In this document: positions 1-64,000 of the stretch, in pieces | Layout: each line of letters begins with the position of its first letter | Position numbering within the stretch: position 1 is the first letter of the stretch | Assembly (NCBI GenBank): GCA_963514005.1 | Contig: OY740789.1 | Coordinates: 21,948,001-22,012,000 of the forward strand | Direction of reading: 5' to 3' | Length of the DNA: 64,000 nt | DNA from: Raja brachyura | Taxonomy: Eukaryota | Notes under the pieces: generated by a model | What the model saw: the letters and a program-made list of their open reading frames with translations, nothing else | The model's database searches: none | Told to the model about the DNA's origin: nothing | Translations under genes and position numbers: made by a program

Positions 1-875
1 TAGCATCTTGTTTTTGCTTTTCCATTGACTTAACTCAAAAGCTGTGATCGAGGACAGTCAAAAGCCCATAACTTTCTTAAAAATTAAGAGAACTCAATGA
101 AATGTTCAGTTATTATAGATTAAAGCATTCTGAAACAAATATGAAACAATCTTACTTGGATGACCTGAAATTAAAGCATATAATTAGTCAGTTACCTAAT
201 TGTAGCTAATTACAAAATTCAATTACTAGATCTAAACATCTATCCATTTCTTAAGAAAAGAAATGCCTAAGTGTCCAAATAACATTCACACAATAATTCA
301 CAATATAACAAGATTTTTAAATCTCATTTTCATGAATTTATAGGCCAAATTGAAGGAATTTAGTGTTTAATTCCCGTAAATTAATGGCCATTTAAATCAA
401 CTTGCGAGTGGGTTTTTGTGGAGCGCGATGGATTGGAACGTTGCGGTTTGCGGTGAATTTAAACCTCAGTCGGCAGGAAAAATACTGCCGGTTCGTATAT
501 ATTTTTTGTCCCCTTTTTGCAACATGAAATTTTGATTAAAGGCTTCCTATGAACCACGTTTTTATGTAAAAATAAACTGTACCTTCTTTTGTCCCCTAAG
601 TAAGGTCCGTCCCGTTGTCGGCGTTCACGGCATTAAAAGATGATTTTTAATTCACTCTTGCTAATAAATGATCCAGCGTAGTTTAAAAATAACTCCATAA
701 AACAAATGTCGGAGTGATTTCTCTTTAGCAATAAATCCCCTGAGATTGATCGATTTGAATTGTCTGGCGAAAAATGGCATTTTAAACCCGCCCCCCTCTC
801 AAAGGCGCCAAAGTCGCGCACACGGGCAGTGGCAGAACTGCAGCGCCGCTGAAGGTAAGTTTTGTAACATACCTA
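1..875. mobile_element. Non-autonomous TIR DNA transposon, copy 1 (left part outside window)
   Basis: Colinear with 61098-61986. Ends in TTTTGTAACATACCTA, an imperfect inverted match to the left end TAGCAATGTTACAAAA of copy 2. No transposase ORF. Confidence 0.7.
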
Positions 876-945
876 CTTAAGACCATAAGACATAGGAGCA
901 GAATTAGATCTGAAGTCTGAAGAAGGTTCTCGAACCGAAACATCT

Positions 946-1972
946 CGAACCATGCCAAACCAAGCCACGATGCAACCGGTCAGCATGCTCTCTACTGTGC
1001 ACCTGTAGAAGTTAGAGAGTCCTTCTTGACAAACTGACTCTCCGTAATCTTCTCAGGAAGTAGAGGCACTGATGTGCTTTCTTAATAATTGCATTAGTGT
1101 TCTCGGACCAGGAAAGATCTTCAGAGATGTGCATGTCCAGGAATTTGAAGCTCTTGACCCTTTCAACCATTGACCCGTTGATATAAACGGGACTGTGGGT
1201 CCCCATCCTACTCCTTCCAAAGTCCACAATCAGTTCCTTGGTTTTGCTGGTGTTGAGCGCCAGGTTATTGTGCTGGCACCATATGGACAGTTTCTCGATC
1301 TCGCTTCTATACTCTGACTCATCCCCATCAGTGGTACGTCCCACACCAGTGGTGTCGTCAGCGAACTTGATGATGGAGTTCGCACTGTGACCGGCTACGC
1401 AGTCATGAGTATAGAGTGAGTACAGCAGGGGGCTGCGCATATCTAGTCATTGAGGCACGTCACCTTGCTCTTCTTGGGCACTGGTATAATTGATGCCCTT
1501 TTAAAGCAGGTGGGGACCTCAGACCTCAGAAGTGACAGGTTGAAAATGTCCGTAAAAACTCCAGCCAGTTGGTCCGCACAGGATTTTAGAACATGATCGG
1601 GTATACCATCAGGTCCAGGCACTTTTCGAGGGTTCACCCCTCTGAAGGATTTCCTGACGTCGGCCTCTGTGACTGAGACTGAAATATCATCACAGCGAAT
1701 GTGGGCTCGGGAAGGCACATCGGTGTTCTCCCTATCAATGCGTGCGTAAAACGCATTGAGCTCGTCAGGGAGTGATGTCTCGCCGACATTCGAGCTGCCT
1801 CCTGGTTTTGCCTTGTAGGAAGTGATTGCATTCGGACCCCGCCACAGCTGGAGAACATCTGTCTCATCCTCCAGTTTGGAGCAGAAGTCCCTTTTGGCCT
1901 TTTTGATGGCCTTACCAAGGTCGTATCTGGACTTCTTGTAGTCCTTTGTATCATTAGATGTGAATGGTCTCA
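946..1972 (-). mobile_element. Rex1/Babar-type LINE fragment with internal deletion
   Basis: ORFs 1443-1976 and 1012-1440 closely match the RT region of the 21036-24349 element ([12 protein letters not shown]...FADDT). About 400 nt are missing at 1436-1444. Confidence 0.9.
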
Positions 1973-2180
1973 CCACCCTCTTGCTAGAGGAAATTTATCC
2001 TCATTTCCATTCTGAAGGTATGTCCTTTTATTCTGAGGCTGTGCCCTCTGGTCCTAGACTCTACCATTACTGGAAACTTCCTTTCCACATCCACTCTCTC
2101 TAGGCCTTTCATTATCCGATAGGTATCAATGAGAGACCCCTTCATCCTTCAGGCCCCAAGACTTCAAATGCTCCTCATAG
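1973..2180 (-). mobile_element. CR1-type LINE 3' fragment
   Basis: Similar to the reverse complement of the CR1 copy at 28175-28780 (e.g. CCTCTGGTCCTAGACTCT). Confidence 0.7.
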
Positions 2181-2427
2181 CTCAAGTGTCAAGTCAAGAG
2201 TGGTTGTTTGTTATAAACACTGGGACCAGAACAATGAACTTCTTACTTGCTGCAGCTTTAGAGACACATTAAACACACCACCAAAAATAAGTATGTTTTA
2301 TTATGAGGAACCTGATAAGATTGGCATTTGGTATTGGTTTATTAGTGTTGTTGGGCTGTTATTGTCACTTGTTCTGAGCTAAAGTGGAAAACTTTGTTTA
2401 TGTGCAATACAGTAAAATCATGCTATA

Positions 2428-3278
2428 TGTTACGGGTCCCAAGGTTGGGCACCGTAAAGCAGATAGATAACCTGTATAAAAGCAGGTGTGAGAAGGCAAA
2501 TGAGGACACAGTGCATCTTAATTCATCCCCAGGTTGCTTCTGCTGGTTGTTTTATTCAATAATCATGTAAACACAAAACATTGCTCTTATCATTGGTTCA
2601 GTCATCCATTTTGTCTCTCCCTAACACACCCATTTTGTTACAGTTTCACTCACAGCCCATTCTTTCCTATGTTTCCCTTGTACTCAATACACTCTCTGTG
2701 CGATTTACACACTTGTATTTTTGATTTTACACTTCAATAAATATTATTAGGCACTTAATTAACCTTCACTGTACATTTCCAGCAACATGCTAAAAGTTGA
2801 CATTTGGCCTTTTTTTTCTATGCCATATCCTCATTGCAATGTCTGCAACCACTACAGGTTATGGAATGACCTAATAAGAAACATGCCCATGCTACACATT
2901 ATTATATCTTCCAACCCAGCACACAGAAACATTAACAACCAGTAACCCACTAACTTCAACTTTCTTAACACCCAAAACAACACAGAAACTTCACCCAACC
3001 ATATTCAAACCCCAAAAGTGCATATTTGTGTGGTCCTGACAGTCTACCAACCTGTATAAAAGCAGGTGTGAGAAGGCAAATGAGGACACAGTGCATCTTA
3101 ATTCATCCCCAGGTTGCTTCTGCTGAGATGGGGGGGGGGGGGAGTCCCTTGCTGTTTCCAGTCCCCGCAGCAACTGGAGTAACACAGAGGTTCCCCCTCA
3201 CTGCTGCACCTTATAAACTGCCAATACACCATCACATAAATTGAATCAATGTGGGCACACCGTCTTAGATGCGCCACA
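2428..3278 (-). repeat. 3' LTR (851 bp)
   Basis: Direct repeat of 9917-10766. By eye it differs only in a G-run (13 vs 12). Confidence 0.97.
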
Positions 3279-3289
3279 CGCTCCCCAAC
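3279..3289 (-). other. Polypurine tract candidate
   Basis: GTTGGGGAGCG on the minus strand directly abutting the 3' LTR. Confidence 0.65.
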
Positions 3290-3444
3290 AACAAAAGTGG
3301 CTCCTGACACTTATTTCAAATCGCAAGTGTCCATTGAAAATAATCAACAATCTTTCACAGACTCAAAAATATTTACAATATTCAAAATCTTCAACTATAA
3401 AAAAATATATGACTCTAGTTTGATTACATCACCACTGTTCATTC

Positions 3445-6400
3445 TCAATAACCCTGTACCGTACATGGCAAGTATGAATATTGGACCATGGGTGCACACT
3501 GGAATGATGGCCTGTACAGTGGGTGAGTATAGGGCATGAGGTACGTGCCAATAGTGTTCACAGCAGGAAATGGTTGATAGGTCGGATGACCAAGAGATGA
3601 GTAGGTGAGCCTTTGGACTGGCCGTCTTTCCCTTGTGGACCGTCTCACTGTAACAGGGGATCCAGGTTCAGAAGGTGAGAGAGAGTGATGCTCGAGATCT
3701 GCAACAATCTTCTCATCTTGTTCAGTGTCATGGGGAATGTCCTGATCATCCTCCTGTTGTGGTTCGCCTTCATCTGTTGAGTGTCTTTTCCATTGATCCT
3801 GTGGCTGTATTTCAGCTTCTGGTGGCCTCAAGTCCATTTCAGGTGATATTTGGACCACCATCCGTTCTTGACTTCTTTCATGTTTTCCGACTGATATGAA
3901 TGAATCTTTATCCCTTTGTCGGGTCACTCGAGTGGGTGTTCTTTGTGCTTGCTCATGTTGGATTCTGGCAGGTTTACTAGGAGTCTGAGCCGGCATTCTC
4001 TCAGGCGTAGCTGCTGTCCTTGGCTCAGCCCGACTTAGGGGTATCCTCAACCAATAACCTCCTCCTGACTCATCATCCGAGTCAGATGTCTCTGCATTCT
4101 CGGTTCTGTCTCTTATGTCACTCCTTCTCAGCTGAGGTTTCCTTTTCGTCTGTGGCTTTGAAGTTGGTTTGGTCTGCTGCGATGGGAATTCCACTGGTAA
4201 ATCATTGACCAGTAAAAGCAGGTTTCTATGCAGCGTCCTCAGTCTCCCTTTGCCATCGTTTTCTGGATGAATAACATACACTGGGTTGTCTGAGACTTGC
4301 TCTTTCACTACATATATCCTCTTTTCCCAGTAGGAACGTAGTTTCCCAGGCCCACCTCGCTCTCCCAGATTTCTAACCAACACTCTATCCCCAGGCTTCA
4401 GGACCACTCCTCTCACCTTCTGATCATAGTAGGACTTTCCTTTTGCACTTGAAGCCAGACTGTTGTTGTTAGCAATGCGGTATGCTTCCGCCATCCTTTT
4501 TTGCCACTTCTCAGCATAACCTTTGTGCGTCACTGGATCTATTTCTTCAGCCAACCCAAACAAGAGATCCACAGGAAGGCGAGGGTGTCGACCATAGAGA
4601 AGATAGTGAGGGGAATAGCCAGTGGACTCATGGCGTGTGCAGTTATACGCATGTACAACCTGTGGGAGATGTTCTTTCCATATCTCCTTTTCTATGTCTG
4701 TCAGAGTTCGCAGCATCTGCAGCAAGGTTCGATTGAATCGCTCTGCTGGATTACTTTGCGGGTGATATGGAGATGTTCGGGAATGTCCTACTCCAGAGAG
4801 CTGGCCAAGGGTTCGAAACAGTTCATTCTCGAATTCACGTCCTTGGTCATGATGGAGCTTGTTTGGGAATCCGAAACGTGGTACAAAGTCATTGTAAATC
4901 CGTTCTGCTGCCGTCCGGCCAGACTTGTTTCTTGTAGGGTAGGCCTGAGCAAACCTTGTAAAATGGTCAATTACTACTAGGATGTACTCATAACCGCCTT
5001 TGCTCTTTTTCAGGTGTAAGAAGTCGATACAAACCATTTCTAGGGGTGAGTTAGACTTCAGACCGCTCATTGGTGCACGCACATGCACTGTAGGCTTCTT
5101 CTGTTTGATGCAACTGCACTTCTTTGTTACATAGTCCTCGACACACCTTTTCATGTAGGGCCAGTAAAACCTCTCCCTGGCGAGGTGAAGAACTCTCTCC
5201 ATGCCCACATGTCCCATGTTGTCGTGGAGGTGCTTTAATACCACAGGGTGGTATTTCAGAGGTAGTACTAATTGTTTCCTACTTGTTGTTCTTCGGTACA
5301 GCAACCCATCCTCGATGTGCAACCTGCTCCACTCATGCAGAAGCTTGCATGCGCTTCCTCTCACAGTCCTTCTGATGTCGTCTGTCAATTTACTGTTCAT
5401 CTCTTTGAGCTTTAAGATCTTTCCTATCTCGGGATCCTCTCTTTGAGCTTGGACCAAGTCGTCATGACTAATGCTGTGTAGAGGGGCGCGGGGCTGTAGG
5501 ACAACATCTTGAGAGGAGACAGCGAGAGCGGCTATCCATGCCACATCTTTCCTCTGGGCTGCTTGACTTCCTTCCCAAGCTGCATTCACTACATCCTGCG
5601 ACAACTCCTCTGTGCATGTTGACATGTACTGGTCAATATCAAGAGGGACTCGGGACAGAGTATCTGCGTCCGTGTTGACTCTTCCTGGTCTGTACCTGAT
5701 GTCAAAATGGAAGTCTGACAGTTCTCCCACCCACCGGTGACCAACCGCATTGAGCTTGGCAGTGCTCATGATGTAAGTAAGTGGGTTGTTGTCAGTGAAG
5801 ATGGTAAAGTGTGGAGCATAATAGAGGTAGTCCCTAAATTTCTCGCACACTGCCCACTTAAGTGCAAGGAACTCCAACTTGCCACTATGCATATGGTAGT
5901 TCCTCTCTGCAGCTGTCAAAGTCCGTGACTCACACCCAATGACTCGTAGCTTTCCCTCCTGTTGCTGGTAGAGAACAGCTCCTAGACCTTGCTCTGATGC
6001 ATCGGTATGCAAGACGAAAGGCCTGTCGAAGTTTGGGTATGCCAAAACCGGTGGATGTGTCAACGTGTCAATCAGTCTCTCGAGTACACTTTGATGTTCA
6101 GCAGTCCACTGTATGGGTGCCCTGGATGACAGTTGGGGTCCCTTGGCTTTACCTTGTCGCGACTGGACTTGAATTGAGGATTTCCCTTGGAGCATCTCAT
6201 ACAATGGCTTTGCTATCTTTGAGAAGTTTTGAACGTATGTCCTGTAGTAACTGAGAAAACCGAGAACCCTTCTCAAATCACCTACCGTCTGTGGTGTTTT
6301 GTCTTTCAAAGCCAGCACAGCATTCAGGTCCTTGGGATCAACTCGAATACCGTTAGCAGAGACAAGGCGGCCAACATAGCGAACCTCTTGCTTGAACAAC

Positions 6401-8181
6401 TCACACTTTTCAGATCGGAGCTTTACCCCTTGATGTTGCAAAGCTTGGAGAACCCTGCGGACCACTTCCACATGATCTTCAAATGACCGCGAGTAGCAGA
6501 GGATGTCATCGAGGTAGGGTATACAGCACTCATCCCTCAGCGAACTCAACATCTCCTCCATACTTCTCTGGAATGCTGCTGGCGCATTTGATAGGCCAAA
6601 CGGGATCCTTACCCACTCATAAAACCCCCAGGGTGTGATGAAAGCAGTGAGATGACGTGAACTTTCAGCCACGAAACCCTGGTGGTAGGCCTTACCCTGG
6701 TCAAGGATGCTAAACCACGAGTAACCACCCAAGGTGTCCAGCAAGTCTCGTATTCGAGGCAGTGGGTGTCTATCCGGCACCGTTTTCTGATTCAATAGAC
6801 GATAATCTATGCAGAGGCGCAGCGTACCGTCTTTCTTCCGCACACACACAACTGGAGCGGCATAGGAGGACCTAGATTTCACAATCCATCCCTTGACAAG
6901 GAGGTCTTGAACATATTCCTTTACTTCTCTCAACAGCGGTTTTGGGATGGATGTGTACGCTCTCTGCACAGGAATGTCATCTTTCAGATTTATCACCATT
7001 TGCAGGCTTGGGTTGCATCCAATATCATTTTCATCTCTGGCAAAGGCTTTTGACTCCTCAAATAACATTTTCCTGACAACCTCTTGCTGATTTTCCTCCA
7101 GGTGATCAAGGTTCACGAGCGGATGCCACAGTGATGGAGTTGGTTGATGAAGTTGAGAGGTGACCTCGTTGACTGTTGTCATGGATGCCACTTTTCTTGG
7201 AGGGTCAGCTTCCACAACCCTTTCAATATGCTGTAAGGTGCCCAGGGCTGTCTTACGTGGCAAGATAATGTCATGGCTGGTGTTGTTGCCAACAGCAATG
7301 GTGACATACGGTTTTAAAGGATTCTGCATTTCAACCAAACCTGTTCCTAGATCTAGCTGATCCAAAGGCTGACTGCCTTCGTCTGATTCGAACAATACCA
7401 GACGGCCATAGGAGTTCATGGTTGGGGGAACCCGGCATCTCACCCAGCTGACTTGTCCAGCTGGAACGACCACGTCCTTTGCACCAGTTCTTAGGCATCC
7501 TTGTGGCATACTTGGCTCCACTGTCTGAATAAAACTCACCACTGCTTCGGCTTTCTCACTTGAAACACCAATGGCATTCTGAAACAACTGTATCAGAGTA
7601 GGTACTAACCTTTCTGGCTGTCCCTCAACAAGCTGCTCAAGAACATTAAAACCAATCAACGGTCTTTCCATGGTCAAGCTGCTAACTAAGAATGGGACAC
7701 TGATGGCAAGACTTGGGTCCTCATTCCCAGGTAGGTTGGTCATTATAGGAATCCATCCATCAAAAGGAATGAGCTCTCCATTGACTGCATAAACCTTTAG
7801 CTCATCCAGTTCCTCAATGATCTCAGACATTGGTCGAATGTTTAGATCAGGCAGGTGTAGATCTTTCCAGGCACGGCTGATAATACTAACTTGTGCGCCC
7901 GAGTCAAGCCATGCAGTTACCGCCAAACCACTTAGATTACATTGTATCAGAGCCTTCTTTCCTATCATGTTGGCGGCAGCTTTACGTTTGGTACATTGTG
8001 GTTCAAAAGAGAACTGAGAAGATGATTTGCTTTGTTTGTCATTGTACTGTGTGCTCGCTACTTCTGAAGTGGCGGACAAAGGAAGATCTGTATTGTTGTC
8101 ATCACAATCAGTTTGAGTTTGGGGACGTTTCTCAGATCCGATCACTGGGCGCCCCCCTGCAGCGACCGGTGCAAGTTTCCC
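3445..8181 (-). CDS. pol: Gypsy Pol (aspartic protease, RT, RNase H, integrase), entered by -1 frameshift
   Basis: 1599-aa open frame with DSGA protease motif, RLCIDYR/PFGL/YLDD RT motifs, TDAS...ELFLALKWA-type RNase H, HHCC zinc finger, D-D-E integrase (IDF, HHDQG, PAER) and a long low-complexity C-terminal tail. Confidence 0.96.
8121..8181 (-). other. -1 programmed ribosomal frameshift signal (slippery site plus H-type pseudoknot)
   Basis: G GGA AAC in the gag frame (8181-8175), 5-nt spacer, 10-bp stem CCGGUCGCUG/CAGUGAUCGG, loop GGGGGCG pairing with downstream CGUCCCC. pol is in the -1 frame. Confidence 0.85.
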
Positions 8182-9734
8182 TGACTCTTCTGTTTCTTTA
8201 AGCAGCCAACAGCTCTGTGGCCTTCCTCCCCACACGAGAAACAATGGTTACAGTCTGGGCAGTTTTGTTCAACACATTTTGGACAACCGTATGATTTATC
8301 TCTCCTGGGTCTCATTTTATTTTGAGAATATTGGTTCCTCACATCTGTTGGTTGTGGCTTAATTTGTCGTTTCATGGCCTCAATCATACTTGTGAGCTCA
8401 TCTACCTTGGCTGTAAGCTCTTTAATTGGGTCTGTCTTTACTTTTGGCGCCACACTCTCTTGCTTGCTACCCTGCTCTTTTGCTGTATTCGGCTCAAACT
8501 GTGCACCATGTGCATGAACTGCAGCCTGCCGACGAAAAGGACCTATCCTCTTTTGTCTCTCACTTTCTTCACTGGTGATTTTCATTACCTGGCGCAATAT
8601 TGTCTCATCACTTACTTCACCACTGGACAAGAGAGGTTTTATTTCTCTGCGTAGCTCACTATGTTTGTAGCCCAATCCCTGGTAAACTGTATGTAGGAAG
8701 CCATCTTGAACAGTGGCTGCACTGTATTTTATACCTGCGTCTGACAGTTTTGATGTGAATAGGACACGTTGCTTCAAACCTATGACACGATAGAGGAATT
8801 GTTGTGGTGTCTCGTTCTCCTCCTGCTTGGCACATATTAACTCTTGAAATAACTCTGCACTGCTTTTTTCTCTTAGGTGAGCCTGGAGAAATCCCTTGAG
8901 TTCCATCACAGTCAAGTCATCCTTGTTCATTAGCATCTCTTTAAAAATTCCAGGTTTCATTATCCGGAGCACACCACGAACTATCTCTGCATCATGGAAG
9001 CCTTCTTTGATCCCTTCTTCTATTTGCTTACAGACATTGCTATAACTGATGTCTGACGAATGATCACCAACCTGGCCCCCTTGTACCTTAAACTCCCTTC
9101 TCTGGAGATAGGCGAGATCTCTTATGGAAATCATCCCCTCTCGATTGGGTTGAACAACTGTCGGGTTGTGGTATGATGAGTCACTTCGAGACTTATTAGC
9201 CTGTGCTGCTACTGGCGGACAGTCTTCTGGTGACTGAGTTGTCGGTACCATAATGCTTTGTTTCAGCCTTTTACCAAGCTCCTCATAGCTAGTGAGCATT
9301 TCGAGTAACTCTACGTTTGTGGAGTCAGATACAGCAGTAGGTAGTACTGGGTCAGTGGTGAAAGCATCACTGTTTGGCAAAGTAGAACTGACTTGGAACA
9401 TTTGGTTAGTAGTATCTCCATGAGCACCTATGGGTTGTGTTTCTAGCTCTGGCAAACACAATACTTTTCGGGTCTTTACAATATCATCAATAGCATCTTT
9501 CAAACCCAACAATTCAGACATTCCACTGTCTTCTGACTCTAACAAATGCTTACTGTACATGAATGAACTGATTTTGTCGAAGCAGCCTTCATGGTCTCCT
9601 TCATGGAGTTCAGACAGGTCCCAATCTGACGTTGAACCCATCTCTTTGGCGATGTGACAAAGCTCTGCAGCTGACAAGGTGAGCAGTGACTTCCGAATGT
9701 CCCACACTAGGCTCTTCCTCCCACTCTCTGACAT
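8142..9734 (-). CDS. gag: Gypsy Gag (530 aa)
   Basis: ATG-initiated ORF downstream of the PBS with [10 protein letters not shown] major-homology-like motif and C-terminal CX2CX4HX4C knuckle ([14 protein letters not shown]) preceded by extra CxxC pairs. Confidence 0.95.
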
Positions 9735-9893
9735 GGCAGCAGCGTTTCACCGTCCTTCACGATGGATCACAGTTCAGCAATGGCACAGTCTCTGCTCCGA
9801 CTCACCGCTCTCGGCACTCAGCTCGAATGAGCCCTGTCTCGGTCTCAGGTGTCATTAGTTGATCAGCTCCACTCCAACCACGAAGTGGCGCCG

Positions 9894-9911
9894 ACCCCGG
9901 ACGAGCCCCCA
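9894..9911 (-). other. Primer binding site, tRNA-Pro
   Basis: TGGGGGCTCGTCCGGGGT, 17/18 match to the canonical Pro PBS TGGGGGCTCGTCCGGGAT, 5 nt inside the 5' LTR. Confidence 0.9.
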
Positions 9912-9916
9912 CGATC

Positions 9917-10766
9917 TGTTACGGGTCCCAAGGTTGGGCACCGTAAAGCAGATAGATAACCTGTATAAAAGCAGGTGTGAGAAGGCAAATGAGGACACAG
10001 TGCATCTTAATTCATCCCCAGGTTGCTTCTGCTGGTTGTTTTATTCAATAATCATGTAAACACAAAACATTGCTCTTATCATTGGTTCAGTCATCCATTT
10101 TGTCTCTCCCTAACACACCCATTTTGTTACAGTTTCACTCACAGCCCATTCTTTCCTATGTTTCCCTTGTACTCAATACACTCTCTGTGCGATTTACACA
10201 CTTGTATTTTTGATTTTACACTTCAATAAATATTATTAGGCACTTAATTAACCTTCACTGTACATTTCCAGCAACATGCTAAAAGTTGACATTTGGCCTT
10301 TTTTTTCTATGCCATATCCTCATTGCAATGTCTGCAACCACTACAGGTTATGGAATGACCTAATAAGAAACATGCCCATGCTACACATTATTATATCTTC
10401 CAACCCAGCACACAGAAACATTAACAACCAGTAACCCACTAACTTCAACTTTCTTAACACCCAAAACAACACAGAAACTTCACCCAACCATATTCAAACC
10501 CCAAAAGTGCATATTTGTGTGGTCCTGACAGTCTACCAACCTGTATAAAAGCAGGTGTGAGAAGGCAAATGAGGACACAGTGCATCTTAATTCATCCCCA
10601 GGTTGCTTCTGCTGAGATGGGGGGGGGGGGAGTCCCTTGCTGTTTCCAGTCCCCGCAGCAACTGGAGTAACACAGAGGTTCCCCCTCACTGCTGCACCTT
10701 ATAAACTGCCAATACACCATCACATAAATTGAATCAATGTGGGCACACCGTCTTAGATGCGCCACA
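9917..10766 (-). repeat. 5' LTR (850 bp)
   Basis: Direct repeat of 2428-3278, adjacent to the PBS. Confidence 0.97.
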
Positions 10767-11134
10767 TATACAAACATAAGGTCAAGTCAATGCACAACAC
10801 AAGAGAAAATACCAGACTGCAAAATATAGTATTACAGTGTTGTAGTGTTACGGCAACAGAAAGTACAGATCAAAAAAAGGCCATGCACCAAGTGCAGTAT
10901 TATGCAGGATGGATAAGTCAACCATAGGGAAAGTTGTAGCTTCATCCTAGCCTGAGCCACCACTAATTACTATCAGATGGTTTTAATTGCATCAAAAGCA
11001 ACCCAACAGGGCCATTGGGAAAGTTTTTGTTTTAACATATCAGTAGTACAGTCGTGAATTCACCTCCAGACATTGGAGATGTGGAACTTCCAATTTGCTT
11101 CAAAATCTTGAGAAAGGAATAAGAACATAAGATA

Positions 11135-11305
11135 CATTGAAGAGAGAGTTAGATATAGCTCTTAGAGCTAATGGAATCAAGGGATATGGGGAGAAAGCAG
11201 GAACGGGGTTCTGATTTTGGATGATCAGCTGTGATCATATTGAATGGTGGTGCTGGTTCGAAGGGCTGAATAACCTACTCCCGCACCTATTTTCCATCTT
11301 TCTAA
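11135..11305 (+). mobile_element. CR1-type LINE 3' tail
   Basis: GGGATATGGGGAGAAAGCAGG...GATCATATTGAATGG tail shared with the other CR1 copies. Confidence 0.75.
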
Positions 11306-11508
11306 ATGGAGCATCCTAGCGAAAGGGAAGAAAAGTGTTAATGCTTACAGCATTGCCTCGTAGAATGTTGAGAAATATCAGTTTAGACATGGATAATCAA
11401 ACTGTAGACAATTGATAAACTAACCAAGGAGCCTTATCAACTCAGAGCACATGACCACAATATGTTTAAATAATCTGTACAGCATGATTTATACAGCAAA
11501 ATGAGACC

Positions 11509-11760
11509 TGCGATCCCCGCACATTAATTCTTTCCTGCACGCATTCGGGACAATTTTACATTTTTACCAAGCCAATTGACCTACAAACCTGAATGTTTCG
11601 GAGTGTGGGAGGAAACCGAAGATCTCGGACAAAACCCACGCGGTCACGGGGAGAACAAACAAACTCTGTGCGGACAGCATCCGTAGTCAGGATCGAACCA
11701 GGGTCTCTGGCACTGTAAGAGATGCAATGCAGCAACTCTACTGCTGTGCCATCGTGCCGC
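11509..11760 (-). mobile_element. tRNA-derived SINE (HE1/V-SINE-like)
   Basis: A/B-box head (GGTTCGATCC) and V-domain-like GGTTTCCTCCCACACTCC. Repeated across the window. Confidence 0.8.
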
Positions 11761-12836
11761 TAGAGGTATCCATATGATGGTAGCCAGTGATCAAACGGGA
11801 GGGATAAGATGAGTGTTAACACTCAAGGAGAGAGTAATGCACAAAACAACCCACATTGTAGAATGTGAGGTCTTTTGCTTTTAATAACATCTCATAAGTG
11901 ATTGGAACAGAATTAGGCCATTCAGCCCATCAAGTCTACTCCACCATTCAATCTTTTAAAAATAGACGTGGAATCAAACGCAGAAAGAAATAATATTATA
12001 TTAAGGTGATCACGATTACATATATTGGGGAAACACTGTGTATATGTTGTGTAAAATAGATTTAATTACACAAAGGAACAAGTGCAAGTTAAACAAAATT
12101 AATATGTTGTTCTGAGTTGTGAAATTTATCTCTGTGAAACTCTCCATCTTCTCTCCTGCACCTTTCCTCTGTGTTACCTGATCCTGCCTATCTTTTATTT
12201 AAATTGACATCTGCTGTGCTCATCCTTCTGAGCTGTGGAGGCCATGGGTTCGGGAAGCTTTTAATATGCTGTTGCACTGATGAATCCTAAATAGCATTTC
12301 TGTGTTAATTAGTGTTATAAACAGCCGCGGATCTGACTTTCCAGTGACACCTTGCTGAGCATATGACAAAGTCATTGGGTAATTAGTTGTAGCTGCTTCA
12401 CGTGCATTTTGAAATAAACTAAAGTTAGCAAATCAGTGACACCTAACATTCTTGCCTTGGTTCTGGCTAGTATCTTTATTCTTAGTTATATATTGCTGCT
12501 GCACAGGGAGCAATGCAGATAGACAAATGCAAGCTGTCCTGTTATTTTTGGCGTATTGGAGATGCTATATCAATACAATCTTTTGTTATTGTTATTTATT
12601 GGGATGCACTTAGGAAAACAATTCCTCACAAGCACGTATACGTGCAGGAGAGGACTGCAGATGCTGGTTTACACTGAAGATAGGCACAAAATGCTGGAGT
12701 AACTCAGTGGGATAGAAGGAAAAGGTAATGTTTCAGGTCAAGACCCCTTTTCAGACTGTCTATGTGATTTTTATTAATTCGTCCATTCAACGGGTGTTTC
12801 CTTTGCAGGCTGAACTACATTTAATTGTCTATCCCT

Positions 12837-12973
12837 TCTTTTTCTTTTGTGTGGCGTGCACAGCCTAAAGTTTTTGGACAACTCGTTCTATTTGATCTTC
12901 TGTTTGTGCACGTCGAGTTGATTGCATTAGTCGAAACAGGGCGGACCACGTGAAGGTTGCAATCTTCCACCCC
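12837..12973 (-). mobile_element. ~137-nt retroelement with 5' HDV-like ribozyme and GAA-rich tail, copy 1
   Basis: Near-identical to 36632-36766. TSD TGTCTATCCC(T) at 12826-12836 and 12974-12984. Confidence 0.9.
12920..12973 (-). ncRNA. Minimal HDV/CPEB3-like self-cleaving ribozyme (predicted)
   Basis: P1 GGGGUGG/CCGCCCU (G1-U wobble), P2 GAUUGCA/UGCAAUC, P3 ACC/GGU, L3 UUCACGU, J1/4 GU, short UUCGA in place of P4, J4/2 CUAA. Confidence 0.8.
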
Positions 12974-13689
12974 TGTCTATCCCTGATGGTTCTTGAGAAG
13001 GTGACAGTGAGCTGCCATCTTGGACCACTGGAGTCCATGAGGTGTAAGTGCATTCCTGGATTTTGGCCCAAGGCCCAGTGACAGTGAAGGAACGGCGAGT
13101 TAGTTGTAACTCAGGAAGGTATACGGCTTGATGGACAATTTCCAGGTGATGCTGTTTCCATATGTTTGCTGCTCTTGTCCTTCTAGCTGCTAGAGGTCAT
13201 TGGTTTAGAAGTGTCAGTTGTCTTGATGAGTTACTGCAGTGCATCCTGCAGATGGTTTAAACTGCTGCTATGGTGCATCGGTGGTGACGGGAGTGAATGG
13301 TTGTGGAATGGCTGTTTGCCAAATGGGCTGCTCTTTGCTTCGGGGTGTTGAGCTTCTTGAGTGGTTTTAAGTTCCATTCATCCAGGTAAGTGTAGAGTAT
13401 TCCATTGCATTCCTGATTTAAGCCTTGTAAATTGGGGACAGGCTCTGGGACGATTTACGAGGTGGCTTTCCCACCATAATATTCCTAGCCATTCCCTTGC
13501 TCTCGCAGCCACTTTTGTGTATATGGATACTCCGGTTCAGTTTCAGGCTGCAGAGCCCTATTCACCCGTGTCCTTCCTTAAGCTCCGGATTACTGTGAAA
13601 AGGGTAACCCACCTCCTGAAACTTCCCTGAGTTTCTCGCTCCCAATTCAGATAATTGTAGGATTAAGTGTCGCATCAATGAGGCGAATG

Positions 13690-13900
13690 CAACCACTACT
13701 GCAATGCTGACAGTGTTGCCTTGCAGATCGTTTCCTGGACAATATTCATCAGTGAAGAAACATCACCAAAAGCTAGATTTTGCATTCATCATATGTTGCT
13801 GATTGCGGAAGCATGTTGTGGGCAAGTTAGATGCCAATGCACTGAAATTCCTGAGTATAATGCATGTTAGTGGGATTTGATAATAAGAGGCTGTGTGAGA
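13690..13900 (+). mobile_element. Highly diverged Deu-domain SINE relic (tentative)
   Basis: GGACAATATTCATC...AACATCACCAAAA...GATTTTGCATTCATCATATGTTGCTG resembles the DeuSINE core as remembered; not aligned computationally. Confidence 0.4.
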
Positions 13901-14475
13901 GACATCAGCTCCAGCCATCACATTGTGGCTGGAACGACAAACCTGCCATTGACTGCCATAATTACCACAACTGTCTCTTGGCAAATCCTTACCAAACCTG
14001 CTGAACCTGGGCCAAACGCAGGCAGGTGGGACTAGTGTAGATGTGGCATATTGGTCGGTGTGGGCAAGTTGGGCCAATAGGCCTGTTTCCATGCTGCATA
14101 GTTCTGTGCCTTTATAACTGCATTGAGATTTCATCAGTCCATGCATCAGTGTATTCCATGCCACACCATTCACTGTCTCACAGGCATACGGGCATCACAC
14201 TCTTGACTTGAACCTTGTGGATGGTGGACAATCTCTGGGAAGTTGTAGCCAGTGAGTTACCCACCATGTTATTCATAGTCTCTAATGCATTGCAGTATTT
14301 GTTCATTGATGCAAGACTTAAATCTACAACGATCTGAAGTAGGAGCTAAGATTTCACAGTAAGCCGGAGCTGAAGAAAGGAGCCAGGTGAGTAGAACTCT
14401 GCATTCTGAGACTGAGCTAGAGTGGCCATATACACAATGTGGCTGACTTACTGGCATGCACGAGAGGTCCCATGG

Positions 14476-14792
14476 TTAGTTTAGTTTTTTTTAGTTTAGA
14501 GATATAGCGTGGAACCAGGCCCTTTGGCCCACCGAGTCCGCATCAACCAGCGATCCCTACACATCCTACACACACTAGCGAAAATTTACACTTATACCAA
14601 GCTAATTAACTTACAAACCTGTACGTCTTTGGAGTGTGGGAGGAAACTGAAGATCTCAGAGAAAACCCACGCGGTCACGTGGAAAATGTACAAACTCCGT
14701 ACAGACAGCACCCGTAGTTGGGATCGAAACCGGGTCTCTGGCGATGCAAGCGCTGTAAGGCAGCAACTCTACCGCTGCGCCACCGTGCTGCC
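14476..14792 (-). mobile_element. tRNA-derived SINE (HE1/V-SINE-like), full length
   Basis: Head GGGCAGCACGGTGGCGCAGCGGTAGAG, B-box, V-like core, (CTAAA)n tail. Confidence 0.85.
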
Positions 14793-14919
14793 CATAAGTT
14801 GTCACATGCAATGGTGACACCCACCTAACACTACTGCTACAAGGCAGTCCATGGGATCTGAACTTCCAGGTGCTTTAGAGAATGTGGGTCTATTTAAAAG
14901 AATATCAGGATTAACCTAA

Positions 14920-15640
14920 CTCCCCTACATTGGTGATACCAAGCGCAGGCTGGTCCTTTGCTGACCATCTACACTCTGTCTGATTTGCCCATCGGGCTCA
15001 TTGTTTCAAGGTATATTAATTCCCCTTCCCATTCCCACAACAGGCTGTCAGTCCTCAACCTCTTCCACTGCCAGTGGTGATGCTAAAGGCAACTTATAGG
15101 AACAGCACCTCGTGTTCCATCTGGATAGTTTACAACCCAACAGTATGTACTCCAACAGTTATCCAAATTTCAGGTAATCTGCACCCCCTCTCCTTTTCAC
15201 GTCCATTTATGTCCTCTCACACACATTCTTTCCAGCCTTCCCTCAAAGCCACCTATTACCCCGTTTCTTTCTCCTTCCTCCACTGTTCTGACCTACCAAC
15301 TATGCCACCCTTATTGTTGCTACTCTTTCTTTCTTATCAGATTCCATATCCTGCAGAAGATTGTTCTCTCGTCTGACCCCCATCTCAGCCTGTCGCTAAC
15401 TCCACCCTTCCCTCTCCTCCCTAACAATCTCTGCCAATCGACTCCCCCCTCACCTGTAACCACCTATCACTTGCTGGCTCTACCCCCACTCCGCTCCCCC
15501 CCCCCCCCCCCCCCCCACCCCCTCTCACCTCTTTACACTCTCTCTGCTCGCTCAGGTGCAAGTCTTGACCCGAAATGCCGACTGTCCGTTTACATCCACA
15601 GATGCCGCCTGACTTTCTGAGTTCTTCGAGCAATATGGTG
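14920..15640 (+). mobile_element. Penelope-like element fragment (diverged)
   Basis: Similar to the reverse complement of 18690-19140; ends in GACCCGAAA...CAGATGCCGCCTGAC terminal motif. Confidence 0.55.
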
Positions 15641-15949
15641 TTTAATCTAAACTAGACTAGGGTATTTTTTTTTAATGATTGGAGATTTGGAGACTTGGAA
15701 ACTGAATGACATCCACCTACATTGCAAAATTGGTTTTGGAATTTGAACTTTAGTGCAATTATCGGAAGGAAGTAACACATCGCCTCCTTCAAAAGTATTG
15801 AATGTGACAAATAGATATTTCTATATGCACTGATATTGCAGATTTAAAATCCTTGCAAGGCATTTCAGCAGATAATTCTCCAAACAGATAGATGGCCTTC
15901 TCCGTGGTGATGTTGGACCAAGAATAAACATATTATAGGTTTACAAACC

Positions 15950-16820
15950 ATAGGTTTAAGGTGAAGGGGAAAAGATTTAATAGGAATCTGAAGGGTAACT
16001 TTTTCACGCAAAGAGTGGTGGGTGTATGGAACAAGCTGCCAGAGGAGGTAGTTGTGGCTGGGACTATCCCAACGTTTAAGAAACAGTTAGATAGGCACAT
16101 GGATAGGACAGGTTTGAAACATAGAAACATAGAAAATAGGTGCAGGAGTAGGCCATTCGGCCCTTCGAGCCTGCACCGCCATTCAATATGATCATGGCTG
16201 ATCATCCAACTCAGTATCCTGTACATGCCCTCTCTCCATACCCACTGATCCCTTTAGCCACAAGGGCCACATCTAACTCCCTCTTAAATATAGCCAATAA
16301 ACTGGCCTCAACTACCTTCTGTGGCAGAGAATTCCACAGATTCACCACTCTCTGTGTGAAAAATGTTTTTCTCATCTCGGTCCTAAAAGACTTCCCCCTT
16401 ATCCTTAAACTGTCACCCCTTGTTCTGGACTTCCCCAACATCGGGAACAATCTTCCTGCATCTAGCCTGTCCAACCCCTTAAGGATTTTGTAAGTTTCTA
16501 TAAGATCCCTCCTCAATCTTCTAAATTCTAGCGAGTACAAGCTGAGTCTATCCAGTCTTTCTTCATATGAAAGTCGGGCCATCCCAGGAATCAGTCTGGT
16601 GAACCTTCTCTGTACTCCCTCTATGGCAAGAATGTCTTTCCTCAGATTAGGAGACCAAAACTGTACACAATACTCCAGGTGTGGTCTCATCAAGGCCCTG
16701 TACAACTGCAGTTTGGAGGGATATGGACCAAATGCGGACAGGTGGGACTAGTGTAGCTGGGACATGTTGGCCAGTGAGGGAAAGTGAAGGGCCTGTTTCC
16801 ACACTGTCTCACTCTGACTA
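15950..16820. mobile_element. Nested CR1 3' ends: minus copy (16117-16710) inside a plus copy
   Basis: RPHLEYCVQFWSP...FFTQRVVNLWNSLP CR1 ORF2 C-terminus. The host copy resumes at 16711; GTTTG flanks both sides. Confidence 0.85.
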
Positions 16821-17100
16821 TATCCCTTTAACCAATAAATAATTAATCCTTTTAACATCAGTGGTGAAAAGGACTCTGAGGTGCACTATGTTTTCATTTG
16901 GAGAGGTGAGTGCTAGCCTAGAGGTATGTTGGCCAGTGAGGGCAAGTGAAGGGCCTGTTTCCCTCCACAACAACTATTTTGCTCCACTTCCATTTAATGC
17001 ACCCATCCACCAGCTACTGAATGTGATGCTCTGCACCATCACGCTGACGATCATCCCCCCCTGCGATCTTGCGGACCCCAATGTGCATCCCTGGTCACCT

Positions 17101-17405
17101 GGTGGAAGAGTGGCTCAGCTGTAGAGTTGCTGCCTTACAGCAACAGAGACCCAGGCCAGAGACTGACTACAGGTGCTATCAGTACAGCGTCTGTAGGTTC
17201 TCCCTGTGTCCGCATGGGTTTTCTCCAGGTGCTCCAGTTGCCTGTCACATTCCAAACAAGTGCAGGTTTGTAGGTTAATTGGCTTGTGTAAATTGTCCCC
17301 AGTGTGCAGGATAAAACTGGTGTACGGGTGATTGCTCAATAGTACGATGCGGACTCGATTGGCCGAAGAACCTGTTTTCAGGCTGCATCTCTAAACTAAG
17401 CTAAA
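17101..17405 (+). mobile_element. tRNA-derived SINE (HE1/V-SINE-like)
   Basis: Same family as 14476-14792, with CTAAA tail. Confidence 0.8.
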
Positions 17406-17910
17406 TTAAACAAATCTCTCCTGATTTCTTCCTTGAACTCCTTCTCTCTCCACCACCCTCCTGACGATTTCCTTCCCAACCCTTCGCTCTGACCCATAAC
17501 TAAAACATTCCTGGTTGTAGATTACGAACAACAAGAATATTGCTAGTGTCATGTGGCAACTATGCAACAGATTTCCTGTAACTCCTGCACTTATCATTTT
17601 GGATCTCCTGAACAATCATGTCGTCCTATTATTATCCCCACTTAAAAGAGACAGAATTCTGAGTTGGATTGGGATTGTATCTTCTCTGTTGTATTTTCCT
17701 CGTCGCATTGGAGCTGAAGTCTGATTTATTGCCTGTCTATCCTCTCCCCTTTCAGAGGTATTTTTTAATTATATGCACAGCAGGAATCTTTTGGAGACTA
17801 ATTACCTATGTTTGGGAAAGTCTTGTTTCCAGTTAACACAGTAATGTTTACTGAAAGTGATTATGAAAATTGAAACACCCAGTTTCTTCTCCTGTTTGAA
17901 CAATTTTATT

Positions 17911-18045
17911 CATCAGTCTGATGAAGGGTCTCAACCCGAAACATCACCTATTCCTTTTCTCCAGAGATGCTGCCTGACCCAGAGTTACTTCAGTATTTGT
18001 GTCTATCTTCAGTGTAAACCAGCATCTGCAGTTCCTTCTTACACA
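17911..18045 (+). mobile_element. Penelope-like terminal repeat fragment with hammerhead-like core
   Basis: CTGATGA-A-GGGTCTCAACCC-GAAAC followed by CCAGAGATGCTGCCTGACC...CCAGCATCTGCAGTTCCTTC. Confidence 0.6.
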
Positions 18046-18235
18046 TGTCTAAGTCTCTCCTCAGCTTCCTTTGCCCCAAGCAGAACAATCTCTGTTTTCC
18101 CAACATAATTTTGTAGATAAAATTCTGCCTTCCTAGAAATATTCTGGAATATCTAATCTCCACCTAAATCATACATCTTAGCATTCTATCGAATGTGTTC
18201 TATCGAAATTCTAGTTGTACACTGATCTGAGTTTT

Positions 18236-18620
18236 ATGTTTAGTTTAGAGATACAGCGCGGAAACAAGCTCATTGGCCCACCACGTCCGCACCGACCAGT
18301 GATCCCCGCACATTAACACTATCCTACACACACTAGGGACAATTTACACTTATCCCAAGCCAGTTATTACATTGAATGGATGTGCTGGCTCGAAGGCCCG
18401 AATGGCCTCCTCCTGCACCTATTGTCTCTGTAATTAACCTACAAACCTTTACTTCTTTGGGGTGTGAGAGGAAACCTAAGTTCTCCGAGAAAACCACGTG
18501 GTCACGGGGCAAACATACAAACTCCGTACAGAAAGCACCCGTAGTCAGGGTCAATCCCATGTCTCCAGCACTGCAAGCGCTGTAAGGCAGCAACTCTACT
18601 GCTGCACCATCGTGCCACCC
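18236..18620 (-). mobile_element. tRNA-derived SINE interrupted by a short CR1 tail (about 18367-18431)
   Basis: SINE family motifs on both sides of a CATTGAATGG...CTCCTGCACCTATTG insert. Confidence 0.75.
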
Positions 18621-18687
18621 CATTCATCATTACTGCTCTGCATTTACGCTTGAATAATCCCTTTTTGAAGCGCAAGTAATATACGTT

Positions 18688-19140
18688 GAAGAAGGAACTG
18701 CAGATGCTGAAAAATCGAAGGTAGACAAAAATGCTGGAGAAACTCAGCAGGTGAGGCAGCATCTATTGAGCGAAGGAAATAGGCAACGTTTCGGGTTGAA
18801 ACACTTCTTCAGACTGATGTGAGGGTGGGGCGGGTGGAAGAAAAGAAGGAAGGAAGGAAGAGGTGGAGCCAGAGTGCTGATGGAGAGATGAGAAGGGGAG
18901 GAGAAAGTAAAGACTACCTGAAATAAAGAAGTCAATGTTCATACCGCTGGGGTGCAAACTGCCCAAGCGAAATATGAGGCGCTACTCCTCCAATTTACGG
19001 TGGTCCTCACTCTGGCCATGGAGGAGGCCCAGGACAGAAAGGTCGGGTTCGGAATGGGAGGGGGAGTTGAAGTGCTGAGCCTCCGGGAGATCAGGTTGGT
19101 TATTGCGAACCAAGCGGAGGTGTTCGACGAAGCGATCGCC
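18688..19140 (-). mobile_element. Penelope-like element 3' fragment
   Basis: Terminal motif GAAGGAACTGCAGATGCTG...ACGTTTCGGG...TTCTTCAGACTGA plus adjacent degenerate coding sequence shared with 39230-39357 and 54900-55130. Confidence 0.6.
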
Positions 19141-20965
19141 AATATACGTTACTTACTTCCCTTCCAATATAAAAAGAAAGAAATTGAGAATGCTGTAAAT
19201 AAGCAGAGGTCAGGCTGCAATTTGCAGAGCAAAAAAGAGCTAATGTTTAAAGTCAATAACTTTTAATAGAATTGAAAACATTTAGAGATCAAGCACGTTT
19301 CATTCAGTGTAGAAGGCTTGGTGGTGGAGAAAAAAGATGTATATCTGGGATGGGTCTCCCATCATAGGTATTCCCATTGTTTCCTCCATCCCTTTCCCTT
19401 CCCTACAATGTTGGAATCATCTTCATCATGTGCCTTTGATTTTGATACCATCAACTAATTTTAGCTCTGTATTTTATATATATATATATGAAAAAAGGCA
19501 CTTGTCCACCATCCTCTGCTCTGCAATGTGAACTAGTTTCTGAATATAAGCCAAGTTGACCCTCACTCTTCTGTTGTATGAGACTCCATTTCATTGAGCA
19601 CCCCTCAATGTGGTACTTTATCCATCAACACCCCAATGACATACAGATTGTGGAGATTAATTGCCCTAGTGTGTAGGTGAATGACATAATCTAGTTGGAG
19701 TTGATGGGAATGCAGAGAGAATATGTGTGGGATTTACGATTAGTGTAAAAGAATGCTTGATGGTTGGCACAGGTTCATTGGATTGAAGGACCTATTTCTG
19801 TGATGTATGTAATTAAATCTGTAACACTGTAAAATGGGTAGGTACCCACACCACACAAAAACTATTTTTAGGTGTAGAAAATAAACATAGGATATACTTT
19901 GAGATTAGAAGCAATAATCTTGTTTGACATTTGAATCGTTATTAAACATTGAAAGGAAGGAATGACAAAATATTTTGGTTGTAGAACCTTTGTTGGAAAT
20001 TCATCACAAATATCAATTTCTGCAGAGTTGAGCCTAAAATCAATACCATCAATTGTTTCAGCATGGAAAACAAGGGTCATTAGTCTCTAGGCGGGATCAG
20101 ATTTTCAATCTAGATCAAAATTCCCTTGTTGAACAAAATGACAGGTTATCTGTAAAGTTCCAGATCATTGATTTTATTAAACATTTCAGGCAGTTTATAT
20201 TTTAATTGGCTGGGTTCTATTTACTACGTCAAGCAGTAAGGGAGAGAGAACAATATTGAATTTCTGCTTAGACATCAATTTTCTTTAACAACTTTCCTTA
20301 CAAACATTTTATCCTTTTTGGGCTGTTTCTAAATAGATCTTCAGCTGCACAATTTTGCCTTCCTCCCCAGTCTTTTAATGTCTGAAAGGTTCCATTACCA
20401 CGTGAATCGGGGGAGGGGAAATGAATCATTCCACAAGTGGCTAAGCTAGGCTTTTACCAAGATAAATACAGCCAGTTAATTTTCTACCACCCACAGTTAG
20501 ATGTAAATCTCTACTTTCCCTCTGTACCAGCCATCAATTATAGAATTAGAAGCATTACGCAAAGTATTGATGTTTCATTTTCCAAGGTTGCTGTTCCAGA
20601 AATTTAACATGTTGCAAGCCGTGACATTTTAATTTGGAGATGGAGTGAATCTACTGTTGGGTTTAAGGTTGATAAATTTCCATGTGGCAAGTTGGTGCAA
20701 GAGTGATTGAAAGGTTACAGTCTGTTAACAGGGTAAGCAAAAGGAGAAGATTTGTAATCCCCATAAGATGATGGGAGTGGCTGGCGCTAGATGATAGTTG
20801 GGTGTTAGGTTCACACGTTCTTGGTGTAGAATTAGGCCATTCGGCCCATCTGGTCTATTCCACCATTCAATCATGGCTGATCGGCCTAAAGTTGAGGGTG
20901 TATTGTAAATCTTTCAATCGGCATCCGATTTATCCAAAACAATTTGGGCTGAACAGTTAGATTCC

Positions 20966-21035
20966 CTTTTCAGGAGAGGCTGGTTGGCAGTCGCTCTGTA
21001 AGCACAATACTAACATGAGTTTATGACTCGATGAA
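20966..21035. repeat. Target-site duplication copy A (70 bp)
   Basis: Matches 24350-24419 at 69/70 positions. Confidence 0.9.
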
Positions 21036-24000
21036 GTCAAGTCAAAGTCAAAAGAGTTTATTGTCATGTGTCCCTGACAGGACAATGAAAATCTTTCTTT
21101 GCATTGCACAACAGGACATAGAAGGCATTGACTACAATTCTATACATAAATACACCCATGAATTAATAAATTAATAAAGTGCAAATAACAGATGGAGGGA
21201 TATTAATGATTAGAGTTCCGAGCCAGGTTTAATAGCCTGATGGCTGTGGGGAAGTAGCTATTCTTAAACCGGTTGTTGCAGTCTTCAGGCTCCTGTACCT
21301 TCTACCCGAAGGTAGCAGGGAGATGAGTGTGTGGCTAGAGTGGTGTGGGTCCTTGATGATGCTGCCAGCCTTTTTGAGGCAGCGACTGTGATAAATCCCC
21401 TCGATGGAAGGAAGGTCAGAGCCGATGATGGCCTGGGCAGTGTTTACTACTTTTTTGAGTCTTTTCCTCTCCAGGGCGCTCAAGTTGCCGAACCAAGCCA
21501 CGATGCAACCAGTCAGCAAGCTCTCTACTGTACACCTGTAGATGTTAGAGAGAGTCCTCCTTGACAGACCAACTCTCCGTAATCTTCTCAGGAAGTAGAG
21601 GCGCTGATGAGCTTTCTTAATAATTGCATCTGTGTTCTCGGACCAGGAAAGATCTTCACAGATGTGCACGCCCAGGAATTTGAAGCTCTTGACCCTTTCC
21701 ACCATCGACCCGTTGATATAAACAGGTCTGTGGGTCCCCATCCTACTCCTTCCAAAGTCCACAATCAGTTCCTTGGTTTTGCTGGTGTTGAGGGCCAGGT
21801 TGTTGTGCTGGCACCATATGGACAGTCGCTCGATCTCTCTTCTATACTCGGACTCATCCCCATCAGTGATACGTCCCACAACAGTGGTGTCGTCAGCGAA
21901 CTTGATGATGGAGTTCGCGCTATGACCGGCTACGCAGTCATGAGTATAGAGTGAGTACAGCAGGGGGCTGAGCACGCAGCCCTGAGGTGCTCCCGTGCTG
22001 ATTGTTATCGAGTCTGACACATTTCCACCAATACGAACAGACTGTGGTCTGTGGGTGAGGAAGTCGAGGATCCAATTGCAGAGGGATGTGCAAAGACCCA
22101 GTTCTGCGAGTTTGGTAACCAGCTTGGAGGGGATGATTGTGTTAAATGCCAAGCTGTAGTCAATAAATAGCAGCCTGACATGAGTTTTTGATGTCCAAGT
22201 GGTCCCGAGCGGAGTGGAGGGCCAGCGAGATCGCGTCCACCGTTGATCTGTTGTGGCCGTAAGCGAACTGCAGTGGGTCCAGGTTTTTGTCGAGGTAGGA
22301 GTTGATTTGCGCCATGATCAACCTCTCGAAGCACTTCATCACCACAGGCGTTAGTGCCACAGGTCGATAGTCATTGAGGCACGTCACCTTGCTCTTCTTG
22401 GGCACCGGTATTATTGATGCCCTTTTGAAGCAGGTGGGAACCTCAGACCTCAGAAGTGACAGGTTGAAAATGTCCGTAAAAACTCCAGCCAGTTGGTCCA
22501 CACAGGTTTTTAGGACACAACCAGGTATACCATCAGGTCCAGACGCTTTTCGAGGGTTCACCCCACTGAAGGATTTCCTGACGTCGGCCTCTGTGACTGA
22601 GACTGAAATACCATCACAGCGAATAGGGGCTCGGAAAGGCACATCGGTGTTCTCCCTATCAAAGCGTGCGTAAAATGCATTGAGCTCATCAGGGAGTGAT
22701 GTATCGCCGACATCTGAGCTGCCTCCTGGTTTCGCCTTGTAAGAGGTGATTGCATTCAGTCCCCGCCACAGCTGCCGAACATCTGTCTCATCCTCCAGCT
22801 TGGAGCAGAACTCCCTTTTGGCCTTTTTGATGGCCTTACCAAGGTCGTATCTGGACTTCTTATAGACCACTGTGTCATCAGACATGAATGCCCGGTGTCT
22901 GGCCTTCAGAAGAGTGCGGATCTCACAGTTCATCCAAGGTTTCTGATTGGGAAATACTCGGAAGGTTTTTATAGGGATGCAGTCCTCCACACATTTCTTT
23001 ATGAAGTCTGTAACGACTGTGGCATATTCATTCAAGTCTGTTGCCGAGTCCTTGAACATAGCCCAGTCTACAGACTCCAAACAGTCTTGTAGTTGTTCTT
23101 CTGCCCCGCCGACCAGCTCTGTACTGTCCTCACCTCTGGGGGTGCACTCTTTAATTGCTGCCTGTAGGCAGGAAGAAGCAGCACCGCGGTATGGTCGGAT
23201 TTACCGAAGTGAGGGCGAGGGATAGAGCGGTATGCATCCTTGATGGTGGTGTAGCAGTGGTCGAGGGTGTTTGGTCCTCTAGTGCAGCAGGAGACATGTT
23301 GGTGGAAGTTGGGGAGTGACTTCTTTAGGTTTGCCTTATTGAAGTCCCCAGCAATGGTGGTAAATGCCTCGGGGTAAGACGTCTGGTGTTTGTTGACCAC
23401 GGCGTGCAGCTCCTCCAGTGCCAGACGGACGTCTGCCTGGGGTGGGATGTAGACCGCGGTCAGTATGATGGAGGTGAATTCCCTCGGTAGGTAGAAGGGA
23501 CGGCACTTCACCGCCAGATGTTCGAAGTGTGGAGAGCAGGAGTTGGACAGGACTACTACGTCTGAGCACCACGCAGAGTTGACCATGAGGCAGACATCCC
23601 CTCCTCTCCATTTCCCTGATGCCAGTGTATGGTCCATACGGCGGATGGAGAACCCTTCAGGCTGGACTGCTGAGTCTGGGGAGCTGGGGGTGAGCCATGT
23701 CTCTGTGAAACAGAACACAGAGCATTCCCTCAGCTCCCTTTGATAAAGCAGCCTTGCCCTTAAATCCTCCACTTTATTTTCAAGGGACTGTACATTGGCC
23801 AGTAGGATAGTAGGGAGAGGGGGCCGAAGTCCCCTGCGCTTCATTCTGACCTGAAGTCCTGCCCGTCGGCCACGTTTCCGGACACAATGGAGGCTTCTCC
23901 TTTGTTTCCAGGTACTGTGTTTCCTGTACCTGCTGTTTCTGTGGACCAGCGCTGGAACGGGAATTCCCTCAGAATCAGCAGCTCCAGCTCCGTAACGAAC

Positions 24001-24349
24001 AGGGGTTCCCTCAGAATCAGCAGCTCCAGCTTCATTTCTTCTGGGATATCCAGCCCGTCGGCTCTGGAGGTCATCCCGGGGTTTCCAGGTGCCATACCTG
24101 GGTTCTTCAGTCGGGTCGGGAGTTTCACAGCCAGCGTGGGAAAATTTAAAGTCCGGTGCTCCCGCAGCTGCGGGAGATCGCAAAATTGCCAGCACTTTCA
24201 GCTGCACAAGCAGCCTGTCTGAAACGGCACCGATTACTGCCGTTTCCCTGATGCAGGTAAGTTGATAGATGTTGTAGTTAAATCTTTTCTGTTCTGGTGC
24301 TCCGCAAAAGTCGCCGCAGGCAGGCGCCATCTTAACAGGATGGCGCCAT
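21036..24349 (-). mobile_element. Full-length Rex1/Babar-type non-LTR retrotransposon
   Basis: APE plus RT coding region, (TTGAC)n-like 3' tail at 21036-21053, flanked by a 70-bp direct repeat. Confidence 0.95.
21229..24330 (-). pseudogene. APE-RT polyprotein broken by two frameshifts
   Basis: Three consecutive frames: endonuclease (LANVQSL, FTETWL, AGDFN, LDH, SDH), then RT ([30 protein letters not shown]). Breaks near 23090 and 22170. Confidence 0.9.
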
Positions 24350-24419
24350 CTTTTCAGGAGAGGCTGGTTGGCAGTCGCTCTGTAAGCACAATACTAACAT
24401 GAGTTTGTGACTCGATGAA
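24350..24419. repeat. Target-site duplication copy B (70 bp)
   Basis: Matches 20966-21035 at 69/70 positions. Confidence 0.9.
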
Positions 24420-24490
24420 CATATGTTTTCCAAGCTTCATGGAAGTCACTGATAAAACTGACACTAAAGAGTTAGCAAGCAATAAAAAAT

Positions 24491-24495
<5 letters not shown>

Positions 24496-24526
<31 letters not shown>
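24496..24526. repeat. (TA)n microsatellite
   Basis: Directly visible. Confidence 0.95.
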
Positions 24527-24531
<5 letters not shown>

Positions 24532-25711
24532 GTGCATCTGTGGAGGGGAAAACAGATTTAATGTTTTAGTCAAATCAGGATTTCTCAAGACTGTAAAGTT
24601 CGGAGCAAACTTCATCAGAATTCGAGCTGGATTTGTAACTTCACTTTCTAAACTTGAGGTTTTCACTTGTGAATTAAACTGTGAAGCTCACCAGCAGTAT
24701 GGTGTGTTCCTCTTATACAATGGGGGCTCAATGGACAAGAGTTTCAGGAAAACCAAAATAATTCTTCTTGTATATCAGCAGCTATACAGGATAGACAGGA
24801 TTACAGGGGAAGAGGTTGCTCCCAATGAACAGGGTAAACAGGCAGAGGTCCAGAACAACCTGTTGCTAGCTGAGCTCCATGCCATTGGTCATCACATTTC
24901 CCCTTGAGATTTTGCCTCTGGCTTTTTCAGGAGTGTGCCAGGGATTTATACAAAATCTTGCTGGTGGCAGCGGAAACATGAGGCACATTGTTCGACACAT
25001 TGTTCTCCAAGACAGCCAATAACCTCAATAGACAGTAATTTTGAGGACAGTCAGAATGAGAAACATTTGAGTTGGTGGCCTTGGGCAGCCCCTCATTGGG
25101 CCAGGATGCCCATTTACTATACAATGCAACAAGCACTCAATTTAACAACTCATGAATGTTCATAAACCTGAAGGGATTCAGGTACATCAACTTGCAGTGG
25201 GTCAATAATTGTAAGAACATATTTCTGCAAATTTCTGAATAGTTGCCATAACATATTCAGTTGGTCAGCTACTCTCCCTAATCTTATCAGCAGACTTACT
25301 GGCTTGAAGCTAAAAGATATCATCTTAAATAATTACTGAATGTACCCATGAGGAAGAAATGTGATTAATCTTGGGACAGATATAATTAAAGATAGCTATC
25401 AATGCGAAATCTAGCTGAACAAATCATTTGCATGCGTAGGTTCCACATCAAGTGCATACATATAAATTTTGAAACAAGATAACCTACACAGTTATAAGGA
25501 CAGAAAGTACTGGAGATACTCAGCAGGACAAACGGCAACTTTGTGAGAGTTATGGGGTTAACATTCCAGGATGATGACTTTTCATCAAAGCAGTACAGTT
25601 ACTATCTACATTTATTAAGTATGAATTTAGCAAGGAAAAGTGATCACAATTTTGGGGAACAAAATTATAGAAAATAATTGTGAATATGAGTAAATATTAA
25701 CAATGTTGACA

Positions 25712-25985
25712 CAGTGACTGTAGAGTTGTTGCCATACAGCGCCAAAGATCCAGTTTTGATCCTGACCTCGAGTCCTGTCTGTAAAGAGTTTGTACATTCT
25801 CCCTGTGACCATGTGGTTTTCTCCGGGTGTTCTGGATTCCTCCCACATTGCAAAGATGTGCAGGTGTGTAGGTTAATTGGCTTCTGTAAATTGTCCCTAG
25901 TGCATAGGATAGAACTAGTGTACAGGTGATTGTTTGTTGATGCATTCTCGGTGGGCCAGAAGGTCTGTTTCCATACAGTGTCTCT
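25712..25985 (+). mobile_element. tRNA-derived SINE (HE1/V-SINE-like)
   Basis: Same family motifs (GGATTCCTCCCACATTGCAAAGA, GTAGGTTAATTGGCTT). Confidence 0.8.
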
Positions 25986-28174
25986 CATTTCAACTACAAT
26001 GACAGTAGCTCTCCAGATTCACCTTTCTCCAATGTTTGTCTTTCCTTTTGTAAGATCCATGTTTTTACTTCAGTCACAAAAAAATAAATAGCAATATTAT
26101 TTGCACGATTTTACCAAAAAAATTGTGAGAAAATCCATTTCTGCCTAATTGTTTTAATTGTGTTCTCATGAAAAGCTAATTCAAAGGAATTCATTCTTAG
26201 ATTAATGCAATTGAATTTTGAATTTTATACCTGCAATCTAGTTCAATGGAATTCAGTGGAACCCAATTTTTAAACCTCAATTGGAACAATTAATTAATTA
26301 ATATGGGCGATTAATTCTCTAATGACTGAGGAATAAAAATCTCGCACTATACGGACATTATCATTTGATCACCCATGTTAATTACTTGGAGATGTCCAGG
26401 AAGACCCAGTGTTTTACATGCAAAGGGGGAAAAATGGCAAATTAATTATCAATGTGAAATGTGTTTCTTGACTTCTTAATATTTTGTTTCTAAGAGATTC
26501 ACTTCACATAATTTTGAAAGAGGACAAAAATACAAACGTTTTTCTGAAGTCAAATGTGCTTTATTACTTAAAAAGGAAGAAGGGGTGAAAAAATGAGCGA
26601 CACCAGCAAAGCAAATTAAATAAAGTCAACAGGCTATGGGTATCACTTGTTTAACCTAATTACTGGAAATTTACCTTTCGATTAATTGCAGAAAATAATA
26701 TTTTACACTGATAGTTGTAGTTGTTAAGATTTTGTTCTGTACACTGAATTCCCGTTGGTGACCTTCAAGTTCCACTACAATGGAATTGTTCTCAACGAAG
26801 CATTCAAGGCAATTTTTCAAATAAAAAAATAATACCTCAGTCCTTTCAGTGCAGGGTACAGTACATTTGTGTTGGAATTTTATGACTTCATCACCTTAAG
26901 GGTGATAACAATACATTTTATCTCTGATAATGTAATAAAAAGTATGCAGAAAAGTAGAAAAACATACTTCAATACACTAGTAGGAACCACTTTCCTTGGT
27001 GCATGTGTGCAGTCATGAGAATGTCCTCATTGATAATTACAAAACAAACGTTTTGGAAAAATATAATTATATTATGTCTTAATTACCATCGAAGATAAAA
27101 TATAGGTTTCTATAAACTAATCACATGGATATTGCGGAGTAGTATTTCAATCTATTTCAAACTATGATAGACTATTTCCATACTGTTCTTTGTAGGGCAC
27201 GGATAAAGAAATTATTCTTGTGTAGGCTAAAAAGTCATTTTATGCGATTCCAGTATTAAAAAGGATGTTTACAAAGCTGGAGCTCCTACATAAATGTATA
27301 GTGTACACTTTGAGATGACTATCGTGTTTTCAGTAATGAATCCAAATACAGTGCAAAGCCTGAACTGCTAAGGATTTTTCATAGCATAGAGACACTAAAT
27401 AAATAAAAACAATGCACTTGTCTGTTGGCACTACTGTTTCAATCTAAATCTAAATCTTATTTAAATGCCTTTTTCTTTAAAAGTGTTTAAAAGTCTTCCC
27501 TTATAATCTAAAGCGATCAACAGCAAAGAGCTTGTACAAAATGTTCCTCTGTTTATTTTTGGAGCACTGAAGCCAAAATTTACATCTGTACTGCAAGATA
27601 ACTAGAATCATTAATATCACACGCCAATTATTGTCCCTGGGGACTATTTGGTCAATGTGACTTCATGCTGCTTAATTTACACAATGGACTTTGTATAGAT
27701 TTTAAAAAGCTTTGTGGTTTAATGTTGTGGTTAAATTAATACAATAATATTTTACTTGATTTGGTTTATTTATTGCAAAAAACAAAGAAATCTTCAAGTG
27801 ATTATTTTATGCTTATGAATGCAATGTTAATGTTCAGGTTTTTGATTTATTGCATAATTTTATAGCTTCAATCTTACTTATATGGTGCATATTATATTCA
27901 TAATTCCACTTGATTGTAATGCTTTCCTTCAGTATTAATACAGTAAAACATAAATTATATTACTTAAATACCAATAATACATTAACAAATCCACATTCCA
28001 GGTTTAAGACAGATAATACCTTTACCAAAAAACCTTCTGTAAAGGATAAATGTTGCCAGTTCCAAACTATGTGAAAGAACTGACATTTCACCCCTTTTAT
28101 TGTATATCAAAGTTTGTTTATTTAACCTGGTACAGAATTGAATATATTCAGTCCCAGCTTCAATTTCCTTGCTG

Positions 28175-28780
28175 GATCAGACAAAAATCCAGACATGGCT
28201 CTACAAGGCGCTGGTCAGGCTGCATTTAAAATATTGCAAGCAATTTTGGGCACCATTTCTGAGGACGGATGTGCTGCCCCTGGAGAGGGTCCAGAGGTTT
28301 CCAAGAATGATCCCAGGAATGAGTGGGTTAACATATGATGAGCATTTGACAGCACTGGCCTGTACTCGCTGGAGTTTAGAAGAATGAGCTGGGACCTCAT
28401 TGAAACGTACTGAATAGTAAAGGCTTGGATAGAGTAGATGTGGAGAGGAGGTTTCCACTGGTGGGAGAGTCTCGGACTAGAGGTCATAGCCTCAGAATAA
28501 AAGGACGGACCTTTAGAAAAGAGATGAGAAGGAATTTCTTTCATCAGAGGGTTGTGAATCTGTGGAATTCTTTGCCACAGAAGGCTGTGGAGGCCGTCAA
28601 TGGATATTTTTATGGCAAGGATAGATAGATAGATTCTTGATTAGTATGGGTGTCAGGGGATATGGCGAGAAGGCAGGAGAATGGGGTTAGCAGAGAGAGC
28701 TAGGTCAGCTATGATTGTATGGCAGAGTCGGCTTGATGGGATGAGTGGCCTAATTCGGCTCCTATCACTTATGACATGAA
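28175..28780 (+). mobile_element. CR1-type LINE 3' fragment
   Basis: LYKALVRLHLKYCKQFWAP and FFHQRVVNLWNSLP in broken frames, followed by the 3' tail. Confidence 0.85.
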
Positions 28781-28843
28781 GAAGAGGAAAATGGTGACAA
28801 AGATAATGAGTCAGGAAGCATTGCTGCAATCGAGGTACAAATT

Positions 28844-28849
28844 TTTATT
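28844..28849 (-). terminator. Candidate UNC79 poly(A) signal (AATAAA)
   Basis: AATAAA about 0.9 kb after the stop at the end of a repeat-free AT-rich stretch. Alternative signal at 28941-28946. Confidence 0.35.
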
Positions 28850-29754
28850 TACACAAATCTTAATTTCTCATTTTCTCATTTTATGATCTGAATGATAATT
28901 ATAGGACACTGTACAACTGGCAATATACTAAAAAGATCAATTTATTTTCTGTTTACACAGATGCTAACATTGATCCAAAATGTATTATTTACACAAGTAG
29001 CCTGGCAGAATACCAGCAGTTGAACCAGTAATTATTTCAGTATTATTGCAAAGTAGATTCTTCATATTGTTTTTCGGCAGTTAACACGATCCCAGAGACA
29101 GAATTGGAAGAGTAAATAGACTTTTTTGCTTGTGTACAGCCAAGGGTACGGTTCCAGCAAACATCAATACAAAAACAGTAACCATTTTCCAGTTGAGCTG
29201 TACTTATTCCAATTGCAGAATCTAACAGCAGGGCACTATATTAGATCTGACATTCCAGCCAGTAGGTAATCTTAGAGTACAGTGTTGACAGATACCAGAA
29301 AAAAACCCAGATGATGTGAGAGATCAAAAGGGATAGATAACACAATAATAGTTCAATGTTCAACCACACAATTGTTTTGGAAATATATACCTTAGATGCT
29401 GGTGAATGAGAATAATTAAAGCAACTGATGAAATACAAGATGTAAATTATATCTTTGTATTTGTAAATTAATATGTCATTCCATATAAAGAGCATGCAGC
29501 ATATTTGATGTGCAAGATTGAAAGAGTACTGTTATATTCTTATTAAATTACAAAATATTCTATTAAAAACCATTTCATTGGAATATTTGTGCACAGATTT
29601 CTACCTTATAAATTAAACCTCTTGCTGCTCGTAGAGAAAAGGATGATTAATCTACTGAGGCTATTTTGTTGGTGACTTGCACCCGATGTTTTAGCAGCGT
29701 AATAGGAGTGGACAAGAGATGCGACTGCTTCAAATCCAGGATAAGAAAGAAACT

Positions 29755-29955
29755 TTAGAGTGGATAAAATTGAGATGCCGCTTCTGATGACTGTATTTCC
29801 ACCTGAGCCATTTTGAACTGAGCACACTGTAACCACTTGCGGAGTACCGACAGGCTTGTGCTCATCTGCCCAGACCCATGGAATGACTGCAAAATGTGAT
29901 GGTTGACATTGTTCTGAATTGACTGAAGGCGTAGTTGGAGACCTGCAGACAGATG
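29755..29955 (-). CDS. UNC79: UNC79 terminal coding exon
   Basis: HLSAGLQLRLQ...KMAQVEIQSSEAASQFYPL* is the recognised UNC79 C-terminus; CAG acceptor. Confidence 0.97.
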   Translation of the reverse strand, partial: HLSAGLQLRLQSIQNNVNHHILQSFHGSGQMSTSLSVLRKWLQCAQFKMAQVEIQSSEAASQFYPL

Positions 29956-30060
29956 CTGGCGATCAGAGAGCATGTGAAAAATTAGAAGGGAGTTAGTCAC
30001 AATTATAACTATTACAGCATGAGGCCACATTATAACTTTGAGAGAAACAACAGCACCAAC

Positions 30061-30102
30061 CTTCAAATTTGACTGAATCATCGGTAACCACATGGGTATA
30101 AG
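30061..30102 (-). CDS. UNC79: UNC79 exon
   Basis: LIPMWLPMIQSNLK; AG/GT, phase 0-0. Confidence 0.95.
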
Positions 30103-30654
30103 CTGTTTAAAGAAGAGAAGTTATAAATTGTGGTTGCTCCAGCATTGAAATAAAACTTTTTTAATTGCAGTATAGTTTCCTTCCTCATGCGCAGCTACAT
30201 TATTCCAATGATATTATTTATATTCATGAGTGCCCATGAAGACTTGAAATGTAATTAACAGTAATCAAAGGCTAACTTCATTAGGCTGCTGTAGATTCTT
30301 TAATGCAATTTACATTGATTTCATAATGATGACCTGAACTATATGATTGCATAATGTAGTTATCAATTTCAAATTAACAAATAGCCCAAAATCAAATGTC
30401 ATCTATGGAAGAGAGCTTTAACTTTATACTGCTCTCTGCATGCACAAGTGATTTCTAACTTTACTCCAGAGACTCAGATCTAATTTCTAGATTATGTCTC
30501 TTAATTCTAGATTCCCTAACCAGCAATTTCTCTCTATATACCCATCAGCCCCCTTAAGTATAATCAAAATAAGTGCAGTCTCTGGCATTAATACCTTTCA
30601 TCCAGAAAGGAAAATAAAATATTTCTCAATTGCAAACATTAAACATTTACAGAC

Positions 30655-31035
30655 CAGTTAGTCTAACATCGGCAGTGGGGAAACTGCTAGAGTCAGTTAT
30701 TAAAGATGGGATAGCAGCACATATGGAAAGTGGTGAAATCATTGGACAAAGTCAGCATGGATTTACGAAAGGCAAATCATGTCTGACGAATCTTATGGAA
30801 TTTTTTTAGAATGTAGCTAGTAGAGTGGATAAGGGTGAAGCAGTGGATGTGTTATATCTGGACTTTCAGAAGGCTTTCGACAAGGTCCCACATAAGAGAT
30901 TATGGCTGAAGGGATCAGGGGGTATGGAGAGAAGGCAGGTACGGGATACTGAGTTGGATGATCAGCCATGATCATATTGAATGGCGGTGCAGACTCGAAG
31001 GTCCGAATGGCCTACTCCTGCACTTATTTTCTATG
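30655..31035 (+). mobile_element. CR1 fragment (RT piece fused to 3' tail)
   Basis: Encodes SQHGFTKGKSCLTNL...VLYLDFQKAFDKVPH, then jumps to the tail at about 30902. Confidence 0.85.
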
Positions 31036-32265
31036 AAACAAGGAACTGAAGATACTGGTTTGCCAAGGAAAGAAACAAAATTCTGGATTTACTCTGTAGA
31101 ACATGGATAGGTCAATATATTGGGTTGTCAACCAATATATTGAGTTGTGGTTGTGTGCGGTACTCTGCTTCTGGAATGCAGCTCCATTGTTCTATTGATT
31201 CCAATGAACTCAACAAGAATAATAAGAAAGAGGAACAAAAGTATGTTATTTGCTTTCTTGGGCCTTCTCCACTATTCAGTAAGATTATCACTGACCTTTT
31301 ACGTCACAGCCATGTTATTAGACTATCAGATGTCCATTGATATCCTTGATATCCAACAAGTGTTGATCTTGCTCTTGGATAACTCATTGACTGTGCTTCT
31401 ACATTCCTTTTGGGTGGAGAATTCCAAATACTCTCTACTCTGAATTTTTCATTCTCACCTCAGTCCTAAATGGTTAACCCTTTATTGCGATCCAGAAAAA
31501 CATTTTCCCTGCATTTGCCCCATCAATCACTTTTAGTTTTTGTTTTATATTTCAAAAATATTGCCCCCCTAATCTCACAAGTTATCTTCTTAATCACCTG
31601 CGTTAATTCAGTCATGTGTAAAACCTCCTTCCCCTGCTCCTACCTTCAGGGAGCCTATGGAGACCAGATCTACGCACAATATTCCGGGGACAGTAAGAAT
31701 GGAACTGAATTTTGGAGGTGGAGCGCAACATGGCACTATTACTGAATTATGCCTCTAGCACGTGTGACCAAGAGTAATTTTTACATCTCCCACTCAGTAC
31801 TTCTTCTAACCAAGTCCATACTTTCTCCTCAGTTTCATGAGGTTCAGATTTTAGCATGGGTTTCTTTGAGGAACTTTATCAAATGCCTTCTGAATGTCAA
31901 TGTGAATAACATCATGTGTTTGCCTCTTGACTACTTCAATCAAGTTTTCACACAAAGAATATCAGCCACCACTTTACATATCTACCCTTGTATTCTCCAG
32001 TAATCTGAAGATGCAAGGTAATCACTACATCCCTCATAATAATCACCAGAAATTCCTCGAAAAATGATATTAAGCTAACCATTCTACAAATCCTTCTCTC
32101 TTAAACATCCAATTTCCAAAGGGTTATGTATAATCTTATAATCTAATAGACCAGACTACGAAGTGTAATATCTTTGCAAAGCGTGTGTTCTTCCAAATTA
32201 GTGGGGAACTAACCTTTCAGAGTTAGCAAAATGTACGAATATCAAATTAAGAAAAAATAAATGTG

Positions 32266-32469
32266 TGGAAAGGAACTGCAGAGGCTGGTTTACACCGAAG
32301 ATAAACACAAAATGCTGGAGTAACTCAGCGGGACATGCAGCATCTCTGGAGAGAAGCAATGGGTGGTGTTTCGGGTCAAGACATTTCTTCAGAAAGCCAC
32401 CCATTCCTTCTCTCCAGAGATGCTGCTCGGCTCGCTGAGTTACTCCAGCATTTTGTGTCTATCCAAGAG
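32266..32469. mobile_element. Palindromic Penelope-derived short element
   Basis: About 60-bp inverted arms (32306-32367 and 32398-32459) flanked by the direct repeat AAAATAAATGTG. Confidence 0.7.
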
Positions 32470-32959
32470 AAAATAAATGTGCGAGCAGAATTACATTGTA
32501 ATTTTTAAATCTCTTTCCTGCTAGGGTTGGACCACTTCAGCAGACTGAACTGTATCTTCAATGATGCAAAGGCCAGATGGATGTCTAATTTATGAACTAA
32601 CTACATTATGGATCAAGATTATCTGGAGCCAGGAATTAAGTTACCAATTTACGAGACTGCTTGAATGTAATTTAATTATGGACATTTCTAAAATGGATCA
32701 CCAGTTATCAAACTCTGAACATAACAAATCAATAAACCTGCATTATAATATCACATTAGTCAATATCAAGATGAAATAGGAAAGTATTGATTAACATTAC
32801 AAATAACTGGGTTATTAATTGAAATTACCCTGGGCTACATCAAGCTCATCCTCTGTACAATTCCTGTTGATGAACATGTGTTTCCATTCCCCTGGCCCAA
32901 TAAGGTCTAGTGGTCCTTGAGGTGCAACTTTATTCTCAGATTAGGATCATGAGGCCTTG

Positions 32960-33190
32960 CCTTCAAATGGTGGTAAGTATGTCAGTAGTGAATAGGTGGT
33001 GGAGCTGCCAGAGGAGGGCGTTGAGGCAGGTAATGTAACAGCATGTAAAAGACATGGACAGATATATGAAAAGGAAGGGTTTAGAGGGATATGGGCCAAA
33101 TGCAGGCAAATGGGACTTTTTAGATGGGACATCTTGGTCGGCATGGACGAGTTGGGCCGAAGGACCTGTTTCCATGCTGCATGACTATGA
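32960..33190 (+). mobile_element. CR1-type 3' tail
   Basis: GAGCTGCCAGAGGAG...GAGGGATATGGGCCAAATGCAGGC...GGGCCGAAGG. Confidence 0.75.
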
Positions 33191-34294
33191 CTCCAAATGC
33201 CTGATGCCCATTTCACAGGTAATTTCTTTAATTGGCCTTTGAACTGCTCTTAGGAGTATCTGGTGTGAGAGATTCAAACATGGTTCAAAAGATTTAAATT
33301 ATGTCAAAATAATGGTAATACATTCACTTATAAATACTTCCTAGTGCGAAAAAGTAATTAAAATATTAAGTAAAATAAAGGGAATTTTTTAAAATCTCTA
33401 CAGCCATAATCAATGATTCCATTCAAATGAATGGATCAGTCTAATGTGTTGAGTCATGGGGCCAGAATTGATGTGCATCAACTCCATCACCTCAGGACAT
33501 TGATCCTCTGCCCCTGGATTCAATTCTAAGTCCAGCAGCACCATTTTTCACAAATACAGTAAATTATGAAAATAATTATATTTTAAATAATAGTGACCAA
33601 TTTCTGGACCAAGTGACCGAGAATAAGACCATTGGCAATATGAATATTGCACATTTATTTTGAATTGATATGAATTGAAGCATGGATCTGATTAAATCGA
33701 ACTAAACTTAAAATTGTTCCAATTACAAAATTTTCAAAGTACCATTGCACTCAGAGATCAAAAATATATTGCTTCTACTTTCAAGATCAGGATTTTGTTT
33801 TTGTATTCCAACATTAAAGTTTCCATTACAAATGTATGAATGCATTATTTATCTTGTCTTCCTTAAAAAGGGAAATGAGTATCACTGTTTGCATTGGATA
33901 TTTTGAAATTTCTGCACAAAAGCTGTAACGCAGAATATTTTCATCCCTCTAGCTTCACAATTTGCAACTCTTCAATCATGTCTCATACCTTCTGCTTTTA
34001 TCTCTGACCTTTGATCCAACCATCTGCCTATCACCCTCCTCAGCTGCATTCACTTATTACCTGTCATGCTTTGTCCTGCCTCTCCACTCTTCCAGCTTTC
34101 TTCTCTCCCAAACAATCAGTCTGAAGAAGGGTCTCGACACAAAACGTCTTCTATACATGTTCACCATAGATTCTGCCTGACCTGCTGAATTAGTTCAGCA
34201 CTTTGTGTCATTCTGTGTGTTAAGCAGCATCGGCAGGTCCTTTTATATATATATATATATATATATAGAGTCGGCAGATCAGAAATATAATCAC

Positions 34295-34372
34295 CTTCAC
34301 GAAGATGGCTGAATTGCATTCTTGTAGAGCTTCCATCAAGTTGATAACATGCAAGCAAACCATTTCCACCAT
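34295..34372 (-). CDS. UNC79: UNC79 exon
   Basis: MVEMVCLHVINLMEALQECNSAIFVK; AG/GT. Confidence 0.96.
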
Positions 34373-34826
34373 CTGCAACAGAGTGAAGAAAATTTCATTT
34401 GATAAAAAGGGGTTGAGAAAAAATGTTTGAAAAGTTAGTTTTGGAGCACTGTACAATATATTTCAACAAATAAAAAGAGCATGGATGGTGGAAATAAGAA
34501 TTATGAATAGAAAAGTTGTAAATACTTGGAGAATCATAACTGACTCTTTGGTTTCATAACCTTTTATGATGAGCAAAGGGTGAATTTGTCTGACAAAGTG
34601 GCTTTGGTCTAAAACATCAATTCTCTGCCCCTTTCCATAGATTGGGACTAACCAAGTATTCCCAATGCCTTCTGAATTTATTTTTGAATGATTCACTTTT
34701 GCAAGTCCTTTTACATATGCTGAATACTTACAATATTTTCTGACTTTATTTGCTTCAACTTCGACCATTTACTTTTAGTTATATTCTATTAAATATCTAA
34801 TCAACCATACTCTAACTGCAACTCAC

Positions 34827-35024
34827 TATTTTATTGTGAACCATCAGCTGTAAAATACCAGGTGTCACTCGACTCCAGAATTCAAGGGCAGTTAGAATGG
34901 CTGTAGAGACATATTCATTCTGGCTCTGTGGAGGAGGAGTAGAAGCTGCTTGTTCACAGTAGACAGTCCACAGCTGGGCAAATATAAATGCATGGAATAG
35001 AGAACACATGTGCAATACAGATGT
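34827..35024 (-). CDS. UNC79: UNC79 exon
   Basis: TSVLHMCSLFHAFIFAQLWTVYCEQ...LEFWSRVTPGILQLMVHNKI; AG/GT. Confidence 0.97.
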
Positions 35025-35407
35025 CTGTAAAACAGAAAGCAAAATTCACTGCATTATGATAGTTACATCTTGTCATCATCCAGCACACTACTTATTTTGT
35101 ATTGTCATATTCTTGCAGTGCATAGCAGTTAAATATAAAAATATTACATCTTGTGCACTTATTGTATTCTGCAATCATAAACATTTATAAAAACACAAAA
35201 GACTGATGGTAAAACTACTGCATTAGAAAAAATAAATTACTCTATTTCAGTGTACTATGCTTCAAACACACACAAAATATGAGAAATTATTTGAATTGAG
35301 CCATTTTATCTTTTAGATTGTGTCTGAGTCAAGAAGATAATGAATTTTATCTCATCCCATTGATTTACTGGACAAACTTATTTTTCTTAAGAATAGTAAT
35401 GCTGAGA

Positions 35408-35831
35408 GAATGGAGCGGCTGGGCTTGTATCCTCTGGAGTTTAGAAGGATGAGAGGGGATCTTATTGAAACATATAAGATTATTAAGGGTTTGGACACGC
35501 TTGAGGCAAGAAACATGTTCCCGATTTTGGAGGAGTCCAGAACCAGGGGCCACAGTTTCAGAATAATGGGTAAGCCATTTAGAACGGAGATGAGGAAACA
35601 CTTTTTCTAACAGAGAGTTGTGAGTCTGTGGAATTCTCTGCCTCAGAGGGCGGTGGAGGTCAGTTCTCTGGATACTTTCAAGAGAGAGCTAGATAGGGCT
35701 CTTAATAATAGCGGAGTCAGGGGATATGGGGAGAAGGCAGGAACGTGGTACTGATTGGGGAAGATCAGCCATGATCACATTAAATGGCTCAAAGGACTCG
35801 AATGGCCTACTCCTGCACCTATTGTCTATTG
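35408..35831 (+). mobile_element. CR1 3' end
   Basis: ERLGLYPLEFRRMRGDLIETYKI plus tail. Confidence 0.88.
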
Positions 35832-35941
35832 CAACCGTAATGTCTTATATACCAAGATAAACACTGAATCATGGAATTAGATAAACACATATCGCTGAAT
35901 GTGGCCAATCCATTCTGTAAATATTCCCAGCATTCATTCAA

Positions 35942-36248
35942 TTTAGTTTAGTTTAGAGATACAGTGCGGAAAAAGGCCATTTGCCCACTGAGTCCACACC
36001 GACCAGCGATCCCCGCATATTGACACTACCCTACATGCACTAGGGACAATTTTACATTTTACACCAAGCCAATTGACCTATAAACCTGTACATCTTTGAA
36101 ATGTGGGAGGAAACCGCAGATCTCGGAGAAAATCCCTCGCAGGGCACCGGGAGAATGTACGAACTCCGTACAGACAAGCACCTATGATCTTATCTGGGTC
36201 TCTGGTGCTGTAAGGTAGTAGCTCTACCACTGTGCCACCGTGCTGCCC
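35942..36248 (-). mobile_element. tRNA-derived SINE (HE1/V-SINE-like)
   Basis: Same family as 14476-14792. Confidence 0.82.
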
Positions 36249-36631
36249 TAATTTCTTTTTCGTCATGTATTTACTCAATTCGCTTACAAAATAATATTTT
36301 TTAATCTTTAATCACCACTCCAAATTCTAACCGCCAGTTGCTTGTGTTAACTTTGGCCAGTCACCTGAAATGGGTTCCTGCTGATTATCATCCTTAAGCA
36401 ATTAGAAATAAGTCCTTCAAGAGTTAACTGTGTCTGTTTGTCATATGGACTGGAACAAATAACTTCTTATATGCTGCTGCTTTACAACCACATGTAAGAA
36501 GTTAATTGTTATGGTTCATATCTGATGCGTATGGAAAACTAGGTATGATATATGAAACTTATACAAAGACATGGAATTGTAGTGAAGACCTTTACACGAT
36601 TGAAGATAAATACTGTGATATGCACAGGCTA

Positions 36632-36685
36632 GGGGTGGAAGATTGCAACCTTCACGTGGTCCGCCCTGTTTTGACTAATGCAATC
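36632..36685 (+). ncRNA. Minimal HDV/CPEB3-like ribozyme (predicted)
   Basis: Identical to 12920-12973 except one change in the P4-replacing loop (UUUGA). Confidence 0.8.
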
Positions 36686-36766
36686 AATTCGACGTGCACA
36701 CACAGAAGATCAAATAGAACAAGTTGTCCTACAACTTTAGGCTGTGCATGCCACACGAAAGAAGAA
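36632..36766 (+). mobile_element. ~135-nt retroelement with 5' HDV-like ribozyme and GAA tail, copy 2
   Basis: TSD GCACAGGCTA at 36622-36631 and 36767-36776; tail GAAAGAAGAA. Confidence 0.9.
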
Positions 36767-37326
36767 GCACAGGCTACAGAATTATTCCAATTATAAATGA
36801 CTTTTAGATAAATAGCTGCACTGATAACAAATAATTTAATAGTAAACAATAATTACCTGAAAGCTATTGTTATCATGAAATTAACTGACATTTGAATAAA
36901 AACATTTTGTGATATGTCAAAAAGGTTTGCATGTGTGAAAGATCTCATGTGCACACAATAGCCTGGAGTGATGTATTCCAGAACCTTCAAACTTAGCCAG
37001 CATGGAATAACACATCAGAAATAGGTTCCAGATACAATGGAATGATTTGCAGTAGATGCTTGGGAAGATAGTTTCCACAGCACAGATTCTCTTAACTGTC
37101 TACCATATTGTAGACAGAGGATTGTCAGATGTTCTGAAGAAATGTCATATAGCCTTTCATTTTAGTGGTTTGCATTACTTTTCTGGGTTACAAGCAAAGC
37201 ATGGGAATTCAGGGCATTCAGTTCCACCTTGTCAGGTAGTGCGAGTTTGCAATTTTAAAAAAAAACAGAACTTCATTTTCTAAATACTTAAGGTTAAAAT
37301 TGAAATTTGTGAAACATTCATATTAC

Positions 37327-37510
37327 CTTGGATTGCTCAGGAAATCCAAGCAAGATAACTATAAGATGATCTGCAACATGGGAACCGGCATCCAAAGGGA
37401 TAGGCATGCATGAAGTGGATCCTGAACACACAACACTATGGGTAAGAGACCCGAGTAGCAGCCATGACATAAGACGAACATGGGAAACACACTCAATAAA
37501 TTCTTTTGGA
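37327..37510 (-). CDS. UNC79: UNC79 exon
   Basis: PKEFIECVSHVRLMSWLLLGSLTH...GFPEQSK; phase 2-0. Confidence 0.97.
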
Positions 37511-37963
37511 CTGTAACGGTTGGAGGAGGAAAAACAAGGGGAAAAAAAATGACAATTAGGCATTTACACAGATTGATATGTATTTAATATTAAATTCACA
37601 CAATTCTCTCTCGCCTTTTGTCACTTATTTCCTTCAATGTATTAATTTAACTGCCTTGGTAACAGAGATAAAAGCTTAATCAAAATATTTAGAACATCAG
37701 GATAATAATTTAAAATGCCTTAATTATGTTATTTGATATACATTAAAAAGAGATAGCTTTGATTTCTAGAGACAAAGTATACATTTATTGAACAATGTTA
37801 GTTTATAAGTTCATGTGTTATAGGAGCAGAATTAGGCCATTCGGCACATCAAGTCCACTCCGCCACTCAATCCTGGCTGATCTATATTTCCCCTCAATCC
37901 CATACTCCTGCCTTCTCCCCATGACCTCCAACACCCGAACAGAGTGTTCTCCATGTTACTTAC

Positions 37964-38139
37964 CCTTGTTGCATTGCAGAGGGAGGATGATACAACCAAG
38001 GCAAGTAGCGAACAACAGCTTTGTTATCGCGATGATTTCCTTTGGATATTTCCATTGCTGCTATCTGTGCTAATCCTACTTTGAGATGGCCACCAAATGT
38101 ATCTTCATGCAAAGGCTGAGAACAACTTTTCATGTGACT
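37964..38139 (-). CDS. UNC79: UNC79 exon
   Basis: SHMKSCSQPLHEDTFGGHLKVGLAQ...YLPWLYHPPSAMQQ(G); phase 0-2. Confidence 0.97.
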
Positions 38140-38399
38140 CTGGAAAGACAGTTATTAAATTATATTAAATGACAAATATTTCAGCACAATGACGGGTGTC
38201 AGGGGTTATCGGGAGGAGGCAGGAGGATGGGGTTATGGGAGAGAGATGGATCAGCCATGATTGAATGACTGAGTAGACTAGATGTGCCGAAAGGCCTAAT
38301 TATGCTGCCATCACCTATGACCTTATAGTGACCATACTCAGTGCCCTTAGACTGCTAAGCAGTAAGATGGGTTGTGAATCAGCCAAAATTAATTTCCTC

Positions 38400-38704
38400 T
38401 TTTTTTTTTTTTTGTTTATTTTTGTTAGAAGTAAGTACAATAGTGTGGTACTTGAGTACCTAATACATACATACATATTTCCATTCTTGTACAACTTCGT
38501 ATTTTTGATTTAATAATAAAAGAACAGTGGAAGAAAAAAAGAAATAAAGAGTGTCAGAATAGATAGACAAGCGAGTAGAAACAGATAGCAAAAGAAATAA
38601 AGGACATAGAAGAGAAGCTGAAAAGATTGAAATAGAAGGAGAAAGTAAAGAAAAGAGAGATTAGGAGAGGTCTACCTATTTCGTATTTTTTCCCATCCGT
38701 CACG
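38400..38704 (-). mobile_element. Poly(A)-tailed retroposed fragment (L1/Tx1-like 3' end)
   Basis: Poly(T) on the plus strand; TSD TTAATTTCCTC at 38389-38399 and 38705-38715. Confidence 0.7.
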
Positions 38705-39356
38705 TTAATTTCCTCCTTAATCTCAATTATGTTTTTGTGATTTACATTGCAATGCTCAAGGTTGAATACGTGGATGTCCTTGTGGTAAGGCTGGTGTGTC
38801 TCATGCAACCAAACAATTGCCAATCTTCAACCCACCATTTCACTCACATTCAGTCCTTCCTCGCTCTAATGTAGCACCTAATGTACAAAAGTACTAAAGT
38901 ACATATTCACACAAGTTATTTCTTTTCATTAGGATCATCAGATAAAATGAAACTCTTTCTGGTTTAGTAGGGAGATAACAAATATGAAAAAACGTCCTCC
39001 AACTATAAACTTTGCACAGCCAGTCCCAAAGGATTAATTTAATTAAAGTAATGTAGTAAAGTAAAGTAATGTATTTTCCACCAGAGACTGCATTTGTGAA
39101 AATTAGATTTTGTGTAATCATGCAAAGAAAACAGGCATTGGACAAGAATCCATTTTATCAATAACCTTCATATGCTAAATGGTGCTGGAGATCTACCTTT
39201 TGCAGACAACATATAGGAGAACAGTATACAGATGCAATAGATGAGGTTGAGGTTGGTGCAAGTGAACCTCTGCCTCAACTGAAAGGACTGTTGGGGACCC
39301 AGGATGGATTCGATGGAGGAGGTATAAGGACAGGTGTCACATCTATTGCAGTTGCA

Positions 39357-40126
39357 AGACAATACAATACCGTTTATTGTCATTTGAACCTCAAATGAAG
39401 TTCAAATGAAATTTGGTTTCTGCAGTTATACAACAAGAAAAGAACCAAGACACACAACCAACACAGTTCACACAAACATCCATCACAGTGAATCTCCTCC
39501 TCACTTTGATGGAAGGCAAAGTCTTGTCTCTCCCCTGCTCTCCATTCTTTTCCCGATGTCAAAGTCAAAGCCCCCGGCGGGCGATGGTAAATCCCGCGGC
39601 CATTAAGGCTGCGCCGGGCGATGCAAGGCCACGCTCCGGGTCCTGACGTTGGAGCCCCTGGCAGGCACTAGCAAGTCCCATGCCAGGCGGTGTAAGGCCC
39701 TGCTCCGGGTCTTGATGTTGGAGCCCCCGGCTGGCGCTAGCAAGTCCTGCGGCCGTTAAAGCCGCGCGGGGCGATGTGAGGCCCCGCCCCAGGTCATTTT
39801 CAACCCTGCAACTCGGGTGGGAGAAGTTGCCGTTGTAGAAGCTCCGAAAAGCAGACTCCCACCAGGGACCCGCGAGCTCCCGATGTCACCGTCCACCGAC
39901 CTGCAGCTGGAGCCTCCGAGCTCCGGAGTCAGGTCGCAGACGCGCGCCTCCACAGCTCCTCCCATTCCGAAGCCGGCCAGCTCCACGATGATAGGTCCGC
40001 AGGCTCCGCGACTGGAGCCCCAGGTCGTTCCGGTCGGAGGCCGCTCCACGGTGCTAGGCCCCAACGACAAAGGAGACCCGACAGGTCGGGTCTCCGGTGC
40101 AGGGAAGAGATTTAAAGAGATTTAAG
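39357..40126 (-). mobile_element. GC-rich non-LTR element fragment with internal ~70-bp subrepeats, inserted in a Penelope-like fragment
   Basis: (TATTG)n-like tail next to TTTATTGTCA, a motif also at the Rex1 tail; AGTTGCA on both sides (39350-39356, 40127-40133). Confidence 0.6.
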
Positions 40127-40561
40127 AGTTGCAGAGGGAACGATCTTTGACAAAGCAGAAAGGGGTGGAGATGGGAGGATGTGACTAGTGGTGGAATCCC
40201 ATTGGAGATGGTAAAATGTTGGAGGATGATATGTTCCATGCAACGGCTGATGGGGTGAAAGGTGAAACCTATCTGCATTGTTCTGTTCTATGTTCTATAT
40301 CCTATGTCATTTTGCAGATTAAAAATCTCAAACTGCATAAAAAGGTTGCACTGTATAAAATAATTTCTATTCCATCATCATTGTTGTATTTCTTCACACC
40401 GAACGGGACCAATGTAATCTGCAAAGAAGTTTCTCTGAAAAACACCTTTACTGAAGAGCATCTAATTAAAATACATGACTATTATAGTTTATATTATCCA
40501 AATATTTACATGAAGAATGTTAAAAGTAAGAACTTCAGCACAAGGATCAGAGATTGCATAC

Positions 40562-40651
40562 CTTTAGTTTGGACAGTGTGTGCATATCAGCTATAAAGTC
40601 CAGCAATTCACCTATGTACTGTCGCATGCACTCCATTGCTGCAGTTGTGTA
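40562..40651 (-). CDS. UNC79: UNC79 exon
   Basis: YTTAAMECMRQYIGELLDFIADMHTLSKLK; AG/GT. Confidence 0.95.
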
Positions 40652-41759
40652 CTGCAAGAATAAAGAAAATCAATAAAGAACATGCAGTGTTACACTCAGT
40701 AAGTTCTATAAGGAAATAATTACTTGATGTTCAAGGTGAAGTTTTGAGAATTATTTGTTTTATTTACAGTTAGATAAATTAAGATCTAATTCAAATCAAA
40801 CATCTTAAAAGCCACGTCATTTGCTGAACACTAATAGTGAAGCTATTGTATATAAACTTTAATAAAAAACATATTTCCATGATACCATGCATGTAGGAAT
40901 AGTGCTCAACCCAACATCTATCCAGAGCCCATATTCCTATTTGTTTATGCAAACTTTCAATGCAATATGTATTGCCTTTCCTTACATTATAGTCATCAAG
41001 TCTACCTAATCGGCTGTGAATTGCTATGTTGTACCACAAAAGAAACATTCTGCTTGTATTTTATTTGCTTTCTGCTCCTTACTATAGTGCTACAAGGCCA
41101 CATCGCCCTCCTTCAGTTTATGTGTAGGAGTACTTTATAAAAGCTTTCTCGACAGCAACACCAAGGTCACTGCACAGCAGATGACAACATTGATATATTC
41201 AGTAGGAAAGACTTGCAGTGCAGCCACGAAAAGAAGCAATGCAATCATGTGTTTCTAGCCTCAAATATATTTCAAAAATTGTGATTAGAAAACACATTTT
41301 TATTCACAGTATTTTAACACAAAATAAACAGCAACTATATCTTAAAGAACTAATTGTTCGTCCCATTAATAAATTGAAAATTACAAAAACATATCAATAA
41401 TGATTTGCCAATATACTGTTGAATATAGTAAAATATATTGTCCATTAATTATGAAAAATGCATATTCTTTAACATTTAAAATCAATTGGTGGAATAATGG
41501 TGTAATTTGCAGACTTACGACGGACTGCAACTCATTTATGATGATTTGATAATGTGCTCAAGCTCTGCTCTTTCAGAGGTTAAGACCTTGCAACATATAG
41601 AAACAATCTAATTGGATTACAGTCTGAAGTATAACATTCATTAAAAATACTTTTTGCACACTATTATTTATAATCCTACTGACTACTTCTCTCCGAGACA
41701 CTGGCAGCATTTAAAACAGAGAACAATGCAAGATAGGAACAGGTCATATGTCTGGGCTG

Positions 41760-42170
41760 AACATGCCAAATTAAACTGAACTCCTCTGTCTGCATTGGAT
41801 CCATATTATTCCATCTCTGCATATTCACGTTTCTATCTAACAGCTTCTTAACTACCACTATCATGTCTGATATAGAGATATACCCTCTAATCCAGGCAGC
41901 ATACTGGTAAACCTCATCTGCACCCTGACTAATGCTTCCACATCCTTTCTGTGATGAGGCAACCAGGACTGTACACAATACTCCAAATGTGGCCTCACCG
42001 AAGTTCTATAAAACTGCATTATGACTCTTATATCCTGAATCTTATATTCATTCACCAATCCTAAATGGCCTACCTCCTATTCTTAAACTGTGACTATTGA
42101 TTCTGGGCTCCCCCAACATCAGGGACATTCTTCCACATTTTGCCTATCCAATCCCTTAAGAATTTTGTAT
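41760..42170 (-). mobile_element. CR1 fragments (diverged)
   Basis: VRPHLEYCVQSWLPH motif. Confidence 0.7.
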
Positions 42171-43796
42171 GTTAGAAGATAATATGTGGATAAGACACTA
42201 TTTTTCCTATTGTATGGCCCGTCTTTATTTCCAAATGGAAAAATAAAACTGAAATCTTTATAATGAAGGAACAAAAAACTGTTTGAAAAACTTTATAGAT
42301 TATTGAAAAGACAAAGGCAGGTGAGGCAGATTATTGTGACATCAATTTCTATTTTGTGTCACGTTGGATGAAATGGAACCAGAAGCTTCACAAATATTCT
42401 TAACTGACATATCGTTAACTCTCACTTTTCAAGATGGAGTGTTTGCACCAGCCTTTAAATCAGCCATGTCACCTCACTCCCAGCAAATGTTTGGTATGTT
42501 TGGTAGAAAGTGCCAAACACCTGCAGAATTAAGGCAGTAAGCAGTTGTCATCAATCAGCAACTCAGCGGAAAGTTTATGATTCCTTTAAACCACAGCAGT
42601 GTTGGAAGAGTGAAATGTGGTCGTTTTGGGCAGTGAAGGGGAATCTATCCTGCTGAGTGGATTTAAGAGAGCTGAAACATTAAGCTCCAAATGGAAACAC
42701 CATGTAAGTAAATGTTGGACAAATGACCCCATTTTGGAACTAATCTAAATAAGCATGCCATCGAATCACGTTTTGTGAGATAGTACTTCAACTAATTAAA
42801 ACAAAATACTAATGAGAATATACGTAACATATAAATGGCAGCATCTCACCCGCTGGGTTTCTCCAGCAATTTTGTCTACCCACGTTATTTAGTCATTTGT
42901 ACCCGTCATTTAGGGACGTTATATGAATTTTTTTTAAATAAGTTTATGCACGTTTTGCTGTACACTTCATACTGTAGAACACACCATAATACACTCAGAG
43001 TGATTTAATGGGGTTAGATTTTTTTTTAATCGGTTGTCTAGAATTAATCGATACCCACCCTATGTACCTTATTTCAAATTTAATTCGGAATTCCGATTTT
43101 TTGGTTTTCCTATTTGTCAATTTTCTGTGCCCGATTATTTGGCGGCCAATCAACCGCTGTCTCTAAGGGGGTTGCATCCAATCACCGACCAGCTTCTCTT
43201 AAAATTCCCGTCCAATCAACCGCTGTCTCCAAGCGCATTGTGTCCAATCACATAATGCGCTGGTCACTCCACGGCCAATCAGATGCAGTCCCCGAGGGGC
43301 ATTGCGACCAATCACTGACCAGCTTCCCTTACTGAGATACCTATCTTTATTTGACTGAGTTACTGATACAATGTGTATGTAATCATCATACCCAGTGCAT
43401 ATAGGCTCAAGATGTCCTTGAAATTTACCTTATTACAAAAAAATTCTCACGGGGGGCTTGAAGCGCCTACCCCCCCTTCCTTCCCAACCTCAGCCTCAGC
43501 CTCACAGACCTTAGCATACCCCTTGTTCCTAAAACCCATTTCCACCACTGATTCTTCCTTGCTCCTGTGATCAAACCCACTGATAATAAATATCAATATG
43601 CCAAATCCTTTCCGAATCTTTTAAAATAACCAAAAATAATTTGAATAGCAATCACCCTTTGCAGAAATTCTTTCTTCAGCAACAGCTATCACAACCTAAA
43701 TTTACAGATCAATGTTAAATATATCAATACAAAATGATTAATTTTACTCCATCTCATTTCAATACCTCCTGTGTTTACTCCTAATAAAAGAAAAAC

Positions 43797-44265
43797 AAGT
43801 TGGGAAAAGGGGAAGTACAACGAGATCTGGGGGTCCTTGTACACCAGTCTATGAAAGTAAGCATGCAGACTCTGGAGAGCTTGTACCCTCTGGAGTTTAG
43901 AAGGATGAGGTTTGGACACGCTAGAGGCAGGAAACATGTTCCCGATGTTGGGGGAGTCCAGAACCAGGGGCCACAGTTAAAGAATAAGGAGTAAGCCATT
44001 TTTAGAACGGAGACGAGGAAACACTTTTTCTCACAGAGAGTGGTAGGTCTGTGGAATTTTCTGCGTCAGAGGACGATGGAGGCAGGTTCTCTGAATGCTT
44101 TCAAGAGAGAGCTAGATAGGGCTCTTAAAAATAGCGGAGTCAGGGGATATGGGGAGTAGGCAGGAACGGGGTACTGATTGGGGATGATCAGCCATGATCA
44201 CATTGAATGGCGGTGCTGGCTCGAAGGGCCGAATGGCCTACCCCTGCACCTATTGTCTATTGTCT
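43797..44265 (+). mobile_element. CR1 3' fragment with internal deletions
   Basis: GEVQRDLGVLVHQSMKVSMQ fused to LYPLEFRRMR and the tail. Confidence 0.85.
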
Positions 44266-44741
44266 AAATCAATAAAATCAGAAATTATTTTATAAAGGTA
44301 AATGGAGTGTGTTCATCAGCTGTAATAACCTTTGGAACCTGCAAACATACACTCCATCCATATCAAGTATTCTAACTGCAGTATGTAACATTTCACCAAA
44401 ACTTCTATACACCGCCAACAACACCATCTTTAACATCTAAAATACGGGCTGCATGCTCTTGGGACGCCGCTGCCTGCTTCCTTCCAAGTCCAGTCACATA
44501 ACTCCCTATTTAACTCTATTCTGTGAACACCATACTGCAGCTTTTCAAAGCAGCAGTTCACCACTCAAGTGTAATTGAGTTATAAAACAGAGCTTGCCAG
44601 AAACAAACACATCCTCAGAAGGAAGAATTAAATATAGGTCTTTCATCCAAAATCATAGTAAACTGCAATATAATGAACAAAACAGAAGAGGATTGCTCGT
44701 GGAATGTGCAATGACTCACTGGGTCTAGGTGTAATACTTAC

Positions 44742-44819
44742 TCCAGGAACAGAAGCAATCAGGTGTTTCTGCATAATCGTTGATTCCGCTATTTTTGTTC
44801 CAGCATCTGCGCAAACAAA
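44742..44819 (-). CDS. UNC79: UNC79 exon
   Basis: FVCADAGTKIAESTIMQKHLIASVPG; AAG acceptor, GTAAGT donor. Confidence 0.95.
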
Positions 44820-46094
44820 CTTGTAAGGACAAGAGAGGTCCATTTGTTTTTACATCGGCATTCAAACTATTTATTAGTCCACTTCCATTATTCTATAACT
44901 ACAACCTTCATCTGATAGTAATCATTGATCAATACTGCACAACAAGTCCACTTGCATATTCAGTTGCAAAACAGGCCAATCATAAAACATATTCAATCAT
45001 TCTTATCAATATTAATCAACATTTTTCATTAAGCATGACGATATATATGCTCAATGATCATTAATAATTAATGAATAATATTTCAAGAAACTGATTCAAA
45101 GAGTGTTCAATTTAGGTTAATTTTCTGTCAGATATCAGTATTATTCCATGCTTTTTTTTGTAGATAAAGAAGTGTCGGTACGCATATCAATCCTTGGTTT
45201 TGGTTTCCATTGTAGATTGCAGTCCTTGTAGCTGTTTAAGCGTTTTAAGGGCCTGCATGCCTAATTGAAATAATATATTATTTTTTAAACTTCGAAAAAA
45301 ATTGTAAATTTAAATTCTAGTTTTAAACGTTTTGGAAATGCCAATGCACCATAGTGGCAGGGAACATCACAAAAAAAGCACTGTTATTAATCTAACTCTA
45401 GTCCAATGAAGTATTTCTGCCAAGAAGTACTCCCCAGTCAGAACTCTAAAGGCACCATGTGGTCAGAACAATGCTTCATGTACTTCATATACAAACCAAC
45501 GTTTGGTTCCATTGGCTTAAATGTAATTGATTTTGCAAATATTATATGCCACTACGACCAAAGAGCACTTTTCTTTTATGTTACCAACTAGAAATGAATT
45601 TCCAGACAAGGATTTGTGATTATAGAATCATTAAAAGGACAGAAAAAGGCAAGTCAGTCGATTGAGCCTCTACTAGTCAAAAAAAGATTTATCTGGCCTA
45701 ATCCTGTTTCACCACAAGGTTATAGCTCTTCCGTACACGTGCAGGTTATACCTCTTCCGTACACATCCGAATACTCTTATAAAGGGAGAGGGTTTCTGCA
45801 TATACTGGCTGACAAGATATAATTGTTCTCCCCTCTAACGTTTCTACCAATGACCTTTTTTGACCTCCCTGCGAAGGGAAAAAGCTCCTATTTTATGACA
45901 CCTCCTCTTCTCTCTTTGCACCTCAATTAAGTTTCCCTTCAGCCTTTCCTGTTGTAAAGAAAATAATTTGCTCTTGTCCCATCATCCCCATAGCTACAAT
46001 TGTCCAGTCAGGAAAACATCCATCTAAATCGGTTTTGCATCCTCTACTGTGCAAGCCCATCTTTCCTGCACTGTGATGTGGAGAACTGGACACA

Positions 46095-46395
46095 TTAGAC
46101 TTCAGAGATACAGTGCCGAAACAGGCCCTTCGACCCACCGAGTCTGCCCCGACCAGCGATCACCCCATACAGTAGCACTATTCTGCACACTAGGGGCAAT
46201 TTACAATTTTTACCAAAGCCAGTTAACCTAAAAACCTGTATGCTTTTGGAGTGTGGGAGGAAACCAGAGCACCCAGAGAAAACCCACGCAGTCACAGGGA
46301 GAACATATAAATTTCATACAGACAACACCCACAGTCAGGATCGAACCCGGGTCACTGTAAGGCAGCAAATCTACTTCCGCACCACTGTGCCGGCC
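46095..46395 (-). mobile_element. tRNA-derived SINE (HE1/V-SINE-like)
   Basis: B-box GGTTCGATCC and V-like core. Confidence 0.8.
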
Positions 46396-46697
46396 CAAAT
46401 TACCTTATGTAATTTAATTATATAGATAATTCTAGCATGACATCCCTGTTCTTGCATTTTATGAGCAAGCATCTTTTTAATCACCTATTGCTATATTTAA
46501 GAATTCACGCGCATGAACTTCAAAGTCATTCTTTCTCCACACCACTCATTATATTCCCGTTTATTATATATTCACTTGTCTCGGTGTAACTTACCAAACT
46601 TTGCCAAAACTAACTCTCTTCAATTATCATATACTAGAATTTGAAGACAACTCACAATTAAATAGAGACTATCTCAACAATTTGAACAAAGATTTAC

Positions 46698-46802
46698 CTG
46701 TACCAGCAGCAAAAGGTTGGTATCTGGTAATGGAGATTTTAATTTCAGTGCTTGTAATAATTCCAACACAACACATCGAGAGAGATAGAATTTATCCCGT
46801 TC
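46698..46802 (-). CDS. UNC79: UNC79 exon
   Basis: ERDKFYLSRCVVLELLQALKLKSPLPDTNLLLLVQ; AG/GT. Confidence 0.97.
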
Positions 46803-47207
46803 CTGCAAAATACAAGCACAAAGCACAAACAGAATTTAACAGAAAGCACCTAACAGAATTGAAAACTACTTCCAAATCAGTCCAAGTACACACTGTATCA
46901 TTACACTGCCTGGTACAGAAGCATTGATGAAATTGCTGCAATTTGTTTTACAAACACCCAATAATGAAATAACTGTTCATGTTCACCCCTCCAATCTATA
47001 AACATGAAATGCACAAAGACAGCTAGGTGGGCCAAGTGCCTGTTCCTGTGCTGTTGTTCCATATTCTGTGTTATAGTTTATTTTAATTTCTTCATCACAA
47101 GTTTATTTCTTCAGCATAATTTATTGTTGAAGATTAGAAAAAGGAAATAAAGATTAGAGTTTGTTATAACCATTGTTTGTGTCTTCTTTCTCCTCTCTTT
47201 TTCACAC

Positions 47208-47460
47208 AGGAAACACTTTTTCACACAGAGAGTTGTGAGTCTGTCGAATTCTCAGCCTCAGAGGGCAGTGGCGGCCGGTTCTCTGGATAATTTCAAGAGA
47301 GAGCTAGATAGGTCTCTTAACAATAGCGGAGTCAGGGGATTTGGGGAGAAGACAGGAATGGGGTACAGATTTATAATGATCAGTCATGATCACATTGAAT
47401 GGCTGTGCTGGCTTGAAGGGCCGAATGGCCTACTCCTGCACATATTCTCTATTGTCTATT
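47208..47460 (+). mobile_element. CR1 3' end
   Basis: Matches the tail of 35408-35831. Confidence 0.82.
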
Positions 47461-47704
47461 ATCTCTTAATGTTGCAAATTCGTTTTCATGGCGTGTTTCT
47501 TCCTGCTCTATGCCATTGAAATTCAATTCGTCTAAAAGCGAGGTACGATAGCCATTCCCTGACACTTCAAAAATTCAACCAGCCATTTTCTGTCATAAAT
47601 CACCCTTGCAACTCTATCATGTTCGCTTGGGAGCAGGTATTGTGCGCAAATTGCCCTCATCCTTAAAACAGCCTTCTCACAATTTTTCAGGTGGCAGTAG
47701 ACAA

Positions 47705-48100
47705 TCTATATAAATAAAAGTCTAATCTTGACCACTTCCTGTTTGTGTTGTATATTGATTTTGGAAAAAAGGCTACCACTTACGCCTGTGATTTTTGGCC
47801 ATCTAACTCATAGTCCCCCTCCGCTCATCAAGTGCAGAGGATTTTTCTCATCGATGAAAAATAAAAGAGTTATTAGTGTTTAAAAAATGTTGAAATTCTC
47901 TCTCCTGTCAATCACTGCCATGAATGCCATGCCCCTTCTAGGGGTGGGGGGAGGAGCTATAAAACCCAGAAGTCTGAACGAGGCTTTGTTGCTGCAAGAT
48001 GGCGAGTGAGAGGTCACGATTCTCAGTCTGAGCTGTGAATTTACAGAACACTGAACTTACAGAATTTACTGAACTGTGAGTGCCCTTTATGTGTTTATAA
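47705..48100 (+). mobile_element. Helitron-like 5' terminal segment (non-autonomous)
   Basis: A|TCTATATAAATAAAAG start typical of Helitron 5' ends, running directly into a tandem array. No 3' hairpin-CTAG found. Confidence 0.55.
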
Positions 48101-51100
48101 ACTGTGCCTTTTGCAATGTGTGCCTTTTGCAATGTGTGCCTTTTGCAATGTGTGGCCATTGAAACTGTGTGGCCATGGAAACTGTGTGGCCATGGAAACC
48201 GTGTGGCCATGGAAACCGTGTGGCCATGGAAACTGTGTGGCCATGGAAACCGTGTGGCTATTCAAATGTGTGGCTATTCAAACGTGCAGCTATTGCAACG
48301 GTGCGGCTATTGCAACGTGCGGCTATTGCAGCTGTGCGGCTATTGCAACTGTGTGGCTATTGAAACGGTGTGCCTTTTGAAACTGTGTGCCTTTTGCAAC
48401 TGTGCCTTTTGCAACTGTGCGGCCATGGAAACTGTGTGGCCATGGAAACTGTGCGGCCATGGAAACCGTGCGGCCATGGAAACCGTGCGGCCATGGAATC
48501 CATGTGGCCATGGAAACCGTGTGGCTATTCAAACGTGTGGCTATTGCAACGTGCGGCTATTGCAACGTGCGGCTATTGCAACATGCGGCTATTGCAACTG
48601 TGCGGCTATTGCAACTGTGCGGCTATCGCAACTGTGCGGCTAACGCAACTGTGCGGCTATCGAAACTGTGCGGCTATCGAAACTGTGCGGCTATCGAAAC
48701 TGTGCGGCTATCGAAACTGTGCGGCTATCGAAACTGCAGTTATTAAAATCTGTGCCTTTTACAACTGTGCCTTTTGCAACTGTGCCTATTGCAATGTGTA
48801 GCTATTGCAATTGTGTGGCTATTGAAATTGTGCGGCAATTGAAACTGTGTGGCTATTGCAACTGTGTGGCTATTACAACTTTGTGGCTATTGCAACTGTG
48901 CCTTTTACAACTGTGCCTATTGAAATGTGTGGCTATTGCAACTGTGTGGCTAATGCAACTGTGCCTTTTGCAACTGTGCATTTTGCAGCTGTGCATATTG
49001 AAATGTGTGGCTATTGCAACTTTGTGGCTATTGCAACTGTGTGGCTATTAAAATGTGTGCCTTTTGCAACTGTGCCTATTGAAATGTGTAGTCATTGAAA
49101 TTGTGTGGCTATTGAAACTGTGGCTATTGAAACTGTGTGGCTACTGCAACTGTGTGGCTACTGCAACTGTGTGGCTACTGCAACTGTGTGGCTACTGCAA
49201 CTGTGTGGCTACTGCAACTGTGTGGCTACTGCAACTGTGTGGCTGTTGCAACTGTGTGGCTGTTGCAACTGTGTGGCTGTTGCAACTGTGTGGCTGTTGC
49301 AACTGTGTGGCTGTTGCAACTGTGTGGCTGTTGCAAATGTGTGCCTTTTGCAACTGTGCCTTTTGCAACTGTGCCTTTTGCAATGTGTGACTATTGAAAT
49401 AACCATATCACCATATAACCATATAACAATTACAGCACGGAAACAGGCCTTCTCGGCCCTTCCAGTCTGTGCCAATCGTTTATTTTCCCCTAGTCCCATC
49501 TACCTGCACTCAGACCATACCCCTCCATTCCCTTCCCATCCATATACCTATCCACTTTACTTTTAAATGTTAAAATTGAACCTGCCTCCACCACTTCTGC
49601 AGGAAGATCATTCCACACAGCCACCACTCTCTGAGTAAAGAATGTGTGGATATTGCAATTGTGCGGCTATTGAAATTGTATGGCTATTAAAGATGTGTGG
49701 CTATTGAAATTGTGCGGCTATTGAAATTGTGTGGCTATTGAAACAGTGTGCCTTTTGCAATGTGTGCTTATTGAAACGTGTGGCTATTGAAACGTGTGGC
49801 TTTTGAAACGTGTGACAATAGAAATGTGTGGCTATTGAAATGTGTGGCTATTGCAACTGTGTGGCTATTGCAACTGTGTGGCTATTGCAAATCTGTCCCT
49901 TTTGCAACTGTGTGCCTTTTGCAACTGTGCCTTTTGCAACTGTGCGGCTATTGAAACTGTGTGGTTATTGCAACTGTGTGGTTATTGCAACTGTGCGGCT
50001 ATTGCAACTGTGCGGCTATTGAAATCTGTGCCTTTTGCAACTGTGCCTTTTGCAACTGTGCCTATTGAAATGTGTGCCTATTGAAATGTGTGACTATTGA
50101 AACTGTGTGGTATTGAAACTGTGCGGCTATTAAAATGTGTTCCTTTTGCAACTGTGCAGGTATTGCAAATGTGCGGCTATTGCAACTTTGCGGCTATTGC
50201 AACTGTGCGGCTATTGCAACTGTGCGGCTATTGCAACTGTGCCTTTTGAAACTGTACCTATTCAAATGAGTGGATATTGCAACTGTGTGGATATTGCAAT
50301 TGTGTGGCTATTGCAACTGTGTGGCTTTTGCAACTGTGCAGATAGTGCAACTGCGGATATTGCAACTCTGCGGCTATTGCAACTGTGCGGCTATTGCTAT
50401 TGTGCGGCTATTGCTTCTGTGGGGCTATTGCTCCTGTGCGGATATTGGTACTGTGCGGCTATTGCTATTGTGCGGCTATTGCTTCTGTGGGGCTATTGCT
50501 TCTGTGCGGCTATTGCTCCTGTGCGGATATTGGTACTGTGCGGCTATTGCTACTGTGTGGCTTTTGAAAGTTTGCGACTATTGAAAGTGTGCAGCTATTA
50601 TATTTGTGCTTTTTGCAACTGTGCCTATTGAAATGTGTGGCTATTGAAATGTGTGGCTATTGAAATTATGTGGCTATTGCAACTGTGTGCCTATTGCAAC
50701 TGTGTGGCTATTGCAACTGTGTGGCTATTGCAACTGTGTGGCTATTGCAACTGTGTGGCTATTGCAACTGTGCCTTTTGCAACTGTGCCTTTTGCAACTG
50801 TGCCTTTTGCAACTGTGCCCTTTGCAACTGTGCCCTTTGCAACTGTGCCTATTGAAATGTGTGGATATTGCAACTGTGTGGATATTGCTACAGTGCAGAT
50901 ATTCCTACTGTGCGGATATTGCTACTGTGTGGCTATTGCTACTGTGCAGCTATTGTTACTGTGCGGATATTGAAAGTGTGCGGCTATTGAAAGTGTTCGG
51001 CTATTTAAAGTTTGCGGCTATTGAAAGTGTGCGGCTATTGAAAGTGTGCGGCTATTGAAAGTGTGCGGCTATTGAAACAGAGTGCCTTTTGCAACTGTGT

Positions 51101-54100
51101 CTTTTGAAATTGTGCCTATTGAAATGTGTGGCTATTGAAATTATGTGGCTATTGAAATTGTGTGGCTATTGAAACTGTGTGGCTATTAAAATGTGTGCCT
51201 TTTGCACTGAGCCTTTTGCAATGTGTGGCTATTGAAACATATGGCTATTGAAACGTTTGGCTATTGAAATGTGTGGCTATTGCAACTGTGTGGCTATTGC
51301 AACTGTGCGGCTATTGCAACTGTGCGGCTATTGCTACTGTGCGGCTATTGCAAGTGTGCAGCTATTATATTTGTGCCTTTTGCAACTGTGCCTTTTGCAA
51401 CTGTGCGTATTGAAAAGTGTGGCTATTTAAATTGTGTGGCTATTGAAACTGTGGCTATTAAAATGTGTGCCTTTTGCACTGAGCCTTTTGCAATGTGTGG
51501 CTATTGAAACGTGTGGCTATTGAAACGTGGCTATTGCAACTGTGTGGCTATTGCAACTGTGTGGCTATTGAAACTGTGTGGCTATTGAAACTGTGCGGAT
51601 ATTGAAACTGTGCGGTTAATGAAATCTGTGCCTTAAGCAACTGTGCCTTTTGCACTGAGCCTTTTGCAATGTGTGGCTATTGAAACGTGTGGCTATTGAA
51701 ATTGTCTGGCTATTGAAATTGTGTGGCTACTGTGTGGCTATTGAAATCTGGGCCTTTTGCAACTGCTCCTATTGAGCCACTGTGTGGCTCTTGCAACTGT
51801 GTGGCTCTTGCAACTGTGTGGCTCTTGCAACTGTGCCTATTGAAATTTGTGGCTATTTAAATGTGTGGCTATGGCATTTGTGTGGCTATTGAAAATGTGT
51901 GGCTATTGAAATAGTGTGGCTGTTAAAATTGTGTGGCTGTTGAAATTGTGTGGCAATTGAAATTGTGTGGCGATTGAAATTGTGTGGCTATTGAAGCTGT
52001 GGCTATTAAAATGTGTGCCTTTTGCACTGAGCCTTTTGCAATGTGTGGCTGTTGAAACGTGTGGCTATAGAAACGTGTGGCTTTTGAAACGGGTGGCTAT
52101 AGCAACGGTGTGGCTATTGCAACTGTGCGGCTATTGCAACTGTGCGGCTATTGCAACTGTGCGGCTATTGCAACTGTGCGGCTATTGCAACCGTGCGGCT
52201 ATTGAAACTGTGCGGCTATTGAAACTGGGGCTATTAAAATGTGTGCCTTTTGTAACTGTGCCTTTTGCAATGTATGCCTTCTGCAATGTTAGGTTATTGG
52301 AACATGTGGCTATTGAAACATGTGGCTTTTGAAATGTGTGGCTATTGAAACGTGTGGCTATTGAAACATGTGGCTATTGAAACGTGTGGCTATTGCAACA
52401 ATGTGCCTTTTGCAACTGTGCCTATTTAAATGTGTGGCTATTGAAATGTGTGGCTATTGAAATGTGTGGCTATTGAAATGTGTGGCTATTATAATGTGTG
52501 CCTTTTACAACTGTGCCTATTGAATTGTGTAGCTGTTGCAATTGTGTGCCTATTGCAACGGTGTGGCTATTGCAACTCTGTGCCTTTTGCAACTGTGCCT
52601 TTTGCAACTGTATGGATATTGCAACTGTGTGGCTATTTTAACTGTGTGGCTATTGCACCTGTGTGGCTATTAAAATGTGTGCCTTTTGCAACTGTGCAGC
52701 TATTGCAACTGTGCGACTATTGCAACAGTGCAGCTATTGCAACTGTGTGGCTATTAAAATGTGTGCCTTTTGCAACTGTGCCTTTTGCAATGTGTGCCTT
52801 TTGCAATGTGTGGCTATTGGAACGTGTGGCTATTGAAACGGGTGGCTTTTGAAACGGGTGGCTTTTGAAACACATTGCAGTAGCCACACATTAGCAATAG
52901 CCACAGTTGCAAAAGGCACAGTTGCAAAAGGCACACATTTCAATAGGCACAGTGCAAAAGGCACACATTTCTATTGCCACACAGTTGCAAGAGCCACACA
53001 GTTGCAATATCCACTCATTCGAATAGGCACAGTTTCAAAAGGCACAGTTGCAATAGCCGCACAGTTGCAATAGCCACACGTTGCAAAAGGCACACGTTGC
53101 AAAAGGCACACGTTGCAAAAGGCACACGTTGCAAAAGGCACACATTGCAAAAGGCACAGATTTCAATAGCTGCACAGTTTCAATAGCCGCACAGGCTAAT
53201 GCAACTGTGCGGCTATTGCAACTGGGTGGCTATTGAATCTGTACGGCTATTGAAATCTGTGCCTTTTGCAACTGTGCCTTTTGCAACTGCACCTATTGAA
53301 ATGTGTGGCTATTGAAACTGTGTGGATATTGAAACTGTGCGGCTATTGCAACTGTGTGCGGCTATTGCAACTGTGTGCGGCTATTGAAACTGTGTGCGGC
53401 TATTGAAACTGTGGCTATTGCAACTGTGTGGCTATTGCAACTGGGCGGCTATTGAAACTTTACGGCTATTGAAATCTGTGCCTTTTGCAACTGTGCCTTT
53501 TGTAACTGTGCCTTTTCAAACTGTGCCTATTCAAATGAGTGGATATTGCAACTGTGTGGATATTGCAACTGTGTCGCTATTGCAACTGTGGCTATTAAAA
53601 TGTGTGCCTTTTGCAACTGTGCGGCTATTGCTACTGTGTGGCTATTAAAAGTGTGTGGCTATTGCAATTGTAGCTATCGAAACTGTGTGGCTATTAAAAT
53701 GTGTGCCTTTTGCAACTATGCCTATTGAGTGTGTAGCTATTGTAATTGTATGTCTATTGCAACTGTGTGGCTATTGCAACTGTGCCTTTTGCAACTGTGC
53801 CTATTGCAACTGTGTGGCTATATTAACTGGGTGGCTATTGCAACTGTGTGGCTATTAAAATGTGTGCCTTTTGCAACTGTGCAGCTATTGCAACTGTGAG
53901 GCTATTGCAACTGCGTGGCTATTAAAATATGTGCCTTTTGCAACTGTGCCTTTTGCAATGTGTGCCTTTTGCAATGTGTAGCTATTGAAATGTGCGGCTA
54001 TTGCAACTGTGCGGCTATTGAAATGTGTGGCTATTGAAATGTGTGGCTATTGAAATGTGTGGCTTTTGAAATTGTGTGGCGATTGAAACTGTGTGGCTAT

Positions 54101-54897
54101 CGAAACTGTGGCTATCGAAACTGTGTGGCTATCGAAACTGTGTGGCTATCGAAACTGTGTGGCTATTAAAATGTGTGCCTTTTGCAACTGTGCCTATTGA
54201 AATGTGCAGATATTGCAACTGTGTGGCTATTGCAACTGTGTGGCTATTAAAATGTGTGCCTTTTGCAACTGTGCGGCTATTGCAACTGTGCGGCTATTGC
54301 TACTGTGCGGATATTGAAACTTGTGTTGATATTGAAACTGTGCGGCTATTGAAAGTGTGTGGCTATTAAAATGTGTGCCTTTTGCAACTTGTCCTTTTGC
54401 AATGTGTGGCAATTGAAATGTGTGGCTATTGAAACATGTGGCTATTGAAACGTGTGACTATTGAAACGTGTGGCTATTGAAATTGTGTGGCTATTGAAAT
54501 TGTGTGGCTATTGAAATTGTGTGGCTATTGAAACTTGTGGCTATTGAAACTTGTGGCTATTGAAACTGTGTGGCTATTGCAACTGTGTGGTTATTGCAAC
54601 TGTGTGGCTATTACAACTGTGTGGCTATTGCAAATGTGCGGCTATTGCAAATGTGCGGCTATTGAAATGTGCGGCTATTGAAATGTGCGGTGATTGAAAT
54701 GTGCGGTGATTGCAACTGTGCGGCGATTGTAACTGTGCGGCGATTGCAACTGTGCGGCGATTGCAACTGTGTGGCTATTGCAACTGTGCCTTTTGAAATG
54801 TGTAGCTATTGCAATTGTGTGGCTATTGAAATGTGTGGCTATAGAAACTGTGCTGCTATTGCAACTGTGCGGCTATTGCAACTGTGCGGCTATTGTG
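48100..54897 (+). repeat. 6.8-kb complex minisatellite (15-17-bp units GCAACTGTGTGGCTATT / GAAATGTGTGGCTATT / GCAACTGTGCCTTTT)
   Basis: Directly visible tandem periodicity with locally homogenised variant blocks. Confidence 0.97.
49400..49641 (-). mobile_element. CR1-type 3' end inserted in the minisatellite
   Basis: (AACCATAT)n tail, GGAAACAGGCC...CATTCCACACAGCCACCACTCTCTG. Confidence 0.8.
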
Positions 54898-54899
54898 TG

Positions 54900-55130
54900 T
54901 GGGCTCACTCTGGCAATGGAGGAGGGCGGGGAGAGAAAAGTCAGTAAGGGATTGGGAAGGAAAGATAAAATGGTTGGAATTCAGGAGAATAAGCAGGCCT
55001 TGGTGGACCGAGCGCAATTGCTCGATGAAATGGTCGCCTAGTTCATGGTTGGTCTCGCCGATGTAAAGGAGGCCACAGCAGGAACACCAAATGCAGGAGA
55101 TGAGGTCAGAGGAAGTGTATGTGAACCTTT
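54900..55130 (-). mobile_element. Penelope-like fragment abutting the array
   Basis: CTCACTCTGGCAATGGAGGAGG, similar to 19006-19140. Confidence 0.55.
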
Positions 55131-55779
55131 GCCGACTTAGTTTGGTCTTCTACTTCCCCTAACTCACACCGTTTCACATGAAGAATGCCTGTAATGGAGC
55201 CCTCATTCTTTCCTCCGACACAAGTCTCTAGTCCCTTGAGCTTTGGACAAAACTGAAATTTGATGCAGTGGGCATGTTACCAAAACAATCCACATCTCCA
55301 CCATTCTGACACACCCAACAATTAATATTGTAAAGTTAGCAGAGATGGAAAGCAACATGGCAAGGTCCTTGAATTCAATTTAATTCTATCAAAACTTGAA
55401 TTCATCATTTCACATGAAGCAATTAAACAATGCGGATGCTGAAAAATGTAAGGAATGACAACGCCTACGCAAAGAGGAAAACATTTCAGGTCAATAAAAT
55501 TTAATCACAATTGAATAATGGGAGAAATAATAGGCTCAAACGCGAGGGAAGAGAAATCCCATGAGTTGAGGCAGCTGGAAAGGCAGGATTGATTAAAAAT
55601 AAAAGGAATGAAAGTGCAACTCTTAGGGTTGGTAATGTAATAAGAAAGAAAATATCTTTCCAGAGGGGGTGGGGGTGATTAAGCAAACGGAGGGGCTAAT
55701 GGGCAAGTGGGGGTTTTGATAAGCAAATCTCAAAGGAAGGACAAGCAGGGAGAAGTTCATGAAAATGGGAATGATGAAG

Positions 55780-56350
55780 AGCTGAAGTGTGTTTACTTCA
55801 AATGCAAAGAGTATTGCGTGTAAAGCTGATGACCTTAGAGCCAGGATCAGTGCTTGGAATTATGATGTTGTGGCCATTAGGAAAACCTGGTTGCGAGAGG
55901 GACACGATTGGCAGCTCAATATGTCTGGATTTCAGATAAAATAGAGAGGAGGGTAAAAGTGTTGGAGGAGTTGCTTTGTCAATCTAGGAGAATGGAAGAA
56001 GACCAATGAATAAAGTATCTTAGATTGAAAGTTGGAAATTCCACTGCAGGAAAACCATTTCCCATGTCAGAGGTAGACAGAATCAGAGGACATAGATTTA
56101 GAATAAAAGGTAATAGGTTAAGATTGGAACAGAGGAAGACTCTTTACACCCAGACAGTGATGAGTACCATGAATGTTCCGTCGGGGAGACTGATTGATGC
56201 AGTTACTTAAACGTTTAATAAGTGTCTGGATAAGCACTTAAATGTCCTAAGCAGAGAAGCTTATGGGCCTAGTGTTGGGATTAATATAGATGGCTGTCCA
56301 CTTGCTGGTATGGAGGTGGTTGGCAGAACAACCTGCTCCTATGCTGTATG
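55780..56350 (+). mobile_element. Old CR1 fragments (endonuclease piece plus 3' end)
   Basis: Degenerate LKCVYF..NA..YDVVAI..TWL and IRGHRFRIKG motifs. Confidence 0.6.
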
Positions 56351-57328
56351 ATTCCATGGCTACACAATTGTCTGTGTGTAAAATCTCTTGAAATGATCAG
56401 CCATTTAATATCTTCAACCCACTCTCACTCTTTCTCTTTCCATAAATTTGCTGGACTGATATTCCCAGCACTTTTCTTACTTATTATTTTGCAGAAATTC
56501 AACCTGCTGTTCATCATAAGTGTATCTGATTTCAATTTCAGATTCTAGCATATGCAATTTTTCGTTCATTTTTGTTTCCATCTTTTTAATGCTTCATTTT
56601 CAACTATACAATGGTGCAGATTTTGTCGAGTAATGCATGAATGCCAAAATTAATTAGCAACCTGGAGGTAAGGAAGAGACATTCAATAAATTGTGTTCAT
56701 CGCAAGCTGCTGGACAATCTGCACTCCTCTGCCATTAGCTTGTGTTGACTGCATTACAAGCTTAGCATCTCGGTGGTATTCAGGAAATTGGTGCATTTGC
56801 ACATTAACTCTCCATTAAACTTGCCACAGAAAGTTAAATGATTAATAGCATAATCATTCTTCAAGAATATTACAATTATTACTGTTTGCCAGTCATCCAC
56901 TCTTGCTCTGTACTTGATCACTAACATGGTGCAAATATTGTTAATTTTAAAAGAGGTTAATTTTAATTCTATTCTTGCTTTTCTTTTGTTTATCTATCAG
57001 GCTAATATGTCATTAAGGCAAATTTACTATCCTTGTCATTCCTTTGTCTGTTTATTGTTCAATTCTTTAATCTGATATAATACATGTCCCATTGATCACC
57101 AGGATTCTAGGTGATCTTCACTAAATCATTATGAGATAGCATGTAGTGGGCAAAATACTTCTGAAGTCTAACTGTGTATGAAGATAACTAATCGGCTAAG
57201 TCATGAGATGACCCACTTCAGCAAAATCTTGCCATAACTGCAAGTCAGCGGTAATCAGTTATAGATCAGTTACTAATAACATGTTATCTGAATCATGTTA
57301 CTTAAATCTCACACAAAAAAGCATTTAA

Positions 57329-57633
57329 TTTAGAGATACAGCGCGGAAACAGGCCCTGCGGCCAACCGGGTCTGCGCCGACCAGCAATCCCGGCACATTA
57401 ACAATATCCTACACACAGTAGGGACAATTTTTACATTTACCAAACCAATTAACCTACAAACCTGTACGTCTTTGGAGTGTGGCAGGAAACTGAAGATCTC
57501 GGAGAAAACTCATGCAGGTCATGGGGAGAACGTACAAACTCCGAACAGACAGCACCCATAATTGGGATCGAACCCGGGTCTCCGGTGCTGCATTCGCTGT
57601 AAGGCAGCAACTCTACCCCTGCGCCACTGTGAC
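57329..57633 (-). mobile_element. tRNA-derived SINE (HE1/V-SINE-like)
   Basis: Same family as 14476-14792. Confidence 0.85.
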
Positions 57634-57716
57634 TGCATTTATTATAAGAAAGCCTTAAAACTATTTTGATTTCGCAAAACGGATAAAATGTAGTAGTACT
57701 AAAATGAATATTTTAC

Positions 57717-57827
57717 CTTATTGAAAGCTCGATAACACAATCCACATAATTCAACAAGGTACGCAAGACTGAAGACTCCATTCTGAATCACAAAGCTCAG
57801 TAATTTGGAAAATGGCTCCAAAAGGCT
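57717..57827 (-). CDS. UNC79: UNC79 exon
   Basis: SLLEPFSKLLSFVIQNGVFSLAYLVELCGLCYRAFNK; AG/GT. Confidence 0.97.
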
Positions 57828-58273
57828 CTAAATGCAAGATAATTGAAATATAGGAACTACCATTAATTAAAAGGAAAAAAATAAGAGATTTCCCATCGGA
57901 ACACACACAGAAAAAGACCACAATCAGTTGAATTCTGGTTTACAGTATATTACAAATGGTAAATTCAGAGTATATAGAATCTGCACAACATTTAGAAAGC
58001 CTCACAACTTTCCCTTCATGAACAACAAACTTAATTTACTACCAATTATATTGGGAACTGACAGGTCTGTCTCCACAAATTCCCTGCTAATTTCTCAATC
58101 TTTACTGTTCCACAGCATCAACAGATGCCGGATGCTACACCAAGGAAGGAGATTTATTTCAAGATTGTCTGGTGTGCCAATTCATCCACTACTTTGGAAT
58201 AATATGGGCAAAGTCATTTCCAAACCATTCCATCTTTGCAGCTGAAATTCTTTAAGTATGAAAGTTGGAATGA

Positions 58274-58637
58274 TTCCAAGGATAGTATGGTACAACACAA
58301 TGTTGGAGTTAAATCTAATTACGGGTTGGGTGATTGGTGGGGAGGGATGAGAGGCAGGTATATCATCACTTCTCTTTTTCTTTCCTTTTTGTCTTTTTAT
58401 TTCTCTACTCCTTCCTTATTTCTTTTACTCACTCACTCTTTGGCTACACCACCTTGGTAGTCTAGGGGTTCTATCCTTGCACATTCCACTTTTTCTCTCT
58501 TGCTTTTTCTCCCCTCTTTTCTCTTAACTACAGCTAAAAGTCAAAATTGAAGCTGTACAATAACTGTATTATGTCATATGTCGTTGGATATATTTCTGTA
58601 CACTTGCTTCTAATAAATTAAAAAAATTAAAAATTAA
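58274..58637 (+). mobile_element. A-tailed retroposed fragment (L1/Tx1-like 3' end)
   Basis: AATAAA plus A-rich tail; TSD AAAGTTGGAATGA at 58261-58273 and 58638-58650. Confidence 0.7.
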
Positions 58638-59202
58638 AAAGTTGGAATGAAATAAATATATCCAGAGAAGGGGAATATTCAAAGTAATTAGTAATTTAAA
58701 AAAAGAAACAGAGACATATCTAGGAAGGGTATATCAAATGAAAAATGAGCTGTGAGGCAAAGAAATGAAAGGAAGACCCTCCACAAAGTTGCCCACAGTC
58801 TAAACATAAATTCATCACAGGTATAATGGAAATTATTTAAGGTTATCTCTCCAGAAGGGTTTTGGCAATAAAGCAGAAGCAATTCTAACGAGATCTCAAC
58901 CAAGATTAAAAAAGAAACAAGTTTGATAATGGACAGATTAAATCGCGGTAACCTAAATAAAATATATAATAGGTGAAGTGAGGAAAGCAGAACAATAAAT
59001 CTCGCAAAAACAGAAAATAACTAATAACCAAGTCTAAAGGTCAATGCATACTGTAGAACAACAAAACCAAAGTTACTGAGGAACAAATTAAAATTAATCC
59101 AAAATTTAAAAAAAAAACAAATTACGGAATTTTTGGAGGATGCTTAAAATCAAGTTCATTCCTCAGGGATAAAGGGCATTGAAAAAAATATCTTTAGCTC
59201 AC

Positions 59203-59271
59203 CCGTGATGCACTTGCAGTAGGTATCTTAAGAAGACAGATCATGATTGCCAAACTGGAATCCAAACAGCA
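59203..59271 (-). CDS. UNC79: UNC79 exon
   Basis: CCLDSSLAIMICLLKIPTASASR; AG/GT. Confidence 0.95.
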
Positions 59272-59624
59272 CTGCAGACAAAATGAACTGACCATGATTT
59301 GGGCACTTGCAATGTTCATAACTGACAAGTACAATTTGAAAGTTTCAGTACATCCAAATAAATATGATAATAATAATAATCTTTTATTGGCATTACACAT
59401 AAGTGCAACGAGATTTGGTATGCAACTTCCATCCGATGTCACAACTTAATCGACAAATAAAATTTAGGTTTAAATACCCCGAGAACAAGGTTTGTAAAAA
59501 CGAACATTTGACCAGAAACATCAATTTATATATGAGTATGATGAGTAATATGAGATTTCATGTCTAGGTAAAATGATCTACAGTATTTCCAACACCTCAG
59601 AAATATCTAGTTATTGTTTACAAA

Positions 59625-60425
59625 ACATAAAGAAGTAGGGGCAGGAGTAGACATTCTGCCCCTCATACCCGCTCAGCATATCAGTAAGATCACGGCTAAC
59701 CTTGATCACGTCGACTGTGGTGAACTAGGCCCACATTTGTTAATTCTCTTGATATCTTAAAACCTTCTGATCTCTGTTGGGAATATAACAACTCTACCTC
59801 CACTGTTCTCTTTAGCAGAGAATTTTAGAATGGAAAAAATTTTACATCCGAGTTTTGAATGGCCAAAGCTTTATTTTGAGAATGTGACCACTGGTTCTAG
59901 ACACTGCAGCCAGGGGGAAATATAATGACCGATAAGAATTTTGTATGTTTCAATGGGATCCCATCTCATCATCCTAAACTCTACAGTGTATGGAAGCACA
60001 CCGTGTAATCTCGAGAATAGGGCAATCCCAGTAATCTATCTAATGAATCTTTCTGGTACTCCCTCTATTGAAAGTATATTCTTACTTGGGTAAGGAGACG
60101 TAAAGTCATAGAGAGATTACGCATGAAAACAGGCCCTTTGCCCACTGAGTCCATGCCAACAATCAACCACCTGCTTAGGCTCATCCTAAATTAAGCACAT
60201 TTATTATTCTCTCCACATTCTCATCAACCCCCCGCCACCCCCAGCCACCAGCACACTCGGTACAATTTACAGTGTCCAATTAGCCTAAGAATCCACCTGC
60301 ATTGGGGATGAGGAAGGAAACTGGTCCACTCATAGGAAATTTGTATGATTATAGGGAGAATGTGCAAAATTCCACTTAGCATGCAAGTTCAGGATTGAAC
60401 TAGTTGTGCCACTGCACTGTGCTAC
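59625..60425 (-). mobile_element. Old CR1 3' end followed by an old SINE
   Basis: Diverged matches to the CR1 tail and SINE families above. Confidence 0.55.
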
Positions 60426-60948
60426 ACAATTATTCATCAGGTCCAACATTTGGAGCACTATTTTTGCATTTAAATTTGCATGTAATAAAATCCAATATAC
60501 TGATAGCATTCTTAACATTAGCATTATAAAAATATTTTGCTTTTCTATTTTTTAAACACTAAAGTAAATAACTTCATATTCTCCATAGTACATGTACTAT
60601 TTCTCATACCCTTGTCTATTCACTGAAGCTGTTCTGCATCCTAATCATTTTGCCACTTATTTACTTTATTCTTTTGTGGTGAATTCTGCTCGATGTTGTT
60701 TGGCATCGCTGTTGACTTTCTTGGTAAGTTAAATGAGGACAGTAGTTGCATAATTAATGACAGGGCCATTTGAGAGTGCTGTAGAGCAAAGAGACTGAGG
60801 GATACAATTACATGATTCCCTGAAAGCGGCAGTGCAGGTAGAAGGAGGTTTTTGGCACGCTTGCATTCATCCGTCAAGGCATTGAGTACAAGTTATAAAT
60901 GTATGTGCAAAACTACAGCTATTGGAAGTCAATTTGGGTTCATGCCTG

Positions 60949-61986
60949 TAGCAATGTTACAAAATTTTGAGATTTAAAAAATCAAGTCTGCAATTTATCC
61001 CATTAGATAAAGCATAAAAATAAGTTTAATTTGACAGCTAATTCACTTTCATATCTTCAGTATTAAAAAAGTTATGGCCATTTTCATACTCGGAAATTAG
61101 CATCTTGTTCCCCGTTGCCTTTCCATTGACTTAACTCAAAAGCTGTGATCTGGAACAGTTAAAAGCCCATGACTTCCTTAAAAATTAAGAGAACTCAATG
61201 AAAAATTCAGTTATTATAGATTGAAGCATTCTGAAACAAATATGAAACAATCTTACTTGGATGACCTGAAATTAAAGCATATAATTAGTTAGATACCTAA
61301 TTGTAGCTAATTACAAAATTCAATTACTAGATCTAAACATCTATCTATTTCTTAAGAAATGATAAACATTTTTAAAATGCCTAAATGTCCAAATAACATT
61401 CACACTATAATCCACAGTATAACATGATTTTTAAATCTCATTTTCATGAATTTATAGGCCAAATTGAAGGAATTTAGTGTTTAATTCCTGTAAATTAATG
61501 GCCATTTAAATCAACGTGAGTGGGTTTTAGTGGAACGCGGCGGACTGGAACGTTGCGGTTTGCGGTGAATTTAACCCACAGTCGGCAGGGAAAATACAGC
61601 CGGTTCATTTCTTTTGTCCCCTTTTTGCATGGTGAAAATTTGATTAAAGGCTTCCCAAGAAGCACGTTTTTATGTAAAAATAAACTGTGTAGCTTCTTTT
61701 ATCGCCTACATTAGGTCCGTTCCGCTGTCGGCGTTCACGGCTTTAGAAGATTATTTTTAAACTACTCTAGCTAATAAATGATCTAGCGTAGTTTAAAAAT
61801 ACTTTCATAAAACAAATGTCAGAGCGATTTCTCTTTAGCAACAAAATCGCCTGAGATTGATCGATTTGGACTGCCTGGGGAAAAACGGCATTTTAAACCC
61901 GCCCCCCTCTGAAAGTCACCAAAGTCGCGCACACGGGGAGTGGCAGAACTGCAGCACCGCTAAAGGTAGGTATTGTAACATGCCTG
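60949..61986. mobile_element. Non-autonomous TIR DNA transposon, copy 2 (complete, ~1.04 kb)
   Basis: TAGCAATGTTACAA ... TTGTAACATGCCTG imperfect TIRs; colinear with 1-875. Confidence 0.72.
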
Positions 61987-62513
61987 CAGATAATATTTGA
62001 TGATCCAACAGAGACCTTTTAAATTACATGTGCTTCCTAACTAGTCATGTGGTTTGCTCCACGTTTGAATGCAAATGAGCAAGAATTATTGGTCAAAACT
62101 TTGCGATCCAATTTATGTCTGTTGTATATGTACACTACACACATTGATGGCATAATCCCATGCACAAATGAGATTGTGACATTTTTTAAATATGCAACAA
62201 ATTTTTTTATGTGAGACTTTTCTGAATGTTCTTGCTGTAACTCTGACTGCATTACTAAACTGGAGCACTGGAGCAAGGTGCCTCTTGTTTGCTTGGAATC
62301 ATGCTTTGAACTGATTTGTAGCATTCTAAAAAGTTTAGGATACACTTAAAATATGCAAACGTTTCATTTCTGCAGCAAGATAAAGCCCATATAGTCCTGT
62401 TTAGTGATTTAATGTGTTGCAGCAATCAACAGAATTTAAAGATAGATTTATTAAAAAAAGATAACATTTATATTTTCTCCCAAATGGCAGAAAATCTGGA
62501 ATTTGTTTCCTAC

Positions 62514-62687
62514 CTTCAGAGGTAATATGCATGGCAGCTTGGCTAAAAATGCTTGAAAGTGATTACAGATTGTAGTCCAGAGGTTACTCGGTAAATCCAT
62601 TGGTAAAGCTTCCATGTAAGTAGCTATGTTATCTAAACAACGAAGCATAGCTCCTCCTGCTGGTAAGTTCTTCTTATTGTTTAAACC
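62514..62687 (-). CDS. UNC79: UNC79 exon
   Basis: GLNNKKNLPAGGAMLRCLDNIATYMEALPMD...KLPCILPLK; AG/GT. Confidence 0.97.
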
Positions 62688-62814
62688 CTGTGTCATATTT
62701 GGATCACAAATTTGAGTGTAACACATCAAGGTATTAAGAAATACATTAATTACCGTCTTTCACATTTAACTTGGCATAAATATGTATTTTACTGATTACA
62801 TTTATTTCACGTCC

Positions 62815-63235
62815 ACAAGTTAGGCCATTCAGCCCATCGAGTCAAGTCTGCCATTCAATCATGGCTGATCACTGCCTCCTAATCCCATTTTCCTGCCTTC
62901 ACCCCATAACCCTTGACACCCGTTCTAATCAAGAATTTGTCTATCTTTGCCTTAAAAATATCCACTGACTTGGCCTCCACAGCCCTCTGTGGCAATGAGT
63001 TCCGCAGATGAACAACCCTCTGACTAAAGAAGTTCCTCCTCACCTCCTTTCTTAATTCTGAGGACCTCTGGTCCTCGACTCTCCCACCAGTGGAAACAAC
63101 CTTTCCACATCCACTCTATCTATGCCTTTCATTATTCTGTAAGTTTCAATGAGATCCCCCCTCAACCTTCTAAACTCTAATGAGTAGAGGCCCAGTGCTG
63201 TCAAGCGCTCATCATATGCGAACCCACTCATTCCA
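62815..63235 (-). mobile_element. CR1 3' end
   Basis: Similar to the reverse complement of 28320-28780. Confidence 0.8.
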
Positions 63236-63305
63236 ACTATTTCTGTTACAGAGCATTATCAAAAAGCACTCAGAATGTGCCAGCTCTTTCTACAGACTCC
63301 AGTAC

Positions 63306-63391
63306 CTCCAGGAGTTGATTCAGCGCAGCCACAGAACTTAGCTCGTTGAAGTCCATCAATGACGATGCCATAGTTCGAAGGAAGCTTCCGT
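63306..63391 (-). CDS. UNC79: UNC79 exon
   Basis: (D)GSFLRTMASSLMDFNELSSVAALNQLLE; phase 1-0. Confidence 0.96.
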
Positions 63392-63497
63392 CTAAATGTG
63401 AAAAAGTTTTGTTATTTCTGAGTTTAAGGAACCGTAAATGCCAGGATTTATTATTTATATATTATTGAAGTTACATCTCTTACAAGTTATATCTAAC

Positions 63498-63610
63498 CTT
63501 TGATGTTGCTTTGAAATAGTTGTGGAAGAATGCCATTGGGAGCTAGCTGATGAAAAATACAGCGTAGAAATTGCTTCGCCACACCAGCAGCATTGCCAGG
63601 AATCAACATG
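63498..63610 (-). CDS. UNC79: UNC79 exon (most 5' in window; gene continues beyond it)
   Basis: MLIPGNAAGVAKQFLRCIFHQLAPNGILPQLFQSNIK; phase 2-1. Confidence 0.96.
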
Positions 63611-64000
63611 CTTAAAAAAAAGAAAATGCAGAAATATTTCATATTGTTAAACATTTATTCAAATGTATGGAATGAAATGTCATCAATGAAAATATATGTA
63701 ATTGAAACTGTCAAATATTAAGATACCAACATCATAATATTAAAACCATAGTTGTAAAAGGAATCACAACAGCATTTTACTGGAAAGCAAAGATCCCAGT
63801 TTCTCCGAACTGCACGTAGGAAATATAGAACAGATTGGCCTTCATCATTTATGCTGTTAACTGATAGTGCCAGAAGAAGTGCCATGAGGAGCCCAGCAAC
63901 TTGGATTTGAAACATGAAAGTCACAGCTCCCAGAACTGATCAGTAATTTGCATTGGGATTGTGGTGGTGGGAGGGGTAGGAGGAGGAGGAGGGAGGGGAG

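Follow-up and report, generated by a model that had tools for sequence, protein, structure and literature searches.

How does a retrotransposon come to carry, within each of its long terminal repeats (LTRs), two identical blocks that bracket what reads as an intron, when retroelements are expected to lose introns? The question is raised by an element on the minus strand of a 64,000-nucleotide stretch of DNA (the window), in which the first block is followed by a donor-like site and the second ends in an acceptor-like one. The element, its copies and its relatives, all read here from genomic DNA, make it probable that the LTR contains a spliceosomal intron which is restored during reverse transcription.

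Architecture of the element and its duplicated block

The minus strand of positions 2428-10766 is a young Ty3/Gypsy retrotransposon. Its 5' LTR (9917-10766, 850 bp, TG...CA) and 3' LTR (2428-3278, 851 bp) show a single difference, one C within a poly-C run, and are flanked by the target-site duplication (TSD) TATA, with the left copy at 10767-10770 and the right copy at 2424-2427. A primer-binding site (PBS) complementary to the 3' end of tRNA-Pro lies 5 nt past the 5' LTR (9894-9911), the complement being called as tRNA-Pro at three of four loci, and a polypurine tract region (3279-3292) directly precedes the 3' LTR. The internal region contains a gag-like frame of 534 aa from stop to stop (8142-9746), which ends in a C-terminal CCHC-like motif and gave no match in a Pfam search, and a pol frame of 1600 aa (3445-8247) in which Pfam places RVT_1 at residues 469-626, RNase H at 714-846 and integrase at 997-1163. 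This RT-RNase H-integrase order is that of Ty3/Gypsy elements and is accompanied by paired TG...CA LTRs, a short TSD, a PBS and a polypurine tract. For an aspartic protease before the RT, Pfam gave no match; an LDSG motif, which may mark this enzyme, occurs in the frame. The element family as a whole shows two coding layouts, a separate gag frame of 534-543 aa overlapping pol, as in the window, and a continuous frame of ~2,100 aa, both of which are found with long LTRs and with short ones.

Read in the sense direction, each window LTR consists of 152 nt, block 1, the site CAG/GTTGGT (the slash marks the proposed splice junction), 503 unique nt, AATAAA, 5 nt, block 2 and 44 nt. In the 5' LTR the first segment is U3 proper (10615-10766), the putative promoter part, which contains TATAAG at 10703-10698 in place of TATAAA and a poly-C run; there is no canonical TATA box in the window LTR. 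The poly-C run (10617-10630, just 5' of block 1) varies in length by more than 10 nt among 30 copies, and its length also differs between both LTRs of a single element.

The duplicate itself is as an earlier note on this DNA had described it: the blocks at 10538-10614 and 9958-10034 in the 5' LTR and at 3049-3125 and 2469-2545 in the 3' LTR are all identical, and 77 nt is the maximal exact extension in both LTRs (BLAST E 6e-38). The 580-nt GT-AG unit named in the same note (9961-10540, the proposed intron) starts with GTTGGT and ends with TTTTATACAG, and the AATAAA at 10040-10045, 5 nt before copy 2, is the sole one in the LTR. Copy 1 would comprise the proposed first exon (10614-10541) and the start of the donor, the final 3 of its 77 nt (GTT) lying beyond the splice junction. 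In older copies of the element the donor reads GTCGGT, and block identity stops at CAG/GT.

Analysis of the splice-site candidates reveals that the donor CAG/GTTGGT matches U1 at seven of nine positions, the best value among the 70 GT sites of the window LTR. At the other end, copy 2 closes with a pyrimidine tract and a CAG acceptor, whose tract is 75% pyrimidines and stands within the top 5 of 52 AG sites in this LTR. The unit has the sequence features of a U2-type intron, namely GT-AG ends, a U1-complementary donor and a pyrimidine tract before the AG, and it also shares the foamy-type arrangement of a donor 5' of the poly(A) signal inside the LTR. It contains 20 ATGs, and 44 nt of LTR (9917-9960, the U5 remainder) follow the acceptor. 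Folding of the segment from block 2 to the PBS was not above shuffles (z -0.59). Contigs of four of 11 runs (none on record as RNA, two of the four flagged as probably DNA) contained no joint across the 580-nt unit and no pile-ups of starts or ends, which speaks neither for nor against splicing. Junction reads are ambiguous for this family: spliced RNA starting inside block 1 reads like unspliced RNA starting in block 2, and collapsed genomic copies, described below, carry an identical junction, so that such reads alone cannot prove splicing.

Collapsed LTRs and homogenisation of the blocks

A DNA search of the 2.7 Gb genome gave 338 candidates, and the 40 that were scored are all 98-100% identical. 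Pattern searches located 108 sites with block 1 plus donor (control 0) and 151 block-2 sites (control 1). The ~270-bp collapsed LTR variants that the earlier note had predicted are present and common, with 99 young matches (control 0) against 108 long ones, besides 17 older collapsed matches (control 0). By eye, the 99 young matches resolve into about 42 pairs, one triple and 12 singles. Twenty collapsed pairs were fetched. All 20 have lost exactly 580 nt from both LTRs, and 17 retain an intact TSD; because these loci were chosen as pairs, the count speaks for exactness and for passage through reverse transcription, not for frequency. The absence of exactly 580 nt from both LTRs, together with the intact TSDs, implies that collapsed elements passed through reverse transcription. 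With about half of the young LTRs collapsed, the intron-containing LTR is not rebuilt faithfully each cycle, contrary to the supposition of the earlier note.

Four elements are mixed, with one long and one short LTR; the 5' LTR is the short one in three and the long one in the fourth, a ratio of 3 to 1 that is uninformative as evidence from polarity. One locus, L159 (G000:C9:2301100-2303200), part of a tandem of elements, has three blocks and two 580-nt units in its 3' LTR. Retrocopies with a poly(A) tail, from which the cleavage site could be read, were searched for and gave 0 matches. An assembly artefact is ruled out because the 108 long and the 99 short sites differ in their flanks and TSDs, and is further countered by long-LTR contigs in independent runs. 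In contigs from two other organisms the long LTRs show the older variant pattern, with T13 in each of the two blocks and, among the matches listed, G2 for block 1 only.

The two blocks of an LTR can be compared through the variants they carry. Seventy fetched loci, made up of the 30 best hits, 20 loci picked for variant blocks and 20 long pairs, yielded 83 parsed LTRs, 79 of them with both blocks, and 58 loci once pairs were merged. At block position 13, the two copies agree at 53 of the 58 loci (TT 18, CC 35) and are discordant at five. Further variants are common to both blocks at position 31 (4 LTRs), 41 (1) and 51-52 (1). The left end of the block behaves differently: G4 occurs in copy 2 only in 14 LTRs and in copy 1 in none (by eye, in 24 of 100 listed copy-2 sites versus 0 of 100 listed copy-1 sites), T8 occurs in copy 2 only in three LTRs, and G2 is found in copy 1 only in 12, in both copies in three and in copy 2 only in none. 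The pattern suggests that homogenisation sets in at about position 9-13, rarely at position 2, and extends rightwards, and, since G2 is never in copy 2 alone, it fits a direction from copy 1 to copy 2. The sharing of variants also speaks for transcription of block 1 at the 5' end. A Fisher p of 5e-10 obtained for this sharing overstates independence and is not a test on independent events, because the shared variants are few and inherited; moreover, 20 of the 70 loci were chosen for variants.

Cleavage is expected 15-30 nt past AATAAA, which here corresponds to block positions 10-25 and coincides with the homogenisation boundary. A transcription start at 10614, the block boundary, had been predicted; because copy-specific variants persist at positions 4 and 8, the usual start or jump point is better placed at about 10606-10602. 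All 24 G4 sites counted by eye carry C13, including two insertions with T13 in copy 1, which are best read as recombinants or as cases in which position 13 derived from the stub of block 2 left by cleavage. Many scattered single-copy differences are probably post-insertion. A parent-daughter comparison of L064 to L171 found two LTR variants shared and no rare internal variant in common.

The internal regions of short and long elements are interspersed in a tree of 44 such regions, from which one deleted copy was left out, with nine changes of LTR type versus 15 when labels are shuffled; the starred branches force at least two long/short changes, and one starred clade unites four long and three short elements. 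Among 100 minor variants shared in 42 young elements, 57 occur in both LTR types. For variants with at least three carriers, nine are short-only against 2.0 expected (p 0.0035) and three are long-only against 2.8. The view of short elements as dead ends is ruled out by this excess of short-only shared variants; tree and variants together suggest that collapse recurs and that some short lineages multiply. Since short-only shared variants exceed chance, the LTR intron is useful rather than essential. None of 13 tested poly(A) hexamers is present in the short LTR, and read-through transcripts would let short elements replicate without a hexamer of their own.

Distribution of the layout among related families

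Twenty related loci were drawn from metagenome and genome collections; nine had no usable LTR, five retained the LTR 3' end only and six were assessable. The five 3' ends (L132, L136, L140, L142 and L144) have, by eye, an acceptor-like CAG 27-85 nt before the end. Of the assessable relatives, L135, L143 and L148 have a block duplicate and L134, L146 and L147 have none. The earlier note had proposed related families as a check, and in the three with a duplicate the same layout is kept with unrelated LTR sequence, no similarity of blocks between families extending beyond 7-14 nt in BLAST.

Specifically, L135 (RT-RNase H 77% identical) has an exact duplicate at 6614-6682 and 7305-7373 with an identity of 68 nt, CAG/GTCAGT after copy 1 (rank 1 of 87 GT sites) and an AATAAA that abuts copy 2. 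In L143 (RT-RNase H 59%), whose long LTR was pieced together across contig ends, the duplicate spans about 85 nt, 63 of them exact, and is followed by CAG/GTAATA (rank 3 of 142 GT sites); a CATAAA lies inside the block, and a collapsed LTR stands beside the PBS. The most distant of the three, L148 (RT-RNase H 42%), has an exact 61-nt duplicate within provisional LTR limits, CAG/GTATGT (rank 1 of 56 GT sites) and an AATAAA inside the duplicated block. Exact identity stops 0-1 nt past the AG in these three families, and in the window it covers 74 nt and runs 3 past. Across the four families with a duplicate, the donor therefore ranks first in three and within the top three in the fourth (n=4), the pyrimidine tracts are good without being unique (rank 2-5 among AG sites), and the PBS is of tRNA-Pro type throughout.

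The relatives that lack a duplicate differ in their PBS as well. L134 (RT-RNase H 78%, different PBS) has an LTR of ~305 nt that is either collapsed or plain, and L146 and L147 (RT-RNase H 45-46%, another PBS) have long LTRs. In L147 (5132-7260) a strong donor-like CAG/GTAAGT occurs near 5572, and in L146 (269-866) a CAG/GTAGAT occurs near 540 and is followed near 655 by a site resembling an acceptor.

The RT tree groups the window element with L135 and L143 in a starred clade that excludes L148, which allows both origin scenarios: the layout may be old, with losses, or may have arisen repeatedly. The clade is large, 5,825 of 8,000 scored proteins matching at E <= 1e-50; the top named hits are teleost, and zebrafish, medaka and tilapia proteins are among the relatives, which makes the mechanism testable. 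The design appears, on balance, somewhat likely to be widespread, with many animal Gypsy elements replicating from 5'-LTR-spliced RNA and rebuilding the intron by transfer to a duplicated stub.

Within the element's own genome, two distant gag queries recovered only this family (78 and 75 scored candidates). The same genome has 240 other sites with a tRNA-Pro PBS right after a CA end, and 20 of them (L071-L090) showed no gag similarity, no intact clade pol and no such LTR duplicate when fetched. These 20 loci are unrelated or only distantly related to the window pol, many have LTRs of 450-650 bp, and they are probably endogenous retroviruses. The window gag-like protein is 73% identical to a protein of Sebastes, a teleost, and the RT-RNase H segment (5668-6930) is 84% identical to a tilapia record. 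As these searches of the genome brought up no further family of the clade, this teleost likeness makes horizontal transfer from teleosts possible, if the host is a cartilaginous fish; other repeats of the window appear to be of a cartilaginous-fish type. The viral contig collections scanned held no usable clade locus, and phages none. Loci L142-L150 are Gypsy elements in records labelled bacterial genome bins, presumably host DNA.

Proposed replication cycle, alternatives and known systems

In the cycle that best accommodates these observations, transcription would begin within block 1 of the 5' LTR or immediately ahead of it, and splicing of the cap-proximal intron would give an RNA that begins block-U5-PBS, freed of AATAAA and of the 20 upstream ATGs. 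At the other end, the AATAAA of the 3' LTR (2551-2556), the proposed working poly(A) signal, would direct cleavage 10-25 nt into block 2 (predicted near 2536-2521), leaving the first 10-25 nt of the copy at 2469-2545 as a putative R stub; because cleavage this early removes the acceptor, the intron would stay. The minus strong-stop DNA made on block 1 of the 5' LTR would anneal to this stub, and the RT would then copy back through the intron, block 1 and U3. The new LTR would thus regain the intron, and its block 2 would be templated by block 1 from roughly position 9-13 onwards. Should strong-stop DNA land instead on block 1 of the 3' LTR (3049-3125), the presumed alternative landing site, both daughter LTRs would collapse to 270 bp. 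Because collapse is common and, barring recombination, one-way, and because short elements retain some capacity to replicate, probably by read-through, the long form must bring an advantage, which could consist of splicing-linked expression or export, a clean leader and, in this family, a strong poly(A) signal hidden from the 5' end.

The splice-and-regenerate core of the earlier note thus receives indirect support from both of its genomic checks, the layout in relatives and the ~270-bp collapsed LTRs; what does not survive is faithful rebuilding in each cycle and a homogenised tract running from +1. Its further idea, that splicing removes the 5' poly(A) signal and so prevents premature termination, fits the window family and L135 but not L148 and perhaps not L143, where AATAAA and CATAAA, respectively, lie inside the block. 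As one or two relatives keep the signal inside the block, its removal is not the general purpose, and the general gain is more likely the intron as such. Points against the mechanism are the five of 58 loci discordant at position 13, the C13 found with every G4 counted by eye, the excess of short-only shared variants, the pyrimidine tracts that are not unique and the missing duplicate in L134, L146 and L147.

The same splicing can be combined with a start upstream of block 1, for example ~30 nt past TATAAG, near 10670. This variant is rather unlikely, and what probability it has forms part of that assigned to the rebuilt intron, which is common to both. Full-length strong-stop DNA would then hit block 1 and cause collapse, and only early jumps to the stub would rebuild the long form, in agreement with the high collapse rate, with crossovers spread over positions 2 to 13 and with the TATAAG itself; yet the window LTR is without a canonical TATA box, and in L135 and L143 nothing TATA-like lies close to the block, which is directly preceded by other motifs that we assume to be promoter-like. 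A distinctly unlikely alternative is mostly unspliced replication, in which R is ~600 nt long, U1 at the donor suppresses the 5' poly(A) signal and occasional spliced RNA homogenises or collapses the blocks. Precedents are found in foamy viruses, described as placing the major donor 5' of the poly(A) signal in R (PMC3694450), and in HIV-2, whose RNA spliced in the 5' leader is reported to be kept out of particles (PMC3315320), and both the discordant loci and the three-block LTR of L159 fit some unspliced strong-stop DNA or DNA-level exchange. The collapse of about half of the young LTRs and the presence of single-copy variants in both blocks (41, 51-52) nevertheless call for frequent copying, and exact identity in four families is hard to maintain by rare events.

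Dispensing with splicing altogether is very improbable. The blocks would then be a chance tandem or insertion duplicate whose copies stay alike through template switching or gene conversion, while collapse would be slippage or deletion between direct repeats. Direct repeats do get deleted during reverse transcription, and mixed elements occur in both polarities (3 versus 1), as this account would have it; it leaves unexplained that in four of four duplicate families the identity stops at CAG and copy 1 is followed by a top-ranking donor, that homogenisation spares the left end of the block alone, and that a duplicate so prone to deletion has lasted in families whose RTs are 42-77% alike. Hardly credible is an ordinary LTR of the RSV/MMTV type, with the start in block 2, the poly(A) signal in U3 and block 1 as a recent passive duplicate: an AATAAA placed immediately ahead of block 2 is typical of that class, and the short LTR of L134 may operate in this way, but block 1 should then evolve independently, whereas in old and young subfamilies alike the two blocks have variants in common, and other families have duplicates of their own.

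The intron rebuilt by reverse transcription, which remains the preferred explanation, can be set beside several known systems. Retroviruses have three described ways to avoid 5'-LTR polyadenylation (PMC3694450). In RSV, MMTV and HTLV-1 the poly(A) signal is in U3 (PMC3694450), upstream of the start; the spliced RNA proposed here would resemble theirs in having a 5' end without the signal and a short R, but the signal lies downstream of the proposed start and would be removed by splicing, and the R-like block is present twice. The R of foamy viruses likewise has a donor and then a poly(A) signal inside both LTRs, but suppression there is ascribed to U1 binding and RNA structure, and the available text describes neither an acceptor-ending duplicate nor intron rebuilding (PMC3694450). 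The HIV-2/SIV leader also has an intron inside R-U5, whose removal is reported to raise Gag translation; that intron survives by not being spliced, spliced RNA being excluded from particles, whereas the genomic traces here point to a spliced template (PMC3315320). Penelope-like elements with a 5' UTR intron keep an intron at a terminal repeat through retrotransposition, but have no LTR strand transfer, and the significance of their intron is called unknown (PMC8557442). Closest in logic to the rebuilding step are engineered split-intron retroviral vectors, in which reverse transcription copies a 3'-LTR donor to the 5' LTR and so creates an intron; as far as the accessible description goes, these are artificial, work for a single round, have the acceptor outside the LTR and are built to block further replication (PMC3182074).

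The element may possibly belong to the Barthez clade of fish Ty3/Gypsy elements, to which the likeness is one of sizes only. Barthez5 is listed with a gag of 526 aa, a pol of 1580 aa and an LTR of 259 bp, and Barthez1-3 with LTRs of 1025-1116 bp; the shared features are gag, an RT-RNase H-integrase pol, similar sizes and a split into short and long LTRs, and, unlike the present account of the window LTR, the text of the Barthez paper as available does not contain the words 'intron', 'PBS' or 'tRNA' (PMC11117352). A literature search, with subscription journals, Repbase reports and bioRxiv supplements outside its coverage, yielded no natural LTR in which a spliced intron is restored via a duplicated block; the element is of a known kind, and its proposed LTR mechanism, for which the indirect genomic support is strong, is apparently undescribed.

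If the mechanism is true, it would add a fourth way of sparing the 5' LTR from polyadenylation to the three described for retroviruses, and it would show how introns can be retained in nature, since a retroelement could keep an intron indefinitely. U3-R-U5 would be redefined for a large clade, and the presence of short and long LTR forms within the same clade would be explained, the short and long LTR 'families' in repeat libraries being two products of one element. Solo LTRs, in turn, would each contain a promoter-exon-intron-acceptor unit that is portable and can be spliced into host genes.

Elsewhere in the window, positions 48100-54700 hold an array of 17-bp units with an inverted segment near 52780-53190, dispersed LINE-like fragments ~93-94% alike lie at 1014-1994, 21549-22667 and 61115-61362, and several SINE-like or LINE-tail repeats (families D10-D19) are also present.

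Follow-up and report, generated by a model that had tools for sequence, protein, structure and literature searches.

The 64,000-nucleotide stretch of the Raja brachyura genome analysed here (the window) contains two copies of a 136-nt repeated element, and the question is where such an element comes from and how it multiplies. The initial annotation described a promoter-less SINE which begins with a minimal, P4-less HDV-like ribozyme and is mobilised by a LINE. Both copies, the target-site duplications (TSDs) that each copy has of its own and the 54-nt fold are present as described, see Table 1. The copies are 93% identical over 137 nt, and in the first 54 nt there is indeed a single mismatch, at position 41 (counted from G1) in the 5-nt loop. 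In both copies the base just before G1 is the last base of the upstream TSD. At the site orthologous to copy A, one contig of run X3 reads through with no element in it, which confirms the insertion and the TSD of copy A. The run data are assembled contigs, and the RNA nature of the runs is a guess.

Table 1. Features of the two element copies in the window; ribozyme parts are those of the predicted fold.
Feature	Position	Strand	Basis
Target-site duplication, 5' copy, copy A, 10 bp, abuts G1	36622..36631	+	Empty orthologous site with one TSD copy in run X3
Predicted P4-less HDV-like ribozyme fold, copy A	36632..36685	+	Descriptor, Rfam match; same head on parent LINE
P1, copy A ribozyme, G1-U wobble	36632-38/36661-67	+	
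J1/2, copy A ribozyme	36639-40	+	
P2, copy A ribozyme	36641-47/36679-85	+	
P3, copy A ribozyme	36648-50/36658-60	+	
L3, copy A ribozyme	36651-57	+	
J1/4, copy A ribozyme	36668-69	+	
5-nt loop in place of P4, copy A ribozyme	36670-74	+	
J4/2, copy A ribozyme, predicted catalytic C = C36675	36675-78	+	
Remainder of the LINE 5' UTR-derived piece, element positions 55 to ~78	36686..36709	+	Comparison with LINE
Junction filler, ~13 nt, in part repeating the bases before it; boundaries approximate	36710..36723	+	Read from alignments
LINE 3'-end-derived piece: final ORF codons and stop, short 3' UTR, GAA-repeat tail	36724..36766	+	Comparison with LINE
Target-site duplication, 3' copy, copy A, 10 bp	36767..36776	+	
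Copy B of the element; predicted ribozyme fold 12920-12973, G1 = 12973	12837..12973	-	
Target-site duplication, 5' copy, copy B, 11 bp	12974..12984	-	
Target-site duplication, 3' copy, copy B, 11 bp	12826..12836	-	

A descriptor of the nested double pseudoknot (G1, a 7-bp P1, a P2 of at least 6 bp, a 3-bp P3, L3, J1/4 and C-N-R-A) matches the window at G1=36632 and G1=12973 only, and has 0 matches in 300 dinucleotide shuffles. In both copies P1, P2, P3 and P1.1 follow each other as in HDV-like ribozymes, and the HDV-like core is present, i.e., the G1 pair, U20/G25 and the catalytic C heading J4/2, then N-R-A. The putative P1.1 consists only of C22-G37 plus a U-U. The Rfam scan of the whole window gives no HDV-type match, while the scan of 36600-36720 gives one match among 4227 families, HDV-F-prausnitzii (RF02682), which covers exactly 36632-36685 with a weak score (16.2 bits, E 0.39, below the cut-off of 44). 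The CPEB3 model has no match at E up to 10, in the window or in 36600-36720; the element is without P4. ViennaRNA gives a z of about 0 for the head, with a program that cannot form pseudoknots. Based on the descriptor, together with the compensatory changes and the lack of subfamily variants at constrained positions described below, the HDV-like ribozyme fold of the head is supported, as initially claimed, and self-cleavage is predicted.

The element is abundant genome-wide. An exact 17-mer of its tail occurs 13,394 times in the 2.7-Gb genome, and a control 0 times. This count takes in LINE tails (6 of 89 sampled) and leaves out mutated copies, so the genome is taken to contain at least ~12,000 short elements. 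Two element copies were also present in 413 kb of loci retrieved on other grounds. At least nine coded organisms have runs holding half or more of the sampled words.

The 5' boundary was examined in a tail-selected sample, which was not chosen on the 5' end. Of the first 100 tail matches listed for contig 1, the sample takes in 89; 11 members of a 12-member close-set cluster at 14.8-14.95 Mb were left out. The element alignment begins at G1 in 58 of the 89 loci, at position 3 or before in 67 and at position 8 or before in 71. A TSD is detectable in 55 of these 71; in 28 it reaches exactly to G1, and in 42 its end is no more than 1 nt away, while a control with mismatched flanks gives any TSD in 9/71 and offset 0 in 0/71. 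The TSDs are mostly 11-14 bp long. In run X3, 400 contigs turn into unrelated flanks just ahead of G1, and another 72 do so one base earlier. The loci, the abutting TSDs and these contigs place the 5' end of the element at G1, as proposed initially.

The base preceding G1 is a pyrimidine in 42 of the 58 copies (T in 30, C in 12), which probably reflects a target preference.

The parent of the element is a LINE. Six of the 89 tail-selected loci (L297, L302, L308, L328, L333, L350) run upstream into the end of an ORF with a CCHC-like motif. A search with the RT region of this LINE gave 108 candidates, of which 40 were scored and 30 retrieved, and in a near-full copy (L374) element positions 9-73 (90.8%) stand at the start and positions 98-135 close the copy, with a distance of 3.05 kb. 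The LINE-specific 5' UTR, used as query in turn, has 39 matches; 23 of the 30 retrieved loci carry the element head, which starts at G1 in 4, at position 2 in 3, at positions 3-16 in 14 and at position 39 in 2. Upstream of G1 the loci have no visible sequence in common. The element thus has both ends in common with one autonomous-type LINE, with the middle deleted, and its TSDs, simple-repeat tail and empty site are those of an independently amplified unit. It is the first ~78 and the last ~45 nt of the LINE joined together, i.e., an internal-deletion (bipartite) derivative and not a separately built SINE. Of the initial proposal, the dependence on a Vingi/Ingi-type LINE sharing both termini is supported, with the LINE found as decayed copies, but the supposed SINE is an internally deleted LINE which inherited its predicted ribozyme. 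L278 looks like another junction. A descriptor-perfect P4-less ribozyme is present on L420, itself a ~500-nt bipartite deletion, and since the P4-less form is already on the parent LINE, P4 was lost before the short element arose.

A 1019-aa protein which contains APE and RT and lacks RNase H aligns colinearly with the LINE. There are 618 relatives; most of the 120 that are listed have APE and RT in ~1000 aa and lie on contigs of ~3.2 kb. RNase H (PF00075) is listed for none of these 120, two chimeric gene models among them carry LTR-type RNase H-like domains, and no named Vingi or Ingi reference is among them. Vingi is described as having a compact single ORF with APE and RT and no RNase H (PMC13708176). 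The parent fits a decayed 3.1-kb single-ORF Vingi-like LINE, an assignment made by architecture. All translated copies are broken, the 40 scored candidates of 108 match the query at 83-89% (the query itself aside), and no intact driver was seen.

Two other families were tried as partner and rejected. The top endonuclease family (30 of 150 retrieved) is a young two-ORF LINE without the element head, and the L134 family has other stems, another tail and 32-46% protein identity to the true parent. Patterns with an exclusion did not find the parent with 30 loci retrieved for each, either for the middle motif with the head excluded (33 matches), for the tail with upstream excluded (41 matches) or for the head with downstream excluded (273 matches). 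Such misses do not count against the parent, because it lacks that motif and, for the other two patterns, itself has the positions that were excluded.

A few observations concern LINEs and junctions more generally. L121-L126 are a young two-ORF I/Nimb-like LINE with copies 97-98% alike, a GAA-rich tail and no match to the element head. A very high share of the LINE loci with a 5' UTR (13/30, L399-L428) is 5'-inverted. In the element, an 8-10-bp stem (window 36691-36700 with 36743-36752) links the 5'-derived to the 3'-derived part, and two older-subfamily variants each add one pair. Pairing between the 5' UTR and the 3' end of LINEs reaches a nominal p of about 0.01 in 5 of 9 tests, with 4-12% of other windows pairing too, and is a weak lead.

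The origin of the head largely refutes one alternative, namely that the element is a usual SINE transcribed by RNA polymerase III, whose tRNA-like head has degenerated and whose fold is incidental. A B-box-like stretch at positions 37-47 has 7 of 10 consensus letters, while the stretch that best matches an A box is found further downstream, at position 108. The 64-kb window contains no tRNA gene, the fold never appeared in the shuffles, and the head comes from the 5' end of the LINE itself, in keeping with the initial statement that a tRNA-like head is absent. We give this alternative next to no credence.

A second old Vingi-like LINE family (5,313 first-look candidates, thousands of decayed copies) provides an independent view of the fold. 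Of its 40 retrieved copies 38 are 5'-truncated; the head starts at its own G1 in L134 (2058-5203) and L191, and a few bases inside in L178. Its predicted ribozyme shares P3 with the element, is nearly identical to it in L3, and has C-A-G-A and a P4 region of 40 nt; the L134 head scores 15.1 bits against RF00094, below the cut-off of 50. Between the element and this family, both partners are replaced in 3 of the 7 pairs of P1 and in 3 of the 7 of P2, one pair is changed on one side and none is broken. Compensatory changes, whose absence the initial annotation took to speak against a ribozyme, are thus found in 6 of the 14 P1 and P2 pairs, with the covariation coming from two genomic lineages and pattern-selected metagenome cases. 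A MAFFT alignment of eight heads had P1 out of register, and pairs were not counted on it. Both LINE families, and the subfamily masters as well, retain the catalytic C, G1-U, U20/G25 and C-N-R-A.

Variation within the family was analysed in 68 near-full copies (3 of 71 were dropped as flank duplicates). The ribozyme is fully intact in 29 of them, and in 39 if one broken pair per stem is tolerated. Columns with at least 30% non-majority letters were taken as source-gene (subfamily) differences. Such columns are found at 0/44 paired or catalytic positions, at 2/10 free ribozyme positions, i.e., position 8 in J1/2 and the N of C-N-A-A, and at 9/58 positions of the 3' part; 0/44 against 11/68 gives a Fisher p=0.003, which is inflated by linked columns. 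Rare variants occur at similar rates at constrained positions (4.5%) and in the 3' part (5.0%), so the ribozymes of inserted copies decay neutrally. A younger subfamily contains 42 of the 68 copies (91% pairwise) and an older one 26 (87%). The LINE copies match the older subfamily, and the younger one looks younger than they are; no equally young driver was seen for it.

These patterns also bear on what the head does. Its main role could be that of an internal promoter from which RNA polymerase II starts at G1, like Pr77 in L1Tc, with cleavage secondary or joint. Such a start would give an equal 5' boundary, and in L1Tc of the sister Ingi clade 77 nt serve as promoter and ribozyme, so that the label promoter-less may not hold for the element with its equivalent head (PMC4035085). 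However, two LINE families keep the pairing and the catalytic positions while the stem letters differ, which suits an RNA fold better than a DNA motif, and the subfamily variants avoid paired positions. We consider a mainly promoter function improbable; the head may still have both roles.

More improbable still is that the pseudoknot is a non-cleaving or barely cleaving structure which serves to shield the 5' end or as a binding site for the LINE protein. The conservation of the catalytic C, together with G1-U, U20/G25 and C-N-R-A, argues against it, and protection alone would leave the boundary at G1 unexplained. It is true that P4 is absent and P1.1 weak, that human CPEB3 is slow (PMC13635239), and that R2-based templates are protected by an HDV-like fold much as by a cap (PMC13708176); P4-less minimal ribozymes nevertheless cleave in vitro (bioRxiv 10.1101/2023.06.13.544163).

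We prefer, and hold to be highly probable, that the element is made of the joined ends of the ~3.1-kb Vingi-like LINE, that its head likely self-cleaves 5' of G1, and that the LINE protein would recopy it in trans. A copy would be transcribed from an outside promoter, within a host transcript. The head would then fold and cut 5' of G1, with C44 as the general acid, which would free the element RNA from the host transcript with the whole ribozyme retained. The LINE protein may bind the shared 3' end and, acting in trans, carry out target-primed reverse transcription from a nick. Since the ribozyme stays complete on the RNA that is copied after cleavage, every full-length new copy would carry it again. 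Cleavage may be slow, since P1.1 has one C-G pair plus a U-U and P4 is absent. Counting against this explanation, the LINE copies are ragged at the 5' end and many are 5'-inverted.

RIME and NARTc are short derivatives of the trypanosome elements ingi and L1Tc. Together with SIDER they are known ribozyme-headed internal-deletion elements; like the element described here, they are dispersed, non-autonomous derivatives of an Ingi-group LINE, with both ends kept, TSDs and an HDV-like ribozyme placed at their extreme 5' end (PMC4035085). In contrast to RIME and NARTc, the parent here is without RNase H (Vingi-like), the host is an animal, and there are more than 10,000 copies. L1TcRz has 77 nt with P4, whereas the predicted ribozyme of the element has 54 nt without P4. 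The ribozyme-headed R2 SIDEs of Drosophila likewise combine a 5' ribozyme with a LINE 3' end (PMC3414825). They are rare and rDNA-specific, while the element is dispersed, with the TSDs given above, and has a parent with an APE endonuclease. Hammerhead or HDV-like ribozymes are used by some non-autonomous SINEs (PMC6765202), and the lamprey is a non-mammalian vertebrate with HDV-like ribozymes (PMC8256844).

Bipartite Vingi elements, e.g. derivatives of Vingi-1_EE, likewise arise by internal deletion from a compact LINE which has a single APE-RT ORF and lacks RNase H (PMC5786205, PMC13708176), but here two Vingi-like families carry a predicted ribozyme. Kojima 2018 lists Vingi among the clades that make bipartite elements and not among the ribozyme clades, while RTE, Ingi and R2 have both, and the link is posed as a question (PMC5786205). 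Minimal P4-less HDV-like forms are known from metagenomes and phages. Like the element, these minimal or theta ribozymes have no P4, a short J1/2 and the catalytic C first in J4/2; they occur in metagenomes and gut phages, often behind tRNAs, whereas the ribozyme of the element heads a retroelement. That search covered human, mouse and protist genomes, and the excerpt names no eukaryotic matches (bioRxiv 10.1101/2023.06.13.544163).

The mammalian CPEB3 ribozyme has a different P3. Common to both are the G1-U wobble, U20, C22, A23, G25, U26 and a one-pair P1.1 with a U-U (PMC4836649). The CPEB3 ribozyme has P4 and is single-copy and conserved, while that of the element is P4-less and multi-copy. 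The likeness to CPEB3 noted initially is not specific, as the P3/L3 core is also found in the F. prausnitzii consensus, in a tRNA-trailer ribozyme and in RTE-like elements. It shows no descent, because bacterial, phage-like and RTE-linked ribozymes have the same core.

With respect to the literature searched, a ribozyme on Vingi-like LINEs and a P4-less ribozyme at high copy number in an animal genome are new. In the excerpts of the full-text literature searched, neither a Vingi ribozyme nor this element is reported, those of PMC7761336 and PMC13635239 have nothing on the element, and Ruminski 2011, Kojima 2011, Webb 2009, supplements, Repbase, Dfam and patents may cover it.

Related cores were found in a metagenome scan with a degenerate ribozyme core, which gave 30 loci. 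A matching P1 within 70 nt is present in 8 of the 30, each with its own stem letters (two more, at 284 nt, are uncounted), and none has a Vingi-like ORF downstream. In L243 (1137-1176, minus strand), a tRNA-like sequence within a cluster of tRNAs is immediately followed by an HDV-like ribozyme, after which comes an HNH-like ORF; this ribozyme looks theta-like, yet has P4. L248 and L253 are heads of RTE-like LINEs with an HDV-like core, a long J1/2 and a short or absent P4, and L256 and L264 are RTE-like relatives with such heads, which have P2 but do not pass the P1 test. More HDV-like cores, without a tRNA or a downstream RT, lie on the metagenome contigs L241, L246, L247, L251, L268 and L269, and the J4/2 of L246 equals that of the element.

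Two Vingi-like families with ribozymes would close the Vingi gap in the link between ribozymes and bipartite elements. Here an animal genome holds a P4-less ribozyme in more than 10,000 copies, for which there are natural variants, insertions that are dated and a control with an empty site, so that fold tolerance and effects on host transcripts become testable. By extrapolation from 29/68, the genome would contain about 4,500 intact 54-nt ribozymes. It can be speculated, with more doubt than confidence, that the Vingi clade is ribozyme-headed and thereby all four clades that yield bipartite elements are, that several thousand intact 54-nt ribozymes cut host pre-mRNAs from sense introns and form a mass source of CPEB3-type intronic ribozymes, and that copies of 70-85 nt are the smallest such retroelements. 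Vingi-derived UTRs serve RNA-only gene-insertion platforms, and the eight mentions of ribozymes in the excerpted review all concern R2 systems (PMC13708176). A 54-nt 5' module with predicted self-cleavage and a ~45-nt 3' module would make a very small candidate template.

No host exon was found among the 37 of 92 window ORFs that were scanned. Elsewhere in the window, positions 2425-10213 (minus strand) hold an LTR retrotransposon with identical repeats of more than 300 nt and open frames of 534 and 1600 aa (RT, RNase H, integrase); since the repeats are identical and the frames open, this is a very recent insertion. A long 17-nt minisatellite array covers 48100-54700, with an inverted segment near 52.8-53.2 kb.

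Some minor variants of the element were also observed. Ultra-short copies of about 70-85 nt (L071, L084, L086) consist of the ribozyme and a ~20-nt tail; TSDs are visible for L071 and L084, and two of the ultra-short copies are deleted between the two GTGCAC motifs. Copies of a variant in which 2 nt are inserted near position 63 are clustered on contig C3 (L232-L240, 7 of 30 retrieved). Finally, run X13 on window 36560-36840 has a contig joint, at a depth of 254, from position 56 plus 12 further element bases to G1. It may represent a head-to-tail ~68-nt ribozyme unit, as tandem DNA, circular RNA or an assembly artefact, in a run which is only guessed to be RNA.
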